A DNA stretch of 64,000 nucleotides from Ascoidea asiatica JCM 7603. Taxonomy: Eukaryota > Fungi > Ascomycota. The stretch lies in assembly GCA_001600695.1 (NCBI GenBank), contig BCKQ01000005.1:429993-493992 (forward strand), in the 5' to 3' direction. Shown here piece by piece: positions 1 through 64,000 of the stretch. Positions within the stretch are counted from its first letter, which is position 1. Each line of letters opens with the position of its first letter. The position numbers and the translations under genes were made by a program. A model generated the notes under the pieces. That model saw only the letters and a list, made by a program, of their open reading frames with translations. It did not search any database and was not told where the DNA came from.

Positions 1-468
1 TCTACTTTTTTACAACAAGCCTCAGATACAACTAATGGAATCTACTCATTCGTTAAAAGTGAAGATATAGATGGTATCATCCAATATTTATCAACATCAT
101 TTTTTATTGATCCATCTCTACGTAAGTATGTAATATTACCAACAGATGGTGATATTGATTTTAGAGCATCATGTTTTTTGACAGGCGATGTTGTTGATAT
201 TGGTTATGTATGTTCCGTATGTTTGTGTATTTTAAGTAGGATTCCAGGTGATAATACCTGTCCGACATGTGGATGTGAATTTGATAAATTGACTTTACAA
301 AACTTAAGAAAGAAACCTGTTATTGTTCTTCCAAAAAAAAAAAAAAAAAAAGGATCCTTAAATACAAGTACGAATGCAATTTCAAGTTTAAATGTAAACA
401 ATTCAAACATAGTCTCAAGTGGAAATATAAATACTAATGTAATCACAAATAGTAAAATTGGTCAATAA
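1..468 (+). CDS. TFB4: TFIIH subunit Tfb4 (p34), 3' part; 5' end lies outside the window
   Basis: Frame +1 is open from base 1: STFLQQASDTTNGIY...DIDFRASCFLTGDVVDIGYVCSVCLCILS...CPTC, the Tfb4 C-terminal region and C4 zinc finger; stop at 466-468. Confidence 0.93.
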   Translation, partial: STFLQQASDTTNGIYSFVKSEDIDGIIQYLSTSFFIDPSLRKYVILPTDGDIDFRASCFLTGDVVDIGYVCSVCLCILSRIPGDNTCPTCGCEFDKLTLQNLRKKPVIVLPKKKKKKGSLNTSTNAISSLNVNNSNIVSSGNINTNVITNSKIGQ

Positions 469-621
469 GACAGTGTTCTTTTATTAAAATTAGTTTTTGT
501 GATAAATACCTTCATTTTCATATATTATACTATATCATCATATTATTCATTCAATTTTAAAGTATATCAAATAGAATGTATTCATAATTAAATCATTGTA
601 CTATTATCCCACTATTGAAAA

Positions 622-1327
622 TTAGGAACTTTTCAAAGCAGAGCTAGTGGCACTTGTTATAACACTGGAAACCAAGCTGGAAGCAGTAACGGCAGCAGAT
701 TCAATTACTTCTTTTGAAGCCTTAGATGCTGGATTGGCAACAGGAATTATAAGCTGTTGATATTGAAGTTGGAAATTGTTAGTTTAAATACGTAGAATGA
801 AAACAGAAAAGGATTTTTTAATAAAGTTACTTACATCCATGTATGTTGTTAAAAGAGCCATCAAACCAAAACTTATTTAAAAAAATTAGTTAGTTAAAAA
901 TATAAAATTTCAAAAACTGAAAAGAACAAGAGTTAAAAAAAAAAAAATTGAGCAGTACTATATTTACTTACAGTAAAGTCAAAAATGGAGACATTGCAGT
1001 ATCTTTTGGCATATTACGATCATGATGATAAGTTAAATAATTTTGCACAGCAAAAGTAAAAGCTGTCCATCCTAATAATTTTTGCCTCATAAACATAGCA
1101 GCCATTGGCATACTTTGAGTTAAAGATGTGGTTGGACTTTGTCTTGGTTCTATATCATGATGAACATATCTAATATAGGATTGAGCAAAGAAAGTAAATG
1201 AAGAATTACATTTTGATTTGTTTCAAATATGTTAGTTGAATTTTCATTTTTTAAATTATAAATTTCATTAAGATTGAACAGAAACCTACGGAACATAAAA
1301 TTCTTCTCTTTTTACTGAAGGGGCCAT
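622..1327 (-). CDS. Asterix/PAT10 (WDR83OS, YPR063C-like) small ER membrane protein, 134 aa, four exons: 1327-1290, 1169-972, 871-835, 753-622
   Basis: Manual splicing gives 405 nt in one frame: MAPSVKREEFYVPYVHH...SLTQSMPMAAMFMRQKLLGWTAFTFAVQNYL...LFGLMALLTTYMD. Introns GTAGGT..TAG, GTAAGT..AAG and GTAAGT..CAG each carry an ACTAAC branch site. PMAAMFxRxKxxGW recalled as the fungal Asterix motif. Confidence 0.82.
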
Positions 1328-1726
1328 TTCAATTAATCTAAATAAAATGTAAAGCGAAATAAAACTTTTTTTTTTTTTGAATTAATGTTATAAATTATTC
1401 TGATGTTTTCGATTTAAAATTTAATATTTATAAAATTGTAGGTATCAATAGATAAAAAGTGCAGCTTTCTTTATTCTACATTAGAGATGGCTGTATTGTT
1501 ATCAGTTAGCTGTAACGTAAGTGATTTACGTTCTAAACAGTTAAAGATAAATGTAAAGTCATATGGCATTACATAATCAAGTAATTAACAATTAATTTTT
1601 TTCAAAGTGTTCTTAGGTATAATTTTGCCGTTTTGGGCATGAACATACTTACATGATTATACATATTTTTGTGGAAAATATCCGTGGCTCCGGAAAAAAT
1701 GATTAGATTAGTTAAATAAAAAGGGT

Positions 1727-1941
1727 TATCCCTTTAATCCAAGGATCTGTGCCTTCCTCTTTACGAGCATAATATATATTTTGGCTTAAACGAGCACGTG
1801 ATATATTGTAGAAACTAAGACTATTTCTAAGAATATTTACATTTCAAACTAAATACCCATTTTTTTCAAAATAGTATAACATTAAAAAAAGTGTATTATG
1901 CGCTTAAGAGCCAAGGCACAGATCCTTGGATTAAAGGGATA
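1727..1941. mobile_element. MITE-like non-autonomous DNA element (211 bp, 1729-1939) flanked by TA on both sides
   Basis: 27-bp perfect terminal inverted repeat TCCCTTTAATCCAAGGATCTGTGCCTT, extending imperfectly to about 50 bp; TA at 1727-1728 and 1940-1941; AT-rich non-coding interior. Confidence 0.7.
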
Positions 1942-2221
1942 CCTAAATACCATTAAAAAGAGAACAAATTTTGCTGTAGAGTTTTATTTGTTAGAAAAAT
2001 CCCCAGTATAACTGTGATTACTTTCTGTAAATCACGTAATTTAAATATTTGATAAACTTCACCATGATAAAATATTCATGGCAGTATCAGAATTTCCCTT
2101 GCTATTTCCTTGATGTTTTCTAATAAAAATTAAAACAGTCAAAAAAACAGTCACTTTTGCAAAATAATACCTTTAGTACATTTCTAATGAAAAATAAACC
2201 ACATAGGGTGATATAGAAAAA

Positions 2222-2351
2222 GTATGTATTTCAAATATTTTTAAATTTTTTTTAATTAGATTTTGCCATTTTGGCTTATGGAAATCACAAATGTGTCAAT
2301 ATGTTACTAACAATGTGCTTATTTAATTTGATTGTTTTTTTGATTGTGTAG
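2222..2351 (+). other. Probable 5'-UTR spliceosomal intron of the SPP41-like gene
   Basis: GTATGT at 2222, TACTAAC at 2305-2311, T-rich tract, TAG at 2349-2351, one base before the ATG at 2353. Confidence 0.75.
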
Positions 2352-2352
2352 A

Positions 2353-5300
2353 ATGTCTGAAGAAGACTATCGAAATGAAATTGAAAATAGTGCAGAGAAT
2401 TCTTTATTGGCTTCTGCGATAAATGATGCGTTTAGTATCGTTGATTCGAATAAAGAAGATCCTATTGATAAGGTTCCTACTATAACATCTGTTGATAATA
2501 ATGACGCTGACGCATTATCCTTTGCTATAAATGATGCTTTTGAGAATGCCTTACTTCAAGAAAAAAAAAAAACCAATAAAGATAACGATTTTGATATCGA
2601 GTCTTCTCAAAACGAAAGTACCCAAAATCTTCTCTCTTCGGCTATCAATGAAGCCTTCCAATCGTCAGAACTTAATGTTGAAGTGGAAAACACTAAAATT
2701 GATCATAATCTTGAAAATAATAAAATATTATCTAAGAGTAATGATCCATTATCTTCAGCTATCAATGATGCCCTTGGAATAGTTCAAATTGACACAGACA
2801 AAGTATTGAATGAAGAACCTAGTCATGCATCATCACAAACCAATACATTAATAGCAGAAGCTATTAATCAAAATTTTGATATGGATCAGCCAAATGTTAA
2901 TGATTCATCTTATGGTTTTAATACCAAAAATAAAGATCCATTATCCTCAGCAATTTCAGATGCTTTGAATTGGTCTCAAATAGATTTAAATGAAGCTACT
3001 CAAAATGATCATTTAACATCCGCAATTGAAGATGCACTTAATATAAGTCCTGAACAGAAAATAGATAATGAAAGTACTGTTCCAGATTGTAATCGAGAAG
3101 AATTTTCAGAACACAGTCAAGAACCAAATCCGGAGGAAATTCTAGAGGAAATTCCAGAAGATACTTCAAATGATCCCCTTACCCATGCTATAAATGAAGC
3201 TTTGAACATAACTCGGTTGGTTGAAGACAAAAATACCGAAAAAGCAAAAGAAATCAAAGTCAATCCACTATCAACAGCTATTTCTGATGTTCTTAATAAT
3301 ATAACTTTAGATGACTTAGAGAATCCAGATAATATTAGCAAAATTCCAATAAGTAGCAGACATGACTTGTCAAAACAAACTCGAACAATTTTAGAATCAG
3401 TGCGACATCTTCAAAGACCTATTCTAAATTCTTCCTTTCAGCCTTCCATATTTACTAGGTCTATAGACTACTACAGAAGTACATTAAAAGATAGTAGGGT
3501 TGATGCAATTAAAGATGCTCTTAACGACATTTCACTAATAAACAATGAATCTGATGGATCATTATCAATTACAAACGATTCTTTATCTTTAGCAATCGAA
3601 AATGCTTTTAAGGATATTTCTTTATCAGAGACAAAAGGAAAACCTAAGAAAAGAAGCTACAAAGATAAGAAAAAATCTCCAAGCATATCCCCTTTGAAAA
3701 TTTCCGTTGACAAAGCAGCTAAACAAAACCAAGTCAGTAATTCTGCCTTGGAAAATGCAATTAATGATGCACTTAACGAGATTTCTGTTAATCTTCCAGA
3801 ACCTGGAAATCAAAAAGAAGCTAGCTTATCACGTAATAATATTACAAGGCCTTCGCTTACTAACAAATTAGATAAAGCTATTAACGATGCTCTTGATGAT
3901 ATAATTGACTTTCCGATGATTGATGAGTCTAAACCTTTATCTGAGATAAAACTTCCCAGAAGAAATTTTCAATCAGAAAGATCACAAAGCTTTGCATCTA
4001 ATCTTCCAAAGACTTTACCGAAGTCTACTCTAACATCTGACTTTTTAGCACATATTGATATTGATAAGGCTATAGAGTCGGCATTGCATTCCATAGGGAA
4101 AGCTAAGGCATCAAAAAGTATTACCAATGAAAAATCTGAAAAAACGCTAGTGGCTTCAAATCCTGTAGAAAATATTCTTAACAACCACTCAATTATGAAC
4201 TCTATCTTTCAAGATGCTATTGCTATGGCCTCGGGAATAACTGAAAATGCAGAGAAGAAAAAAAAAGTATCTGAATCTGAATCAAAGATTACTAAACTGG
4301 TTTCTAGTGAGAGCATCGAAGAGAAAAGCTCAACTATTCCAAGTAAACAAAAATTGTCCATTGCAGAAACATTGGCATTCAACAGATCATCCATGAAAAA
4401 TGCAAAGAGTAAAAATTATTCTCGAATAGAATCACTTGAAAAAATCCCTGATACTGATGATATAACGCGAAAAGCACTAGAAAGTGCAATTCAGTTCTTA
4501 TTGGAATCAGGTATACCCGATCGAGAGAGAATAAGAATGGATAATAGAGAAAGAAAAAAGAGATGGAGGGAAGAAAATTCTGATCGAAACAAGGATAACG
4601 ATTTAAGGTGTCGAGTTCATAAAAAAGCAGAATTGCTTTTTGGGAAGGATGATTCTGAAAGTAAACAAGAATGGATTTTAGATGAATTCACTCGAAGAAA
4701 AGCCAAAAGACTTGAAAGAACAGACAAACAGAAAGATAAAAGATCACCAATCGGTACTTATAGCTATTCAAAATCATTAGAGCCCGCTGGTTTTCAGGAA
4801 AGTTCTACTTTGCATAAACTGGATTTTGACTTAGAGTCTATACTAAAACAACTAAATTCATCTAGTAACCCTTCTAGGATTACGTCTCAATCAAAGCTCG
4901 TATCTATTTTGTCTGAAGTAATTTCCAAAATGGTCACTCAAAAATCGAACGATTTATCCAAAGATGAATCTATTCATGTTTCAGGTGTTCCACCATCTAC
5001 TATATCAGCTTTTAGAGTTGGGACCAGTCAAATAAATACTTCTCCCACTAACATTTTACCCCCATCCAAGCTTCCTGATCCAGAATTGACACCTCTTTTC
5101 AAGAAAATTGCAACTCTCCCATATAAGAAAACTGATTCTCTGAGAATGCAGAATTCTAGCGTTAAAAAAACCCTCGATGTTGAGAAGCTTACATCAAGTT
5201 CAACTGTGCCTTCTAAAAGAAAGGCTCTGGAGTTGGTAGGCTCGAATCCTAAGAAATTGACAAGTATTAATAGCTCTACCAAACCTTCTTCACTTTCGAA

Positions 5301-5559
5301 TTTGAAAGCTAATGATAATAAGCCTATAGAAGAAGAGCCCACCATGGAAAATATTATGTCATGGGCTTCCAAAAGTTCCTTTAAGTTACCTTCATATAAA
5401 AAGAAAGTTACACCATTACCCAAAGTTGGTCTAGGTGTTCGTGGTGCCATTGGCAAGGCTGGTTTTAACCGTCCTACAGCATCTAAAGGGGGTGATCAAG
5501 CTAGACGTAGAAAGATTGGCTTTCCTTCGTCACTATTAGCAATTGGGAAAGTAGTTTAA
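2353..5559 (+). CDS. SPP41: Spp41/Nnf2-like nuclear protein with DUF3020 domain and many LxxAIxxA[LF] repeats
   Basis: RERIRMDNRERKKRWRE...NKDNDLRCRV...LFG...EF.RRK is the DUF3020 signature. First ATG at 2353 (track start is TTG). Confidence 0.7.
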   Translation: MSEEDYRNEIENSAENSLLASAINDAFSIVDSNKEDPIDKVPTITSVDNNDADALSFAINDAFENALLQEKKKTNKDNDFDIESSQNESTQNLLSSAINEAFQSSELNVEVENTKIDHNLENNKILSKSNDPLSSAINDALGIVQIDTDKVLNEEPSHASSQTNTLIAEAINQNFDMDQPNVNDSSYGFNTKNKDPLSSAISDALNWSQIDLNEATQNDHLTSAIEDALNISPEQKIDNESTVPDCNREEFSEHSQEPNPEEILEEIPEDTSNDPLTHAINEALNITRLVEDKNTEKAKEIKVNPLSTAISDVLNNITLDDLENPDNISKIPISSRHDLSKQTRTILESVRHLQRPILNSSFQPSIFTRSIDYYRSTLKDSRVDAIKDALNDISLINNESDGSLSITNDSLSLAIENAFKDISLSETKGKPKKRSYKDKKKSPSISPLKISVDKAAKQNQVSNSALENAINDALNEISVNLPEPGNQKEASLSRNNITRPSLTNKLDKAINDALDDIIDFPMIDESKPLSEIKLPRRNFQSERSQSFASNLPKTLPKSTLTSDFLAHIDIDKAIESALHSIGKAKASKSITNEKSEKTLVASNPVENILNNHSIMNSIFQDAIAMASGITENAEKKKKVSESESKITKLVSSESIEEKSSTIPSKQKLSIAETLAFNRSSMKNAKSKNYSRIESLEKIPDTDDITRKALESAIQFLLESGIPDRERIRMDNRERKKRWREENSDRNKDNDLRCRVHKKAELLFGKDDSESKQEWILDEFTRRKAKRLERTDKQKDKRSPIGTYSYSKSLEPAGFQESSTLHKLDFDLESILKQLNSSSNPSRITSQSKLVSILSEVISKMVTQKSNDLSKDESIHVSGVPPSTISAFRVGTSQINTSPTNILPPSKLPDPELTPLFKKIATLPYKKTDSLRMQNSSVKKTLDVEKLTSSSTVPSKRKALELVGSNPKKLTSINSSTKPSSLSNLKANDNKPIEEEPTMENIMSWASKSSFKLPSYKKKVTPLPKVGLGVRGAIGKAGFNRPTASKGGDQARRRKIGFPSSLLAIGKVV

Positions 5560-6000
5560 TATTTTTATTCATTTGTTCCTTTTTATTATCTTTATTATAG
5601 TTATGGCTTTTATTTGATTTCTCGGTTTATGTGTTTCTTGCTGTATTTTATAAATTATTTCTTTTTTCTTTAATTTTATTGTATAATAGTTTTTTAGGAT
5701 ATTCTTTTTGCATTTTGGAATGCTTATAATAAATAATGGTTTATTTCATCAAACCATAAATTAGCAAGCGAATTATTTACATGAGTAAAAATGTTTTAAT
5801 TATATGCAAATAAGCTTTTATTGAATTACAATTAATAATAAAAATAAAATTGTCAAACCAAGAATTATGAAACATAAAAGAAAAACTATATAAAAATAAA
5901 AAAAAGGAATAAAAATTAAGAAAAGAATAGAAAGAGCTATAACTAGCTGTAAAAAAAAAAAAAAAACCAAATTTTGAAAAATAAAAAAAACCCAATTATA

Positions 6001-8526
6001 CTATACCAATTGTCTATAACTCATTGATGGAAGATTACTATCATAAAACTCATAATAATTAATAATTTCACCATTAAATCTTCCCAACCCACTTTCAGGT
6101 GAAATACGTACCAAACTTTTAATGCCATTATTAAGTCTATCATCATTAAGCCAAAAATCTAAACAATTCACTTTAAAACCATTATTATATTTATTTTTAT
6201 TTTTAAACCAATTAACTCTATCTCTATTAAAAAATAAAAATAATTGATTGATACCTGTTACTCTTGCAAAAGAAGAAAAACAAGTTAATTGTTTCGATGA
6301 TTTTCTTAATCTACTTGAAGAACTACTTGGAGCTGTAGAACCAGAAGAAAAATTACCAGAATCTAAATGATTTGAATTTGAATTAATACTTGAGTTGGAA
6401 TTATCTAAATTACTATTGATATCAATATTAAAATCTGGAGGTAAAGAAGAATAATGAGAATTACTATTTTCTTGAAATTTAAAAGAATTTTGAAGTTCAT
6501 TTGCTTCATTAGTTGTTAAGTTTATAGATACTTGTAATAATTGAGATATTACTAAAAAAGTTATCCAAACACCTTGAAATATTAAAAAGCATAAAAGTAT
6601 AAAAGTTGAAAATGAATAATTATAGCCATAACAAGCAGCATTTGGTAAAATAGCACATTCTTTGTAAGGTAAATCAGTTGAATTTGAAGTTTGATTATAA
6701 TGATAATTATATAATTGAATAAAATAATTTAAACAAAGATAAGTAAAATTAACAATTGCTAACTGTAAAAAAATTATGAAATATAAAAAAATTTTATGAT
6801 TTCTTAAACCAACATCATTATAAACCCAAGGACAATAATGATCAAATTTTGCAACAACCGATTTATAAAGTCGACTATATTTACTTCTTAAAGGTTTTCT
6901 AACATAAGTTCTAATACAAAAATTTTTTGAATCAAATTTACCAATTTTTATTAAATTTTTTATAATTTTTTGAATTGAATCAGGTTTTTTAATTAAACCT
7001 GGATTTAAAAACATTGATTTAAAAAAATTTAATAAAACTAAAATTGATAAAATTAAAAATGAGAAATTTAAAAAAGGATTTAAATAATAAGTTTTTGGAA
7101 AAATTATTAAAATCCAAAATGAAATTGTGAAAAAAATTGTTGAAAAACAAATTCCAGATAAAAATGGAGATCTTATAAAAGAAGATTTTTCATTTGAATA
7201 ATTTTGAATTAAACTTTTAGTAAAAATAATTAATAAAGAAATTATTGATATTAAAGATGTAAAAATTAATAATTTATTAAAATTAGAATTTTGATTATTA
7301 ACTTGATAATTATAATTTAAAAAATTACAAGAAAATAAAATTGTAAAAATTATTGGAAAAGGTATTAAAAATGTTAAAATTTTTGCAATATTTTTTTGTT
7401 TTGAGGAATTATTTAAAAATCTAATATTTTTATTTGCATTTAATAAATTTCTATCAGATTCTTTTAAAGCAATTTTAAAATTTTTTAAAGTATTCATTTC
7501 TTTTGCAATTTGAAAAGCATTTTTACCTTCATTTGTTTTTAAAAATGGATCAGCACCATTATTTAATAAATTTTTTAAAATTGATTTATTACCTTTAATT
7601 AAAGCCCAATGTAAAGGAGTAAAACCAGTATTATCTAATAAATTTACATTTGCATTAAAATTAGTTAAAAAATCTACAGATAATGAATCACCTTGATAAG
7701 AAGCCCAATGTAAAGCAGTTCTAAGATTTGAATCAGATTGATCAATTGACATACCAGTCATTATAATTATATAAATAACTAACATAATATTTGAAGAATG
7801 TACAGCTAAATGTAAAGAATTAAAACCTTCAGCATCAGTTTTAAAAGGATTTGCACCATTTGAAATTAAATAATCTACAATATAAACTAAACCAAATTTA
7901 CAAGCCCAATGTAAAGGAGTTGCATTTAAATCACCACCTTTATGATCTAATTTTGCACCTTTTGAAATTAAATATTTTATTATTGATAATCTATTATTAA
8001 TTGAAGCCCAATGTAAAGCAGAAATATTATCAGAAAGATAAGAATTTACATAAATTGGATTAAATTCTATTAAATTTTTTACAGTTTTTAAATCACCAGA
8101 TTGACAAGATTTAAATAATAAATTTAAATCATTTTCAAATTTTATTTTAATATTTAATTGTGGTTGTTGAGATAATGGAGTTAATGAACGAGATTGAGAA
8201 CGAGAATCAGATTGTGAGCGAGAGTGAGTTTGAATTTGAGGTTGAGATTTAGAACGAGAATGAGTTTTATTTAGATAATTAATATCATTATTATCATCAT
8301 CATTATCATTATCATTATCATTATCATTATCATTATCATTATCATAACTCTTTACAGAAATATTATTAAGAATAGATTGAGAATCATTTGAAAGTAAAGA
8401 ATTTTTAGATATGATTGAATTATTTGAAATTATTGATTTATTTGCATTGAAAGAATCATCTGGAATTGAAGAAGAATTTTGATTCAAAGAATCATTTAAA
8501 GTCTTTAATTCAGTATCATTACTCAT
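6001..8526 (-). CDS. AKR1: Ankyrin-repeat palmitoyltransferase Akr1
   Basis: Ankyrin repeats (ALHWAS, TPLHWA), TM segments and FDHYCPWVYNDVGLRNHK, the DHYC variant typical of Akr1. Confidence 0.95.
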   Translation of the reverse strand: MSNDTELKTLNDSLNQNSSSIPDDSFNANKSIISNNSIISKNSLLSNDSQSILNNISVKSYDNDNDNDNDNDNDNDDDNNDINYLNKTHSRSKSQPQIQTHSRSQSDSRSQSRSLTPLSQQPQLNIKIKFENDLNLLFKSCQSGDLKTVKNLIEFNPIYVNSYLSDNISALHWASINNRLSIIKYLISKGAKLDHKGGDLNATPLHWACKFGLVYIVDYLISNGANPFKTDAEGFNSLHLAVHSSNIMLVIYIIIMTGMSIDQSDSNLRTALHWASYQGDSLSVDFLTNFNANVNLLDNTGFTPLHWALIKGNKSILKNLLNNGADPFLKTNEGKNAFQIAKEMNTLKNFKIALKESDRNLLNANKNIRFLNNSSKQKNIAKILTFLIPFPIIFTILFSCNFLNYNYQVNNQNSNFNKLLIFTSLISIISLLIIFTKSLIQNYSNEKSSFIRSPFLSGICFSTIFFTISFWILIIFPKTYYLNPFLNFSFLILSILVLLNFFKSMFLNPGLIKKPDSIQKIIKNLIKIGKFDSKNFCIRTYVRKPLRSKYSRLYKSVVAKFDHYCPWVYNDVGLRNHKIFLYFIIFLQLAIVNFTYLCLNYFIQLYNYHYNQTSNSTDLPYKECAILPNAACYGYNYSFSTFILLCFLIFQGVWITFLVISQLLQVSINLTTNEANELQNSFKFQENSNSHYSSLPPDFNIDINSNLDNSNSSINSNSNHLDSGNFSSGSTAPSSSSSRLRKSSKQLTCFSSFARVTGINQLFLFFNRDRVNWFKNKNKYNNGFKVNCLDFWLNDDRLNNGIKSLVRISPESGLGRFNGEIINYYEFYDSNLPSMSYRQLV

Positions 8527-8729
8527 GATTTTATTTAATGAATTGAGATCCTTTCTAATTGTCTACTTATTCAAAAGAAGGTCTCCAGAAATATTATTAT
8601 TATTTATTATTTATTATTAATACAAATACAGAAGTATATTTATTTGATGTCGATGTCTATGATTTCCAGTTACGTTGATAAATAAATACCAAATATTACC
8701 AAATAATACCAAATATTACCAGTTACCAT

Positions 8730-9180
8730 AAAAACCGGACTGAGCGACTGGAACGGCACGGAGAATCCGCCTGTGGAATTGTAAAACCTATGTACCGTGG
8801 CGCGGAAATATTTAAATCCAGCGACACGGTCTCAATGCAAGTATGTGTGTACTGGTGCAGTAGTATAGAGTACCGCACCACTGGTAATATAATTTTTTCA
8901 AAATAGGATCCGTATTTCTGGCGACGGATTTGCGGGTATCCATCCGTTCTACCCGGTCACATGCGTTTTGTGCCGCGTGCCAGGGGGAGGGCCACGTCAG
9001 CAGCTCCCGGGCAACGCCCACTCTCGCCAGTATCTAGAACTGCACCGCTGCGATTCCAGCCTGGGAATGCACGCTCCGTGGATGGATTGTCGTATAGCCC
9101 TGCTGCACGCCGCTCTCGATAAACGACAGTTAGAATCGCTCTTTTTCGCCTGTCGATTATCTCCACACACTTTTGGCTGA
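8730..9180. promoter_or_regulatory. GC/CpG-rich island in the AKR1-ELO3 divergent intergenic region
   Basis: Abrupt GC-rich block with many CG/CGG between extremely AT-rich flanks; the short ORFs over it do not follow host codon usage. Confidence 0.55.
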
Positions 9181-9752
9181 TTTTGTTTGGTTTTTCACTT
9201 TTTTGCTTGTTTCTGTTTCTTTCTGTTTGTTTTCTTGCTTTTAGTTATTTATTTTATTTTATTTTATTTATTTACATTTATTTTTCATATTTATTTTCAT
9301 TTTTCATATTTTTCATATTTTTCATATTTTTCATTTTACATACTGTAACTTACAATAGTGAACCAATTCCTGTAGAATTTACACTCCTTACCAATATTAG
9401 TATTATTTCACTTTCTTTCACTTTATTTTATTTTGTTTTTTTATTGTTTTTTTAATCAAATTATCAATAAATAGATTAATAACATACTGAAGGATATTTA
9501 TCGATCAACTTGTTAGTCAAATAAACAAGTTATTTTCTATCTCACGTTACTCTTTTGTTTTTATTATTTATTGTTATTACTTTATCACTTTAACTTCATA
9601 ATTAGTTTTCTGAAAAGAAATATCATGATAAAAATAAAAATCAATATTTTTTTCTATTCTTTATTTATTTAAATTCAATTCAATTATACCTTTTTTCTTA
9701 TTTCTTATTTCTTATTTCTTATTTCTTATTTTTTACTTAGACATAATCAAAA

Positions 9753-10712
9753 ATGAGTAATATAAAATTTATTAGTCAAATACCTATAGAATATGGATAT
9801 CCATCATTAGATAATCCATTTGGATTAAAATTATTTCCAATTTATTCATTTATTTATAAAAAAATTATTGGTTATTCACCAGAAGATTTTGAATTTATTT
9901 CTGGTAAAACTTTTATGGCAAATGGTAATTTAGTTATAATTATGATGTTATTATATTATTTAATTATATTTGGTGGTAAATATATTTTATTAAAATTTAA
10001 TATTAGAAAATTTAATTTAAATTATTTATTTCAAATTCATAATTTATTTTTATCAACATTTAGTGGAATTTTATTATTATTAATTATTGAAGAAATTTTA
10101 CCAATTTATTTTAAAAATGATTTTTATTTTACAATTTGTAATAAAAATGGTGGTTTTACAAAAAAAATTGTTAGTTTATATTATTTAAATTATTTAACAA
10201 AATATTGGGAATTATTTGATACATTATTTTTAATTTTAAAAAATAAAAAATTATTATTTTTACATGTTTATCATCATGGTGCAACAGCTTTATTATGTTA
10301 TACACAATTAATTGGTCATACATCTGTTGAATGGGTACCAATTTCTTTAAATTTATCTGTTCATGTTATAATGTATTTTTATTATTTTTTATCTGCAAGA
10401 GGTATAAAAGTTTGGTGGAAACAATGGGTTACAAGATTTCAAATTTTACAATTTATTTTAGATTTAATAGCTGTTTATTATGCATGTTTTGAATATTATA
10501 CTGATAAATATTTTTCATGGATTCCACATAGAGGTTCTTGTTATGGTAGTGAAACTGCTTCAATTTATGGAGTTTTAATTTTAACAAGTTACCTTTTTTT
10601 ATTTATTAGTTTTTATATCACCATTTATAACAAAAAATCTTCAAAAACTTCAAAATCTTTAAAGTCTTCAACAAGTTCATTGCCAAATCAAAAAAAAACT
10701 AAAAAAATATAA
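9753..10712 (+). CDS. ELO3: Very-long-chain fatty acid elongase Elo3/Sur4
   Basis: FLHVYHHGATALLCYTQLIGHTSVEWV and WWKQWVTRFQI resemble Elo3 more than Elo2; C-terminal di-lysine ER motif (KKTKKI). Confidence 0.9.
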   Translation: MSNIKFISQIPIEYGYPSLDNPFGLKLFPIYSFIYKKIIGYSPEDFEFISGKTFMANGNLVIIMMLLYYLIIFGGKYILLKFNIRKFNLNYLFQIHNLFLSTFSGILLLLIIEEILPIYFKNDFYFTICNKNGGFTKKIVSLYYLNYLTKYWELFDTLFLILKNKKLLFLHVYHHGATALLCYTQLIGHTSVEWVPISLNLSVHVIMYFYYFLSARGIKVWWKQWVTRFQILQFILDLIAVYYACFEYYTDKYFSWIPHRGSCYGSETASIYGVLILTSYLFLFISFYITIYNKKSSKTSKSLKSSTSSLPNQKKTKKI

Positions 10713-11099
10713 TTTTAAATATAATTAATTAAAAAAAAAAAAAATCATTAATATATTCACCATTTATCATTTTCTTTTATTTATGTATTTATGTATTTAT
10801 CCCCATATATTTATATTATATTTTATATTTTATATTTTATATTTTATATTTTATATTTCAATTATTTCTTCAATCTATTTCATTAATAACTTTTTTTTAG
10901 TTTTCCATTTGATAATACTGCTATTTTAATAACTTATTTCAATCATTTTAATAATCAATCTTTAATCAATTAACATTACACTTCTTTTATTTCTGTTAAA
11001 AGTTAAATTTTTCAAATATTTTTTTAGATGAATCCAATTTTGCGGATCTCCTAATAGATAAACCTCATTTGGAAACGTAATTCGAAAATATATTTCCAC

Positions 11100-11700
11100 G
11101 TGATGTAAACAGACCATGTAACGTTAGCCGTGCTAGCCAGACTTGTTTTGTGCAAAGTGAGAAGAAAAGTGAGAAGAATCTCCGAGAAGGAGCCGGTTGG
11201 CAGCTGGCGTTTAGCACGCTGGGGAAACCGGTAGCCGGCCTCAGAAATAGACTCAAATATACTTTATCCGAGCACTTAGTGGAGCAGGGCCACCACAACC
11301 AGCCCAGCGGATCCCGCTCAGCCAGCTGATGCGACAGCCCACCGATTTCTGCCGTGTTCTCCTAGTCCTTTCCCGGTCCTTTTCCAGTCCTTTTCCAGTC
11401 CTTTTCCAGTTGTTTGCCTGTTGTTTCCTTGTTCTGTGGCAAGTCTCTGAACGCCAGGCGGTGCAGCCTTGCTAAGAGCTGCCTGCACCATTTCTGCTCC
11501 TGTTTGGGTCCTCGCCTCCACCGCCACCAGCCCAGGCCGTTGGGATCTTCAGCCGTGCTTGCCGTGGAAATTGACGCAAACCAGCTCCGATTACCTAATC
11601 GGCTGGTCACGCTACCGCTGCTACCGCTGCTACCACCAGAACTCATTTATCCGCTTTCCATGCACCTCGACACCAGCGTTAACAGTTACAGCAGAAAACT
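11100..11700. promoter_or_regulatory. GC-rich island upstream of STP3/STP4
   Basis: About 600 bp of GC-rich sequence with CACGTG at 11097-11102 and a short CCTTTTCCAGT tandem repeat near 11367-11410. Confidence 0.5.
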
Positions 11701-11866
11701 GTGATTATGATTATGATTTCGAAATATTATCTCGAAAACACCCTTTATTGAAAAGTAAATACTTTTCCTTTACTTCTCTTCTCTCTGCTCCTACAAATAC
11801 AAATACAAATACAAATATTCAAACTCCATGACTAACAACAAGTCTGCTTTTAATCATCTCTTCTCT

Positions 11867-11927
11867 TCTTCTGAGTCTCTTCTGAGTCTCTTCTGAGTCT
11901 CTTCTGAGTCTCTTCTGAGTCTCTTCT
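11867..11927 (+). repeat. Tandem repeat (TCTTCTGAGTC)x5 plus a partial copy
   Basis: Five exact 11-bp units read directly. Confidence 0.9.
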
Positions 11928-12435
11928 TTTGAGTCTCTTTTGTTTCTGAGTGTGATCGCAGTAAAAATTCAGTTCCATTTTCATCATTCGAGTGTTTTCT
12001 TTACTTTACTTTGCTTTGCTTTCGAAATCGATTCCGAGATTATTTACCTCAAGAGATAACCAAAAACAAATTCAGCCATTGATTTATCTTATGATTCCAA
12101 TCTGAACCTGGCTATTAAACTTTTTCTTCCTCACATTTCAATAGTCTTTTTTAGTTTTTTTATTTATTTATTTATTTATTTATGTCTGTTCAATTTCACA
12201 AAAAGAACTCGAGATTATTTCTCAAATCATAAACAAAAACAATTATCCATCCATAACTTAAAAAACAAAAAAAAAAAGACCTCTTGACTTTAGATTTAAA
12301 CACTGGAAATTCTCTTATATTTCTTCTGACTATTTTACTAATCATAATTCAAAAAATTAGATTTATTAAAACATATCTTTAAATTTCGGCAAAAGTATAT
12401 ACTTTAACCCCAAACTAATAATATATTATTAGTAT

Positions 12436-12472
<37 letters not shown>

Positions 12473-12602
12473 TTCAATTTCTCAATTTTTTCTCGATTGT
12501 ATAATATATTATTATTTCTTTTCATTTCACTTCACTTCATTTCATTTCATTTTATTTCATTTCATTTCATTTATATTATTAATACATACTTCACCTTCCA
12601 AA

Positions 12603-12708
12603 ATGAGTAACGGTACTTTCAATTTCTCTTCAAATAATCAATATACAAATCAATTCAATAATCAATGTAATAATCAATATCTCATTAACCAATGTAATAA
12701 TACTAGTA

Positions 12709-12752
<44 letters not shown>

Positions 12753-13004
12753 CCAATCATTGATAAAAATAACCAATTTAATTCAAATTATATAAAATTA
12801 CCTCCACTTATAATGCCTCAATCAAATTTAAATATAAATTCAAATATAAATATAAATTCAAATCCATTGGATTCATATCAATTAAATTCAAATTTAAATT
12901 CTTTAAACTCTTTAAATAATAATTTAAATAATAATTTAAATCAATTTTCATTACCTCCTTTATCTTCAATTGATATAATAAATCAGAATATAAACAATAA
13001 CAAC

Positions 13005-13037
<33 letters not shown>

Positions 13038-13931
13038 TTCAATTTAAATCCTAATCTTAATCAATTTCCTTCTCAAAAATCTCCATTTACATTACCTTCT
13101 TTTAGTCCAGGTTCTTCATCTTCTCCTTCTTTATTAAGCTTATCAAATAGTAATTATTCAATAAAATCAAATCCTTCTTCTCCTGATTTATCTGATTCTT
13201 CATTTTCAATATCAAATAAAATTCATAATCATTCAACCAATCTCAAAATTAATCATAATAATAATAATAATAATAATAATAACATCATCAATATTAATTC
13301 CTCTCCCGCAAATACCGATAACAATAATATCAATAATATAATTTCTGAAAATTGTTTAAATAATCAATGTAATCAAAATCAAAATAATATTGAAAATAAT
13401 AAAAAAATTTTAAAACGTAAAAAAAAACAATGTCCAAATTGTTCAAAATTTTTCTCAAATTTAACAACTCATCAAAATACTCATTTAAAAGAAGAATTAA
13501 GACCTCATATTTGTAAAATTTGTCAAAAAGGTTTCTCAAGACCAAATGATTTATTAAGACATCAAAAAAGACATTTTAAAGATTCTATACAACAAAATAT
13601 TATTTCTGATGAAAAAAAAAATTCAAATTCAACTGATAATTCAAATTTACCAAATGGCATTTTTATTTGCCCATTTGCAAATTTTATAAATGATGATAAT
13701 AATGAAATTCATTGTTCTTGTCATCCAACTGGAATATTTTCAAGATGTGATACTTTTAAAAATCATTTAAAAGCTTTACATTTTCAATATCCTCCTGGAA
13801 CTAAAAAGAAAAATAGAAATAATGTTTCTGGTTATTGTAAAATTTGTGGTTTAAATATAATTAATGTTGATGTTTGGTTAAATGAACATGTTTTAAATAA
13901 TTCATGTCCTAAAATATTACATAAATTATGA
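12603..13931 (+). CDS. STP4: C2H2 zinc-finger transcription factor Stp3/Stp4 with Asn-rich N-terminus
   Basis: KKQCPNC..NLTTH..TH...RPHICKICQKGFSRPNDLLRH and CHPTGIFSRCDTFKNHLKALHF.YPP match Stp3/Stp4. Confidence 0.85.
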
Positions 13932-14205
13932 TTTTTTAATTAATTTTTACACTATTTTTATCATTTTTATCATTTTTATCATTTTTATCATTTTTTTAAA
14001 CTACTGTACTTATACATTAGATTTTTATATACATTACAATAACGTTACAATTCTCTTTTATACTTTTATACCTCTCTTACTTTCATACTTTCATACTTTC
14101 CTACCTTTATACTTTTAAACTCCTCTCTAAAATACTAACTTATATAGAATATAATGATTAAATGACCATATAAAATTTTAACTCTTTACATTATATGCAT
14201 TTATT

Positions 14206-17200
14206 TTATACACATTTTCTTTTTCTTTTTTTAGATTCATTTTGTTTCCTATTTTTTTGTAATGCTAATAAAAGTGTATTGCATCTTCTGGATAATTCTT
14301 GTGGAGTTCTTGTTTGAAAAAACCAATCAAATTTAAATAATTCACTTCGAGAAATAACTTCTCGTACCTTTTCAAATAAATTATCTGAAAATAAGCCTAA
14401 TTTATTAACAATAATTAAAATAAATTTATCTTCTAATTCAGAATAAACTCTTTTTGAATTATTTGGAGGATATATTATAACTAATTCTTCTAAAGGAGAT
14501 CTATACTCTGAAATTTTATCTGCTAATAATTTTTGTTGAGCTAATAATTTTTGTGATTTTTTTTCTCCAAATTCAATTTGAGATATATATTTTTCATATC
14601 CTTCAATTTCTGAATTTCTTTCCCAAAATACTTTACTATATTTTTCCACTTCTTCTTTAGTTTTATTTCCTAAATCTTTAGAAATTAAAGAATATGCATT
14701 TCTACCAAATTTTGCGGCTGAATGAATAAAATTTGTAAAATCACGTCTACTCCAGTTTCCAAATGCTTCTTCAATCAATCGCTCTTTTTTTTCATCTTCT
14801 TCTTTAGTTAAAGGTTCCGCATTATTAATTCGTTGTTGTTCTCTTTTCTTCTTTTGATCTCTAGTTTCTGGAGGATCTGAATTGTCTTTTCCATTATCTT
14901 TTTCTTTATCTTCTTCATCACTTTCCATTAAAGCATTTTCTTCTTCCATATCAATAATATCAGATAATTGAACTCTATAGTTTATCTGTTTTTTATAATA
15001 TAACATTTCCTTTTCTAACAAGGCATCCAAATCAGGTGAATAAAATTGATGATCTTGAGTATGAATATTTTTCGGAGCTTTTGGTGCCTTGGCACCAGAA
15101 TTTATTTTTGTACTTTGAAGTACATCCTTATAATAATTGTCAACAGAATATGTCTGTTCTTTTCTTTCTCTTTTACTTGGATTAATCCAAGTTTGAAAGT
15201 TTCGACCTTCATTATTTTTTTTAGCAAAATTTGTACCATTCCATTCATAAGCAGAAGAATCTGAAGTAAATTTTTGAAGATCATCTAAACCAAGTTTTTC
15301 AAATCGTTGATTCAAAGACTTTGTTTTTTCTTCACCTTTTTTCAAAATTGTTTCAATATCATCATCAGCTATTGTTCCTTCTTTTGATTCAAAAACTTTT
15401 TGAGCACCATGTTGAATCATACTCAATAAATCTTCTTTATTATCTCCTGTTTTATTATTCTTATTCAGCACTCGACCTTGTTGAATGACTAATTGATCCA
15501 ACCTAAGCTTTTGAGCAGCACGTTCTATAACTTTTTCTTCAATTGCATTTTCTGTAACAAATCTAAATACATGAACTTGTTTTTTCTGTCCAATTCTATG
15601 AGCTCTATCCATAGCTTGCAAATCTGCCTGTGGATTCCAATCTGAATCATATAATACAACTATATCAGCACTAGTTAAATTTATACCTAACCCACCAGCT
15701 CTTGTTGTTAGTAGAAATATAAACTTATCGGAACCAGGCTTATTATATTCATCAATAGCAGCAATTCTATCTTCATGAGCAGTTGATCCATCTATTCTAC
15801 AATAGCTAAATTCTCTAAAAAAACAATAATCTTCTAAGATATCTAACAATCTACTCATTTGGCTGAATATTAAAACTCTAGAACCTTGCTCTTTCATACG
15901 TTTCAATAGCTTGTCTAATATTATCATCTTTCCAGAGTTAAAAATTAAATGTTCATCGGTAGTATAAGGAGGACCAGGCTCTGCACCTTCAAAAAGATAT
16001 GGATGATTACAACATTTTCTTAATTGCATAACAATATTAAGCAATCTTGTTTTACCTTCTCTTTTTCCAACGACCCCATTAACAGCATCGATATCTTTTT
16101 CTAAAAGTTTTTTATACCATTTTATTTGCATTTCTGACATTCCTACATAAACGTTAACTTCTTTTTTTGGCAATAAAGACTTTTCAACGTCAGCTTTAAC
16201 TCGTCTTAATAAAAAAGGGTTTAAAATTTTATGCAATTGTTGAACCATCGATTCTTCTTTTTTAGCCTTTTCATCTTCATTTTCAGATTCATTATCAGAA
16301 TTAGTTCTGTCAAACCACTGATCAAATATTTCAGAATCTCCAAATACATCAGGTAATATAAAATTTAATAAAGCCCATAATTCATGAAGATTATTCTGAA
16401 GAGGAGTACCAGTAATTAATAATCTTCCCTTGGAATAAAATAGACGAATTATTTGAGATAGCGCACTATGTTCGTTTTTAATTCTATGAGCCTCATCAAC
16501 AATTATATATTTCCAAGCAAATTTTTTTAAATGAGATTTTTCACTTATTACCATTTCAAAAGAAGTTATACAAACATCAAAGTCACAAGATAATAATCTT
16601 TGTTGAATTAATTTTGATCTTTCATCTTTAGCACCTTGTAAAACTAAAACATTTACATCTGGTGTCCATTTTGAAAATTCTCTTCTCCAATTATCTAAAG
16701 TTGATTTCGGTACAATAATAATATAAGGACCAGTTATACCTTTTATATATCTAAGATAACCTAAGAAAGAAATTGTTTGAAGAGTTTTACCTAAACCCAT
16801 TTCATCTGCTAATATACCAGAAAGACAATTTTCATTTAAAGATATTAACCAATTCAAACCTTGAATTTGATAATCTCTTAAAATTCCCTCCTTAATATAA
16901 GAAGGAGATTCGGTTAAAATAGTAGCAGTGGATAAATCATTAATGTCTTCTTCATTATGAATCAATTCTGCGTCTTCTTCTCTTTCGGTTTTACGACGAC
17001 GAGTATTTCTTCTACTTGAATTGATATTAGATCTTCTTGAAGATCGTAAATTTGATAAGTTTGATTGTTTTTCTTCATTGTCTATTTCAGTCAAAATCTT
17101 TTTCAATTCACGATTATTATTTGAAATGGCAGACTGTATAAATTCTCTGTATAAATCAGTTAAATTCAAAAGATATTTTATTCGTTTATACATCTCTCTT

Positions 17201-17632
17201 TTATCTTTCAATCTTTCAACTTTGGCATCATTTTTCAATAAATATGCTTGTTTATTTTCGGCTATTACTGATTCTAAATCTAAAGTAGTATCAGTTTTGT
17301 TCAAAGTAATAGATTTTTTAGGAGATTCAACAGAATCTACCGTATCGACTGAATCTTGTTTATCATCTTTATTATCTGTATCATTTTTATCATCGGATTG
17401 ATTTACATCTGAAGTTTGTTCAGAGGTTATAGAATTTTTACTTTGCTTTCTTGCCTTTTTGGTCTGAATTTATAAAATAAAAAATGAGAGCAAAAAAATT
17501 ATAAAAAGATCGAGTTAAGTTATGAAATAGTTAGTATTTTTATTCTAATTTTGTAGTCGAAGAATAGTAGATCAAATCTTGAAAAACTCAAACTTAAAAT
17601 AAAGAATAATAAACAAAAGGAAGACTTACCAT
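14206..17632 (-). CDS. ISW2: ISWI-family chromatin remodelling ATPase Isw2; exons 17632-17630 (ATG only) and 17463-14206
   Basis: [60 protein letters not shown] region. Intron 17629-17464 (GTAAGT, TACTAAC at 17536-17530, CAG) joins an ATG in frame. Confidence 0.93.
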
Positions 17633-18070
17633 CTTATTTACCTCTTTTCTGTTATATTTTCTTAAAATTATTAATTCATTTAATCCATTTATGGGATTAT
17701 AATAATATATAAAACATAAATTGATAAAAACCAGTAGTTTTCAGAAATTAAAAAAGTAAAGAATATCAAAATACATAACAAAATGCTAAATGGGTATAAA
17801 CATCAGGGACGTGCCGAGAGAACCAATTTCATGGGTGTTTGAAAAATAAGGAGTCCCGAGTAATTGGCTTCAGTTCACAGGGAAAAGAACGAAACCCACA
17901 ATATCGGTCTTTGTGTAAGAAACAAAAAAATGGGTCAGTTTCTTCTCATTATTTCGTTTCAAGTGGCATAAAAAGAAGTAAAATCTTATGCAAAATATGA
18001 AAATATTAATTCTTTTCTTTCAAAAGAAAGCAGGAAAGGAGTACTTGTGTCAATATTACAAAGACTAAAT

Positions 18071-18433
18071 ATGGCGAAGCGAAGTGAAGAAGCAGAAACT
18101 TTTCGTGCTGCTGTCTATGATGCCGTGAAAAAAATTCCTTATGGTAAGGTTTCAACTTATGGTCACATAGCAAAAATGATATTTAGACCTCAAAACTCAA
18201 GACAAGTTGGAATTGCTTTGAAAAATTTACCTACAGAGCAAGATGATATTATACCTTGGTGGAGAGTCATTAATTCACAAGGTTTAATCTCTAAGAGAAT
18301 CTCGTTGAAGGGTGAAATTGGGGAACTTTCTCAAGCTAAACGACTCGTTGAAGAAGAAGTTGAAGTGGATTTGGAATTACTAAGCATTGATTTAAGAACT
18401 TATGGCTGGTTTCCTGGAACTGATTTTGATTGA
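18071..18433 (+). CDS. ATL1: Alkyltransferase-like protein (Atl1 type, O6-alkylguanine binding, no catalytic Cys)
   Basis: IPYGKVSTYGHIA...RQVG...IPWWRVINSQG: MGMT DNA-binding fold with W in place of the PCHRV cysteine. First ATG at 18071. Confidence 0.88.
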   Translation: MAKRSEEAETFRAAVYDAVKKIPYGKVSTYGHIAKMIFRPQNSRQVGIALKNLPTEQDDIIPWWRVINSQGLISKRISLKGEIGELSQAKRLVEEEVEVDLELLSIDLRTYGWFPGTDFD

Positions 18434-18621
18434 TTTTGTTCTTCATGTAGACGAATTGTTACAATGTATTCTCTACTTTTGCAATAAAATGAGTTTTAAT
18501 TTGAAAAGAAAAAAAAAGTAAAAAAAAAGGAAATAAAAATAAAAGATAAAAACTCTAATAACATTTCTAATAGATACTATGTATAGTTATTTGTATTTAT
18601 ATACTAAATTCATTAAGAAAG

Positions 18622-20031
18622 CTAATTTAGTTTTTTATTGAAACTTATTACAGCCCATTTACCACAGCTGCACCATAACTCACCTTGTTTATTTCCCATT
18701 TGTTGATATTCTTTGATAAGCTCTTCATTCTTACCTTTTGCTAATCCAACACAAACATCTGCCTTACAAGTTCTTAATGATAATATTTTCAAGTCTGAAT
18801 TACCAAGCTGTTGAATTGCTGTTTTAAATGAAGTTTCTCTTTTCCATCTTCTATCATCTGTTAATTTTCTATAATTCAAATCTCCTTTAAATATAATCAA
18901 ATTTGATTGAACTAAATCTTGATAAAGCTTTTCGTTTTCCACAATTTTCCAATAACTTAATCCCATTGTCCAAAACTCATCATCTTTCAAAATAATTTGT
19001 CCATTATTATAATATTTTAAAAGTCTATCAGAAACAAACTTCAATTCATTGAAATGTTCACTATTAGAAAAAAAACTTTTATCTTTTAAATCTTCTATAA
19101 TTAAAAAAAAATCTTTTTTCATTGCATCTGAAACCATCCATGGTCTAGCTTTACAATTTAAAACAACTTTTCCCGTAATTTTACAATCTAAAAGAAATAA
19201 TGTAAATATTAAATCTGTATAGAACTCAAATCCAGCATTATCTAAAACAAAATCAATTCTTTTTTTGATATTTTTAGGATATTCTTTCAATAATCCTTCA
19301 CAAACTTTATTTATATCATTAGCAATTATATTTTTCTCTGATTTTTTTCTTGCTTCTTTACCTTGGACAGATTTAAGATCATCTAATGACATATTAACCA
19401 ATAATGATAAATCTGATGCATTTCCCCATAAACTAATATCTGCAAACTCTTTCAAAAGAATAGTTAAAAATTCAATTTTAACTTCATTATTTGATTCATT
19501 TTCATCTTTTATATTCATTTCATCATATAATTGTTTGTAACGTAAAGCCAACTCTTCAACACCTAATTTGGAGGATAAAAATGAACTTTTTTTAAGATTT
19601 CCGAAAATATCGTAATTTTCAAATAATTTTTGACTTTTTATAATACAATCAATTCTTCTATACAAATAACATTCAATAAATAACCATGCACCTGTTTTCC
19701 AAGTTAATTTTTCATCTTGAGGTTTGATATATGAATTTGATTTAGCATTTTTTAATAATTCATTATAAGATTTTAAACCTGAAATTTCCGAGACAGATTT
19801 ATCACTAAAAAATGAAAGTTCTTTGTCATTTTCAACTTCTTCTAATATTTCAACCAATCCAGCTTTAATAATGTCAGCTTCTTCTATTTCTTCTTTGTCA
19901 CTACTTTTTTCAATCAAATTTGAAATATCTTCAATAGTTCCTTTTAAAATCTTAGGCCATCTGTCTCTTGAAGTTGTAAAGCCAAATGAGTGAATATCAT
20001 CATTGAAATAATAAGGTGGAATTGGTTCCAT
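18622..20031 (-). CDS. DUF89/ARMT1 damage-control phosphatase (YMR027W-like)
   Basis: SLWGNASDLSL, DFVLDNAGFEFYTDL, IFKGDLNYRKL and LRTCKAD motifs; first ATG at 20031. Confidence 0.92.
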   Translation of the reverse strand: MEPIPPYYFNDDIHSFGFTTSRDRWPKILKGTIEDISNLIEKSSDKEEIEEADIIKAGLVEILEEVENDKELSFFSDKSVSEISGLKSYNELLKNAKSNSYIKPQDEKLTWKTGAWLFIECYLYRRIDCIIKSQKLFENYDIFGNLKKSSFLSSKLGVEELALRYKQLYDEMNIKDENESNNEVKIEFLTILLKEFADISLWGNASDLSLLVNMSLDDLKSVQGKEARKKSEKNIIANDINKVCEGLLKEYPKNIKKRIDFVLDNAGFEFYTDLIFTLFLLDCKITGKVVLNCKARPWMVSDAMKKDFFLIIEDLKDKSFFSNSEHFNELKFVSDRLLKYYNNGQIILKDDEFWTMGLSYWKIVENEKLYQDLVQSNLIIFKGDLNYRKLTDDRRWKRETSFKTAIQQLGNSDLKILSLRTCKADVCVGLAKGKNEELIKEYQQMGNKQGELWCSCGKWAVISFNKKLN

Positions 20032-20307
20032 GATTGAGTTGAATGAATTTAAAGTCAATGTTTTCTTGTAAATATTAGATGATTGAAAGATAATTGTTTG
20101 GAAATGTAATAAAAATAAAAGGTATTTTCAATGAATTTATGTATCTTAATTTTATCGAGCACTTTCAAAATCGAGAAAATCAAAACGTCATGAGCAGAGT
20201 CCGATAAGGAATTACTGCGGCAGTAACGTTGAAACTTCATTTACTCACCAAGAGCTTTCTTCACTACGAAATCACTTGGGCACGCTATTTCATATATTTC
20301 CAATGAA

Positions 20308-20313
20308 ACGCGT
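20308..20313. promoter_or_regulatory. MCB element (ACGCGT) in the DUF89-DPB4 divergent promoter
   Basis: AAACGCGTAAAA about 130 bp upstream of the DPB4 ATG. Confidence 0.45.
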
Positions 20314-20444
20314 AAAATAATTCAAGACCAAAAAAAATAAAGGTAAAATCAGATCGAAAAAGAAAATTCATATATTAAATTTCAGAATTAATAATTAATT
20401 TAATATAATAGAAACAATTTAATTTGGATATAAAATATAAAAAA

Positions 20445-21012
20445 ATGCCACCAAAAGGATGGAGAAAAAATGCAGATGGTACATATCCAACACCAAATCG
20501 TGAACATGAAAAGATTTCAATTGATGATATATTACTTCCCAAATCAACTTTATTGAGATTAGCAAAATCAGTTTTACCAGATGGTAGTTTAATATCAAAA
20601 GATTCTGCAACAGTATTACAAAGATCTTCTACAGTTTTTGCATCATACTTAATGTTTTACGCACGACAATTTGCTGAACAACATGATCGTAAAACTGTAA
20701 CTTCTCAAGATATAACTAAAGCATTAGATAAAATTGGTTTTAATTCTTTTATACCATATGTTGAAAAAGAATTAGAAGTATTTAATAATATTCAAGCTCA
20801 AAAAAAACAAATAAAACTTAATCAGAATAATGCAAATGAAGAATCCTCAAAGAATGAAAAGACAAATGAAAAAAATTTAATTGAGAAAAATGTAGTTGAA
20901 AAAAATATAGTTGAAAAAAATGATGAAAACTTTTCACATAAAAAATTGAAAACTAATACCGGGAAAGAAATTCTAAGTAAAGATATAAGGCATGATTCAA
21001 ACATAGAACAAG

Positions 21013-21055
<43 letters not shown>

Positions 21056-21374
21056 TAGTACTAAAGAAGAACTTGATGAAGAATCAGATGAAGATGAAGA
21101 AAATGATATTCGTAATGATTTAAAAGTAATTGATGACATTGAGAGAGAATTAACAGAGAGTGAAGATGAAAATGAAAATGAAAATGAGAATGAAAATGGA
21201 GATACTTCTTCTGTAGGTAGATCGAATATCATGGAAGATGAAATTGAAGAAAACTCAGAAGATTCTAAAATCAAAAGAACTACTAAATTATCTCTGACTC
21301 AAAGAAATAAGGATCCCGATGAAGAATTTGATGAATCTGATAAATCAGATAATGAAAATAATTCTGAAAGTTGA
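20445..21374 (+). CDS. DPB4: Histone-fold protein Dpb4 (DNA polymerase epsilon and ISW2/CHRAC subunit)
   Basis: Starts MPPKGWRK as Dpb4 does; histone fold LLPKSTLLRLAK...ISKDS..VLQRSSTVF; acidic tail. ATG at 20445. Confidence 0.92.
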
Positions 21375-21698
21375 GTTTTGAATAACAAATATTCACTAAT
21401 TTTTCCAAAATATCTAGAACAATTTTAAACAATAAATTATGTAGTTTCTTTCATGAAAAAAAAAAACATTCTATAATTGTATTATGGAACTAAAAGCATG
21501 AATTAAAGATTAATTAACTAATTAATTAAAATATTAGAAAATAAAAAGGAGATGAGAATTGAAAAATCTATTTGCAAAACTAAAAAAAAAAAAAGAAAGA
21601 AAATTTAAGAAATGATGAGAAAAGAAGAACTAAAAAAATTGATAACGAAATTAAATTTGAAAGTACCAAAATAAGAAATAAGATGGTTGGTTTATAAA

Positions 21699-22856
21699 TT
21701 ATTTTCCATTTCCATTTCCATTTCCATTTCCATCATCATTTTTTGGATGATGAACAAAACATCTATTATAAAATGGTAATCCACAAGCAATATCACCAAT
21801 AAATAAATAAAGGAAAAAAAAGATTATTGAAAAAACAATTAATTTAAATTTTATATCATTCCATCTTATATTTTTTTTTAAATGAACAGTTCTTCTTTTA
21901 AAAGTATTTGAATTAATATTTAATTTATCAGTTTTATTAACTAATAAACCAATTCGTTCATCTCTTTCAATAATTTTATTTATATTTTCATTCATTAAAG
22001 ATTTAATATTATTTAATTCATTTGTTGCAAATTCTATATCAAGATCTGCAACAGACAGTGGATCATAATTTTTATTATTATTAATAGTATTATTATCACT
22101 TGTTGAAGTTAAATTTGATTGAAATAAAGAATTTGAATTATTATTTATTGGATAAGGTAATTCAGTTAAAACTAAATTTGAAGATTTTAATAATAAATTT
22201 TTTTCTTCATCAATTATTATTGATTCAAAAGTTTTTTGAAATTCTAATAATTTATTTTCTTTATCAATATTTTGATTATTGTTTTGATCAATTGAACCAT
22301 AATTAATTTTAAAAATTTGTGGTTTTATTGAATTTCTAAAAATTTTAAATTGATTTAAAATATTATCCATAATTTTAAAAGGAAATTTTTTATTTAAAAT
22401 TGAAGAAGAAATTGTTAAGATTGTAATTAAATCATTATTTGGAGAAATATTATATTTAATATAATATAAAGATAAACCTTTATAATTATTTAAGAAATTT
22501 TTTTCATAATTAGTTAAAAAATTATCATCTTTAATTGAAATTGAAATTGAAATTATTGGTATTATACCAATATATAAAGAATTTGGATTATTAATTGAAG
22601 GTAATTGATTTTTAATAATTTTTAAAAAATCAAAAGTTTCAAAATTATTAATATTATTATTATTAATATTTTTAATATTTTTACTGTTAATATTATTAAT
22701 TGATTTATTTTGATAAGTATATAAAAATTTTGAATTATAAGTTAAAGTTGTAAATAATAAATGTTTAAAGATATCATTTTCATCAACATTTGAATTTGAT
22801 AAGAATTTTTGAACAGTTGAAATACTTGGAGCTTTTTTCGAGTATGTTTTTGACAT
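21699..22856 (-). CDS. NYV1: Vacuolar longin R-SNARE (Nyv1/VAMP7-like)
   Basis: Synaptobrevin coil MNENINKIIERDERIGLLVNKTDKL with zero-layer Arg, C-terminal TM and luminal CGLP...C. Confidence 0.8.
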   Translation of the reverse strand: MSKTYSKKAPSISTVQKFLSNSNVDENDIFKHLLFTTLTYNSKFLYTYQNKSINNINSKNIKNINNNNINNFETFDFLKIIKNQLPSINNPNSLYIGIIPIISISISIKDDNFLTNYEKNFLNNYKGLSLYYIKYNISPNNDLITILTISSSILNKKFPFKIMDNILNQFKIFRNSIKPQIFKINYGSIDQNNNQNIDKENKLLEFQKTFESIIIDEEKNLLLKSSNLVLTELPYPINNNSNSLFQSNLTSTSDNNTINNNKNYDPLSVADLDIEFATNELNNIKSLMNENINKIIERDERIGLLVNKTDKLNINSNTFKRRTVHLKKNIRWNDIKFKLIVFSIIFFFLYLFIGDIACGLPFYNRCFVHHPKNDDGNGNGNGNGK

Positions 22857-23070
22857 TTTGATTAATTATTGCTTTGATTAAATAAAGCTATGGATAAATA
22901 TTTATAATTGATAAGAATTACTTGAAATGAAGGATTAGATTCCTCCTGAATAAATTTATAGTAAATAATCATTAACTTATAAATGATATGAAATACATTC
23001 GTTGATTATATTTGACGTTACGCACCTAGATCAGCCCTATTTGAATTCCCAGGTGAAAGAAAAAGGGACT

Positions 23071-23090
23071 CTGACTCAGCGCTGAGTCAG
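23071..23090. promoter_or_regulatory. Perfect 20-bp palindrome with two AP-1/Gcn4 sites
   Basis: CTGACTCAGCGCTGAGTCAG inside a GC-rich island (about 23010-23340) upstream of NYV1, which also has CACGTG at 23155 and 23243. Confidence 0.6.
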
Positions 23091-23670
23091 CAGAAGAAGC
23101 AAACCAGGCAGAGAGAAATGTTGGGCGGCCGGAAGTGGATCGGAAATGGGGTAGCACGTGGCAGTAAGCTTTTCTCGGGCACTCGTTCCGCTGGAAACAC
23201 AAACAAAACGGAACGAAAATAATGTTTCTTTTGGGAATAAGTCACGTGGATGCTACCAGTTTTTTTTAATTTTCGGAGCGCAAAAAAAGAAACACAAACA
23301 AAAAAAATAAAAAAGGTCGGATCAGCTCGGCCCGACTAAAATAACCAATTTTAATAAGTATGTGAATTTTTAAGACCTATTTTTTAATTTCATGATTATC
23401 TTTCTATGAATATGTTTTGAAGATACATTCAATAAGATTTCTTGGAAAGAGAGTCTCAAGTGCTTTGAGGTAAAAAAAACAAACAGAATTGAATTGAAGA
23501 AAAAAGTAGATATTACACTGTAATGTTATATGAATGATAATTTGGATAATGTATTTTATTATTTACTAAATTATTTAAGCCTCTTTAAGTTATTTCAGTT
23601 ATTTAAGTTATTTTATTTATTTCAGATATTTCAGATATTTCAGATATTTCAAAATTATTAATGTCATTGA

Positions 23671-24496
23671 TTAAGTAGATTTTTGAATTGAATCACTTGA
23701 AGTTAATTCAGTACCAAAAACAGTATCCCAGAATTTACTTGTTACACCAAAACCTAATTCATAATTTTTATAATGATGTTCAAGATGATATTTTTTTAAT
23801 TTTTGTAAATATGAAGGTAAAGAAATATGATGTAAAGAATAATGAGTTATATCATACATTATATAACCTAAAGTACCACCTGCAAAACCACAACAAGCTA
23901 AATAAAATGGAAAAATTTTAAAAACTAATTTATAAAATGGAAAACAAAGTACTATAAATAAAGCTGGAGGCATTACTAATCTATATTTATCCATTGGTAA
24001 ATAATGATGAACACCATGTAAAGTAAAATGTAAAAGTAAAAAAAATGGATGATCTGGTAAATAATAATCTAAATGAAATAAAAATCTATGAAGAATATAT
24101 TCTAATAAAGTCCAAAAAAATAAACCAAAAGCCCACATTGGAATTGAATAATAAATTGGTAAATTTAATAAACCAATTGAAAAAATATATAAATTTATTG
24201 GTAACCATAAAGTTGGTATAACCCACCATGCTGTTAAAGATAAAGGTTCTAAGAAATTACCAAATAAAGGAGCAGAACCTTTACCATAATGTCTTGGTCT
24301 ATGAACTTGATCTAAATAAAATTCTTTTGTAAAATCAGAAAATAAAACTTGTATAAATAAAGGTTTATTTAAATCTAAAAATTTATGTTTTGAATAATCA
24401 TTTGAATAATCTGTTTGTATATGTAATTTATCATAGGTTGGTAATTCTTTTAATTCAGTTGAATCAAAATAAGATGAATTTGGATCATTATTATTC

Positions 24497-24533
<37 letters not shown>

Positions 24534-24876
24534 TACTAGTTAATTTAACATGAACTTGATGATCTTTATTAGTTAGTAGTGATTTTTCTTCATCTTCAGT
24601 TGCTAAATAACCAATTAAATAATTTTCATCTAAAATTTCATAAGAAGCTTCTGAATGCTCATGAGATATTGAATCTGACATTATTGAAGTTATATCTTTA
24701 CCAGCATATTCAAGAATTGAATCATCACCACCTGGATGTTGAGATATAAATTCAGTTACATTATAAATTTTCCTATTATATAAAGAAACCCAACAATCAT
24801 TAGAAGAATTATGAGTTTTTAAATTTGCTATTGAATATAAAGGATATGATTTTGAATTTGAATTATCAGATTCCAT
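23671..24876 (-). CDS. SCS7: Sphingolipid fatty acid alpha-hydroxylase Scs7
   Basis: Cytochrome b5 HPGG motif followed by His boxes HRFLFH, HGVHH, HYSLHH, HLEHH. Confidence 0.96.
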
Positions 24877-25707
24877 TTTTAATACACAAATTCAGGAATA
24901 CAGAAATACAGGAATACAGGAATACAAAAATACAAAAATACAAGAATACTGAGACTCCTAAATACTGAAATAAAGCAAATAAAGCAAATAAAACAAATGC
25001 AAGGATAAAGCAAATGAAAAGATATGAATATATGAATATATGAATATATGAAAATATAAATAAAATCAGATAATGAGAATCAAAGACATATTTACTGTAT
25101 TTAGTGTATTATTTATTTGTGAGAATTTTGTAAGATTGTAATTTTTCAGTAAGCGAATAAAGTCGAATGTGCAATATTCTGTGGATATTGGGATATTTGG
25201 ATATTTTATTTGGATATTATCTGAGATAACACCCAGAAGCAAAATTTTGGGCGGTTGTTTTTGTTTCTTCGTGCCACGCTCTGCCGGCAACGTTCGCTCT
25301 TCCTCGCGCTGTCGCGTTGTCGCGTTGTCGCGTTCTCATTAAAAAAACAGTTCCGTTTCGTTTAACAAAAACTGTTTTACCAAGATGGTCACGTGTATAT
25401 GAATTCCGGATTTCATCTGTAGCTTCATGCGTGCTTTAATTGGTACCTTCCCCGTGGTAATTTCCAAGCACTCTGCCATCAACAGAATCCACCACCCTTT
25501 TTGGTATATTTTGAAATAACCTATTTTTATTGATACGTAATTGATTAATCACCACCACAAGACAAATATTGAAATATATGAAAATATTGAAATATTAGAC
25601 AAACATTCATTTTCACTTATAATATATCTCATTGACTCTCGTTAAACCATCATCTCAATCGAATTCAAAATCATAGAACATATACTGTACTTTTTTTATT
25701 TTAAATC

Positions 25708-27728
25708 ATGTCGTATGTAAAAACTTTCAATATAACTTACAAAATGCTCTTTTTTTTTTTTTTTTTTAAAATATTTCTTCATAAACTAACTTAATCCAAA
25801 TTAAATTAAGTGGAAAATTTGTTCGTGCATCAAAATTTCGTCATGTATTTGGTCAACAATTAAAAGAAAAAATTTATTTAAATTTAAAAATTTCAAAAAA
25901 TGCTTGGGATTGTAATTTAATTAAGGTTAATGATTTATATTTAGCATTTCCAATTGAATCTGGTGGATTTTCTGGTTCTTTTACAATTTTACCTTTAAAT
26001 GAAACTGGTAAATTACCTGATAAATATCCTTTATTTATTGGTCATACTTCTTCTGTACTTGATTTATCCTTTAATCCTTTTGATAATAAAATAATTGCAA
26101 GTTCTGGTGATGATGGTAAAATTTCTTTATTTAAAATTCCTGATGATTATTCTTTTAAATCTCCAATTTTAGATTCTAATGATGAACCAATTAATTTAAA
26201 ACCTTTTAAACAATTATCTGGTCATTCAAGAAAAGTTGGTCATATTAAATTTCATCCAATTATAAAAGATATTTTAATTTCTTCTTCAATGGATTATACA
26301 ATTAAAATTTTTAATATTAAAACTGGTAAAATTTTGAATACTTTAAAACATAAAGATTCAATTTCTTCTTTTTCTTTTAGTTATAATGGTCAATTTTTAA
26401 TTTCTGCTTCAAGAGATAAAAAATTAAGAATTTGGGATATTTATACTGGTGAATTAATTCAAGAATCAATTGGTCATTCTTCTCCAAAATCAACAAGAAC
26501 TATTTGGTTAGGTAATAATAATAGAATTATAACAACTGGTTTTTCAAAATTAAGTGAAAGACAAATTGGTCTTTGGGATTCAAATAATTTGTCAAAAGGT
26601 CCAATTGGTGGGTTTATAACTGTTGATGTATCTTCTGGAATTTTAATGCCATTTTTTGATTATTCAACTTCAATTTTATTTGTTGCTGGTAAAGGTGATG
26701 GTAATATAAGATATTATGAATATGATCCAAATTCTGATGATTTATTTCCAATAAGTGAATATTCTTCAATTGATCCACAAAGAGGTTTTGATTTATTACC
26801 AAAATATGCTTTAAATTTACAAAATAATGAAATTGTTAGAGCTTATAAATCTGTTAATGATAATTCTATTGAAGCCATTTCTTTTACTGTTCCAAGAAGA
26901 TCGGATGGTTTTCAATCTGATATTTATTTAAATTGTCCTTCAAATTTACCTGCCTTATCTGCTGAAGATTTTGAAAATGGTAAAAAAGCTAATGGTCCTA
27001 TATTAATAGAAATGGAAACTTTATTTAATAATTCAAATCCAATTTATACTCCTTCAAATGATTTACCAAATGAATTATCGAAAAAAGAATCATCAACTAA
27101 AAAAGAATCTCGAAAAATTGAATCATCAAAAAAAGAAATATTAAAAAAAGAATCAAAAGAAGAATCAAAAGAAAATATAAAACAAGAAGAAAAATTAATT
27201 TCAACTTCAAAATCAAGTGGTAAGATTGATGATTTATTAAATGGTAAAGCTGTTAGTTCATTATTAGATAAAGCTTCTGATCTTGATAATGATAATAATA
27301 TCAAAGTTGAAGAAAGTTTATGGGATGAGGAAGATGATGATGTTTTAATTAAACAAACTCCAAAACAACAACAAACTCCAAAAGAATTTGTTAAAGAATC
27401 TCCAAAAGTTAAATCTTCTCAAAGATCATCTATTTCAAGCAATTCTAGATCTTCAACTCCAAATAATAATTTAAATCCAACCCCAGAAACTATTTCAAGT
27501 AATTTATCAAGTACTGTTTTAAGTTCTATACCTGGTACACCAATTAATGAAGATAATAGTGGTAATAAAATTATTGCTTTAAGAGAAGTTGCAAGTACTT
27601 TAACAATATTATTAGCTAAATTAGAAAATGAAATTACAAATTTAAAAGAAGTTAATAAACAAAAAGATAAAAGATTAGAAAATCTTGAATTAAAAATTGA
27701 ACAACTTTTATCTCAACAACAATCATAA
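25708..27728 (+). CDS. CRN1: Coronin; exons 25708-25712 and 25811-27728
   Basis: Removing intron 25713-25810 (GTATGT, AACTAAC, AAG) gives MSGKFVRASKFRHVFG, the coronin N-terminus, in frame with the tracked ORF (WD40 repeats, GKGDGNIRYYE, VPRRS, C-terminal coiled coil). Confidence 0.94.
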
Positions 27729-28329
27729 TAACAAAACCTTTTAATTTACTCAAATTTCTCATATTTTATTTTTTGCTTTGTTTTTTTCTTTATTCTTTTA
27801 TTTATTCTTTTATTTATTCTTTTATTTATTCTTTTATTTATTCTTTTATTTGTTCTAATTTGAATGCTAAAGTAAGTAAGTATTTTAAAAAAAAAATATA
27901 TCAGTAAATTCTATTTTTTATATTTTCTCATTTTTTTTTTTATTTGTTCTAATTCATTTATTTTTATTTTATTTGATTCTATTTTTTGTTTAACTTTTAT
28001 TTTAATTTTTGTGAAATTTTTTATTTAGTTTCTTGTTACAATATATGATGTAAAATGTAAATGTAAATTATAAATATAAAATATAACATATAAAAGATAA
28101 GAAAAACTTAAGTTATTTAACCAATAATTTAACCAAATTGAAGAAAAGATTTGAATAATATAAAACAATATGAAACGATTATTATAAATAAATAAATAAA
28201 TAAATTAATAATATATATATATATATATAGTGTATAATGTACAAAATAAAATCTTAATGGGTACCAAAAATAAAAAAAAAAAGCATGAGATAATAGTAAT
28301 GTTATAAGTTAAAAAAATATATAAATTAA

Positions 28330-29277
28330 TTAATCTTTTTTCATTATTGGAATTGTTGATTCTATATCATTAAATTTTAAAGATTTTGAATTTGATTTCA
28401 AAGAATTTAAATGATAATATAAAGCTAAAATAAAAGCAATAATTGAAAGAGATATATAAGCTATAGTAAAATTAAAAGAAAATATTGGAGAAGGAATTTT
28501 ATAAAAACCTGGAATAATTGAATTTGAGATTATATTTTTATTTGAATTTTGATTTGAAATTGATTGAAACCATTTTGAAGAAAATTTAAAAGTAAAATCA
28601 TCACCAATTACATATCTTGTAAAATTTGTACTTGAACTCCAAGAAGTTGAAGAAATTATTGTATTTATATGATTTTTATTATTTTTTTTTGAAGAATAAT
28701 TATTTGTTATGAATATTACATTTAAATTATTATCAATATCTAAATGAGAAGAAGATATGAAACCTCTGAGATTAATAATAAAAGGTAAAAAATATTGATT
28801 TTGAATTTGATTTTGATTTAAATTTTTAGATAATGGAATTCTACAAGAAAAAGGTACATCTTCATGAATATATAATTGAAATAAATGAAAGATTTCATCA
28901 TGTAAATTAAAAGTACATTTAAAATCTTGATTTATACCATATTTGAATACTAATTGATTATCATTATCATTATTATTATCATTATCATTTTTTTCATTTA
29001 AATTTTCTTTACAATTAATTATAAAATCATATAAAATTTCACCAGTTTTTTCATTAAATATATGTTCACCAGTATCAATTTGTCTACTTGAACATTGAAT
29101 TAGAACAGGATCGCCTTTTTTAAAATTTTTAATAATTATATCTTCATTATATTCATTTTTTAAATACCATGATGAGGAAGAAGAAAAAGAAGAAGATATT
29201 AGATCATCTGATCTTACAAGAAATAAATTCAATAATAAAATTAAAAACCATGAAAGAAAGGGTATTGAAGATATCAT
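28330..29277 (-). CDS. Uncharacterised type I membrane protein (signal peptide, luminal Cys-containing domain, C-terminal TM, KKD end)
   Basis: 315-aa ORF with host codon usage; hydrophobic N-terminus; blocks CSSRQIDTGEH and FHLFQLYIHEDVPFSCRIP look like a folded domain. Confidence 0.8.
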   Translation of the reverse strand: MISSIPFLSWFLILLLNLFLVRSDDLISSSFSSSSSWYLKNEYNEDIIIKNFKKGDPVLIQCSSRQIDTGEHIFNEKTGEILYDFIINCKENLNEKNDNDNNNDNDNQLVFKYGINQDFKCTFNLHDEIFHLFQLYIHEDVPFSCRIPLSKNLNQNQIQNQYFLPFIINLRGFISSSHLDIDNNLNVIFITNNYSSKKNNKNHINTIISSTSWSSSTNFTRYVIGDDFTFKFSSKWFQSISNQNSNKNIISNSIIPGFYKIPSPIFSFNFTIAYISLSIIAFILALYYHLNSLKSNSKSLKFNDIESTIPIMKKD

Positions 29278-29584
29278 GATTATGATTAAGATGATTATTA
29301 ACCTTTCTTATTGTATTTATTAAAAAGATTATTTTATATGGAATATGAGTAAGTAAGTTATTTTGTTCAGTAATAAAGTAATAATTGATCAGAATAAATC
29401 TTCTATCCAGAACTGGAGTACTGTATATTTTCTTCGAATCTATAAAAAATATATTCAAATTATATTCAAATTATATTCAAATTATATGAACTACAGAATA
29501 TATCGAAGAATCACAAATTGAATAAACAAAGGAATATTAAAATGTAGGTCTATTTGGCATAAGCTTTAGCATTGGCATTATTAT

Positions 29585-30090
29585 AGGCATTGGCGTGGAC
29601 ATGGATCTGGAATCGGGCACCCAGAAACCAGAACCGAGCCAGAATCAGAGACAGAAACAGCACCGACAGCAGCAACTCCAAAAACAGAGACCCCAAAAAC
29701 TGCAGCGGAACTAAATTTAGATCTGGGACGGCGCGAGTCAAGCCTGATGGCTGGTGGGGGCTTGTGTCTCGGGACGCTGAGCCCCACTGCGGCTCAGCCA
29801 AGGGATAAATTATAAATGGATTTTTTTCCGGGCGTGGTCTGAGGATTTACAAACCTGGGCTATTCCGGAAAATAAAAAAATACCGGTTTCCAGTTCTCCG
29901 TGTCCCGTGACTCTTTCTGCAGGGAGTCGAGAATTTTAATCGTTGAAGAAGCAGATTTTGATGAAGATTTTGATGACGACTTTGATGACGATTTTGTTGG
30001 AGTCTTTGGTGCTTTTGCTTCTGGGTTTGATTCTCGCTCTGTTGTAGGAAGATTGAAAGAGACTTTGGGTTTTTTCTTTGCTTCCCTGAC
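29585..30090. promoter_or_regulatory. GC-rich island in the divergent promoter upstream of MGR2
   Basis: GC-rich block containing an 8-bp stem hairpin GCTGAGCC-N7-GGCTCAGC at 29776-29798. Confidence 0.5.
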
Positions 30091-30213
30091 TTTAGGAACT
30101 TATTCAAACTTATTGTAGCTAAGGTTTTTTCTGTTTTTATTATTACTTCTCTTGCTTATTTACTACTATTATTAATTATCTGAAATATTTTTGCATTTAT
30201 ATAATAAAGAACT

Positions 30214-30594
30214 ATGCCTCCTGTTCAACAAGTTCAATATGGTCAACCACAATCCAATTTTGAAAAATTCAAAATGGGTTTCTTAATGGGTGGTACTGTT
30301 GGTGTTGTTTTAGGTACTTTATTTGGTGGAGTTGCTGTTTTTCAAAATGGTCCTGGTCCAAATGGTTATCTAAGAACTGTTGGTCAATATATTGCAGCTT
30401 CTTCAACAACATTTGCTTTATTTATGTCTGTTGGTTCTGTTATAAGAAGTGATGATTCAAACTTAATCAATTATAATAATCAATTTCAAATAAACAGATT
30501 CAAATTAATGAATCCATATATTAATAATAATTATAATAATAATTATAATAATAAAAGAAATGGAAAATTTCTTTCATCTCCATCTGATTACTAA
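30214..30594 (+). CDS. MGR2: TIM23 complex subunit Mgr2 (ROMO1 family)
   Basis: [15 protein letters not shown]...GPGPNG.LRT.GQYI...[13 protein letters not shown]. Confidence 0.94.
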
Positions 30595-30848
30595 ATATTT
30601 AAAAAAATTAAAAATTAAAACTAAAAATTAAAAATCAAAAATAAAACAAAAAAAAAATAAAAAAAAAGTCTATCTATAGTCAATGAAGAAATAACTAAAT
30701 AAATAACTATTTAAATAACTAATTAAATAAATAATCCTTTGTAAATATTATCATATCTTTTCTTATTTCATCCTTCTTACCACTATTATTGAACCTTGAT
30801 TTGAATGTCAATCAATCTACTTCATTTCATTTCAATTAATTAATCTTA

Positions 30849-31640
30849 TTATTTTTTTTTTTTTTTTTGATCTATTTCTTCCCATCCATAAATTGGTTTA
30901 AAACTTTCAAAAATTCCACAATCTTTAAATAAATTTGGAAAAATCCAAATTCCTTTATAATTTTTTAATAAAATTTTATAATTTTTAAATATTTTATAAT
31001 TTAAAATTGAATTTGAAATTGAATAAATAATTAATCTTAAAATTATAATTCCACAAAAAATTGAAATCATTGTACTTATAAATATTGTTGAAAAATAAAT
31101 AATTAATTTTAATTTATTTGGCCATATTGGAAATAAAATTAAAATTACTATAATTAAAAATATTATAATTCCATATAATATATCAATTTCTTTTGTGTCT
31201 TTATAATTCCAAACATAATATGCATCTGCTGATAATGTTGCTTTCTGTTTTAAAATCAAATATGGTAATATATAATTATAATTATATTTATCTAATGGTT
31301 GTAATGATTTTATTGGTTTTAAATTCTCCAATTTCATTTCTTCTAAACTTAATTTTTTAACTGGTATTACCAATTTATTTTTAATTAATAATATAAACAT
31401 TCTCATCGCATCTTCTTCACTTTCAATTGGGCTTAAATTTAATCTTTTACGATTATTTTTATAATCATCACTTAGCATTACTCTAACCATTCTTTTATAT
31501 CTAAAAAATTCTGTTTTTTTAGAATTATAAATTCCTTCTCTTAATTTTAATAATTTATGATTTCTAACTATTGATCCTAATGCTAATGCATTTGGTTCAA
31601 TTATTATTCTCTTTTGACTTTGAGTTTGGGTTTCACTCAT
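30849..31640 (-). CDS. SEC62: Translocon subunit Sec62
   Basis: FFRYKR..R, YYVWNY, two TM helices with FPIWP, WIFPNLFKDCGIFESFKPIYGW. Confidence 0.9.
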   Translation of the reverse strand: MSETQTQSQKRIIIEPNALALGSIVRNHKLLKLREGIYNSKKTEFFRYKRMVRVMLSDDYKNNRKRLNLSPIESEEDAMRMFILLIKNKLVIPVKKLSLEEMKLENLKPIKSLQPLDKYNYNYILPYLILKQKATLSADAYYVWNYKDTKEIDILYGIIIFLIIVILILFPIWPNKLKLIIYFSTIFISTMISIFCGIIILRLIIYSISNSILNYKIFKNYKILLKNYKGIWIFPNLFKDCGIFESFKPIYGWEEIDQKKKKK

Positions 31641-32117
31641 GTTTATATACTTTTTACTACTATTTTATAATATTTTTTATATTTAATTCTTGAAATAATA
31701 TTTAAATAAATCAAATAATCTCAAATTAATCTTATAAAATAGTTTTATTTCTATTGTATCCTATTCTATTTATTCTCCCTATTGTTGAAGAGGATTAAAG
31801 TTTGGTGTCCATACTTTCTTTATTCCGCTTTATTCTGGGTCCTGTCAGCTGACATCATATCCACAAAACTGGTCTCTCGCTCGTTTCGAATTGCAAATAA
31901 ATTGCTTTCCTAAACTTAACTTAACTTTAATTAAATATTGTATATTTATGGGGGTATGTAACTTTAATTAACCAAGACTATTTAGTAAAAGAGAGAAAGG
32001 TGTTTAAATGGAATAATAAAATAGTAAATGATATTAAATGAATAAGTAATAAGACAAATAAAATAAATAAGCTGATCCGTATAAAGATTAATATTGATTA
32101 ATGATATAAAGCAATTA

Positions 32118-33127
32118 TTATACGAGAAACTGATTCATTAAAACGCATTCTCCACCTTTATCAAGTGGAATATTATAAGTATAAAAATTTCCATCACTAC
32201 TTATAATCATTACCAAATTACTATTATGATTTAGTGCAACAATATTTTTACGATTACCAGAATTCTGTAAAAAATCACCATTTGTAATGATATTATTGTT
32301 ATTATTGTTATTATTTTGAGACTTAAGACTTGAGTTTGAATTAGATAAATGTAAATTTGAATTAGGTTGAATTGAATGATTTAATTGAGGATTATAATGA
32401 GGTAATTTTATATATGCAAAGTCTCTTACAGGTTCTAAAATATTTGAAACTTTTTGAGGTAAATAATTCGATAATAAAGATTTTGAAATATTTCTACTAT
32501 GATTCCAAAGTACACCAGATATTGATGATGTTCTTTTTTTAAATCTTGAATTGATTAAACTTATATGATCATCAATTTGTTCAATTTGCTCTGATTCATT
32601 TTCATCTTCATTTACATTTGCATTTGCATTTGCAGTTTCGATTTCATTTTCATTTTGAGTTTCATTATTTTGATTATTTGATCTATTTATATTTTTGTTA
32701 TCCAAATCTAGTGAATTTATATTATTATTTTTCTTAATATCTTTATTAGTTTTGTTTATAATTGGAACGGATGAAGTTCTAGTTAATGAGGGTGAATAAG
32801 TAGAAGTGGAATTGGAAGAAAATGAAGAAGGTGATGAGTTTGATAATTTAAAAATATGAATAGTTTGATTATTTGAAGAAGAAGAAAGTAGAGTTGAATT
32901 GAAATTGAAATTTAAAGAATGGATTAAAGTACCACCCATACCTCTTCTAAATTCATGTATTTTTTTATTTTGAATAATATTAAAAACTCTAATTATTGTA
33001 CCTTTAGTTGAAGCAGAAGCTAATAATGTACCATTATTATTTAGTTGAAAAGTAATTAAAGGAGATTTATGAGCTGCAATTACATTTATTGGTTGATTAT
33101 TTAGGGCATCATATATTACTATCATTC

Positions 33128-33158
<31 letters not shown>

Positions 33159-33986
33159 GTTATTATTGTTATTATTGTTATTGCTATTGCTAACATTGCT
33201 ATTGCTATTATTGATATTATTAGTATTATTGCTATTGCTATTGCTACTACTATTAATATTATCATTATTATTGTTCTTGTTATTGTTATTATTATTAATA
33301 TCTAGAGTGTCAATTGAAGAATTTAGATCCTGACTACGAGTATGAATATGAGAATGATTATCATTTAATAATAAATTTGAAGAAGAAGGAGCTGGATAAG
33401 CTAAAATTGAATTATCAGAAGGAGATAAAGAAATTAAACCATTATAATTTTTTGAAGTTTCAATTATATGTAATAATTTCATACAACTTACATCATAAAT
33501 ATAAATTTGATCTAATAATACAACAATTAATCTTTTTCTATTTAATTTAACATTTAAAATTATTGATGGAAAAGTTAATTCACAAATTATTGATTTTCTT
33601 TTTGTATTAATGATTTTTAATTTTTTTCTTGAATTTAAAGAATTGAATGAATTAGAAGAAGATATATTATTATTACTACTAAATGAATTTGATATTGAAC
33701 CATAACTTACCATTGCTATCAAAGAAGTAGAAAAAAGCATTTCTATTATAGAAGCTCCAGCTTCATCATTTTTTTCAAAACATTCACCAAATGGATCACA
33801 ATTATAAATCTTATAACCTTGAGTTGTTCCTATTGCTAAACAAGAGAAATCTTGATTAAAATTGATACAAGTTATATGAGCAGGAGTAGGAGTAGGAGAC
33901 TGAGAAACCGAGTGAGAAGAAGAATGAGGAGGAGAATGAAGAGGAACAGGAGAAAGAGCAGAGGAAGATATATGAGAGGAACTCAT
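32118..33986 (-). CDS. ATG21: PROPPIN beta-propeller, Atg21/Atg18 family
   Basis: NFNQD...IYNCDPFG, EMLFSTSL, KGTIIRVF, EFRRG. ATG21 preferred over ATG18 because of EFRRG and the MGR2/SEC62 neighbours. First ATG at 33986. Confidence 0.75.
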
Positions 33987-34977
33987 ATTGCAATTGATGA
34001 ATATGTATTTATCGAGAAGAATATAATATAATATAAATATATATATATATATATAAAATAATGGATTCCAATAAAAGAAATAGATTTTTTTGTTGATAGT
34101 TGATAAAAGATGACAATTCTGTAAAATATACAATAAATATTAAAACACTCCAAGGGTTAATTAAGATAACATACGGTAATTAGATAACAAGAAAGGTGTG
34201 GTGCTTTACGGCAACTCTATCACCACTCCAGCAGTAAAACACAGGCAATACAAAAACGGCCTCACAGCAGAGACCACTGCGGCGGGTACGTCTTTTTTGA
34301 TATAAAAAATACTAATTACGTAATGTCACGCCTGGATTCTGAGTTTTTATTCGAATTTGAAAAAGTCCAGAATGAGAACCCTCCCACATCGAAAAATAGT
34401 CCACTGGTGCTGGAGTCATGTGAAAGTCACGTGCAGTTTGGATTTTGGGTACTTCTCGATTTCCTCTTAAAAAAGTCCTGGGAAAGATGTGAAAAATCAG
34501 CTTCGAAAACAAAGCTTTGGGAAGAGCTTTTTGTGGGTAAAAGAAGGTTTATTTATTTTATTTTATTTTATTTTATTTTATTTATCACTTCCTTTCTTTG
34601 AAGTAAATTAATTATATATTCATTTCATTCATTTTACTCTTAATCAAAAGTTTCCATTTTCGTTCAAGCTCAGTCATTTCTTTTCCATTAAATTCAACTC
34701 CATTCAATTCAATTAAACTCAGCTCAGCTCAGCTCAATTCAATTCAATTCAATTAACATATTTCTGGCTTGTCATTCAAGTATTTTCAAAATATATATTT
34801 CATACTTATTCTTGGATTTTTTTGGTTTGCTTTATATTATATTTTCTGTATTTTGAAATCTGTACTTTATTTTGTATTTTATCTTCTTCAATTTTTATTT
34901 TTTTTTCTGCTATATTCAAATGCTTTGTTATTTCCATTTACCATATATTATTCTATAATCAATTATAATCAACTATA

Positions 34978-37900
34978 ATGTCATTAATATCAAATACTGA
35001 AAAAATTGATACTTTTGCAAAAATTTTATCCTCAGAAGAAACTGATATAAAATTGAAAATTAAAACATTATCTGAATTATGTGAAATAACTGAAACTTTT
35101 AATACTTCAAATGAATATAATCATTTTTTAAAAAAATTAATACCGATATTTTTCAATTTATTAAATATTATTCCAATTAATAATTATTTATATTCAAATC
35201 AACATAAATTAAGACATTATATTTTTGAAATTTTTCAAAGATGTTTAATGAATGATTTATTTAAAATTTATTCAATTGATTTATTAAATTTATTAATGAA
35301 TTTAATCAAATTAGAAAATGAAGATAATTCAATATTAATTTTACAAATTTTAATTAATTTGCATAAATCTTATAAATCTGATTTAAATATATATTTGAAT
35401 CCATTTATTGATTTAATAATTCAAATTTATAAAAATGTTCCAATTTTAGTCAATGAAACTTTTAATAAAAATGTTCAAATTTTAAATAAAGATAATTTAA
35501 ATTCAAACACAATTAAAATTAATCAATCTAATCAAGATAAAATTGTTATTTCTGAAAATAATTCAAATGATACTGTAATGGATGAAATAAATGAGGATCC
35601 TAACGAAAATAATAATAATAAAGATAATCAAGAGAATAATAAGGAGAAAAATAATAACAATAATAATACTAATAATGATAATGACAATAAGGATCAAAAT
35701 AAGAACAATAGTAAGAACGACAATAATAATGACAATAATAAAAATAATAATAATGATACTGACAGTAAACTACAACCTTCAAATCAATTACTATCTCTTT
35801 CTTCTCCAACTCCTGTTCTTACTCCAACTCCAAATCAAACTCCAGGCCCAATATTAACTCAAGTAAATACTCCTAATACTCCAAATCCAAATCCAAATCC
35901 GAATGCAAATTTAAATTCAAATTCAAATATGAACACTAATTCGGATTCTCAATTTTTGAATATATCTCCAAATGCAATGCATTCTTTCAAATTAGTAGCT
36001 GAATGCCCAATTTCCACCGTAACTTTATTTTCTTCTCATAAACAATTAATTCAATCAGATTTACCAAGAATAATTCCATATATTATTGACATTTTAAAAT
36101 TACAAGTCAATCATCAAAAAAATTCAAGATTATTATCGGAATTAAATGGTAAAAAATTTACTTCAGTTTCAAACTTAATTAAAAATAGAAAAAATTATTC
36201 TGATTTTATTGCTGTTCAAGTAAAATCTGCTTCTTTTTTAGCTTATGTATTTATAAGAGGTTATTGTCAAGAAATTTTAAAATCTTATAATTCAATAATT
36301 CCTGATCTAATTTTAAGATTATTACAGGATTGCCCAAGTGAATCAAGTGCTTCAAGAAAAGAATTACTTCATGCAACTCGTCATATGCTATCAACAACTT
36401 CAAGAGATTTATTTATACCAAAATTAGATCTATTTTATGATGAAACAATATTAATTGGTGATGCTTTAACTTCTTATGAAACTTTAAGACCTTTAGCGTA
36501 TAGTATGGTTGCTGATTTCATTCATACTATTAGAACTGAATTAAATCCAACTCAAATTAAAAAAACTGTAATAATGTTTTGCTCAAAATTATGTGACAGT
36601 TCTTTAGCAATCACAGTACAAGTAATGAGTGCAAAATTATTATTGAACTTAATTGAAAATATTAGAAAATTAGAAAATAAATCTCATTCAAGACAACTAT
36701 TTATGTTGATTATTAATGCTTTTACAAAAAGATTCCAAATTTTAAATAATGATTACAAAAGTATCATTAAAAGAAATAAAGAATATGAACTAAAATTAAT
36801 TCAAATTGAGAAAAAACATTCAAATTTTAAAAATAATTTTGACCCAAATAATAATAATATTAACAATAAAGTTAAAAATATTGACTTAGATAACGATGGA
36901 GTTGAAAAATTAATTCAAAAAGAAAAGGAAGTAGAGGTAGAGTTAGAATTAGAACTGGAATTAAATCAAAAATCAATTCAATCAAAAAATAAAGTAGAAA
37001 ATCACAATAGAAATGATAATTATGATAATAATGAAAATAATAATAAAGATCTTGATGATTCTGGTGATATTAAAATGACTGATGTATCTGAAGCTAACTC
37101 AAACAATAAAAATGAGCCCAAAACAAATGAAGAATCAAAAAATTCTAAAAATTCTATAATAGATAATAAAATTGAATTAGATGATATTTTAACTTATAAA
37201 GAACTTCTCAAACATTCTCCAGTAATACTTTTCAATCAAAATCAGAAATCAACTGAACCTTTAAAAGAAGCAAAATATATTTTTAAAACACTTATGAACT
37301 ATCTTAAAAATATAATGATCTGTCTTAAACAATCAAACCCCCCTCCTTCATCCCCAGATTACAATCAAATATTTTGGAACCAATTTGCTTGCTCGTTTTC
37401 TTATGAAGAAGTAAATATTTTCACAAAACTATTCAAAGAAGCTTTAGTTGGTATGAGGTTTTTTCAATCATCTAATCCCTCTTTACTCGAGGATGAAGAA
37501 GCAAATAATCAATCCTTTACTTTAAGTTCAAAAGCTTTCACAATGTCAACAACTAAAGAAGAAAAAGAAATAATGGAAATGTTTTGCTCTATATTCAGCA
37601 GTATTGATTTAGCCACTTTTAATGAAATTTGTCAAGAAATGATGGAAACTTTGTATCAAAATATTCTTTTAAATCCCTCACTTTTACATATTCCTCAATC
37701 TTTTTTACTAAAAGAATTAACTTCCGCTAATTTCACTGGATTATTGATCAGCTTTCTTAAAACAAAACTAAAAGATTTAGGAGAAATAAATTTATTACGT
37801 TCAAATGTTTTGATTCGTCTATTCAAACTTACCTTTTTGACTGTTCATGTATCGAATAACAATGTCAATGAAAGTGTTTTAGTACCTCATTTGAATGACT

Positions 37901-40900
37901 TAATTCTAACCTCTTTAAAATTAGCCTCGGTTTCAAAGCAACCTATTGCTTATTTTTATGTTATTAAATATCTATTCAAAAATATTGCAGGAGGAAATTT
38001 CTACAAAGAATTTATGCCTTTATTGAAAATGTTGTTGGAATATTTTAATAGAGCAATTGATTCAGCTAAATCCATTCATGAAAGAGATGTATACGCAGAG
38101 TTGTGTTTATCAGTTCCTGTACGCTTAAGTGTTTTAGTACCTCATTTATTTCATTTAATGAGACCATTAGTTTACGCTCTTAATGGGTCTTCAGATTTAG
38201 TTTCTCAGGGATTAAGAACTTTGGAACTTTGTGTAGATAATTTAACATCAGAATATTTTGACCCCATAATAGAACCTGTTATTGGAGACGTGATGAAGGC
38301 TTTATGGGGTCATCTCAAACCATTACCATATCCACATCAAATAAGTCATACAACTGTAAGAATATTAGGAAAACTAGGTGGAAGAAATAGAAAATATATT
38401 CAAAATGTTCAAGACCTATCACCTGCCACAGATGTGTTTCAAGAGGTTTATGCGAACTTTAAGATAAACGGGTTTCCTTCAGATGCTAAAATATCTGTTA
38501 CTCCTGGGGTTGAAGCTGCATTATCACTTTTGAACACTGATGATGTATCTGAAGAATTTTCCGAGTACAAACTTAATGCATACTACTATATCAGAGCTTT
38601 GATAAAATTATTCATAGATTTTGATGTGCCAAAGAATATCAATCAATATATTAAGGGATGTACCTCAATTATTCTTAAAAAAAAATTGGATAATACAAAA
38701 GCATTACCAGATAAACTGGTAGCTGATCCAGTTAAGTTAGAAAGACAGGAAGGACTTTTACGTGAATTACTAAAAGGTTTATTTTTGTCTATAAAAATCG
38801 AAAAGGTCTCCACAGAATCAAAAAGATTTATCAAAGGATTATGTGATCATTTTGCAATATTATTCCTTGGAGAATCAGTTGTTTCTAAAATAAAGAACGA
38901 GAGGATTTTTTCTGTTTTTGACAAGGAAGGTTCTACTTTTTTAAATGAAAAGGTAATTTTGGATGCTATAGCATTTGCATTAAGTTCTGACGACAAAGAT
39001 ATCAGAAATGAAGGTATTTCATCAATAAAGAATTTATTTAATGCAAGTGTAATATTGCTAGAGTCCTTAGATAATATTTCAATGTTTTCCTTGTTACGCT
39101 CAATGGTTTTGAGATTTATTCATGAGTGTTATGAAGAGTTATATTATAGAAAGCTTGGAGGTGTTATCGGATTAAGGACCATGTTTGAAAAATTAGGCAT
39201 TCCTGCTTCTTGGTTTGCAACCTTTCAGGGTGAATTGATAAGAAGCTTGTTTTTCGTTTTGAAAGATTCTCATTCAAATGTACCTGAAGAAGTAAGAAGT
39301 GAGACTAAGGAATTAATTTTAATGGTTATTTCCGGTTGTAATGAAGGTAGAGAGAAAGAAGAAGTTTTATCTCAGCCATTTCAAGAAATTGTTGGAGTAA
39401 TTGTTTATGATTTAGCTAATTCTAATGAAGTGGTCAGAAAAACATCTCAAGAGGCTCTTTTAGTATTATCAAAGGTTACTAGTTGCCTTGTATCTGAAAT
39501 AATTTTCCCTTGCAAAACCACTCTTCTCACACCTATTTTTGGGAAACCATTGAGAGCTTTACCGTTCCCGATGCAAATAGGTAATATAGATGCAATAACT
39601 TTTTGTTTAGGCTTAGAGGGTACGTTTCTAAAGTTTGATGAAGAGTTGAATCGATTACTTTTTGAAACTTTGCAATTGGCAAGTGCTGAAGATGAATTGC
39701 TTACGAATAATCTTACTGATCATCGAACCTTGGTTCATTTAGTTCAGTTAAGGGTAGCTTGTATCCGTTTGTTATCTGCATCTTTATCAAAACCAGAGTT
39801 CAGTTCTGCTGCCCAACAAAATCGTATTAAAATTCATATACTTGCTGTTTTTTTTAAATCGTTATGTTCTACTTCACCAGAAGTCATTGAAGCTGCACAC
39901 GTAGGCTTGAAAGATTCTCTCGATCCAAATTTTAAACTTCCAAAGGAGTTACTTCAGCAAGGTCTTAGACCAATGCTTTCAACATTGTCAGACTATCAAA
40001 AGTTAACAGTTCCAAGTTTGGGAGCTTTAGAACGTCTCTTACAATTGCTTATCACCTACTTTAAAGTTGAAATTGGTAAAAAGCTTCTTGATCATGTTAA
40101 AGCTTTTGCTCAACAAAATACATTGCAAAAAATATCTGTTACAGAACTTGAAAATAACCATATCATCAAGGTTATAGTTGCTGTTCTTAATATTTTTCAT
40201 GTTTTACCTCCCAAAGCGAATATGTATTTCGAGGAAATAATGACCACTCTAGAATATTTGGAAATGCAACTTCGAAGAAAAAAGGCATCTCCTTTCAGGA
40301 AGCCAGTTGCTAAATACCTTAATAGATTTTTTAAAGAGGGTTACCAATATTTCATTGATAAGTTCAATAAAAGATATACCGGAAACTTATTCTCAGATAT
40401 CCTTACAATGGAAGAAACTTCGAAACTTCGTTCGCTTATAAAAGAAAATATCAGTAAAATTTACGAGAATGTGTTAGGAGAATCAAACAAGAAAGTTCAA
40501 TGCTCAAAGTTCGCAAACTTAATAGATATTGTAGAAGCATTAGCAAAAACAGACACATCTTGGTTCAATGATCAGTTGGATTTACTTACCAACATATTGA
40601 AAATGTCTAAAGATGTTGCAACTTTTGAACATGAACAAGGTTTTGAAGTTGATGTTCACTTTCAGGTTGTTCAAGCTTTTGAAAAACTTCAAATTATTTT
40701 TTTGAAATTTTTTGAAAGTAATGAAAATTGTTCCGAAAATGTTTTAAAAATAATTGATTTGGTATGCTCATACAGAATCGAAATATCATTGGAGTTAGAA
40801 GACTACATTTTCACTAAAGTAGTAAAATCCAATAATGCATCTTTAAAACAAGAATATTTAGCTAAGTGTGCTAGTATGTCAATTGACAAGGTCTGTTCTC

Positions 40901-43900
40901 AGAAAACAAAAGTTTATTTATTCAAGTTTATATTGAATCCCATTTTAATCTATGAAGGTTACAAGTATAAAACTCTAGAAAAGCTCTACAAGAAAATCGA
41001 TGGCTCCACTGATCTGCCATTGTGGTTAAAATTAATCCATTCAAAAATATGGTGTGCTAATACTGATTTAATTACTGATCTTAGAGCTGGACCTATTGAC
41101 TTTTATAGAATTGAGCTTTTACAAATGACAGCTTGTTTGATAAAGTTTGCTCCAGATGCAGCAAGCGATGTTAGAAAAGATATTGTGAAGTTTTGTTGGG
41201 TTTACACTAAGTTAGATGACAGTATTACACAACAAGTTGCTTATTTAGTAACATCCTATTTTATAACTGCTTTTGCTACCCCAGTGAAAATCATTACTAA
41301 AGTCCTATTATCTCTTCTCAAATCACATTTAATTGATACAAGATATATTGTAAAGCAAGCTCTAGATCTTTTAGCTCCAGTGCTCCCTGTAAGGATGAAA
41401 GATCCTACTTTATCCTGGCTCAAACATGCTAGAAAGATATTGTCGGAAGATGGCTATAATATTCCTCAAGTTGTTACAATCTATCAGTTCATTGTTGGTC
41501 ATTCAGATTTATTTTTTCCTGTTAGAGATCATTTTATTCCAAACATTATAACTGCAATGGGAAAACTAATTCTTTTATCAAATTCAAACTCAGAAAATCA
41601 GATTCTAGCGATTGACTTGGCCCAGTTGATTGCAATTTGGGAAAGAAAAGCCATCAAAATAAAACTCGAGCAAGAAATAAAGTTTGAAGAGAACAATACA
41701 TCCAAGGACTCTGTTCTTTTACTTTCACAAATTTCTTTGAATCAGAAAGAATCTTATCTCAGTTTCCTAACAAGATATTTTGTCACTAATACTCAAAGGG
41801 TTTCTGAGACAGAAGTTGGACAACGTGCTCTAAGAGTATTATACAGTGTTTTGAGTCTTGAAGATTGGTCTCAGGTGAATATCAAGCTCCAATTTGTTGA
41901 GAGATTTTTAACACCTACAGATTTTTCAGGAAATAATGCAATTCCTTATTGTCTCAATTCGTTGGAATTTTTTTGCATTGTTCTCAAGTGGAAAAAACCG
42001 AAATGGATTATAGAAAATATAAGTTACTTGAAAACCTTATTAGATAAAAGTTTAAAATGTGAAGTTTATGAAATTCATGAAATTCTACAAAAAGCTTTAT
42101 ATATTATTTTGAATTCTATTTCATCCTATCAAACAGATAAAACTATTGAAAGTGAGGAGATGAAAGATTTCTCAAAGTTTCTTGTGGATATTGCTTCTGA
42201 GGATATATTTTCTTCATCTAACAGTAAAATTGCAGCAGGAATTTTGCTATGTTCAACATTATCTAATTTTGATCCCACACTAGTAGATTCTTTTCTTTCA
42301 GATATATTGAAGTCATTTGCAAAGTATTATAAAGAATTCCGTTCTGCGTCAAGCCAACCGCATGAAAATAACAACTACAATTCTGAATCGGATTCAAAAA
42401 CTGCTACAAAGCTTTTGGAAAAGACCATAGAAATGGGAGCTAAGAGAATAAGTATGCTAGGAGATCAGCGAAAATTACTTTTATCATTATTGACCCAACT
42501 AATCGAAGGCTCCTCGGATGAAGCTCTTTTAGAAATGATTTTGAATTTAGTGAAAAAATGGGTTTTTTCCAAGGATACTTTTCCTACAGTGAAAGAAAAA
42601 GCAGAAATTTTAAGTAGTATGCAAGGTTTTGAAGACAGAAACCTTCTAGTATTAGCCAAGAAATTTTATCAAATTATTGTTGAAATATATGAAGATGAGT
42701 CTTTAGTGTTTTCGGATCTAACCGCAAGAATGGAGGGTTCGTTTCTTTCTGGAACAAAATTCCGAGATATCACAACAAGGAGGAAGTTAATGAAAATTTT
42801 TAATAACAGTCTTGAGCCTAACTTAACAAAAATATTTTATTATATTATTACAGATCAGAACTGGGAGCATCTCAAAGATTACTATTGGATTAATCAAGCT
42901 AATCAATTGTTGTTTAGCTCTTTTGATAAAAATTTTGACTTAAAACTTTCACATGGAAATTATTATCTCAGACCATTCTCAAATTTAAGGGAAGGAGTGG
43001 ATGTAATTCCATTAGATTCTCCTGATGATTCTAAAGTAAAATCATTTGTATCAAATCATATTAACTTCTTAAATAGTATCAAGGGGGTGAAGGCAAGCGA
43101 CATATTATTACCACTCATCGAATTATCATATTTTAGTAATGATACTGCTCATGGAATTTGGCTTCAATTATTTCCCTTATGCTACAAAACGATTACTATG
43201 AAGGAAAAAATTGAAGAAAGAATCGAGGAAAAAATTGATTTCATGGGACAATTATCCGTTCTTTTTTCTAAACCTTATTATCAATCTTCATCGAGGCCCA
43301 ATGTAATTTTGTCGTTCTTAGAAGCTATTGGAAGATGTCCTGATCTTCAATTACCACCTCAGTTAGTTAACTATTTAGGAGAAACTTATAATAGTTGGTA
43401 TCAAGCGCTTAAGATTCTTGAGGCTAACAATAATAATTCCTCGGTTGACAACTCAAAAGTTCATGAAATAAATCAGGATGCACTAATTGAGATTTATTCC
43501 TCTTTACAGGAGGATGACATGTTCTACGGACTATGGAGGAGACGAGCTAATTATCTAGAAACGAGTTCTGCTTTGTCGTTTGAACAGATTGGTTTATGGG
43601 ACAATGCTTTACGTAAGTATGAAGAAGCTCAAATAAAGGCAAGGAGTGGTGTTCTTCCATATGGTGAGTCTGAATACTCCCTTTGGGAAGATCATTGGAT
43701 TTTATGTGCAGAAAAATTGCAACAATGGGATGTTCTAACGGAACTCGCTAAACACGAAGGGTTCACTGACTTGCTCTTAGAATGTGGCTGGCGAGTGGCA
43801 AGTTGGACAGAAGATAAAGAACCTCTAGAGAATTCTGTAAGAGCAGTGATGGATGTTCCAACTCCAAGAAGACAAATATTTCAAACATTTTTATGTCTCC

Positions 43901-46728
43901 AAGGTTTTGCTCAACAAGATAGATCAGCACAGGAGTTGTGTAAGTTTTGTGATGAGGGTATTCAGCTTTCCTTAAGAAAATGGAAATCTCTTCCAATAAG
44001 ATTCACAACAGCTCATGTTCAGTTGTTACACACTTTTCAACAGTACATTGAATTCATGGAAGCGAGCCAAGTGTATAATAGTCTAGTTACAACCAACGCT
44101 CACAATATAGATACCAAATCTCAAGAGCTTAAAAGAGTATTGCAAGCTTGGCGTGAAAGACTACCGAATATTTGGGATGATATTAACATATGGAATGATT
44201 TAGTTACTTGGAGACAGCATGCATTTAATGTCGTAAACAATGTTTATATGCCTTTTATACCTGCCCTTCAAGCTAACGGAAGTGGGGCAAATTCTTATGC
44301 ATATAGAGGTTACCATGAAATAGCTTGGGTAATAAATCGATTTGCTCATGTTGCAAGAAAACACAATATGCCTGCTGTTTGTATTAGTCAATTGACAAGG
44401 ATATACACATTGCCAAATATTGAAATTCAAGAAGCTTTCTTAAAGCTTAGAGAACAGGCAAAATGCCATTATCAAAACGAAAAGGAGTTGAACACTGGAT
44501 TAGATGTTATTAGTAATACCAACTTGGGCTATTTTGCACCTGCTCAAAAGGCAGAGTTTTTTGCCTTAAAAGGAATGTTTTTAGCAAAATTGAATGTCAA
44601 AGAAGAAGCCAATAAATCTTTTGCAATTGCAGTTCAAAATTATCTTCATTTAGCCAAAGGATGGGCAGAGTGGGGTTTCTATAACGACAGGCAGTTTAAA
44701 GAGAATCCCGATCAGATTGTATATGCATCTTATGCTTTGGGTTGCTATTTGCAAGCTGCAGGACTTTACAAAAATGGAAAAACAAGGAGGATTTTAGCTC
44801 GAATATTGTGGCTTATAAGCATAGATAATGATGACAAAACACTTGTTGGTATCTTTGAAGAATATAAAGGTGAAGTGCCTGTTTGGTATTGGATCACTTT
44901 CATTCCTCAATTAGTTACTTCATTGTCACATAGAGAAGCACCTTTAGTAAAAAGTATTCTTATTAAAATAGCCAAAACTTATCCTCAGGCTCTTCATTTT
45001 CAGCTCAGAACATCAAGAGAAGATTTTACAGCTCTTCAAAGACAAGCAATTGTTTTAGCTCAGGCTCAAAATACTCTAAATTCTGCTAGTCCTATTTCTA
45101 AATCTAGACCTTTAGAGTATGTTGAAGAAGTGATGGGAATATTAAAAACAGCTTTTCCTTTACTTGCTCTCAATTTAGAGTCAATAGTTGATCTTATTTG
45201 CCAAAGATTCAAACTTAATGCGGATGAAGATGCTTTCAGATTAGTTGTTGCTATGATTAATGATGGATCGCAATATTATTACAGACCCCCTTCCGAGAAT
45301 AAAGTTCCAAATCATATTGTGGAAAATATTAGGAAATTTGCAGCAAATGTTTTGCCAAAAGTAATGAGAATCCCATTTGAACAAGAACTTATTGAATGCA
45401 ACCCAGATTTTGATACTTACATGGCTAGATTGAAAAGATGGAAAGAACGTCTTGAGAATAAACTTGATAGAAGATTCAAACACATTAATTTGGAAACCCT
45501 TTCTCCACATCTTACTCAATTTCATCATCAAAAGTTTGAAGACATTGAAATACCCGGTCAATATTTGCTAAATAAAGATAACAACATTCATTTTGTAAAA
45601 ATCGAAAGATTTCTTCCCTCGCTTGATTTAATGCGTGGATCTACTGGTTGTTATAAAAGGTTAAAAATTAGAGGTCATGATGGTTCTTTACACTCATTTA
45701 TTGTTCAATCTCCTGCCACTCGTCATAGCAGAAGAGAAGAGAGACTTTTTCAATTATTCAGAATTTTTAGTGATGAGCTATCAAGAAAGGTTCAAGCTCG
45801 TTCAAGAAATATTTCATTTACTGTACCGATTGCAGTTCCATTATCACCACATGTTCGAATAATAGCTGAAGCTCTTAATTATTTATCCTTACAAAGTATA
45901 TACGAAGACTATTGCCGAAAAAATAAGCTAGATCCTGATGAACCTCTTCTTTATACAATTAAAAAGATTCGTTCAGCATACAACGAACGTTTACCAAAAC
46001 CAGAATTCACAAGTATTAGAGTTGAGATATTCAATGCTATTCAAGCTTTACTTGTTCCTACTACAGTTCTTCGTGATTTTTTTGTTAATTTGTATCCAAA
46101 ATATGAAGACTTTTGGATTTTCAGAAAACAGTTTTCTTCCCAATATGCTTCATTTATGTTCATGTGTTTTTCTTTGTGCATTTCGAATAGATACCCTAAA
46201 AGAATTCATATAAATTTCAATTCCGGTGATGTTTTTACAAGCGATATGATACCATCAAAACTCACCACAAAATTGAGCTTCAACAAATCAAATAGTTCAG
46301 AAGGATCTGAATTTCGTATGACACCATTACTTCATAATACAGATAATGTTCCTTTTAGATTGTCATCGAATATACAAGAATTGATTGGTGATGTTTCAAT
46401 GGAAGGAATTACCTCTGTTCATTTATTTACAATAGGAAAATGTTTATCTGAACCGGAATTTGATATGGAACAATTTTTGTGTTTATTTGTTCGTGATGAA
46501 GCTATTTCATGGTTTACTAATACTAAACCTTCTGTGGTTCCTCAAGATAGTCATCTTAGAAATATCATAAAATTAAGTGTTGAAAAGGTTCAAAATAATG
46601 TTGCAAAAACGTGTACTCCACTGTCACCATCTTTAGTTGCGACTCAAGCTGCTCTTGATTTAATTTCAGTAGCTGTTAATCCTTCATATTTGGCTAATTC
46701 AGATATTAGTTATATGTCTTTCTTTTAA
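34978..46728 (+). CDS. TRA1: Tra1/TRRAP pseudo-PIKK scaffold of SAGA and NuA4
   Basis: 3916 aa; LRTLELCVDNLT, RILGKLGGRNR, FAT domain AYRGYHEIAW, PI3K-like domain RREERLFQLFR and C-terminal FATC. Confidence 0.97.
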   Translation: MSLISNTEKIDTFAKILSSEETDIKLKIKTLSELCEITETFNTSNEYNHFLKKLIPIFFNLLNIIPINNYLYSNQHKLRHYIFEIFQRCLMNDLFKIYSIDLLNLLMNLIKLENEDNSILILQILINLHKSYKSDLNIYLNPFIDLIIQIYKNVPILVNETFNKNVQILNKDNLNSNTIKINQSNQDKIVISENNSNDTVMDEINEDPNENNNNKDNQENNKEKNNNNNNTNNDNDNKDQNKNNSKNDNNNDNNKNNNNDTDSKLQPSNQLLSLSSPTPVLTPTPNQTPGPILTQVNTPNTPNPNPNPNANLNSNSNMNTNSDSQFLNISPNAMHSFKLVAECPISTVTLFSSHKQLIQSDLPRIIPYIIDILKLQVNHQKNSRLLSELNGKKFTSVSNLIKNRKNYSDFIAVQVKSASFLAYVFIRGYCQEILKSYNSIIPDLILRLLQDCPSESSASRKELLHATRHMLSTTSRDLFIPKLDLFYDETILIGDALTSYETLRPLAYSMVADFIHTIRTELNPTQIKKTVIMFCSKLCDSSLAITVQVMSAKLLLNLIENIRKLENKSHSRQLFMLIINAFTKRFQILNNDYKSIIKRNKEYELKLIQIEKKHSNFKNNFDPNNNNINNKVKNIDLDNDGVEKLIQKEKEVEVELELELELNQKSIQSKNKVENHNRNDNYDNNENNNKDLDDSGDIKMTDVSEANSNNKNEPKTNEESKNSKNSIIDNKIELDDILTYKELLKHSPVILFNQNQKSTEPLKEAKYIFKTLMNYLKNIMICLKQSNPPPSSPDYNQIFWNQFACSFSYEEVNIFTKLFKEALVGMRFFQSSNPSLLEDEEANNQSFTLSSKAFTMSTTKEEKEIMEMFCSIFSSIDLATFNEICQEMMETLYQNILLNPSLLHIPQSFLLKELTSANFTGLLISFLKTKLKDLGEINLLRSNVLIRLFKLTFLTVHVSNNNVNESVLVPHLNDLILTSLKLASVSKQPIAYFYVIKYLFKNIAGGNFYKEFMPLLKMLLEYFNRAIDSAKSIHERDVYAELCLSVPVRLSVLVPHLFHLMRPLVYALNGSSDLVSQGLRTLELCVDNLTSEYFDPIIEPVIGDVMKALWGHLKPLPYPHQISHTTVRILGKLGGRNRKYIQNVQDLSPATDVFQEVYANFKINGFPSDAKISVTPGVEAALSLLNTDDVSEEFSEYKLNAYYYIRALIKLFIDFDVPKNINQYIKGCTSIILKKKLDNTKALPDKLVADPVKLERQEGLLRELLKGLFLSIKIEKVSTESKRFIKGLCDHFAILFLGESVVSKIKNERIFSVFDKEGSTFLNEKVILDAIAFALSSDDKDIRNEGISSIKNLFNASVILLESLDNISMFSLLRSMVLRFIHECYEELYYRKLGGVIGLRTMFEKLGIPASWFATFQGELIRSLFFVLKDSHSNVPEEVRSETKELILMVISGCNEGREKEEVLSQPFQEIVGVIVYDLANSNEVVRKTSQEALLVLSKVTSCLVSEIIFPCKTTLLTPIFGKPLRALPFPMQIGNIDAITFCLGLEGTFLKFDEELNRLLFETLQLASAEDELLTNNLTDHRTLVHLVQLRVACIRLLSASLSKPEFSSAAQQNRIKIHILAVFFKSLCSTSPEVIEAAHVGLKDSLDPNFKLPKELLQQGLRPMLSTLSDYQKLTVPSLGALERLLQLLITYFKVEIGKKLLDHVKAFAQQNTLQKISVTELENNHIIKVIVAVLNIFHVLPPKANMYFEEIMTTLEYLEMQLRRKKASPFRKPVAKYLNRFFKEGYQYFIDKFNKRYTGNLFSDILTMEETSKLRSLIKENISKIYENVLGESNKKVQCSKFANLIDIVEALAKTDTSWFNDQLDLLTNILKMSKDVATFEHEQGFEVDVHFQVVQAFEKLQIIFLKFFESNENCSENVLKIIDLVCSYRIEISLELEDYIFTKVVKSNNASLKQEYLAKCASMSIDKVCSQKTKVYLFKFILNPILIYEGYKYKTLEKLYKKIDGSTDLPLWLKLIHSKIWCANTDLITDLRAGPIDFYRIELLQMTACLIKFAPDAASDVRKDIVKFCWVYTKLDDSITQQVAYLVTSYFITAFATPVKIITKVLLSLLKSHLIDTRYIVKQALDLLAPVLPVRMKDPTLSWLKHARKILSEDGYNIPQVVTIYQFIVGHSDLFFPVRDHFIPNIITAMGKLILLSNSNSENQILAIDLAQLIAIWERKAIKIKLEQEIKFEENNTSKDSVLLLSQISLNQKESYLSFLTRYFVTNTQRVSETEVGQRALRVLYSVLSLEDWSQVNIKLQFVERFLTPTDFSGNNAIPYCLNSLEFFCIVLKWKKPKWIIENISYLKTLLDKSLKCEVYEIHEILQKALYIILNSISSYQTDKTIESEEMKDFSKFLVDIASEDIFSSSNSKIAAGILLCSTLSNFDPTLVDSFLSDILKSFAKYYKEFRSASSQPHENNNYNSESDSKTATKLLEKTIEMGAKRISMLGDQRKLLLSLLTQLIEGSSDEALLEMILNLVKKWVFSKDTFPTVKEKAEILSSMQGFEDRNLLVLAKKFYQIIVEIYEDESLVFSDLTARMEGSFLSGTKFRDITTRRKLMKIFNNSLEPNLTKIFYYIITDQNWEHLKDYYWINQANQLLFSSFDKNFDLKLSHGNYYLRPFSNLREGVDVIPLDSPDDSKVKSFVSNHINFLNSIKGVKASDILLPLIELSYFSNDTAHGIWLQLFPLCYKTITMKEKIEERIEEKIDFMGQLSVLFSKPYYQSSSRPNVILSFLEAIGRCPDLQLPPQLVNYLGETYNSWYQALKILEANNNNSSVDNSKVHEINQDALIEIYSSLQEDDMFYGLWRRRANYLETSSALSFEQIGLWDNALRKYEEAQIKARSGVLPYGESEYSLWEDHWILCAEKLQQWDVLTELAKHEGFTDLLLECGWRVASWTEDKEPLENSVRAVMDVPTPRRQIFQTFLCLQGFAQQDRSAQELCKFCDEGIQLSLRKWKSLPIRFTTAHVQLLHTFQQYIEFMEASQVYNSLVTTNAHNIDTKSQELKRVLQAWRERLPNIWDDINIWNDLVTWRQHAFNVVNNVYMPFIPALQANGSGANSYAYRGYHEIAWVINRFAHVARKHNMPAVCISQLTRIYTLPNIEIQEAFLKLREQAKCHYQNEKELNTGLDVISNTNLGYFAPAQKAEFFALKGMFLAKLNVKEEANKSFAIAVQNYLHLAKGWAEWGFYNDRQFKENPDQIVYASYALGCYLQAAGLYKNGKTRRILARILWLISIDNDDKTLVGIFEEYKGEVPVWYWITFIPQLVTSLSHREAPLVKSILIKIAKTYPQALHFQLRTSREDFTALQRQAIVLAQAQNTLNSASPISKSRPLEYVEEVMGILKTAFPLLALNLESIVDLICQRFKLNADEDAFRLVVAMINDGSQYYYRPPSENKVPNHIVENIRKFAANVLPKVMRIPFEQELIECNPDFDTYMARLKRWKERLENKLDRRFKHINLETLSPHLTQFHHQKFEDIEIPGQYLLNKDNNIHFVKIERFLPSLDLMRGSTGCYKRLKIRGHDGSLHSFIVQSPATRHSRREERLFQLFRIFSDELSRKVQARSRNISFTVPIAVPLSPHVRIIAEALNYLSLQSIYEDYCRKNKLDPDEPLLYTIKKIRSAYNERLPKPEFTSIRVEIFNAIQALLVPTTVLRDFFVNLYPKYEDFWIFRKQFSSQYASFMFMCFSLCISNRYPKRIHINFNSGDVFTSDMIPSKLTTKLSFNKSNSSEGSEFRMTPLLHNTDNVPFRLSSNIQELIGDVSMEGITSVHLFTIGKCLSEPEFDMEQFLCLFVRDEAISWFTNTKPSVVPQDSHLRNIIKLSVEKVQNNVAKTCTPLSPSLVATQAALDLISVAVNPSYLANSDISYMSFF

Positions 46729-47035
46729 AAGTTCTGTTCAAATGTTTTACAGTTAACGTGTTTTTATAAATTCTATTATTTTGTTGATTATTAAATATAT
46801 CATTCTTACCTTCTTCATTCAATTTTTTTTATAACCTTTTATTTTTAATGTTAATTTCTGAAATTTATTTTTTATGTTCATTTTTTGTCTTTTAATTCTC
46901 CTCTTTCTTGAAGTTAAAACTATTTTATTCGATTCTTTACATAAAGCTTCTTTTTTTTGCAGTTGCATACTCAGGAATTGTTTGTTTATTGAAACATTAA
47001 TAATACATGTATTTTTAGTTATTTAAAATTTTTAC

Positions 47036-47851
47036 TTAGACTAGTGGAGTAGGAGAAGAAGATTTTGAAATATATTTTGACCTCAATAAAGCTATTCTAT
47101 AAAAAACCGTATTAATAAAACAGTTGGAAAGTGATAAAAAAGAAATGAATAAAGAAATAAATGCTATAGTCTTTATATAAAGAGTAACATTAGAATTTGA
47201 GTTAACAGAATTATTCAAGTTATTAAGATCATTTGAATTATCTTTCAAATTTTTTTGATTTTTTTTGAAACTATCCTCATCTAAAGTATAAGCATTATAG
47301 GTTAAATTCTGTATTGGTATTAAATAATAAACTGAGGTTAAATATAATACAAAGCTAAAAAACTGGAGAATTGTACTTAAAATATGTAAATTGTAAGAAA
47401 ATTTATTTGGTATTGTTACTGAAGCAAAAGGTAGAATATATGCACATATTAAAAACTTGAAATTTAGCAGTGTTAGCTTTATTTAGAATATAGTATAACT
47501 TATGAGGAAGCAAAAATAAATAATTTAAAATTATAATTTAGTAGTTCTTACCATTACTAAAGTATAATATGGAGCCAATATTGAAATTGAAGGTCTGTTT
47601 TGAATTTCATCAAAAGGAATATTCATAAAAGAAATTAAATATTGAACTAAAAGTAAAAAAATATATGATTCCAAAAATCTTCGAACCAATTTTGAATTAT
47701 AAATAAAATCAGAATCAGAATCGAAATCATTTGATGAATTTAATTCAGATTTTATACCTGAATTTAGCTGTGAATCACAATTCAAAGTTGAACTTCCATT
47801 GATAGTACCAGAATTAAGAAGCAAATCAGAAAGATTGTTTTTTGAATCCAT
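47036..47851 (-). CDS. Orphan multi-pass membrane protein, 239 aa; exons 47851-47552 and 47455-47036
   Basis: Intron 47551-47456 (GTAAGA, GCTAAC, AAG) joins two tracked ORFs into one stop-free 720-nt frame with about four hydrophobic segments. Confidence 0.65.
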
Positions 47852-48145
47852 ATTCAAAAGTTATAGAATAATAAAATTTTTGAAATAATAAAAATTTCAA
47901 AAATAAAAAGATATATATATAAAATTTCAAAAACAAATTTATCTTGTAAATTTTTTACTTTTTAGATTGTTTACTGAAAAGTATATTTTACATTTTATTT
48001 TACTTTCATTGATTTCAATAAATGATCAATATGTTTCATTTATACTAAAGTTTCAGTGTTTTATGAAGTCCTTACTCAAAGTAAAAACAGAAGGAAATAC
48101 TTCTTTGTGTTCTTTAATCAAATATAAATTCAAAACAAAAGTTTA

Positions 48146-48240
48146 GACTTTGGGACTTTGGGACTTTGGGACTTTGGGACTTTCAGAACTTTGGAATTTG
48201 TTTTTTTGATTTTGGGTTTGGGGTTTGGGGTTTGGGGGTT
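48146..48240 (+). repeat. Two G-rich tandem repeats, (GACTTTGG)x4 and (TTTGGGG)-like x4
   Basis: Read directly; each repeat has four tracts of at least three G. Confidence 0.85.
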
Positions 48241-49230
48241 TTCAGACTTCGGACCATTCAAATATTTGGGGTCTTTGTATCATGGAAGCTTTCGCACGGA
48301 AATTTTTCTGGAATACAACGGATTTAAAAAGTTCTGAACACTTGCATTAATAAGCAGAGTTTACTGCAATTACAAGCAGTTTCCTATACGCAACAAGCTG
48401 TTTGTTCTATGCTTAACAGGGGTTTATATTTTTGGATTCCATGCAGAGCATGTTTAGGATCCCCGACCATTGGATGTCTTACCCCCGTTTCTTGTCACTC
48501 CGCCACCAGACATTTTTTTGCGAGTGTAATAGAAACAGAAGTATTGGTTTTGTAGAGTAGATGTTTGAGCTGCTCTATCCAGATTCATCACAGGAATCAA
48601 CCACAACAAAGACTCCACTGAAAGATGGTACTAGAGACACCTCAAATTTTTGGTGTAATATTGGCATACTATTGATTGCATATATATTTGCACTGCTTTA
48701 AAAGCCAAGCTATACTGCCAAAATCCCTAAAACTTCTTAACATATGAGTTACTTTATGAACTTCAGAAGAATCTATGAGTTTCACACATTTTATAGGTAT
48801 ATGCATACTACCTCTGTATCTTTTTCTTGAAATTATTTGACCATTTCAATAAAACTTATACGACTAAGACGAGTTTTGTAAAGAATTTGTTACTCTAAAA
48901 AAGCTTCACAAACAGGTTTCTTTTTTCAATGATTAATTTTGAAAATCAAAAAATCATTTGAGCGGAAAACTATGAAGAGAGTTACCAAGTGTCTTCAACA
49001 AAGATTTGACTCAGGACAATGACTCCCCAATCTTCAAGTACATTTTAGCCTAAATTCAATGAAGTGAAATGCCTTATATAGTAAACCGAAAAAATGGTAG
49101 TCAAAAAGCTTTAGAAATGTGATTTATATCAAAATTTTTGAGAAAGTCTTAAAAAGAGATGTAAACCATTGATTAATAAGCTTTCAAAGGCCTTTAATGA
49201 CCTCAAAATTCAATTTAAAGAACTATAAAC

Positions 49231-49237
49231 AAAAAAA
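49231..49237 (-). terminator. RNA polymerase III poly-T terminator of the tRNA gene
   Basis: TTCTTTTTTT directly after the discriminator base on the minus strand. Confidence 0.8.
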
Positions 49238-49240
49238 GAA

Positions 49241-49383
49241 TGATACCAGCGAGGTTCGAACTCGCGCCTCCGAAGAGACCCGCAAATTTAATATACTCTC
49301 TATACTCTTGCTTCTGTTTATCAGCTTAAATATTTATTGGAATTATCCTGAAGCGGGCGCCTTAACCACTCGGCCACAGTATC
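49241..49383 (-). tRNA. tL(CAG): tRNA-Leu, anticodon CAG, with a 62-nt intron (49346-49285)
   Basis: GATACTG TG GCCGAGTGGTTAAGGC G CCCGC TT CAG G [intron] T GCGGG TCTCTTCGGAGGC GCGAG TTCGAAC CTCGC TGGTATC A: full cloverleaf, A and B boxes, long variable arm, A73 discriminator, U33, G37, downstream T7 terminator. Confidence 0.93.
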
Positions 49384-50464
49384 AAAGTTTTGTAAAAATA
49401 TAGTAATTTTTTCTTTTTATCTTTGTACTTTTACATTTAAAATCCTGTATTTTGAAGTCTCACAGAACGAAATAAGCATAAAAGTACTCATTTATTTATG
49501 TTACCCTGGTTACGGGTATAATCCCAGTTTTTAATGCACCTCTAATTGCTATTCCTTGCACAGAAAACTTTAAATAATGGCGCAGGGGGTTTTCTCTGAA
49601 TACACATGTATAACAAAAATATGACTACATTGACTAACATTTAGTAGCTAAACTTAGCTTTCAGAAGCATGCCGTACGCGGTCATCATTTGGTAAGTTTG
49701 AACTCAAAATTTAGATTAAAAAAAATAAATTTAAAAATCAATCAAGTACCTGTTTCCTAGGAAACACATAATTAATTTGAAATTTTTATTTTAATCACCA
49801 AAAAATTTGAACCTGTCTTAAAATTATTGAAATAAATTCAATTTTTCAAAATTTAGCTCGGTAACAACAGCAACCTATTGAACTGGAGTTTTTCCTAGCT
49901 TTTTGTACTAATTATACCTTGTCTACTGTTTCGGATCATGCATTTCAAGCTCCACAAACTCCCTAGTAACTTGAGAAAAAAACAAATAATGATAGGAACC
50001 TGGAATTTCCAGCGAAATCTGGTCTCAATCTTGACTTTTTTTGCAGCACAAACAGGAAATAATAATTGGTTGGTTTTTATTAACTTAAGGAGTCAGAACA
50101 ACTTCCACAAAGGTTGTGACTGTGGACATAAAGAATAATGTAACCAGTGATAGTTAATCCGAAGTGAAAGCTGTTTTTTTTTAGGGTGGCTGACGATAAC
50201 TACACCAAAGTAAACCAAAGTATACTTCCTACGGTACTAATCAGTCAAGTTACTCCTCCAAAAAAACTCAAGTTTAGAAAGTATCAAGATTTGAGACTAT
50301 AGAAAAGATTAAATGGTTCATTCATTTAGTTCTTCATTGGCTGAACTTGATAGAGAGTGGAATACAGAAAAGAAGCAGAAAAAAAAAAATGAAAGTAAAG
50401 ATAAGAAAAGTTTGAATATAAGAAAATAAAAATAAAGCAAGTGTTCGTTTACTGTTTAAAAAAC

Positions 50465-53069
50465 TCAATGAAAACAGCTTTCAAAACTTATTTGTTCTCC
50501 ATCGAGGTTAAAATCCGAAGAAGGTTGTTTATCTCCTCCTCCTGTATTAAATATCATACTTTGATAATTATTTGGATAGATATTTTGAAGATTTTGCAAA
50601 TTTTGACAATTTGCTAAACTCTCTAAATTGGATAAGTTTGTTATATTATTTGGTAAATTTAGCATATTTACAAATCCTGTAAAATTATTTGCATTGTTTA
50701 TGCTATTCATATTATTTAAATTATTCAAATTGTTTGAATCGATTGAAGTATTTGAAGAGTTTATATTGTTCCTTTTGCTATCATTCATTCTTTCAAAATT
50801 TGCATTTGTATTTTCACTTCCATTGCGAATGTTATTGCTATTATTGTTATTATTAATTAGCATATTTTCACTGAACAAAAGATGTTGTTGATATTGACTA
50901 TTGACTGGAGTAAATATATTAGAATTTGGTTCTTCAAATGTTGCAGTCATTAAATTATTATTATTATTATTGTTATTACTACTGATATTATTAATGTTAT
51001 TGACAATATTGAGATTTTGATTATTCAAATTATTATAATTATTGGAATCACTCGAATCAGGAAAATCAATTGAGGTCGGAATTAAGTATTGTGAATATTG
51101 AGAATTTTGATTATGCTGATTAGTTTGAGATAAATTTTGATTAAAATTAAAATCAGGAACTATTTTAAATGGAGTTTCTAAATTATCTGCAAAATCAGTA
51201 GAAATTGTTGAAACTGAACCTAAATTTGAATTAAATGATGAAGAAACTGTTTCTTCATTAAAGTTTGCTCTAATTGGTGTGAAAAAAAATTGAGAATTAT
51301 TGTTTGCTAAATTTAAATTTAGATTTTCGGTTTTAGTATTTAGATCAACTAAACTTGAATTTGAAACTTTGGAAATATTATTATCATTAAAAATATTTTC
51401 TGAATTGAAATATTTTAAATTAATCGGTGTAATAGCAGGTGTTACGGATGGTGTTATAGAAGAAGATATAGTAGAAAGTAAATCTATACTAGATAAAGAT
51501 TTAGAATGTCCTCCAAGAGATGAATTTGATTTCAGTTTGTTTTTTAATTTTAAATGTGAGTATGAATTTGTTTTATTTTTAAATGTTTTTGTGTTTGAAT
51601 TTGCTGAATATGATATTGATGATGATCTCAGTTTAGTATTAATAGATAAATTCTTAGGGTTTGAAGTTTTTAGTCTTTTATTGTTATTTGATGTTAAATT
51701 ATTTTTGTAATTGTTTGTTTCATTATCATTACTTAATATTGCTTTTCCATCTTCTGTAAAAGAGATTGACATTGATTTAGAAAGAGAAACTAAATTTGAA
51801 TTAGAATTAGAATTTTTTTTTGGTTTGTTTTCTTTCTGAAAATTTTCATATAAATCTTTATTTAGGTCATTATCAAGAATATTAGTATCAATATCTACTA
51901 AAACATTTGAAGAATTTGTATGTGAATCAGTTTTCTTTTTTATATTTTTGATCTTATTATTCTTATTAATCGTCCTTTTAGAACTTTTCAATAAAAGTTT
52001 ATTATTATCAGGGCTAGAATATTTACTTTGATTTGCCGTTTTATTTTCAAATTTACTCTTACTTTTATTTTTATTAGTTATTTTTGAGTTTAAATTTTGT
52101 TTTTCTTTACTGGAATTTTTATCCGGTGAAAGAGACCTTTCTTTTTTGGCAATTTCTTTTTTAATGCTCTCTTTCATATCTTTAGAAGGTAATTGATTAA
52201 TTTTATTATTGGAAGAATTGAATGAATAATTTTTAAATTTGAAAAAAGAGTTATTATTATTGTTGATATTAATGTTCATCTCTTTATTATCAGTTTCACA
52301 CTTTAAATTTTTCAGAGATTTTAATTTCGCTGGAGATTTCAATCTTAATGGAGTTGGAGAAGGTAATTCAGGTAATGAATGATCAACAAAAATATATTCA
52401 GTTGAATGATTTTTAAAGATATTTTGAGAGCTTTTACTTGAACTTGAGTTAGAACCTGAATTTGAATTTGAGCTTATATTTGAGCTTGTATTTGAACTAG
52501 ATTTAGAATCAATATTGGAATTTGAATTTGTGTTTGTATTTGAATTGATATTTGATAAAGATTTTGAGTTTTTTAAGTACTTTTTCGAAGATTTAATTGA
52601 ATTATTATACAATTCAATTTTTTGATTAGTTAATTGAAAACAAAAATCAAAATTATTAGTTTCATTGATATTGTTATTATTATTATTATTATCATTATTA
52701 TTTTTATCATTAGGTTTATATAATAGTTTATTTGAATTTTTTTTATTAATTTTATTGATAATTTTATCATTTTGAGAATTTATAGAATTATTTAATAATT
52801 TTTCTCTTTGTCTGTCTTTATTATTTTTTAGTCTCCAAACAGATTTTGAAGAAGAATTCATATTTAAACTTGATTGTCTTTCAAGAGATTCTTTTGATTT
52901 CACTTTTACTTTTGGTAAATTATATGTTGAAACATTTATATCAGATTGAAAAGTTTTTCTAAAAAAGTAAGGAATTATTAAAGTTAGTTAAAATTTTTTT
53001 TAGATTAATTTGTCGATGTTAAGGAATAATTCTTTGATAAAGAACATACAGTTTGTTTGAATTTACCAT
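50465..53069 (-). CDS. Uncharacterised Asn/Ser/Lys-rich low-complexity protein; exons 53069-53050 and 52958-50465
   Basis: Intron 53049-52959 (GTATGT, AACTAAC, TAG) links MVNSNKL in frame to the 812-codon ORF; no domain recognised. Confidence 0.72.
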
Positions 53070-56000
53070 TTTGACTATTTTTAAGTAGTGTTTTATAATT
53101 ATTTTGATAAATAATAGTAAAAGAAAGTATTATTCTTGAAATTTTTTATTGAATATTTAGTATTAAATATTAAATATTGAATATAGATTATTAATTATTA
53201 AGTGAAAGAAAATTTTGAACTCAAAAATGAAGAAAAGTTAAGATGATTTTATAAAGCAATTTGGAAGATACATATATATATATATATATACAGTATGTGA
53301 AGTGTTTATTTATTTAGATACAGTATTTGAATGTTTTGATATTTACATAAAACTGGTTGAAATAAATGAGAATTAAAATCACGTTAAAAAAGTAGGATTT
53401 GCTCATTTTCTTTTTGACCCACTTGGATTTAGCTGAAGTAATTCAGAATCAAACAGTTAAGAATATTCCGAATTCACTCCAGCATTCTTAAGCATTATTG
53501 GTGATATAATTATAATTATAAATGGAATACACATGTATGATTGTGAATTGAATTAGATTTTAAAAGGAGTGAGAATTCAACAATGTTGAAAAAAACAGTG
53601 GGCATGTTGAAATTGATAAAAAGTGTATAGAAATTTATTAAAAGTTAATAGAAAGTTTATGAAAAGTGTAAAAAAAGTTTATAAAAACTCGAAAATATTT
53701 CTAAATATTCCTAAATATTCATAAATATTCCTAAATATTCATATATATTCATGAATATTTTTTTTATTTTTATCCAATGAGGTGCCAGCAGCTGCAGAAA
53801 GCCTTCTGTTGAAGGCACATTCGATTGAATATATGCGTTTCTTCGTTGTATCTTGGAATGGAAATTCAGCTTCAAATCCAGCTATAGCTACCATCACTAC
53901 AAAGTTTTAATCACTTTCAATAACAGTAGTACTAGTACTGTAAAAATCTTCTTGAGACAATTTTTGTAACATTAATAACAATTATTTGCTTAGTATTTGA
54001 AACAGCAACATGAAATGGGTATCTGAAAAAGAGTAGACATTATTAGTATATTACATCTCTCGGGCTAACCCGAAGGAAGAGATGACTTGCCTTAAACGAT
54101 GCTTTGTTTGTGGAACAGACAAAAGAAAATTAAATCAGTTTTTTTACTGGCATGGTTGAAATATTACGAAAACAAAGACACGGTCATAAAGGTTTTGTAC
54201 CGGATCAAGTTCTAATTTTTGATTCTATTTTCTTGCTTCCAATTTATTTTCTCATTCTCAAACTCATTGATTCCTGGATTACGCGTCGTTATTAAAATAG
54301 ACACTTGGGTCTTAATAGGCCTAGAGGTTTTAGTAAAGATGAGGAAATTCAATAAAAGCCATGTGAAGTGCGTTGAAATTCATTAAAATTATAGATTTTT
54401 TCATTATCCATTTGTAAATCTGGGATGATCAATTAAATTGCAAATATGTCTATGCAAAAAGATAATAGCTGTTAGGTGGTATTAGTAGTTTTTAGCCAGG
54501 ATCTACTAGCACCATTTGCATATAAATATCTTTTTATGCGCATGTACAATTTCAAAATGCTGGATGCTGGCATTTTGAGTGTTGTGTAACTGGGATAACC
54601 ATATTTTTGTTTTTATGGAAGGATTAGTTTAAAATTTTATGAAAAAAAACGCGGTAGAATTAATGCCTTCTTACATCTTTATACAGCAAACAGATGGAAT
54701 ATGCAGCGAATAATTCTCTGGGAGAAGTGAAATTTAGAAGCTTGTAAAACACTTGATTGAAATTAGTTTTTATAGAACCCAGAGATAAAAAGAATTAGAA
54801 TGGTATGAATTTATTTTATAACAATGTTTTTTATTTTCATAAATAGTAAGCAAATAAGAATGGCAATTTCATTATTATTTTTCAGTACCAAAATGATTGA
54901 ATATTACAATTGAATTAAAAAACATATACTACTATGAATAGAGTATATAAGATATACAGTTTATATCAATATTTATCACAATGTTATGAATATACTCAAA
55001 AGTTTTTGTGTTTTTGTGAATTTTGGGGTTGATTAAAGGTATTAATTAAAGGTATTAATTAATTAAACAAATTAAGCCAGCATTTATTCAGCTCAGATTT
55101 TCAAATACTGTGAAACTTTTATTTTCAAGTAAGGTGCACTGTACACAATGTAAACTCTTCTGAACGGAGGAGAAAGCCCTAATAATAATAATCATTAAAA
55201 CACAAACGCGAAAATGAAATATTTTTGTTAATTTTGAAAATTAGCTTTATAGATCAATTCCGACCATTTTGTTAATCCGACCACATTTATACCACCTTGG
55301 GAATTACAAAATAAATCGGGTCATCAAAATCAACAATGGGTACCGTGAGAAAAACTCTCTAGACCTCCGTTTGTAGAAAGCTTTGAATCTCACTTAAACT
55401 TTCATTTCAGGAAAGAAGACAATCTTATCAGAAAAAGTTTTCTATGTAAATTTGTCAGTATAAATTTTAGCCTGCCGGAACGGAAACACGGATATATTTG
55501 TTTCCGATCCCGTGACTCATTAGAAACTTGAAGTTTGCCAACATTTGTTACAAGGAGGTTATGCTGTTGTTAACAGTTGTTCGCTTGGCTTTTATGGCAT
55601 TTCTAATACAAATCGGTATTGTGTAAGTCTTACAATTACGGACTCACCGCTTGATCCGTTATTGCCATAGCATCAACTCCATTTATACTATTGAATTTAT
55701 TTATGCTTACGTAATGTTCCATGGAAAAAAACCAAGAAAATCAAATCAAAGATGAAGAATGAGGAGGAACTCGCCAGGAATGAAAATTGAAAAATAGAAG
55801 TGAAAAAACATTTGAAAATTAGATACCAATCAACATGTATGTCTTTTACAATAAAACAACAACAATGAAAATATCCATATTTTTTAGTATATTTTCTGCT
55901 AAAAAAAAGAATTATTAGATCACTAAATTACTAAATAGCTAATTAAAGATTTCAATACTTCAAAAATTACACTACTGTAGTGAAAAATTTATTAATATTG

Positions 56001-57238
56001 AATTCAAAATCGTTCGAATAAACAAAAAAAACAAACATATTTCCAGCTTCCTTTCCATATTGAAATAGAACCGCACCGCAGTAACGTTAATCATTTTGCC
56101 GGTAACCTTCTCACCTCTTTTTCACCTCTCACCTTAACGTTACCGACCTTGCTTCCAGTACGCATTTTTTACATTGGTTTTCAATCCACCTCCATAACAT
56201 ACAAGCTCTTTACTTAAAGGCTTTAAGAGCTTTTGATAAACCTTCAATTTTTTAATCTTTCAATCTTTCAATCTCTTAATATTATTATCCCATTCATTTT
56301 ATTCCTATTTTATAATATAATAAAAGTAATCATTACTCAAAAATATCAAAGTCAAAATCATCAAGTAATAAATAACATTATTTGTTGTTAAAAGCCATTA
56401 TTCCTGTCTTCGTATTATTCTCTATTATTTTCTTTTATCAACATTAACCAAGGCTAATTATTTAATTCCAAGCTTTTTTCAATTTGAACAACAGATAGCA
56501 TATTTCAATTTTTACTTCAAAAAATTTATCACAACTACAATTCAAAATTTATATATCTATCTATCTATCTATTTATACTATTTATTATATCATTTTATAT
56601 CTATAATTTCATATTCATCATTTTTTTAATATATTTCTTATAATAATAAAACTTATAAAATCTCCTTTTAGAAATAAAAACTTTATGAGAATTCTCAATT
56701 CGTTCCTTTAGATAAAAATTTGGTTTCAATTATAAATTATAATTTTGAAAATATACAATATATTATAAAAACAACAGCTCTAGATTTTTTTTTGTTTATC
56801 AAATGAATTAAATATTTCTTTCTACAAAAAAGGTATAATTTCAAAATAATTTCAACAACTTTATTTTTTCAATATCCATGCTCAAACATATATTTAAATC
56901 AGTTATATATATAAATTCAAGAAAATATTAACTATTCAAATTTGTTTCTATCACACGCAATACAAATTGTTCAAATTTGAAAATTCCTTTCTTAAAATTT
57001 TTAATTTTCTATTAATTTTTTCAGCGCTTATTTTTTTTATATTGATACATAATTCTTAAAAAAATAAAATTAAAGTCATATTATATCAAATTTCATTTAA
57101 CTTTAGTCATATTTTATTTATTTTACCTATTTTTTTATAAAAAGTTGATAATTTATTCTTTACTAAATTTTTTTTTTCTTTATTCAATAGTTTGTTTTGT
57201 TCTCTAAAAAAATTGATTTACTGTTTTCAATATAAATA

Positions 57239-60200
57239 ATGGATTTTAACTATAATCAGAACTCCAATCAAAGTAATAATCAAAACAATAATCTGAATGA
57301 TATAATACCCCATATAAATACAAATAATAATTATGATAATTCCAATGATGATAATAGAGAAAATGAGATTTTCCCAAATCATCTAAATCATGATTATGAA
57401 TCTCAAGTAAATTCAAATTTCAACTCCAATAATAATGATTCTGAGATCAAACAGTTTTCAAAACATAATAGAACTGATAGTAAAGTTCAACTATCAAATT
57501 TAAATAAAAATATTGATTCTTTATCTCCTTTTGATAATAAAAATAAAATTAATAGTAGTGCAAGTACTTCCCAATCTTCTTTACATTTTAATAACTCAAA
57601 TTCTTCAAATGATATTCATTTCAAACTTAATGAAAATGAAAATGAAAATGAAAAAAATAAAATCAATCATCATCATAATAAATCTTCAAAAGTTAATAGA
57701 AATGAAACAATAATGCAAAGAAATAGATGGGGTACTCAAAGATTTAAATCTGGTCAACCAAAATATGTAAATAGAAATAAAACTTTAAAAAATTGGCATC
57801 ATAATAGTAAAACAAGAAGATCTTTAAAAAATAATTTACCTGAATTTCCTGCTGATTTGAAAAATTTAAAATCAAATAAAAATCCAATTCCAACTCCAAA
57901 TCAAAATCCTGAAGAAGAAGAAGATGAAGATGAAGATAAACTAACTAATAGAGCTCATGAAAAGAGATCTATTTTTTTTAATTTGCCTTTACCTGATGAA
58001 TTTAAAAATGATCAAAATGAACCAATTTTACAATATCCCAGAAATAAAATCAGAACTACAAAATATACTCCTTTATCATTCATTCCAAAAAATCTATTAT
58101 TTCAATTTGGTAATGTTGCAAATATTTATTTTTTAACAATGATTATTTTAAGTTTTTTCAGTATTTTTGGAGTTTCAAATCCTGTACTTGGTGCTGTACC
58201 TTTAATTGTAATTGTATGTATAACTGGAATTAAAGATGCAATAGAAGACTCAAGAAGAACAATATTAGATCTTGAACTTAATAATACTTCAACACATATC
58301 TTAACAGGAATAGATAATCAAAATGTTACTACTGATAATATATCTTTATGGAGAAGATTTAAAAAAGCAAATACAAGATTACTTAAATTAATCATTAAAT
58401 TTATCAAACAAAACTTAACTAAAAAAGGTAGAGAAACCAAAGTTATATCGAAGTATAACAAAGCAAATAACGTTCCCGAAAGAACATCCTTTGAAAGTTT
58501 TGAAACACGATTTAGTGGAAGAGATAGCATAAGCTTAAATACTCGAGAAAGCCTAGATCTTCAAAATAATAATGAAAATCAAGAAAATGAGACTAATCCA
58601 TTTCGAAGTGGGAAAGAAAATGTTCGTGAAGTCACTAATAAACCAACGAATTCACTACTAAACAAATTTTTACCAACAACAGGAAATACTCGATTTGTTA
58701 AAAGTTTTTGGAAGAATGTTAAAGTTGGTGATATTGTAAGAATACACAATAATGATGAAATTCCTGCTGATGTTGTTATCTTGTCAACTTCTGATTCGGA
58801 TGGGGCTTGTTATGTTGAAACAAAGAATCTTGATGGTGAAACAAACTTGAAAGTTCGTCAAGCTTTGAAATGTTCCTCTTCTCTTCGTCATGCATCAGAT
58901 TGTGAGCAATCAAAGTTTTGGATAGAAAGTGAAGGACCACATGCTAATTTGTATTCTTATCAGGGAGTATGCAAATATGCAAATGATCAAGATGATACCG
59001 CCTCTGAATCGATTAATATAAATCATCTTTTATTAAGAGGTTGTATGCTAAGAAATACAAAATGGGCTATTGGATTAGTTCTTTTTACCGGCGATGATAC
59101 TAAAATCATGCTTAACGCTGGTATAACCCCTTCTAAAAAGTCTAGAATATCATCAGAATTAAACTTTTCAGTTATAATGAATTTTGCTTTATTATTTTTG
59201 ATTTGTTTTATTTCTGGATTGGTAAATGGAATTTATTATGGAAATAATGATACATCAAGGACTTATTATGAATTTGGATCAATTGCATCAACTCCTACTT
59301 TGAATGGTATAGTATCATTTTTTGTTGCCATGATTTTATATCAGTCTTTGGTTCCTATATCTCTTTATATTTCCATTGAAATTATCAAAACCGCCCAAGC
59401 CTATTTTATTTACTCAGATGTTCAAATATATTATGAAAATCTTGATTATCCTTGTACTCCGAAAAGTTGGAATATTTCTGATGATCTTGGGCAGATTGAA
59501 TATATATTTAGTGATAAAACTGGGACTTTGACTCAAAATGTCATGGAATTCAAAAAATGTTCCATAAATGGAATATCTTATGGTAGAGCATACACCGAAG
59601 CTCTTGCTGGATTGAGAAAGCGTCAAGGTATTGATGTCGAAGAAGAAGGACTGATTGAAAGAGAAGCTATAAGAAAAGATAAAGAAGTGATGATAAGAGA
59701 TTTACTCAATATTTCACCAAATCCTCAACTTGATCCCAATGATGTGACATTTGTCTCTAAGGAATTTGTGAATGACTTGAAGGGAGTTGGTGGAGAATAT
59801 CAAAAAGAATGTAATGAACATTTTATGCTTGCTTTGGCTCTATGTCACTCAGTTTTAGTAGAACCTGAAAAGAACAATCCGGAGAAATTACTTTTGAAAG
59901 CTCAATCACCAGATGAAAGTGCTTTAGTTGGAACTGCAAGAGATATGGGGTTTGCTTTCATCGGCAGAACAAAAAAAGGTGTTATTGTTGAAGTACAAGG
60001 AATCCAAAAAGAATTTCAAGTTTTGAATACATTGGAGTTCAATTCCACTAGAAAAAGAATGAGTGCAATAATAAAAATCCCCCCTATGAAAAAAGGCGAA
60101 GAGCCTAAAGCCCTTTTGCTATGTAAGGGAGCTGATTCAATTATTTATTCTAGATTAAGAAAAGATGCAGATCAAGAATTACTTGAAAAAACAGCTTTGC

Positions 60201-62242
60201 ATCTAGAGCAATTTGCCACTGAAGGATTAAGAACTTTGTGTATTGCTCAGAAAGAAATGACTTGGGATGAATATTCCAAATGGAATAAAAAACATGAAGT
60301 TGCTACTACAGCCTTAGTTAGAAGAGAAGAAAAGATGGAAGAAGTAGCTGACTCTATAGAACAGGAGCTTACTCTTCTTGGAGGTACAGCCATTGAAGAT
60401 CGTTTACAAGATGGTGTGCCAGATGCCATTGCCATTTTAGGTCAAGCTGGAATAAAATTATGGGTGTTAACCGGAGATAAAGTTGAAACTGCAATAAATA
60501 TTGGATTCTCTTGTAATTTGTTGAACGGAGATATGGATCTTTTGGTCATAAAAACTTCTGGTGATGATGCTGAGCAATTAGCTTCTGAAACAAATCCAAA
60601 AAAAATTGTCAAAAACTTAATTATTAAGTATTTAAAAGAAAAATTTGAAATGGAAGGAAACTATGACGATTTAGAATATGCAAAATCGGATCATAACCCT
60701 CCTTCTGGAAATTTTGGTCTTGTGATAGATGGTGAAGCACTAAAAATTGCTTTGAAAGGTGATTTACAAATGAAATTTCTTTTACTTTGCAAACAGTGCA
60801 GTGCAGTTTTATGTTGCCGGGTTTCACCTGCTCAAAAAGCATCCGTTGTTAGAATGGTTAAAGAAACTTTAGACGTTATGACTTTAGCAATTGGTGATGG
60901 GTCCAATGATGTTGCAATGATTCAAGCTGCAAATGTAGGTGTTGGAATTGCGGGTGAAGAAGGTCGACAAGCTGTAATGTCTTCTGATTATGCTATTGGT
61001 CAATTCAGATACCTAACAAGATTAATACTAGTTCACGGACGATGGTCGTACAAGCGATTAGCAGAGATGATTCCTAGTTTTTTTTATAAAAATGTTATCT
61101 TTACTATAGCATTATTTTGGTATGGTATTTACAATAATTTTGATGGTTCATACTTATTTGAGTATACTTATTTAATGTTTTACAATCTTGCATTTACTTC
61201 ACTACCTGTTATATTGATGGGTATATTTGATCAAGATGTTCCTGATGTTATTTCTTTGTTGGTTCCTCAGCTTTATACTACTGGAATATTAAGAAGTGAA
61301 TGGACTCAAGAAAAATTTTGGTGGTATATGGGAGATGCTCTTTATCAGTCGATAATTTGTTATTTTTTCCCTTATTTATTATATTATCCAACTGGCTTTG
61401 TTACTGGAAATGGATTATCATTAATACATCGTTATTTGATGGGAGTATATGTTACAACTATTGCAGTTACTGCATGTAATTTATACATACTATCACATCA
61501 ATATAGATGGGATTGGATATCTCTTTTAGTCAACTCATTGTCAATCCTTGTTGTTTTTGGTTGGACTGGTGTTTGGTCTTCTGGTTTGACCTCTGGTCCG
61601 TTTTATAAAAGTGCGGTTCAAGTTTATGGGTCTGTCTCTTTCTGGGCTTGCATTTTTGTTGGTATTTTGACATGTTTACTACCAAGATTTGCATATGATT
61701 GTTTTCAAAAAATGTTTAGACCCAAAGATATTGATATAATAAGAGAGTGTGCTGCAAGAGGAGATTTTTCTCAATATCCTGTAGATTATGATCCTACTGA
61801 TCCATCGAGAATCAAAATAAGTAAGTACTCCACAGAACATCTTTCTGAAAATCAAAAAACTGCATCATCATCCTCTCCATGGAGTTCTACAACCAAACGT
61901 GGATCTTTCTTATCAAGGCACTTCTCAAAATCAAAGAGGAAATCTCCCGAAAACTTTGAAAAAACAGATAATAGTCGTCTTACCTCTTCATCTAATAGTG
62001 ACAACAATACTATAAAGACTGCAGAGATCCCACTTCAGCAATTTGATAACTTTGACGCTTTTAATAATCATTCAGAGAGAAATTTCACTCAAACTAGAGC
62101 TAGATCTTCTCTTGATAGAACTAGATTATCTATGATACAAAGTAATGAGCTCTCTCCCACAGTTTCAAGAACTAGGGCGTCTTTAGATATTCCGGGTGTC
62201 AACGTTGCAGAAACTTTGATGAAAACTGTTTCAAGGCACTAA
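57239..62242 (+). CDS. DNF1: P4-ATPase phospholipid flippase Dnf1/Dnf2
   Basis: NKIRTTKYTPLSF, ETKNLDGETNLK, VPISLYISIE, FSDKTGTLTQN, VLTGDKVET, IGDGSNDVAMIQ. Confidence 0.95.
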   Translation: MDFNYNQNSNQSNNQNNNLNDIIPHINTNNNYDNSNDDNRENEIFPNHLNHDYESQVNSNFNSNNNDSEIKQFSKHNRTDSKVQLSNLNKNIDSLSPFDNKNKINSSASTSQSSLHFNNSNSSNDIHFKLNENENENEKNKINHHHNKSSKVNRNETIMQRNRWGTQRFKSGQPKYVNRNKTLKNWHHNSKTRRSLKNNLPEFPADLKNLKSNKNPIPTPNQNPEEEEDEDEDKLTNRAHEKRSIFFNLPLPDEFKNDQNEPILQYPRNKIRTTKYTPLSFIPKNLLFQFGNVANIYFLTMIILSFFSIFGVSNPVLGAVPLIVIVCITGIKDAIEDSRRTILDLELNNTSTHILTGIDNQNVTTDNISLWRRFKKANTRLLKLIIKFIKQNLTKKGRETKVISKYNKANNVPERTSFESFETRFSGRDSISLNTRESLDLQNNNENQENETNPFRSGKENVREVTNKPTNSLLNKFLPTTGNTRFVKSFWKNVKVGDIVRIHNNDEIPADVVILSTSDSDGACYVETKNLDGETNLKVRQALKCSSSLRHASDCEQSKFWIESEGPHANLYSYQGVCKYANDQDDTASESININHLLLRGCMLRNTKWAIGLVLFTGDDTKIMLNAGITPSKKSRISSELNFSVIMNFALLFLICFISGLVNGIYYGNNDTSRTYYEFGSIASTPTLNGIVSFFVAMILYQSLVPISLYISIEIIKTAQAYFIYSDVQIYYENLDYPCTPKSWNISDDLGQIEYIFSDKTGTLTQNVMEFKKCSINGISYGRAYTEALAGLRKRQGIDVEEEGLIEREAIRKDKEVMIRDLLNISPNPQLDPNDVTFVSKEFVNDLKGVGGEYQKECNEHFMLALALCHSVLVEPEKNNPEKLLLKAQSPDESALVGTARDMGFAFIGRTKKGVIVEVQGIQKEFQVLNTLEFNSTRKRMSAIIKIPPMKKGEEPKALLLCKGADSIIYSRLRKDADQELLEKTALHLEQFATEGLRTLCIAQKEMTWDEYSKWNKKHEVATTALVRREEKMEEVADSIEQELTLLGGTAIEDRLQDGVPDAIAILGQAGIKLWVLTGDKVETAINIGFSCNLLNGDMDLLVIKTSGDDAEQLASETNPKKIVKNLIIKYLKEKFEMEGNYDDLEYAKSDHNPPSGNFGLVIDGEALKIALKGDLQMKFLLLCKQCSAVLCCRVSPAQKASVVRMVKETLDVMTLAIGDGSNDVAMIQAANVGVGIAGEEGRQAVMSSDYAIGQFRYLTRLILVHGRWSYKRLAEMIPSFFYKNVIFTIALFWYGIYNNFDGSYLFEYTYLMFYNLAFTSLPVILMGIFDQDVPDVISLLVPQLYTTGILRSEWTQEKFWWYMGDALYQSIICYFFPYLLYYPTGFVTGNGLSLIHRYLMGVYVTTIAVTACNLYILSHQYRWDWISLLVNSLSILVVFGWTGVWSSGLTSGPFYKSAVQVYGSVSFWACIFVGILTCLLPRFAYDCFQKMFRPKDIDIIRECAARGDFSQYPVDYDPTDPSRIKISKYSTEHLSENQKTASSSSPWSSTTKRGSFLSRHFSKSKRKSPENFEKTDNSRLTSSSNSDNNTIKTAEIPLQQFDNFDAFNNHSERNFTQTRARSSLDRTRLSMIQSNELSPTVSRTRASLDIPGVNVAETLMKTVSRH

Positions 62243-62845
62243 AGTTATTTTCAATTGTTAATTATGGAAGTTAAGGGTTTTTTTATTTGCTTAAATTTCA
62301 TTTTGTATTATTACTCCTAGCAATGTTTTATTCTATGTTATTATATTTTCTCATATTTTTGTTATTCATTTCCATTTTTCTCCTTTTAAAAAATCCTAGA
62401 CCTTTTATTTTTCTATAACTATAATTATATTGTTAATTCTCATTTACATGATAAATAATGCGCAGATTTGTAACAAATACATAGTTATGCTATGTTCGAT
62501 ATTTATTCATGAAAAGCTGTATCAAACCTGCGTGATTTAAGTAGGGCGATTGAGATTCCTTGAACGGACAGAAGTGTCCGCTGAAAAATTTTAAAAGTTG
62601 CCTATTATAAAGGGAAATGATCTGTAATCTTGCACTATCTATATTAACTATGTTTTTAGTAACGTTACTCTTATTAAAATTATCATTATCATTATCAATA
62701 TTATCTTCGTAATATTAAGAGTTTATTTACAAAACATACTTTCAATCAGCACATCAGTACCGTTAAAATTCTACAGATTTTCTCATTCCATATATGTATA
62801 TATATATCATTCTTTCATTTATTAAAATTTTAGATCTCAGTAGTA

Positions 62846-63931
62846 ATGGTATCACAAGAAGCTGAAAAACCTTTACAAAATCAAGGTGGTAAAAAACGTA
62901 ATTATTCAAGCAAACAAAAAAGTATGAAGCAGAATGGAAAAAAAGTCTCTTCAATCTCACGGTACCCTAAGGAATCTACAGAAGAATTAGATGACTCAGA
63001 ATTGTGTGTGATTTGTGCTGAAAAGATTATTTTTTCAGCTTTAACACCTTGTAACCATAGAACATGTCATGTATGTGCTTTAAGACAAAGAGCATTATAT
63101 AAAAAAGATATATGTGTCGTTTGCAGAAGCGAGATCAAGGATGTTATTTTTACTGATGAATTGACGGCAAATTATGACAATTACAATTCTTCCACTCCTA
63201 TTGCTATTAATCAAGAATTTGGAATTCGATTTTATTCTGAGGAATCTTATAATAAAACTTTGAATTTGCTCAAACATATATGTCCGTTTAAAGATTGTGA
63301 ACTAGAATTTCCTGATATATTCAAGTTGAATAATCATCTTAAAGATTCCCATGAAAAGCAATATTGTATAATATGCGCTAAGTTTAAAAAGGCTTTCACA
63401 TCTGAATTATTTTATTATAATTCAGGTAAACTTAAAAAACACCAAAGAGAGGGAGATCAACAGGGGTTTACAGGGCATCCAACTTGTAAATTCTGCTCTG
63501 GATTCAAATTTTACTCAGAAGATGAGTTGAAAGTTCATTTAAGAGATAAACATGAAAAGTGCCATATCTGCGAACAAATTGGTGTAACAGAAAATCAATA
63601 TTTCAAAGACTATGAAAATCTATATTCACATTTTTGTAAGGATCATTATGTATGCACTGTTCCAAGCTGTGTTCAAGACAAATTCATTGCATTTGGTAAT
63701 GATATTGATTTGAAAGCACATATGATCAAAGAACACAGTGATATATATGGAGGAAATAAAAGTATTAACTTATTCAGTTCTAGTCTTGATCAAGCTCCTT
63801 CAAGAAAATTTCAATCTCAACTCTCAACTTTTTCAATCCCCCCTTTAAATTCTAATGGGAATTCTAATAGAAGCAGAAATAATGGTAATAACAATAATAA
63901 CACTAATAATAATAATAATAATAATAATAAC

Positions 63932-64000
<69 letters not shown>
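62846..64000 (+). CDS. HEL2: RING E3 ubiquitin ligase Hel2/ZNF598, 5' part; runs off the window and is absent from the ORF track
   Basis: ATG at 62846 opens MVSQEAEK...ELCVICAEKIIFSALTPCNHRTCHVCALRQRALY...CVVCR, then C2H2-like fingers and GFTGHPTCKFC. Confidence 0.92.
63880..64000 (+). repeat. (AAT)n poly-Asn tract inside HEL2
   Basis: Near-pure AAT/AAC run continuing to the window edge. Confidence 0.9.

What the first reader, a model, noticed from the sequence alone, without database searches (positions are those of the whole stretch)
49241..49383. Intron-bearing tRNA-Leu(CAG), the tRNA at the centre of yeast CUG reassignment
Seen: intact CAG-anticodon tRNA with Leu identity features (A73, A35, G37, Leu-type variable arm; U33 rather than the G33 of Candida tRNA-Ser(CAG)), a long 62-nt intron, and two adjacent wobble pairs at the base of the acceptor stem (U6-G67, G7-U66). 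Known: this tRNA was lost or replaced repeatedly in budding yeasts; in the Ascoidea/Saccharomycopsis clade it can coexist with tRNA-Ser(CAG), giving ambiguous decoding (A. asiatica) or a retained but non-contributing Leu tRNA (Saccharomycopsis). Inference: if the host belongs to that clade, this locus bears on whether CUG is read as Leu, Ser or both, and the intron or weak stem could limit its activity.
Basis: partly seen in the sequence, partly recalled or inferred. Interest (0 to 1): 0.75.

Follow-up and report, generated by a model that had tools for sequence, protein, structure and literature searches.

The report
Ascoidea asiatica's ambiguous-code leucine tRNA
This intron-containing leucine tRNA gene has the same mature sequence as the one published for the yeast Ascoidea asiatica, where it likely competes with a serine tRNA so that the codon CUG is read as leucine or serine at random; remarkable biology, but already described.

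Summary
There is a minus-strand tRNA-Leu(CAG) at 49241-49383 with a 62-nt intron at 37/38, U33, A35, G37, A73 and wobble pairs U6-G67 and G7-U66.

The spliced 81 nt match, letter for letter by eye, the A. asiatica Leu(CAG) row printed by Mühlhausen 2018. The window's ISW2 is sister to A. rubescens (SH-aLRT 100, 77-78% identical). CTG is 16 of 1411 leucine-box codons and avoids conserved-Leu columns. This is very likely the published gene behind about 54:45 Leu:Ser decoding of CUG.

The idea that the intron or weak stem throttles it is not supported: one gene yields about half of the CUG residues in published proteomics. I could not see the partner tRNA-Ser(CAG): no genome is held, and read-laying was uninformative.

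Possibly new: positions 42-65 are identical to the organism's own intronless tRNA-Leu(AAG), positions 1-28 match its Ser(CAG) at 27 of 28, and no TRM1 was found in the window. The gene may be a converted or re-derived mosaic, which bears on a published disagreement about its origin. Verdict: already known; low interest.

The parts
49241..49383 (-). tRNA-Leu(CAG) gene, 143 nt, 81 nt after splicing
   Evidence: Rfam, ARAGORN -i, identity with the printed A. asiatica row
49347..49383 (-). Exon 1, tRNA positions 1-37: acceptor 5' strand, D arm (internal A box expected here), anticodon, G37
   Evidence: the A box is established Pol III knowledge, recalled
49348..49350 (-). Anticodon CAG (C34 at 49350)
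49285..49346 (-). 62-nt intron at canonical position 37/38, 77% A+U; its third-last base can pair with U32
49241..49284 (-). Exon 2, positions 38-73: variable arm, T arm (B box expected here), acceptor 3' strand, discriminator A73 at 49241
49249..49280 (-). 32-nt block (positions 42-65) identical to the organism's own intronless tRNA-Leu(AAG) genes
   Evidence: exact piece at about 2.4-3.3 times the depth of the unique flanks, with a loose end that reads as an AAG anticodon arm
49356..49383 (-). 28-nt block identical at 27 positions to the published A. asiatica tRNA-Ser(CAG)
   Evidence: by eye against Fig. 2B text of PMC6041473
49231..49237 (-). T7 run, likely Pol III terminator
   Evidence: function inferred

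Best explanation
The locus is an intact, intron-containing tRNA-Leu(CAG) gene whose mature sequence equals the published Ascoidea asiatica gene, and it is likely the leucine adaptor that competes with tRNA-Ser(CAG) to make CUG translate at random as Leu or Ser. Shown here: gene anatomy, Leu identity elements, Ascoidea host, rare CTG that avoids conserved Leu sites. Inferred from general tRNA biology: Pol III transcription from internal A/B boxes to the T7 run, intron removal at 37/38 by the tRNA splicing endonuclease and ligase, CCA addition, m1G37, charging by LeuRS through A73/A35/G37 and the long variable arm, and Watson-Crick reading of CUG. Published, not tested here: a Ser(GCU)-derived tRNA-Ser(CAG) reads the same codon, giving 53.9% Leu and 45.0% Ser, and the organism copes by keeping CUG rare and out of conserved sites.
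For: Spliced window tRNA (62-nt row) equals row AoasLeuCAG at 81 of 81 positions by eye. ISW2 best hit is A. rubescens at 77%; the quick ML tree puts it sister to A. rubescens (SH-aLRT 100) inside a clade with Saccharomycopsis (96). A. rubescens itself lacks this tRNA (PMC6041473) and is too distant to be the host. CTG is 16 of 1411 Leu-type codons in 16 ORFs, 1.1%, against 1.3% published for A. asiatica. In TRA1, 0 of 3 well-aligned CTG sit at columns with at least 50% Leu, against 312 of 470 other Leu codons; one sits at a column with Ser in 65 of 118 homologues. In ISW2 the single CTG column has Leu in 3 and Ser in 17 of 65 ungapped rows, while 72 of 102 other Leu codons sit at columns over 80% Leu. 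PMC11342251 describes the A. asiatica tRNA as the only structurally normal Leu(CAG) in the order.
Against: The partner tRNA-Ser(CAG) was not seen: no genome is held and nothing was laid on the shared 5' block (the tool warns that a hole proves nothing). No RNA run was listed, so splicing and charging are untested here. TRA1's best hit is Pachysolen (55%), S. crataegensis scores lower (45%) and no hit named Ascoidea is among the 120 listed, so the host placement rests on ISW2 and the tRNA. Only 5 of 16 CTG were checked against homologues, and one of these (TRA1 660) aligned in only 55 of 120. A sister Ascoidea species with an identical mature tRNA is not excluded. The papers infer leucylation from proteomics and state that biochemistry was not done.
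Confidence: 0.9

Rival explanations
1. A retained but non-translating tRNA-Leu(CAG) of the Saccharomycopsis kind: the intron and two adjacent wobble pairs cripple it, and CUG is read only as Ser.
For: The intron is about twice the upper quartile of yeast tRNA introns (15-31 nt; PMC5951914 supplement). None of 53 relatives has wobbles at both 6-67 and 7-66. CTG columns lean to Ser rather than Leu.
Against: It lacks the defects listed for Saccharomycopsis: normal D loop, pyrimidine at 20a, intact variable arm. Its mature sequence equals that of the species where Leu makes up 54% of CUG spectra.
Confidence: 0.04
2. An ordinary tRNA-Leu(CAG) in a host that reads CUG only as Leu (a standard-code yeast, or an Ascoidea species without tRNA-Ser(CAG)).
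For: The structure is a normal Leu tRNA; no Ser(CAG) gene was seen; low CTG use could partly reflect 27% GC.
Against: Host is in Ascoidea; all 33 Ascoideales strains examined carry tRNA-Ser(CAG) (PMC11342251). CTG avoids conserved-Leu columns, whereas the equally GC-rich CTC does not (18 of 24 in TRA1).
Confidence: 0.03
3. The gene is the A. asiatica one, but the Leu at CUG comes mainly from wobble by tRNA-Leu(UAG) or from mischarged tRNA-Ser(CAG).
For: No direct charging assay or knockout in A. asiatica appears in the parts I read. The Ser(CAG) shares acceptor pairs 1-5 and the D arm with this Leu tRNA.
Against: A. rubescens has a near-identical Ser(CAG) and a Leu(UAG) but no Leu(CAG), and reads CUG as Ser; the Ser(CAG) has G73 and A37.
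Confidence: 0.03

Closest known systems
Ascoidea asiatica tRNA-Leu(CAG) (Mühlhausen et al. 2018, PMC6041473; Ó Cinnéide et al. 2024, PMC11342251)
   Same: Mature sequence identical at 81 of 81 positions by eye; G37, A73, long variable arm, G13:A22 mismatch; host in Ascoidea with about 1% CTG.
   Different: None found in the mature tRNA. The intron and flanks are not printed in the text I could read, so they could not be compared.
Saccharomycopsis tRNA-Leu(CAG), orthogroup tL(CAG)-Z (Krassowski et al. 2018, PMC5951914)
   Same: CAG anticodon, A35/G37/A73, intron-bearing; anticodon arm 27-43 differs from the S. fibuligera row at only 3 positions.
   Different: Different acceptor stem and T stem; those copies are structurally aberrant and unused in translation; they lie near TRM1, which was not found in this window.
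tRNA-Leu(AAG) isoacceptor (the organism's own and other eukaryotes')
   Same: Positions 42-65 identical to the organism's own AAG genes; at most 2 differences over 66-75. The 25-nt variable/T-arm motif marks Leu(AAG) in 53 of 54 metagenome matches.
   Different: AAG genes are intronless, have one more D-loop base, and differ at 5 positions of the anticodon arm (29, 31, 34, 39, 41).
tRNA-Ser(CAG) of Ascoideales (Ser2) and Serinales (Candida, Ser1)
   Same: Same anticodon; positions 1-28 match the A. asiatica Ser(CAG) at 27.
   Different: Printed Ascoideales Ser(CAG) rows have G73, A37 and a different variable arm; the printed Clavispora row has G33 and G73. This gene has A73, G37, U33.

Membership tests
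Eukaryotic cytosolic tRNA-Leu (class II) | Cloverleaf with long variable arm | tested here: met
Eukaryotic cytosolic tRNA-Leu (class II) | Identity elements A35, G37, A73 | tested here: met
   elements as listed in PMC11342251
Eukaryotic cytosolic tRNA-Leu (class II) | Spliced and leucylated in vivo | not testable with these tools
   no RNA run listed
Published A. asiatica tRNA-Leu(CAG) | Mature sequence | tested here: met
   81 of 81 by eye
Published A. asiatica tRNA-Leu(CAG) | Host in Ascoidea and not A. rubescens | tested here: met
   (one gene, quick tree)
Published A. asiatica tRNA-Leu(CAG) | CUG rare and absent from conserved Leu sites | tested here: met
   small numbers (5 of 16 CTG checked)
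Published A. asiatica tRNA-Leu(CAG) | tRNA-Ser(CAG) in the same genome | tested here: inconclusive
Published A. asiatica tRNA-Leu(CAG) | About equal Leu and Ser at CUG sites | not testable with these tools
   published only (PMC6041473)
Orthogroup tL(CAG)-Z (ancestral Leu1+Ser2 gene) | Located beside or close to TRM1 | tested here: not met
   no TRM Pfam hit in 16 long ORFs or in 69 of 174 shorter frames; window reaches 49 kb on one side, 15 kb on the other
Orthogroup tL(CAG)-Z (ancestral Leu1+Ser2 gene) | Clusters with Leu1-clade tL(CAG) in a tree | not testable with these tools
   no yeast tRNA set available; the two papers disagree
Degenerate Saccharomycopsis tRNA-Leu(CAG) | Enlarged D loop, purine at 20a, or lost variable arm | tested here: not met
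tRNA-Ser(CAG) (Ser1 or Ser2) | G73 discriminator; A37 (Ser2) or G33 (Candida type) | tested here: not met
   A73, G37, U33

The most novel reading that the evidence does not exclude
[quoted passage not shown] Its variable arm, T arm and most of the acceptor 3' strand were rewritten from, or descend from, the organism's own multi-copy tRNA-Leu(AAG); its first 28 nt are nearly those of its rival tRNA-Ser(CAG); only the anticodon arm and intron look like the old CAG gene. Gene conversion between tRNA genes would then have repaired or rebuilt a decaying adaptor, making the random code of A. asiatica a secondary state rather than a frozen intermediate.
Probability: 0.25. Interest if true: 0.55.

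Novelty: already known. Interest (0 to 1): 0.22.

Why it matters
A. asiatica is the published case of a sense codon decoded at random by two competing tRNAs, and this locus is the leucine half of that system, so the scan has recovered a landmark rather than found one. Two small additions. (1) Practical: positions 1-28 would cross-react with Ser(CAG) and 42-65 with Leu(AAG), so only the anticodon arm and splice junction can identify this tRNA in northern blots or tRNA-seq. (2) Evolutionary: the literature disagrees on whether the gene is the surviving ancestor (ambiguous-intermediate model) or a separate capture (tRNA-loss model). Block-wise identity with the organism's own AAG and Ser genes gives a direct way to test that.

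Tried and rejected
Default find_trnas: 0 genes, because it does not look for introns. Whole genome: none held, so no genome-wide tRNA census.

Sequencing runs: no RNA holder listed. Laying X1-X3 at 95% and 85% likeness showed nothing on the 5' exon except the locus itself; this is no evidence for or against Ser(CAG).

Supplement searches with a 12-letter motif found nothing in PMC11342251 or PMC5951914; their alignments and synteny figures are pictures I could not see, and they bear on the origin question.

TRA1 as a second species marker: no hit named Ascoidea listed. The careful ISW2 tree did not finish; the quick tree of 25 rows (24 of 120 hits, picked by me for named taxa and top scores) was used.

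The 798-aa neighbour has no Pfam family, homologue or Atlas lead, and the 148-aa frame on the other side gave only scores under 0.9, so the neighbours could not anchor synteny.

Intron-anticodon pairing: a 4-nt complement occurs in 10% of shuffled introns and 4 of 5 pairs in the A-I register in 7%; not beyond chance, so I dropped the idea that the intron betrays a UAG ancestor.

A DPB4 gene lies 28 kb away; I recall DPB4 neighbours TRM1 in S. cerevisiae, but a paper search gave no confirmation (listing only), so it is not used. Earlier-findings look-up was empty.

Full report
OBSERVATION. The window is 27% GC, has no N, and carries budding-yeast genes: SPP41-like, an ankyrin/DHHC palmitoyltransferase, an elongase, ISW2, DPB4, SEC62, a PROPPIN, TRA1, a P4-ATPase and others (gene names are my reading of the Pfam hits). 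Rfam finds one RNA, a tRNA at 49383-49241 on the minus strand (41.4 bits, E 2.4e-05). ARAGORN with introns calls tRNA-Leu(cag) with a 62-nt intron after G37. The spliced 81 nt form a cloverleaf with acceptor pairs G-C, A-U, U-A, A-U, C-G, U-G, G-U, U33, A35, G37, A73, a variable arm closed by a UUCG loop, and a T7 run just downstream.

WHAT IT IS. The text layer of Fig. 2B of Mühlhausen et al. 2018 (PMC6041473, supplement file 4) prints a row AoasLeuCAG of 81 nt. By eye it equals the spliced window tRNA at all 81 positions. Three further lines fit. (i) ISW2's best of 7992 scored hits is Ascoidea rubescens at 77%; a quick ML tree of 25 rows makes it sister to A. rubescens (SH-aLRT 100) within a clade with Saccharomycopsis crataegensis (96). 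A. rubescens is too distant to be the host and lacks this tRNA. (ii) CTG is 16 of 1411 Leu-type codons in 16 ORFs, 1.1%; the paper gives 1.3% for A. asiatica. (iii) CTG does not behave like a Leu codon: 0 of 3 well-aligned TRA1 sites fall on columns with at least 50% Leu, against 312 of 470 for other Leu codons (by hand, about 0.04 by chance), and one falls on a mostly-Ser column (65 of 118). The ISW2 site is variable, with Ser commonest. A fourth TRA1 site aligned in only 55 of 120 homologues (21 Leu), and 11 of 16 CTG were not tested. Against: TRA1's best hit is Pachysolen and no hit named Ascoidea is listed. The partner Ser(CAG) gene was not observed, since no genome is held and nothing laid on the shared 5' block. 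A sister species with an identical tRNA is not excluded.

HOW IT WORKS. Shown: anatomy and identity elements. Inferred from general knowledge: Pol III transcription, splicing at 37/38, CCA addition, m1G37, charging by LeuRS, Watson-Crick reading of CUG. Published: in A. asiatica 501 of 929 spectra at CUG sites were Leu and 418 Ser, with both residues at 44 of 110 sites; the authors attribute this to competition between one Leu(CAG) and two Ser(CAG) genes and state that direct biochemistry was not done. Ó Cinnéide 2024 (PMC11342251) calls it the only structurally normal Leu(CAG) in the order and notes strains with one or two Ser(CAG) genes. The intron is longer than the 15-31 nt interquartile range but far below the 134-318 nt structured introns of Kluyveromyces and relatives (PMC5951914 supplement), and it folds weakly (-5.1 kcal/mol). 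All 53 complete relatives sharing the variable/T arm have at least one acceptor G-U pair, three of them U6-G67, though none has both 6-67 and 7-66. A partial cost of the stem or intron remains unmeasured.

AN ASIDE ON ORIGIN. In contigs of runs X1-X3 (two samples at most, possibly the window's source), the 32 nt from position 42 to 65 stand as an exact piece at depth 130, 128 and 137, against 46, 53 and 41 for the unique flanks; depth is not a copy number. Its loose end reads as an intronless tRNA-Leu(AAG) anticodon arm, and a piece running through the acceptor 3' strand has 2 other letters. So the 3' half is that of the organism's own AAG genes. A 25-nt motif from it was found in 50 listed metagenome loci (52 stretches reported). 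Of 54 matches, some counted twice through overlapping loci and falling into five acceptor-stem types, 53 are Leu(AAG), one is cut off, none is CAG; all have U60 where this gene and its own AAG paralogue have C60. The first 28 nt match the printed A. asiatica Ser(CAG) at 27 positions. No TRM1, the neighbour said to mark the ancestral locus, was found among 16 long ORFs and 69 of 174 shorter frames. This fits conversion or re-derivation and echoes Mühlhausen's view of a separate origin.

Against the mosaic reading: the AAG arm is ancient and slowly changing, so identity need not mean recent transfer. Two further tRNA-like contigs per run also fit the T-arm region with 5 differences in 35-36 letters. 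The anticodon arm is closer to the S. fibuligera Leu(CAG) (3 differences) than to the own AAG (5), and AAG has no intron. Krassowski and Ó Cinnéide treat the gene as an orthologue of the ancestral tL(CAG)-Z. I could not see their alignment, tree or synteny figures, nor obtain Wickerhamomyces or Cyberlindnera tRNAs. I found no statement of AAG or Ser block identity in the passages read or in searches, but figures and unseen supplements may show it. I put the mosaic reading at 0.25.

WHAT I READ. PMC6041473: sections 9-12, term passages, supplement file 4 part 2 and two supplement searches. PMC11342251: parts 1-4 of 6 and one supplement search. PMC5951914: term passages, supplement file 1 parts 4-5 and two searches. 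bioRxiv 10.1101/2023.07.05.547863, PMC8629427 and PMC13608737: term passages only. Others: search listings only.

VERDICT. Real feature, correctly described, and very likely the published A. asiatica tRNA-Leu(CAG) (0.9). Already known; interest 0.22, the residue being the testable question of its mosaic origin and the probe-design caveat.

Noticed in passing
window 47039-47851 (-): Two frames in the same phase (106 and 148 aa) separated by stops, with a donor-like site near 47551, a branch-like site at 47477 and an acceptor-like AG near 47456: likely one spliced gene for a small membrane protein, the tRNA's nearest neighbour. No Pfam or Atlas assignment.
   Followed up: partly
window 50465-52861 (-): 798-aa Asn/Ser-rich ORF with no Pfam family, no homologue and no Atlas lead; it holds 3 of the 16 CTG codons.
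   Followed up: partly
window 20445-21374 (+): DPB4 (polymerase epsilon subunit D), 28 kb from the tRNA. From memory DPB4 neighbours TRM1 in S. cerevisiae, so it could be a relic of the ancestral linkage; unconfirmed.
   Followed up: partly
window 52862-57238: 4.4-kb stretch with no stop-to-stop frame over 85 aa, no Pfam hit and no Rfam hit at gathering threshold.
   Followed up: no
window, 16 long ORFs: CGG (2) and CGC (4) are rarer than CTG (16), so rarity alone does not single out CUG; its placement away from conserved Leu columns does.
   Followed up: partly
window 26289-27728 (+): Coronin-like ORF (name from the WD40_4 hit and recall) begins inside its WD40 repeats, so an upstream exon is probably missing from the ORF call.
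   Followed up: no
window 17972-18430 (+), 30208-30591 (+), 1-465 (+), 62834-64000 (+): Small or edge genes missed by the 150-aa ATG scan: alkyl-DNA binding (MGMT/ATL-like), Romo1/Mgr2-like, Tfb4 and a ZNF598/Hel2-like RING protein.
   Followed up: no
L005: A cut-off tRNA with the same variable/T arm whose anticodon loop reads GAG rather than AAG by eye; ARAGORN made no call.
   Followed up: no
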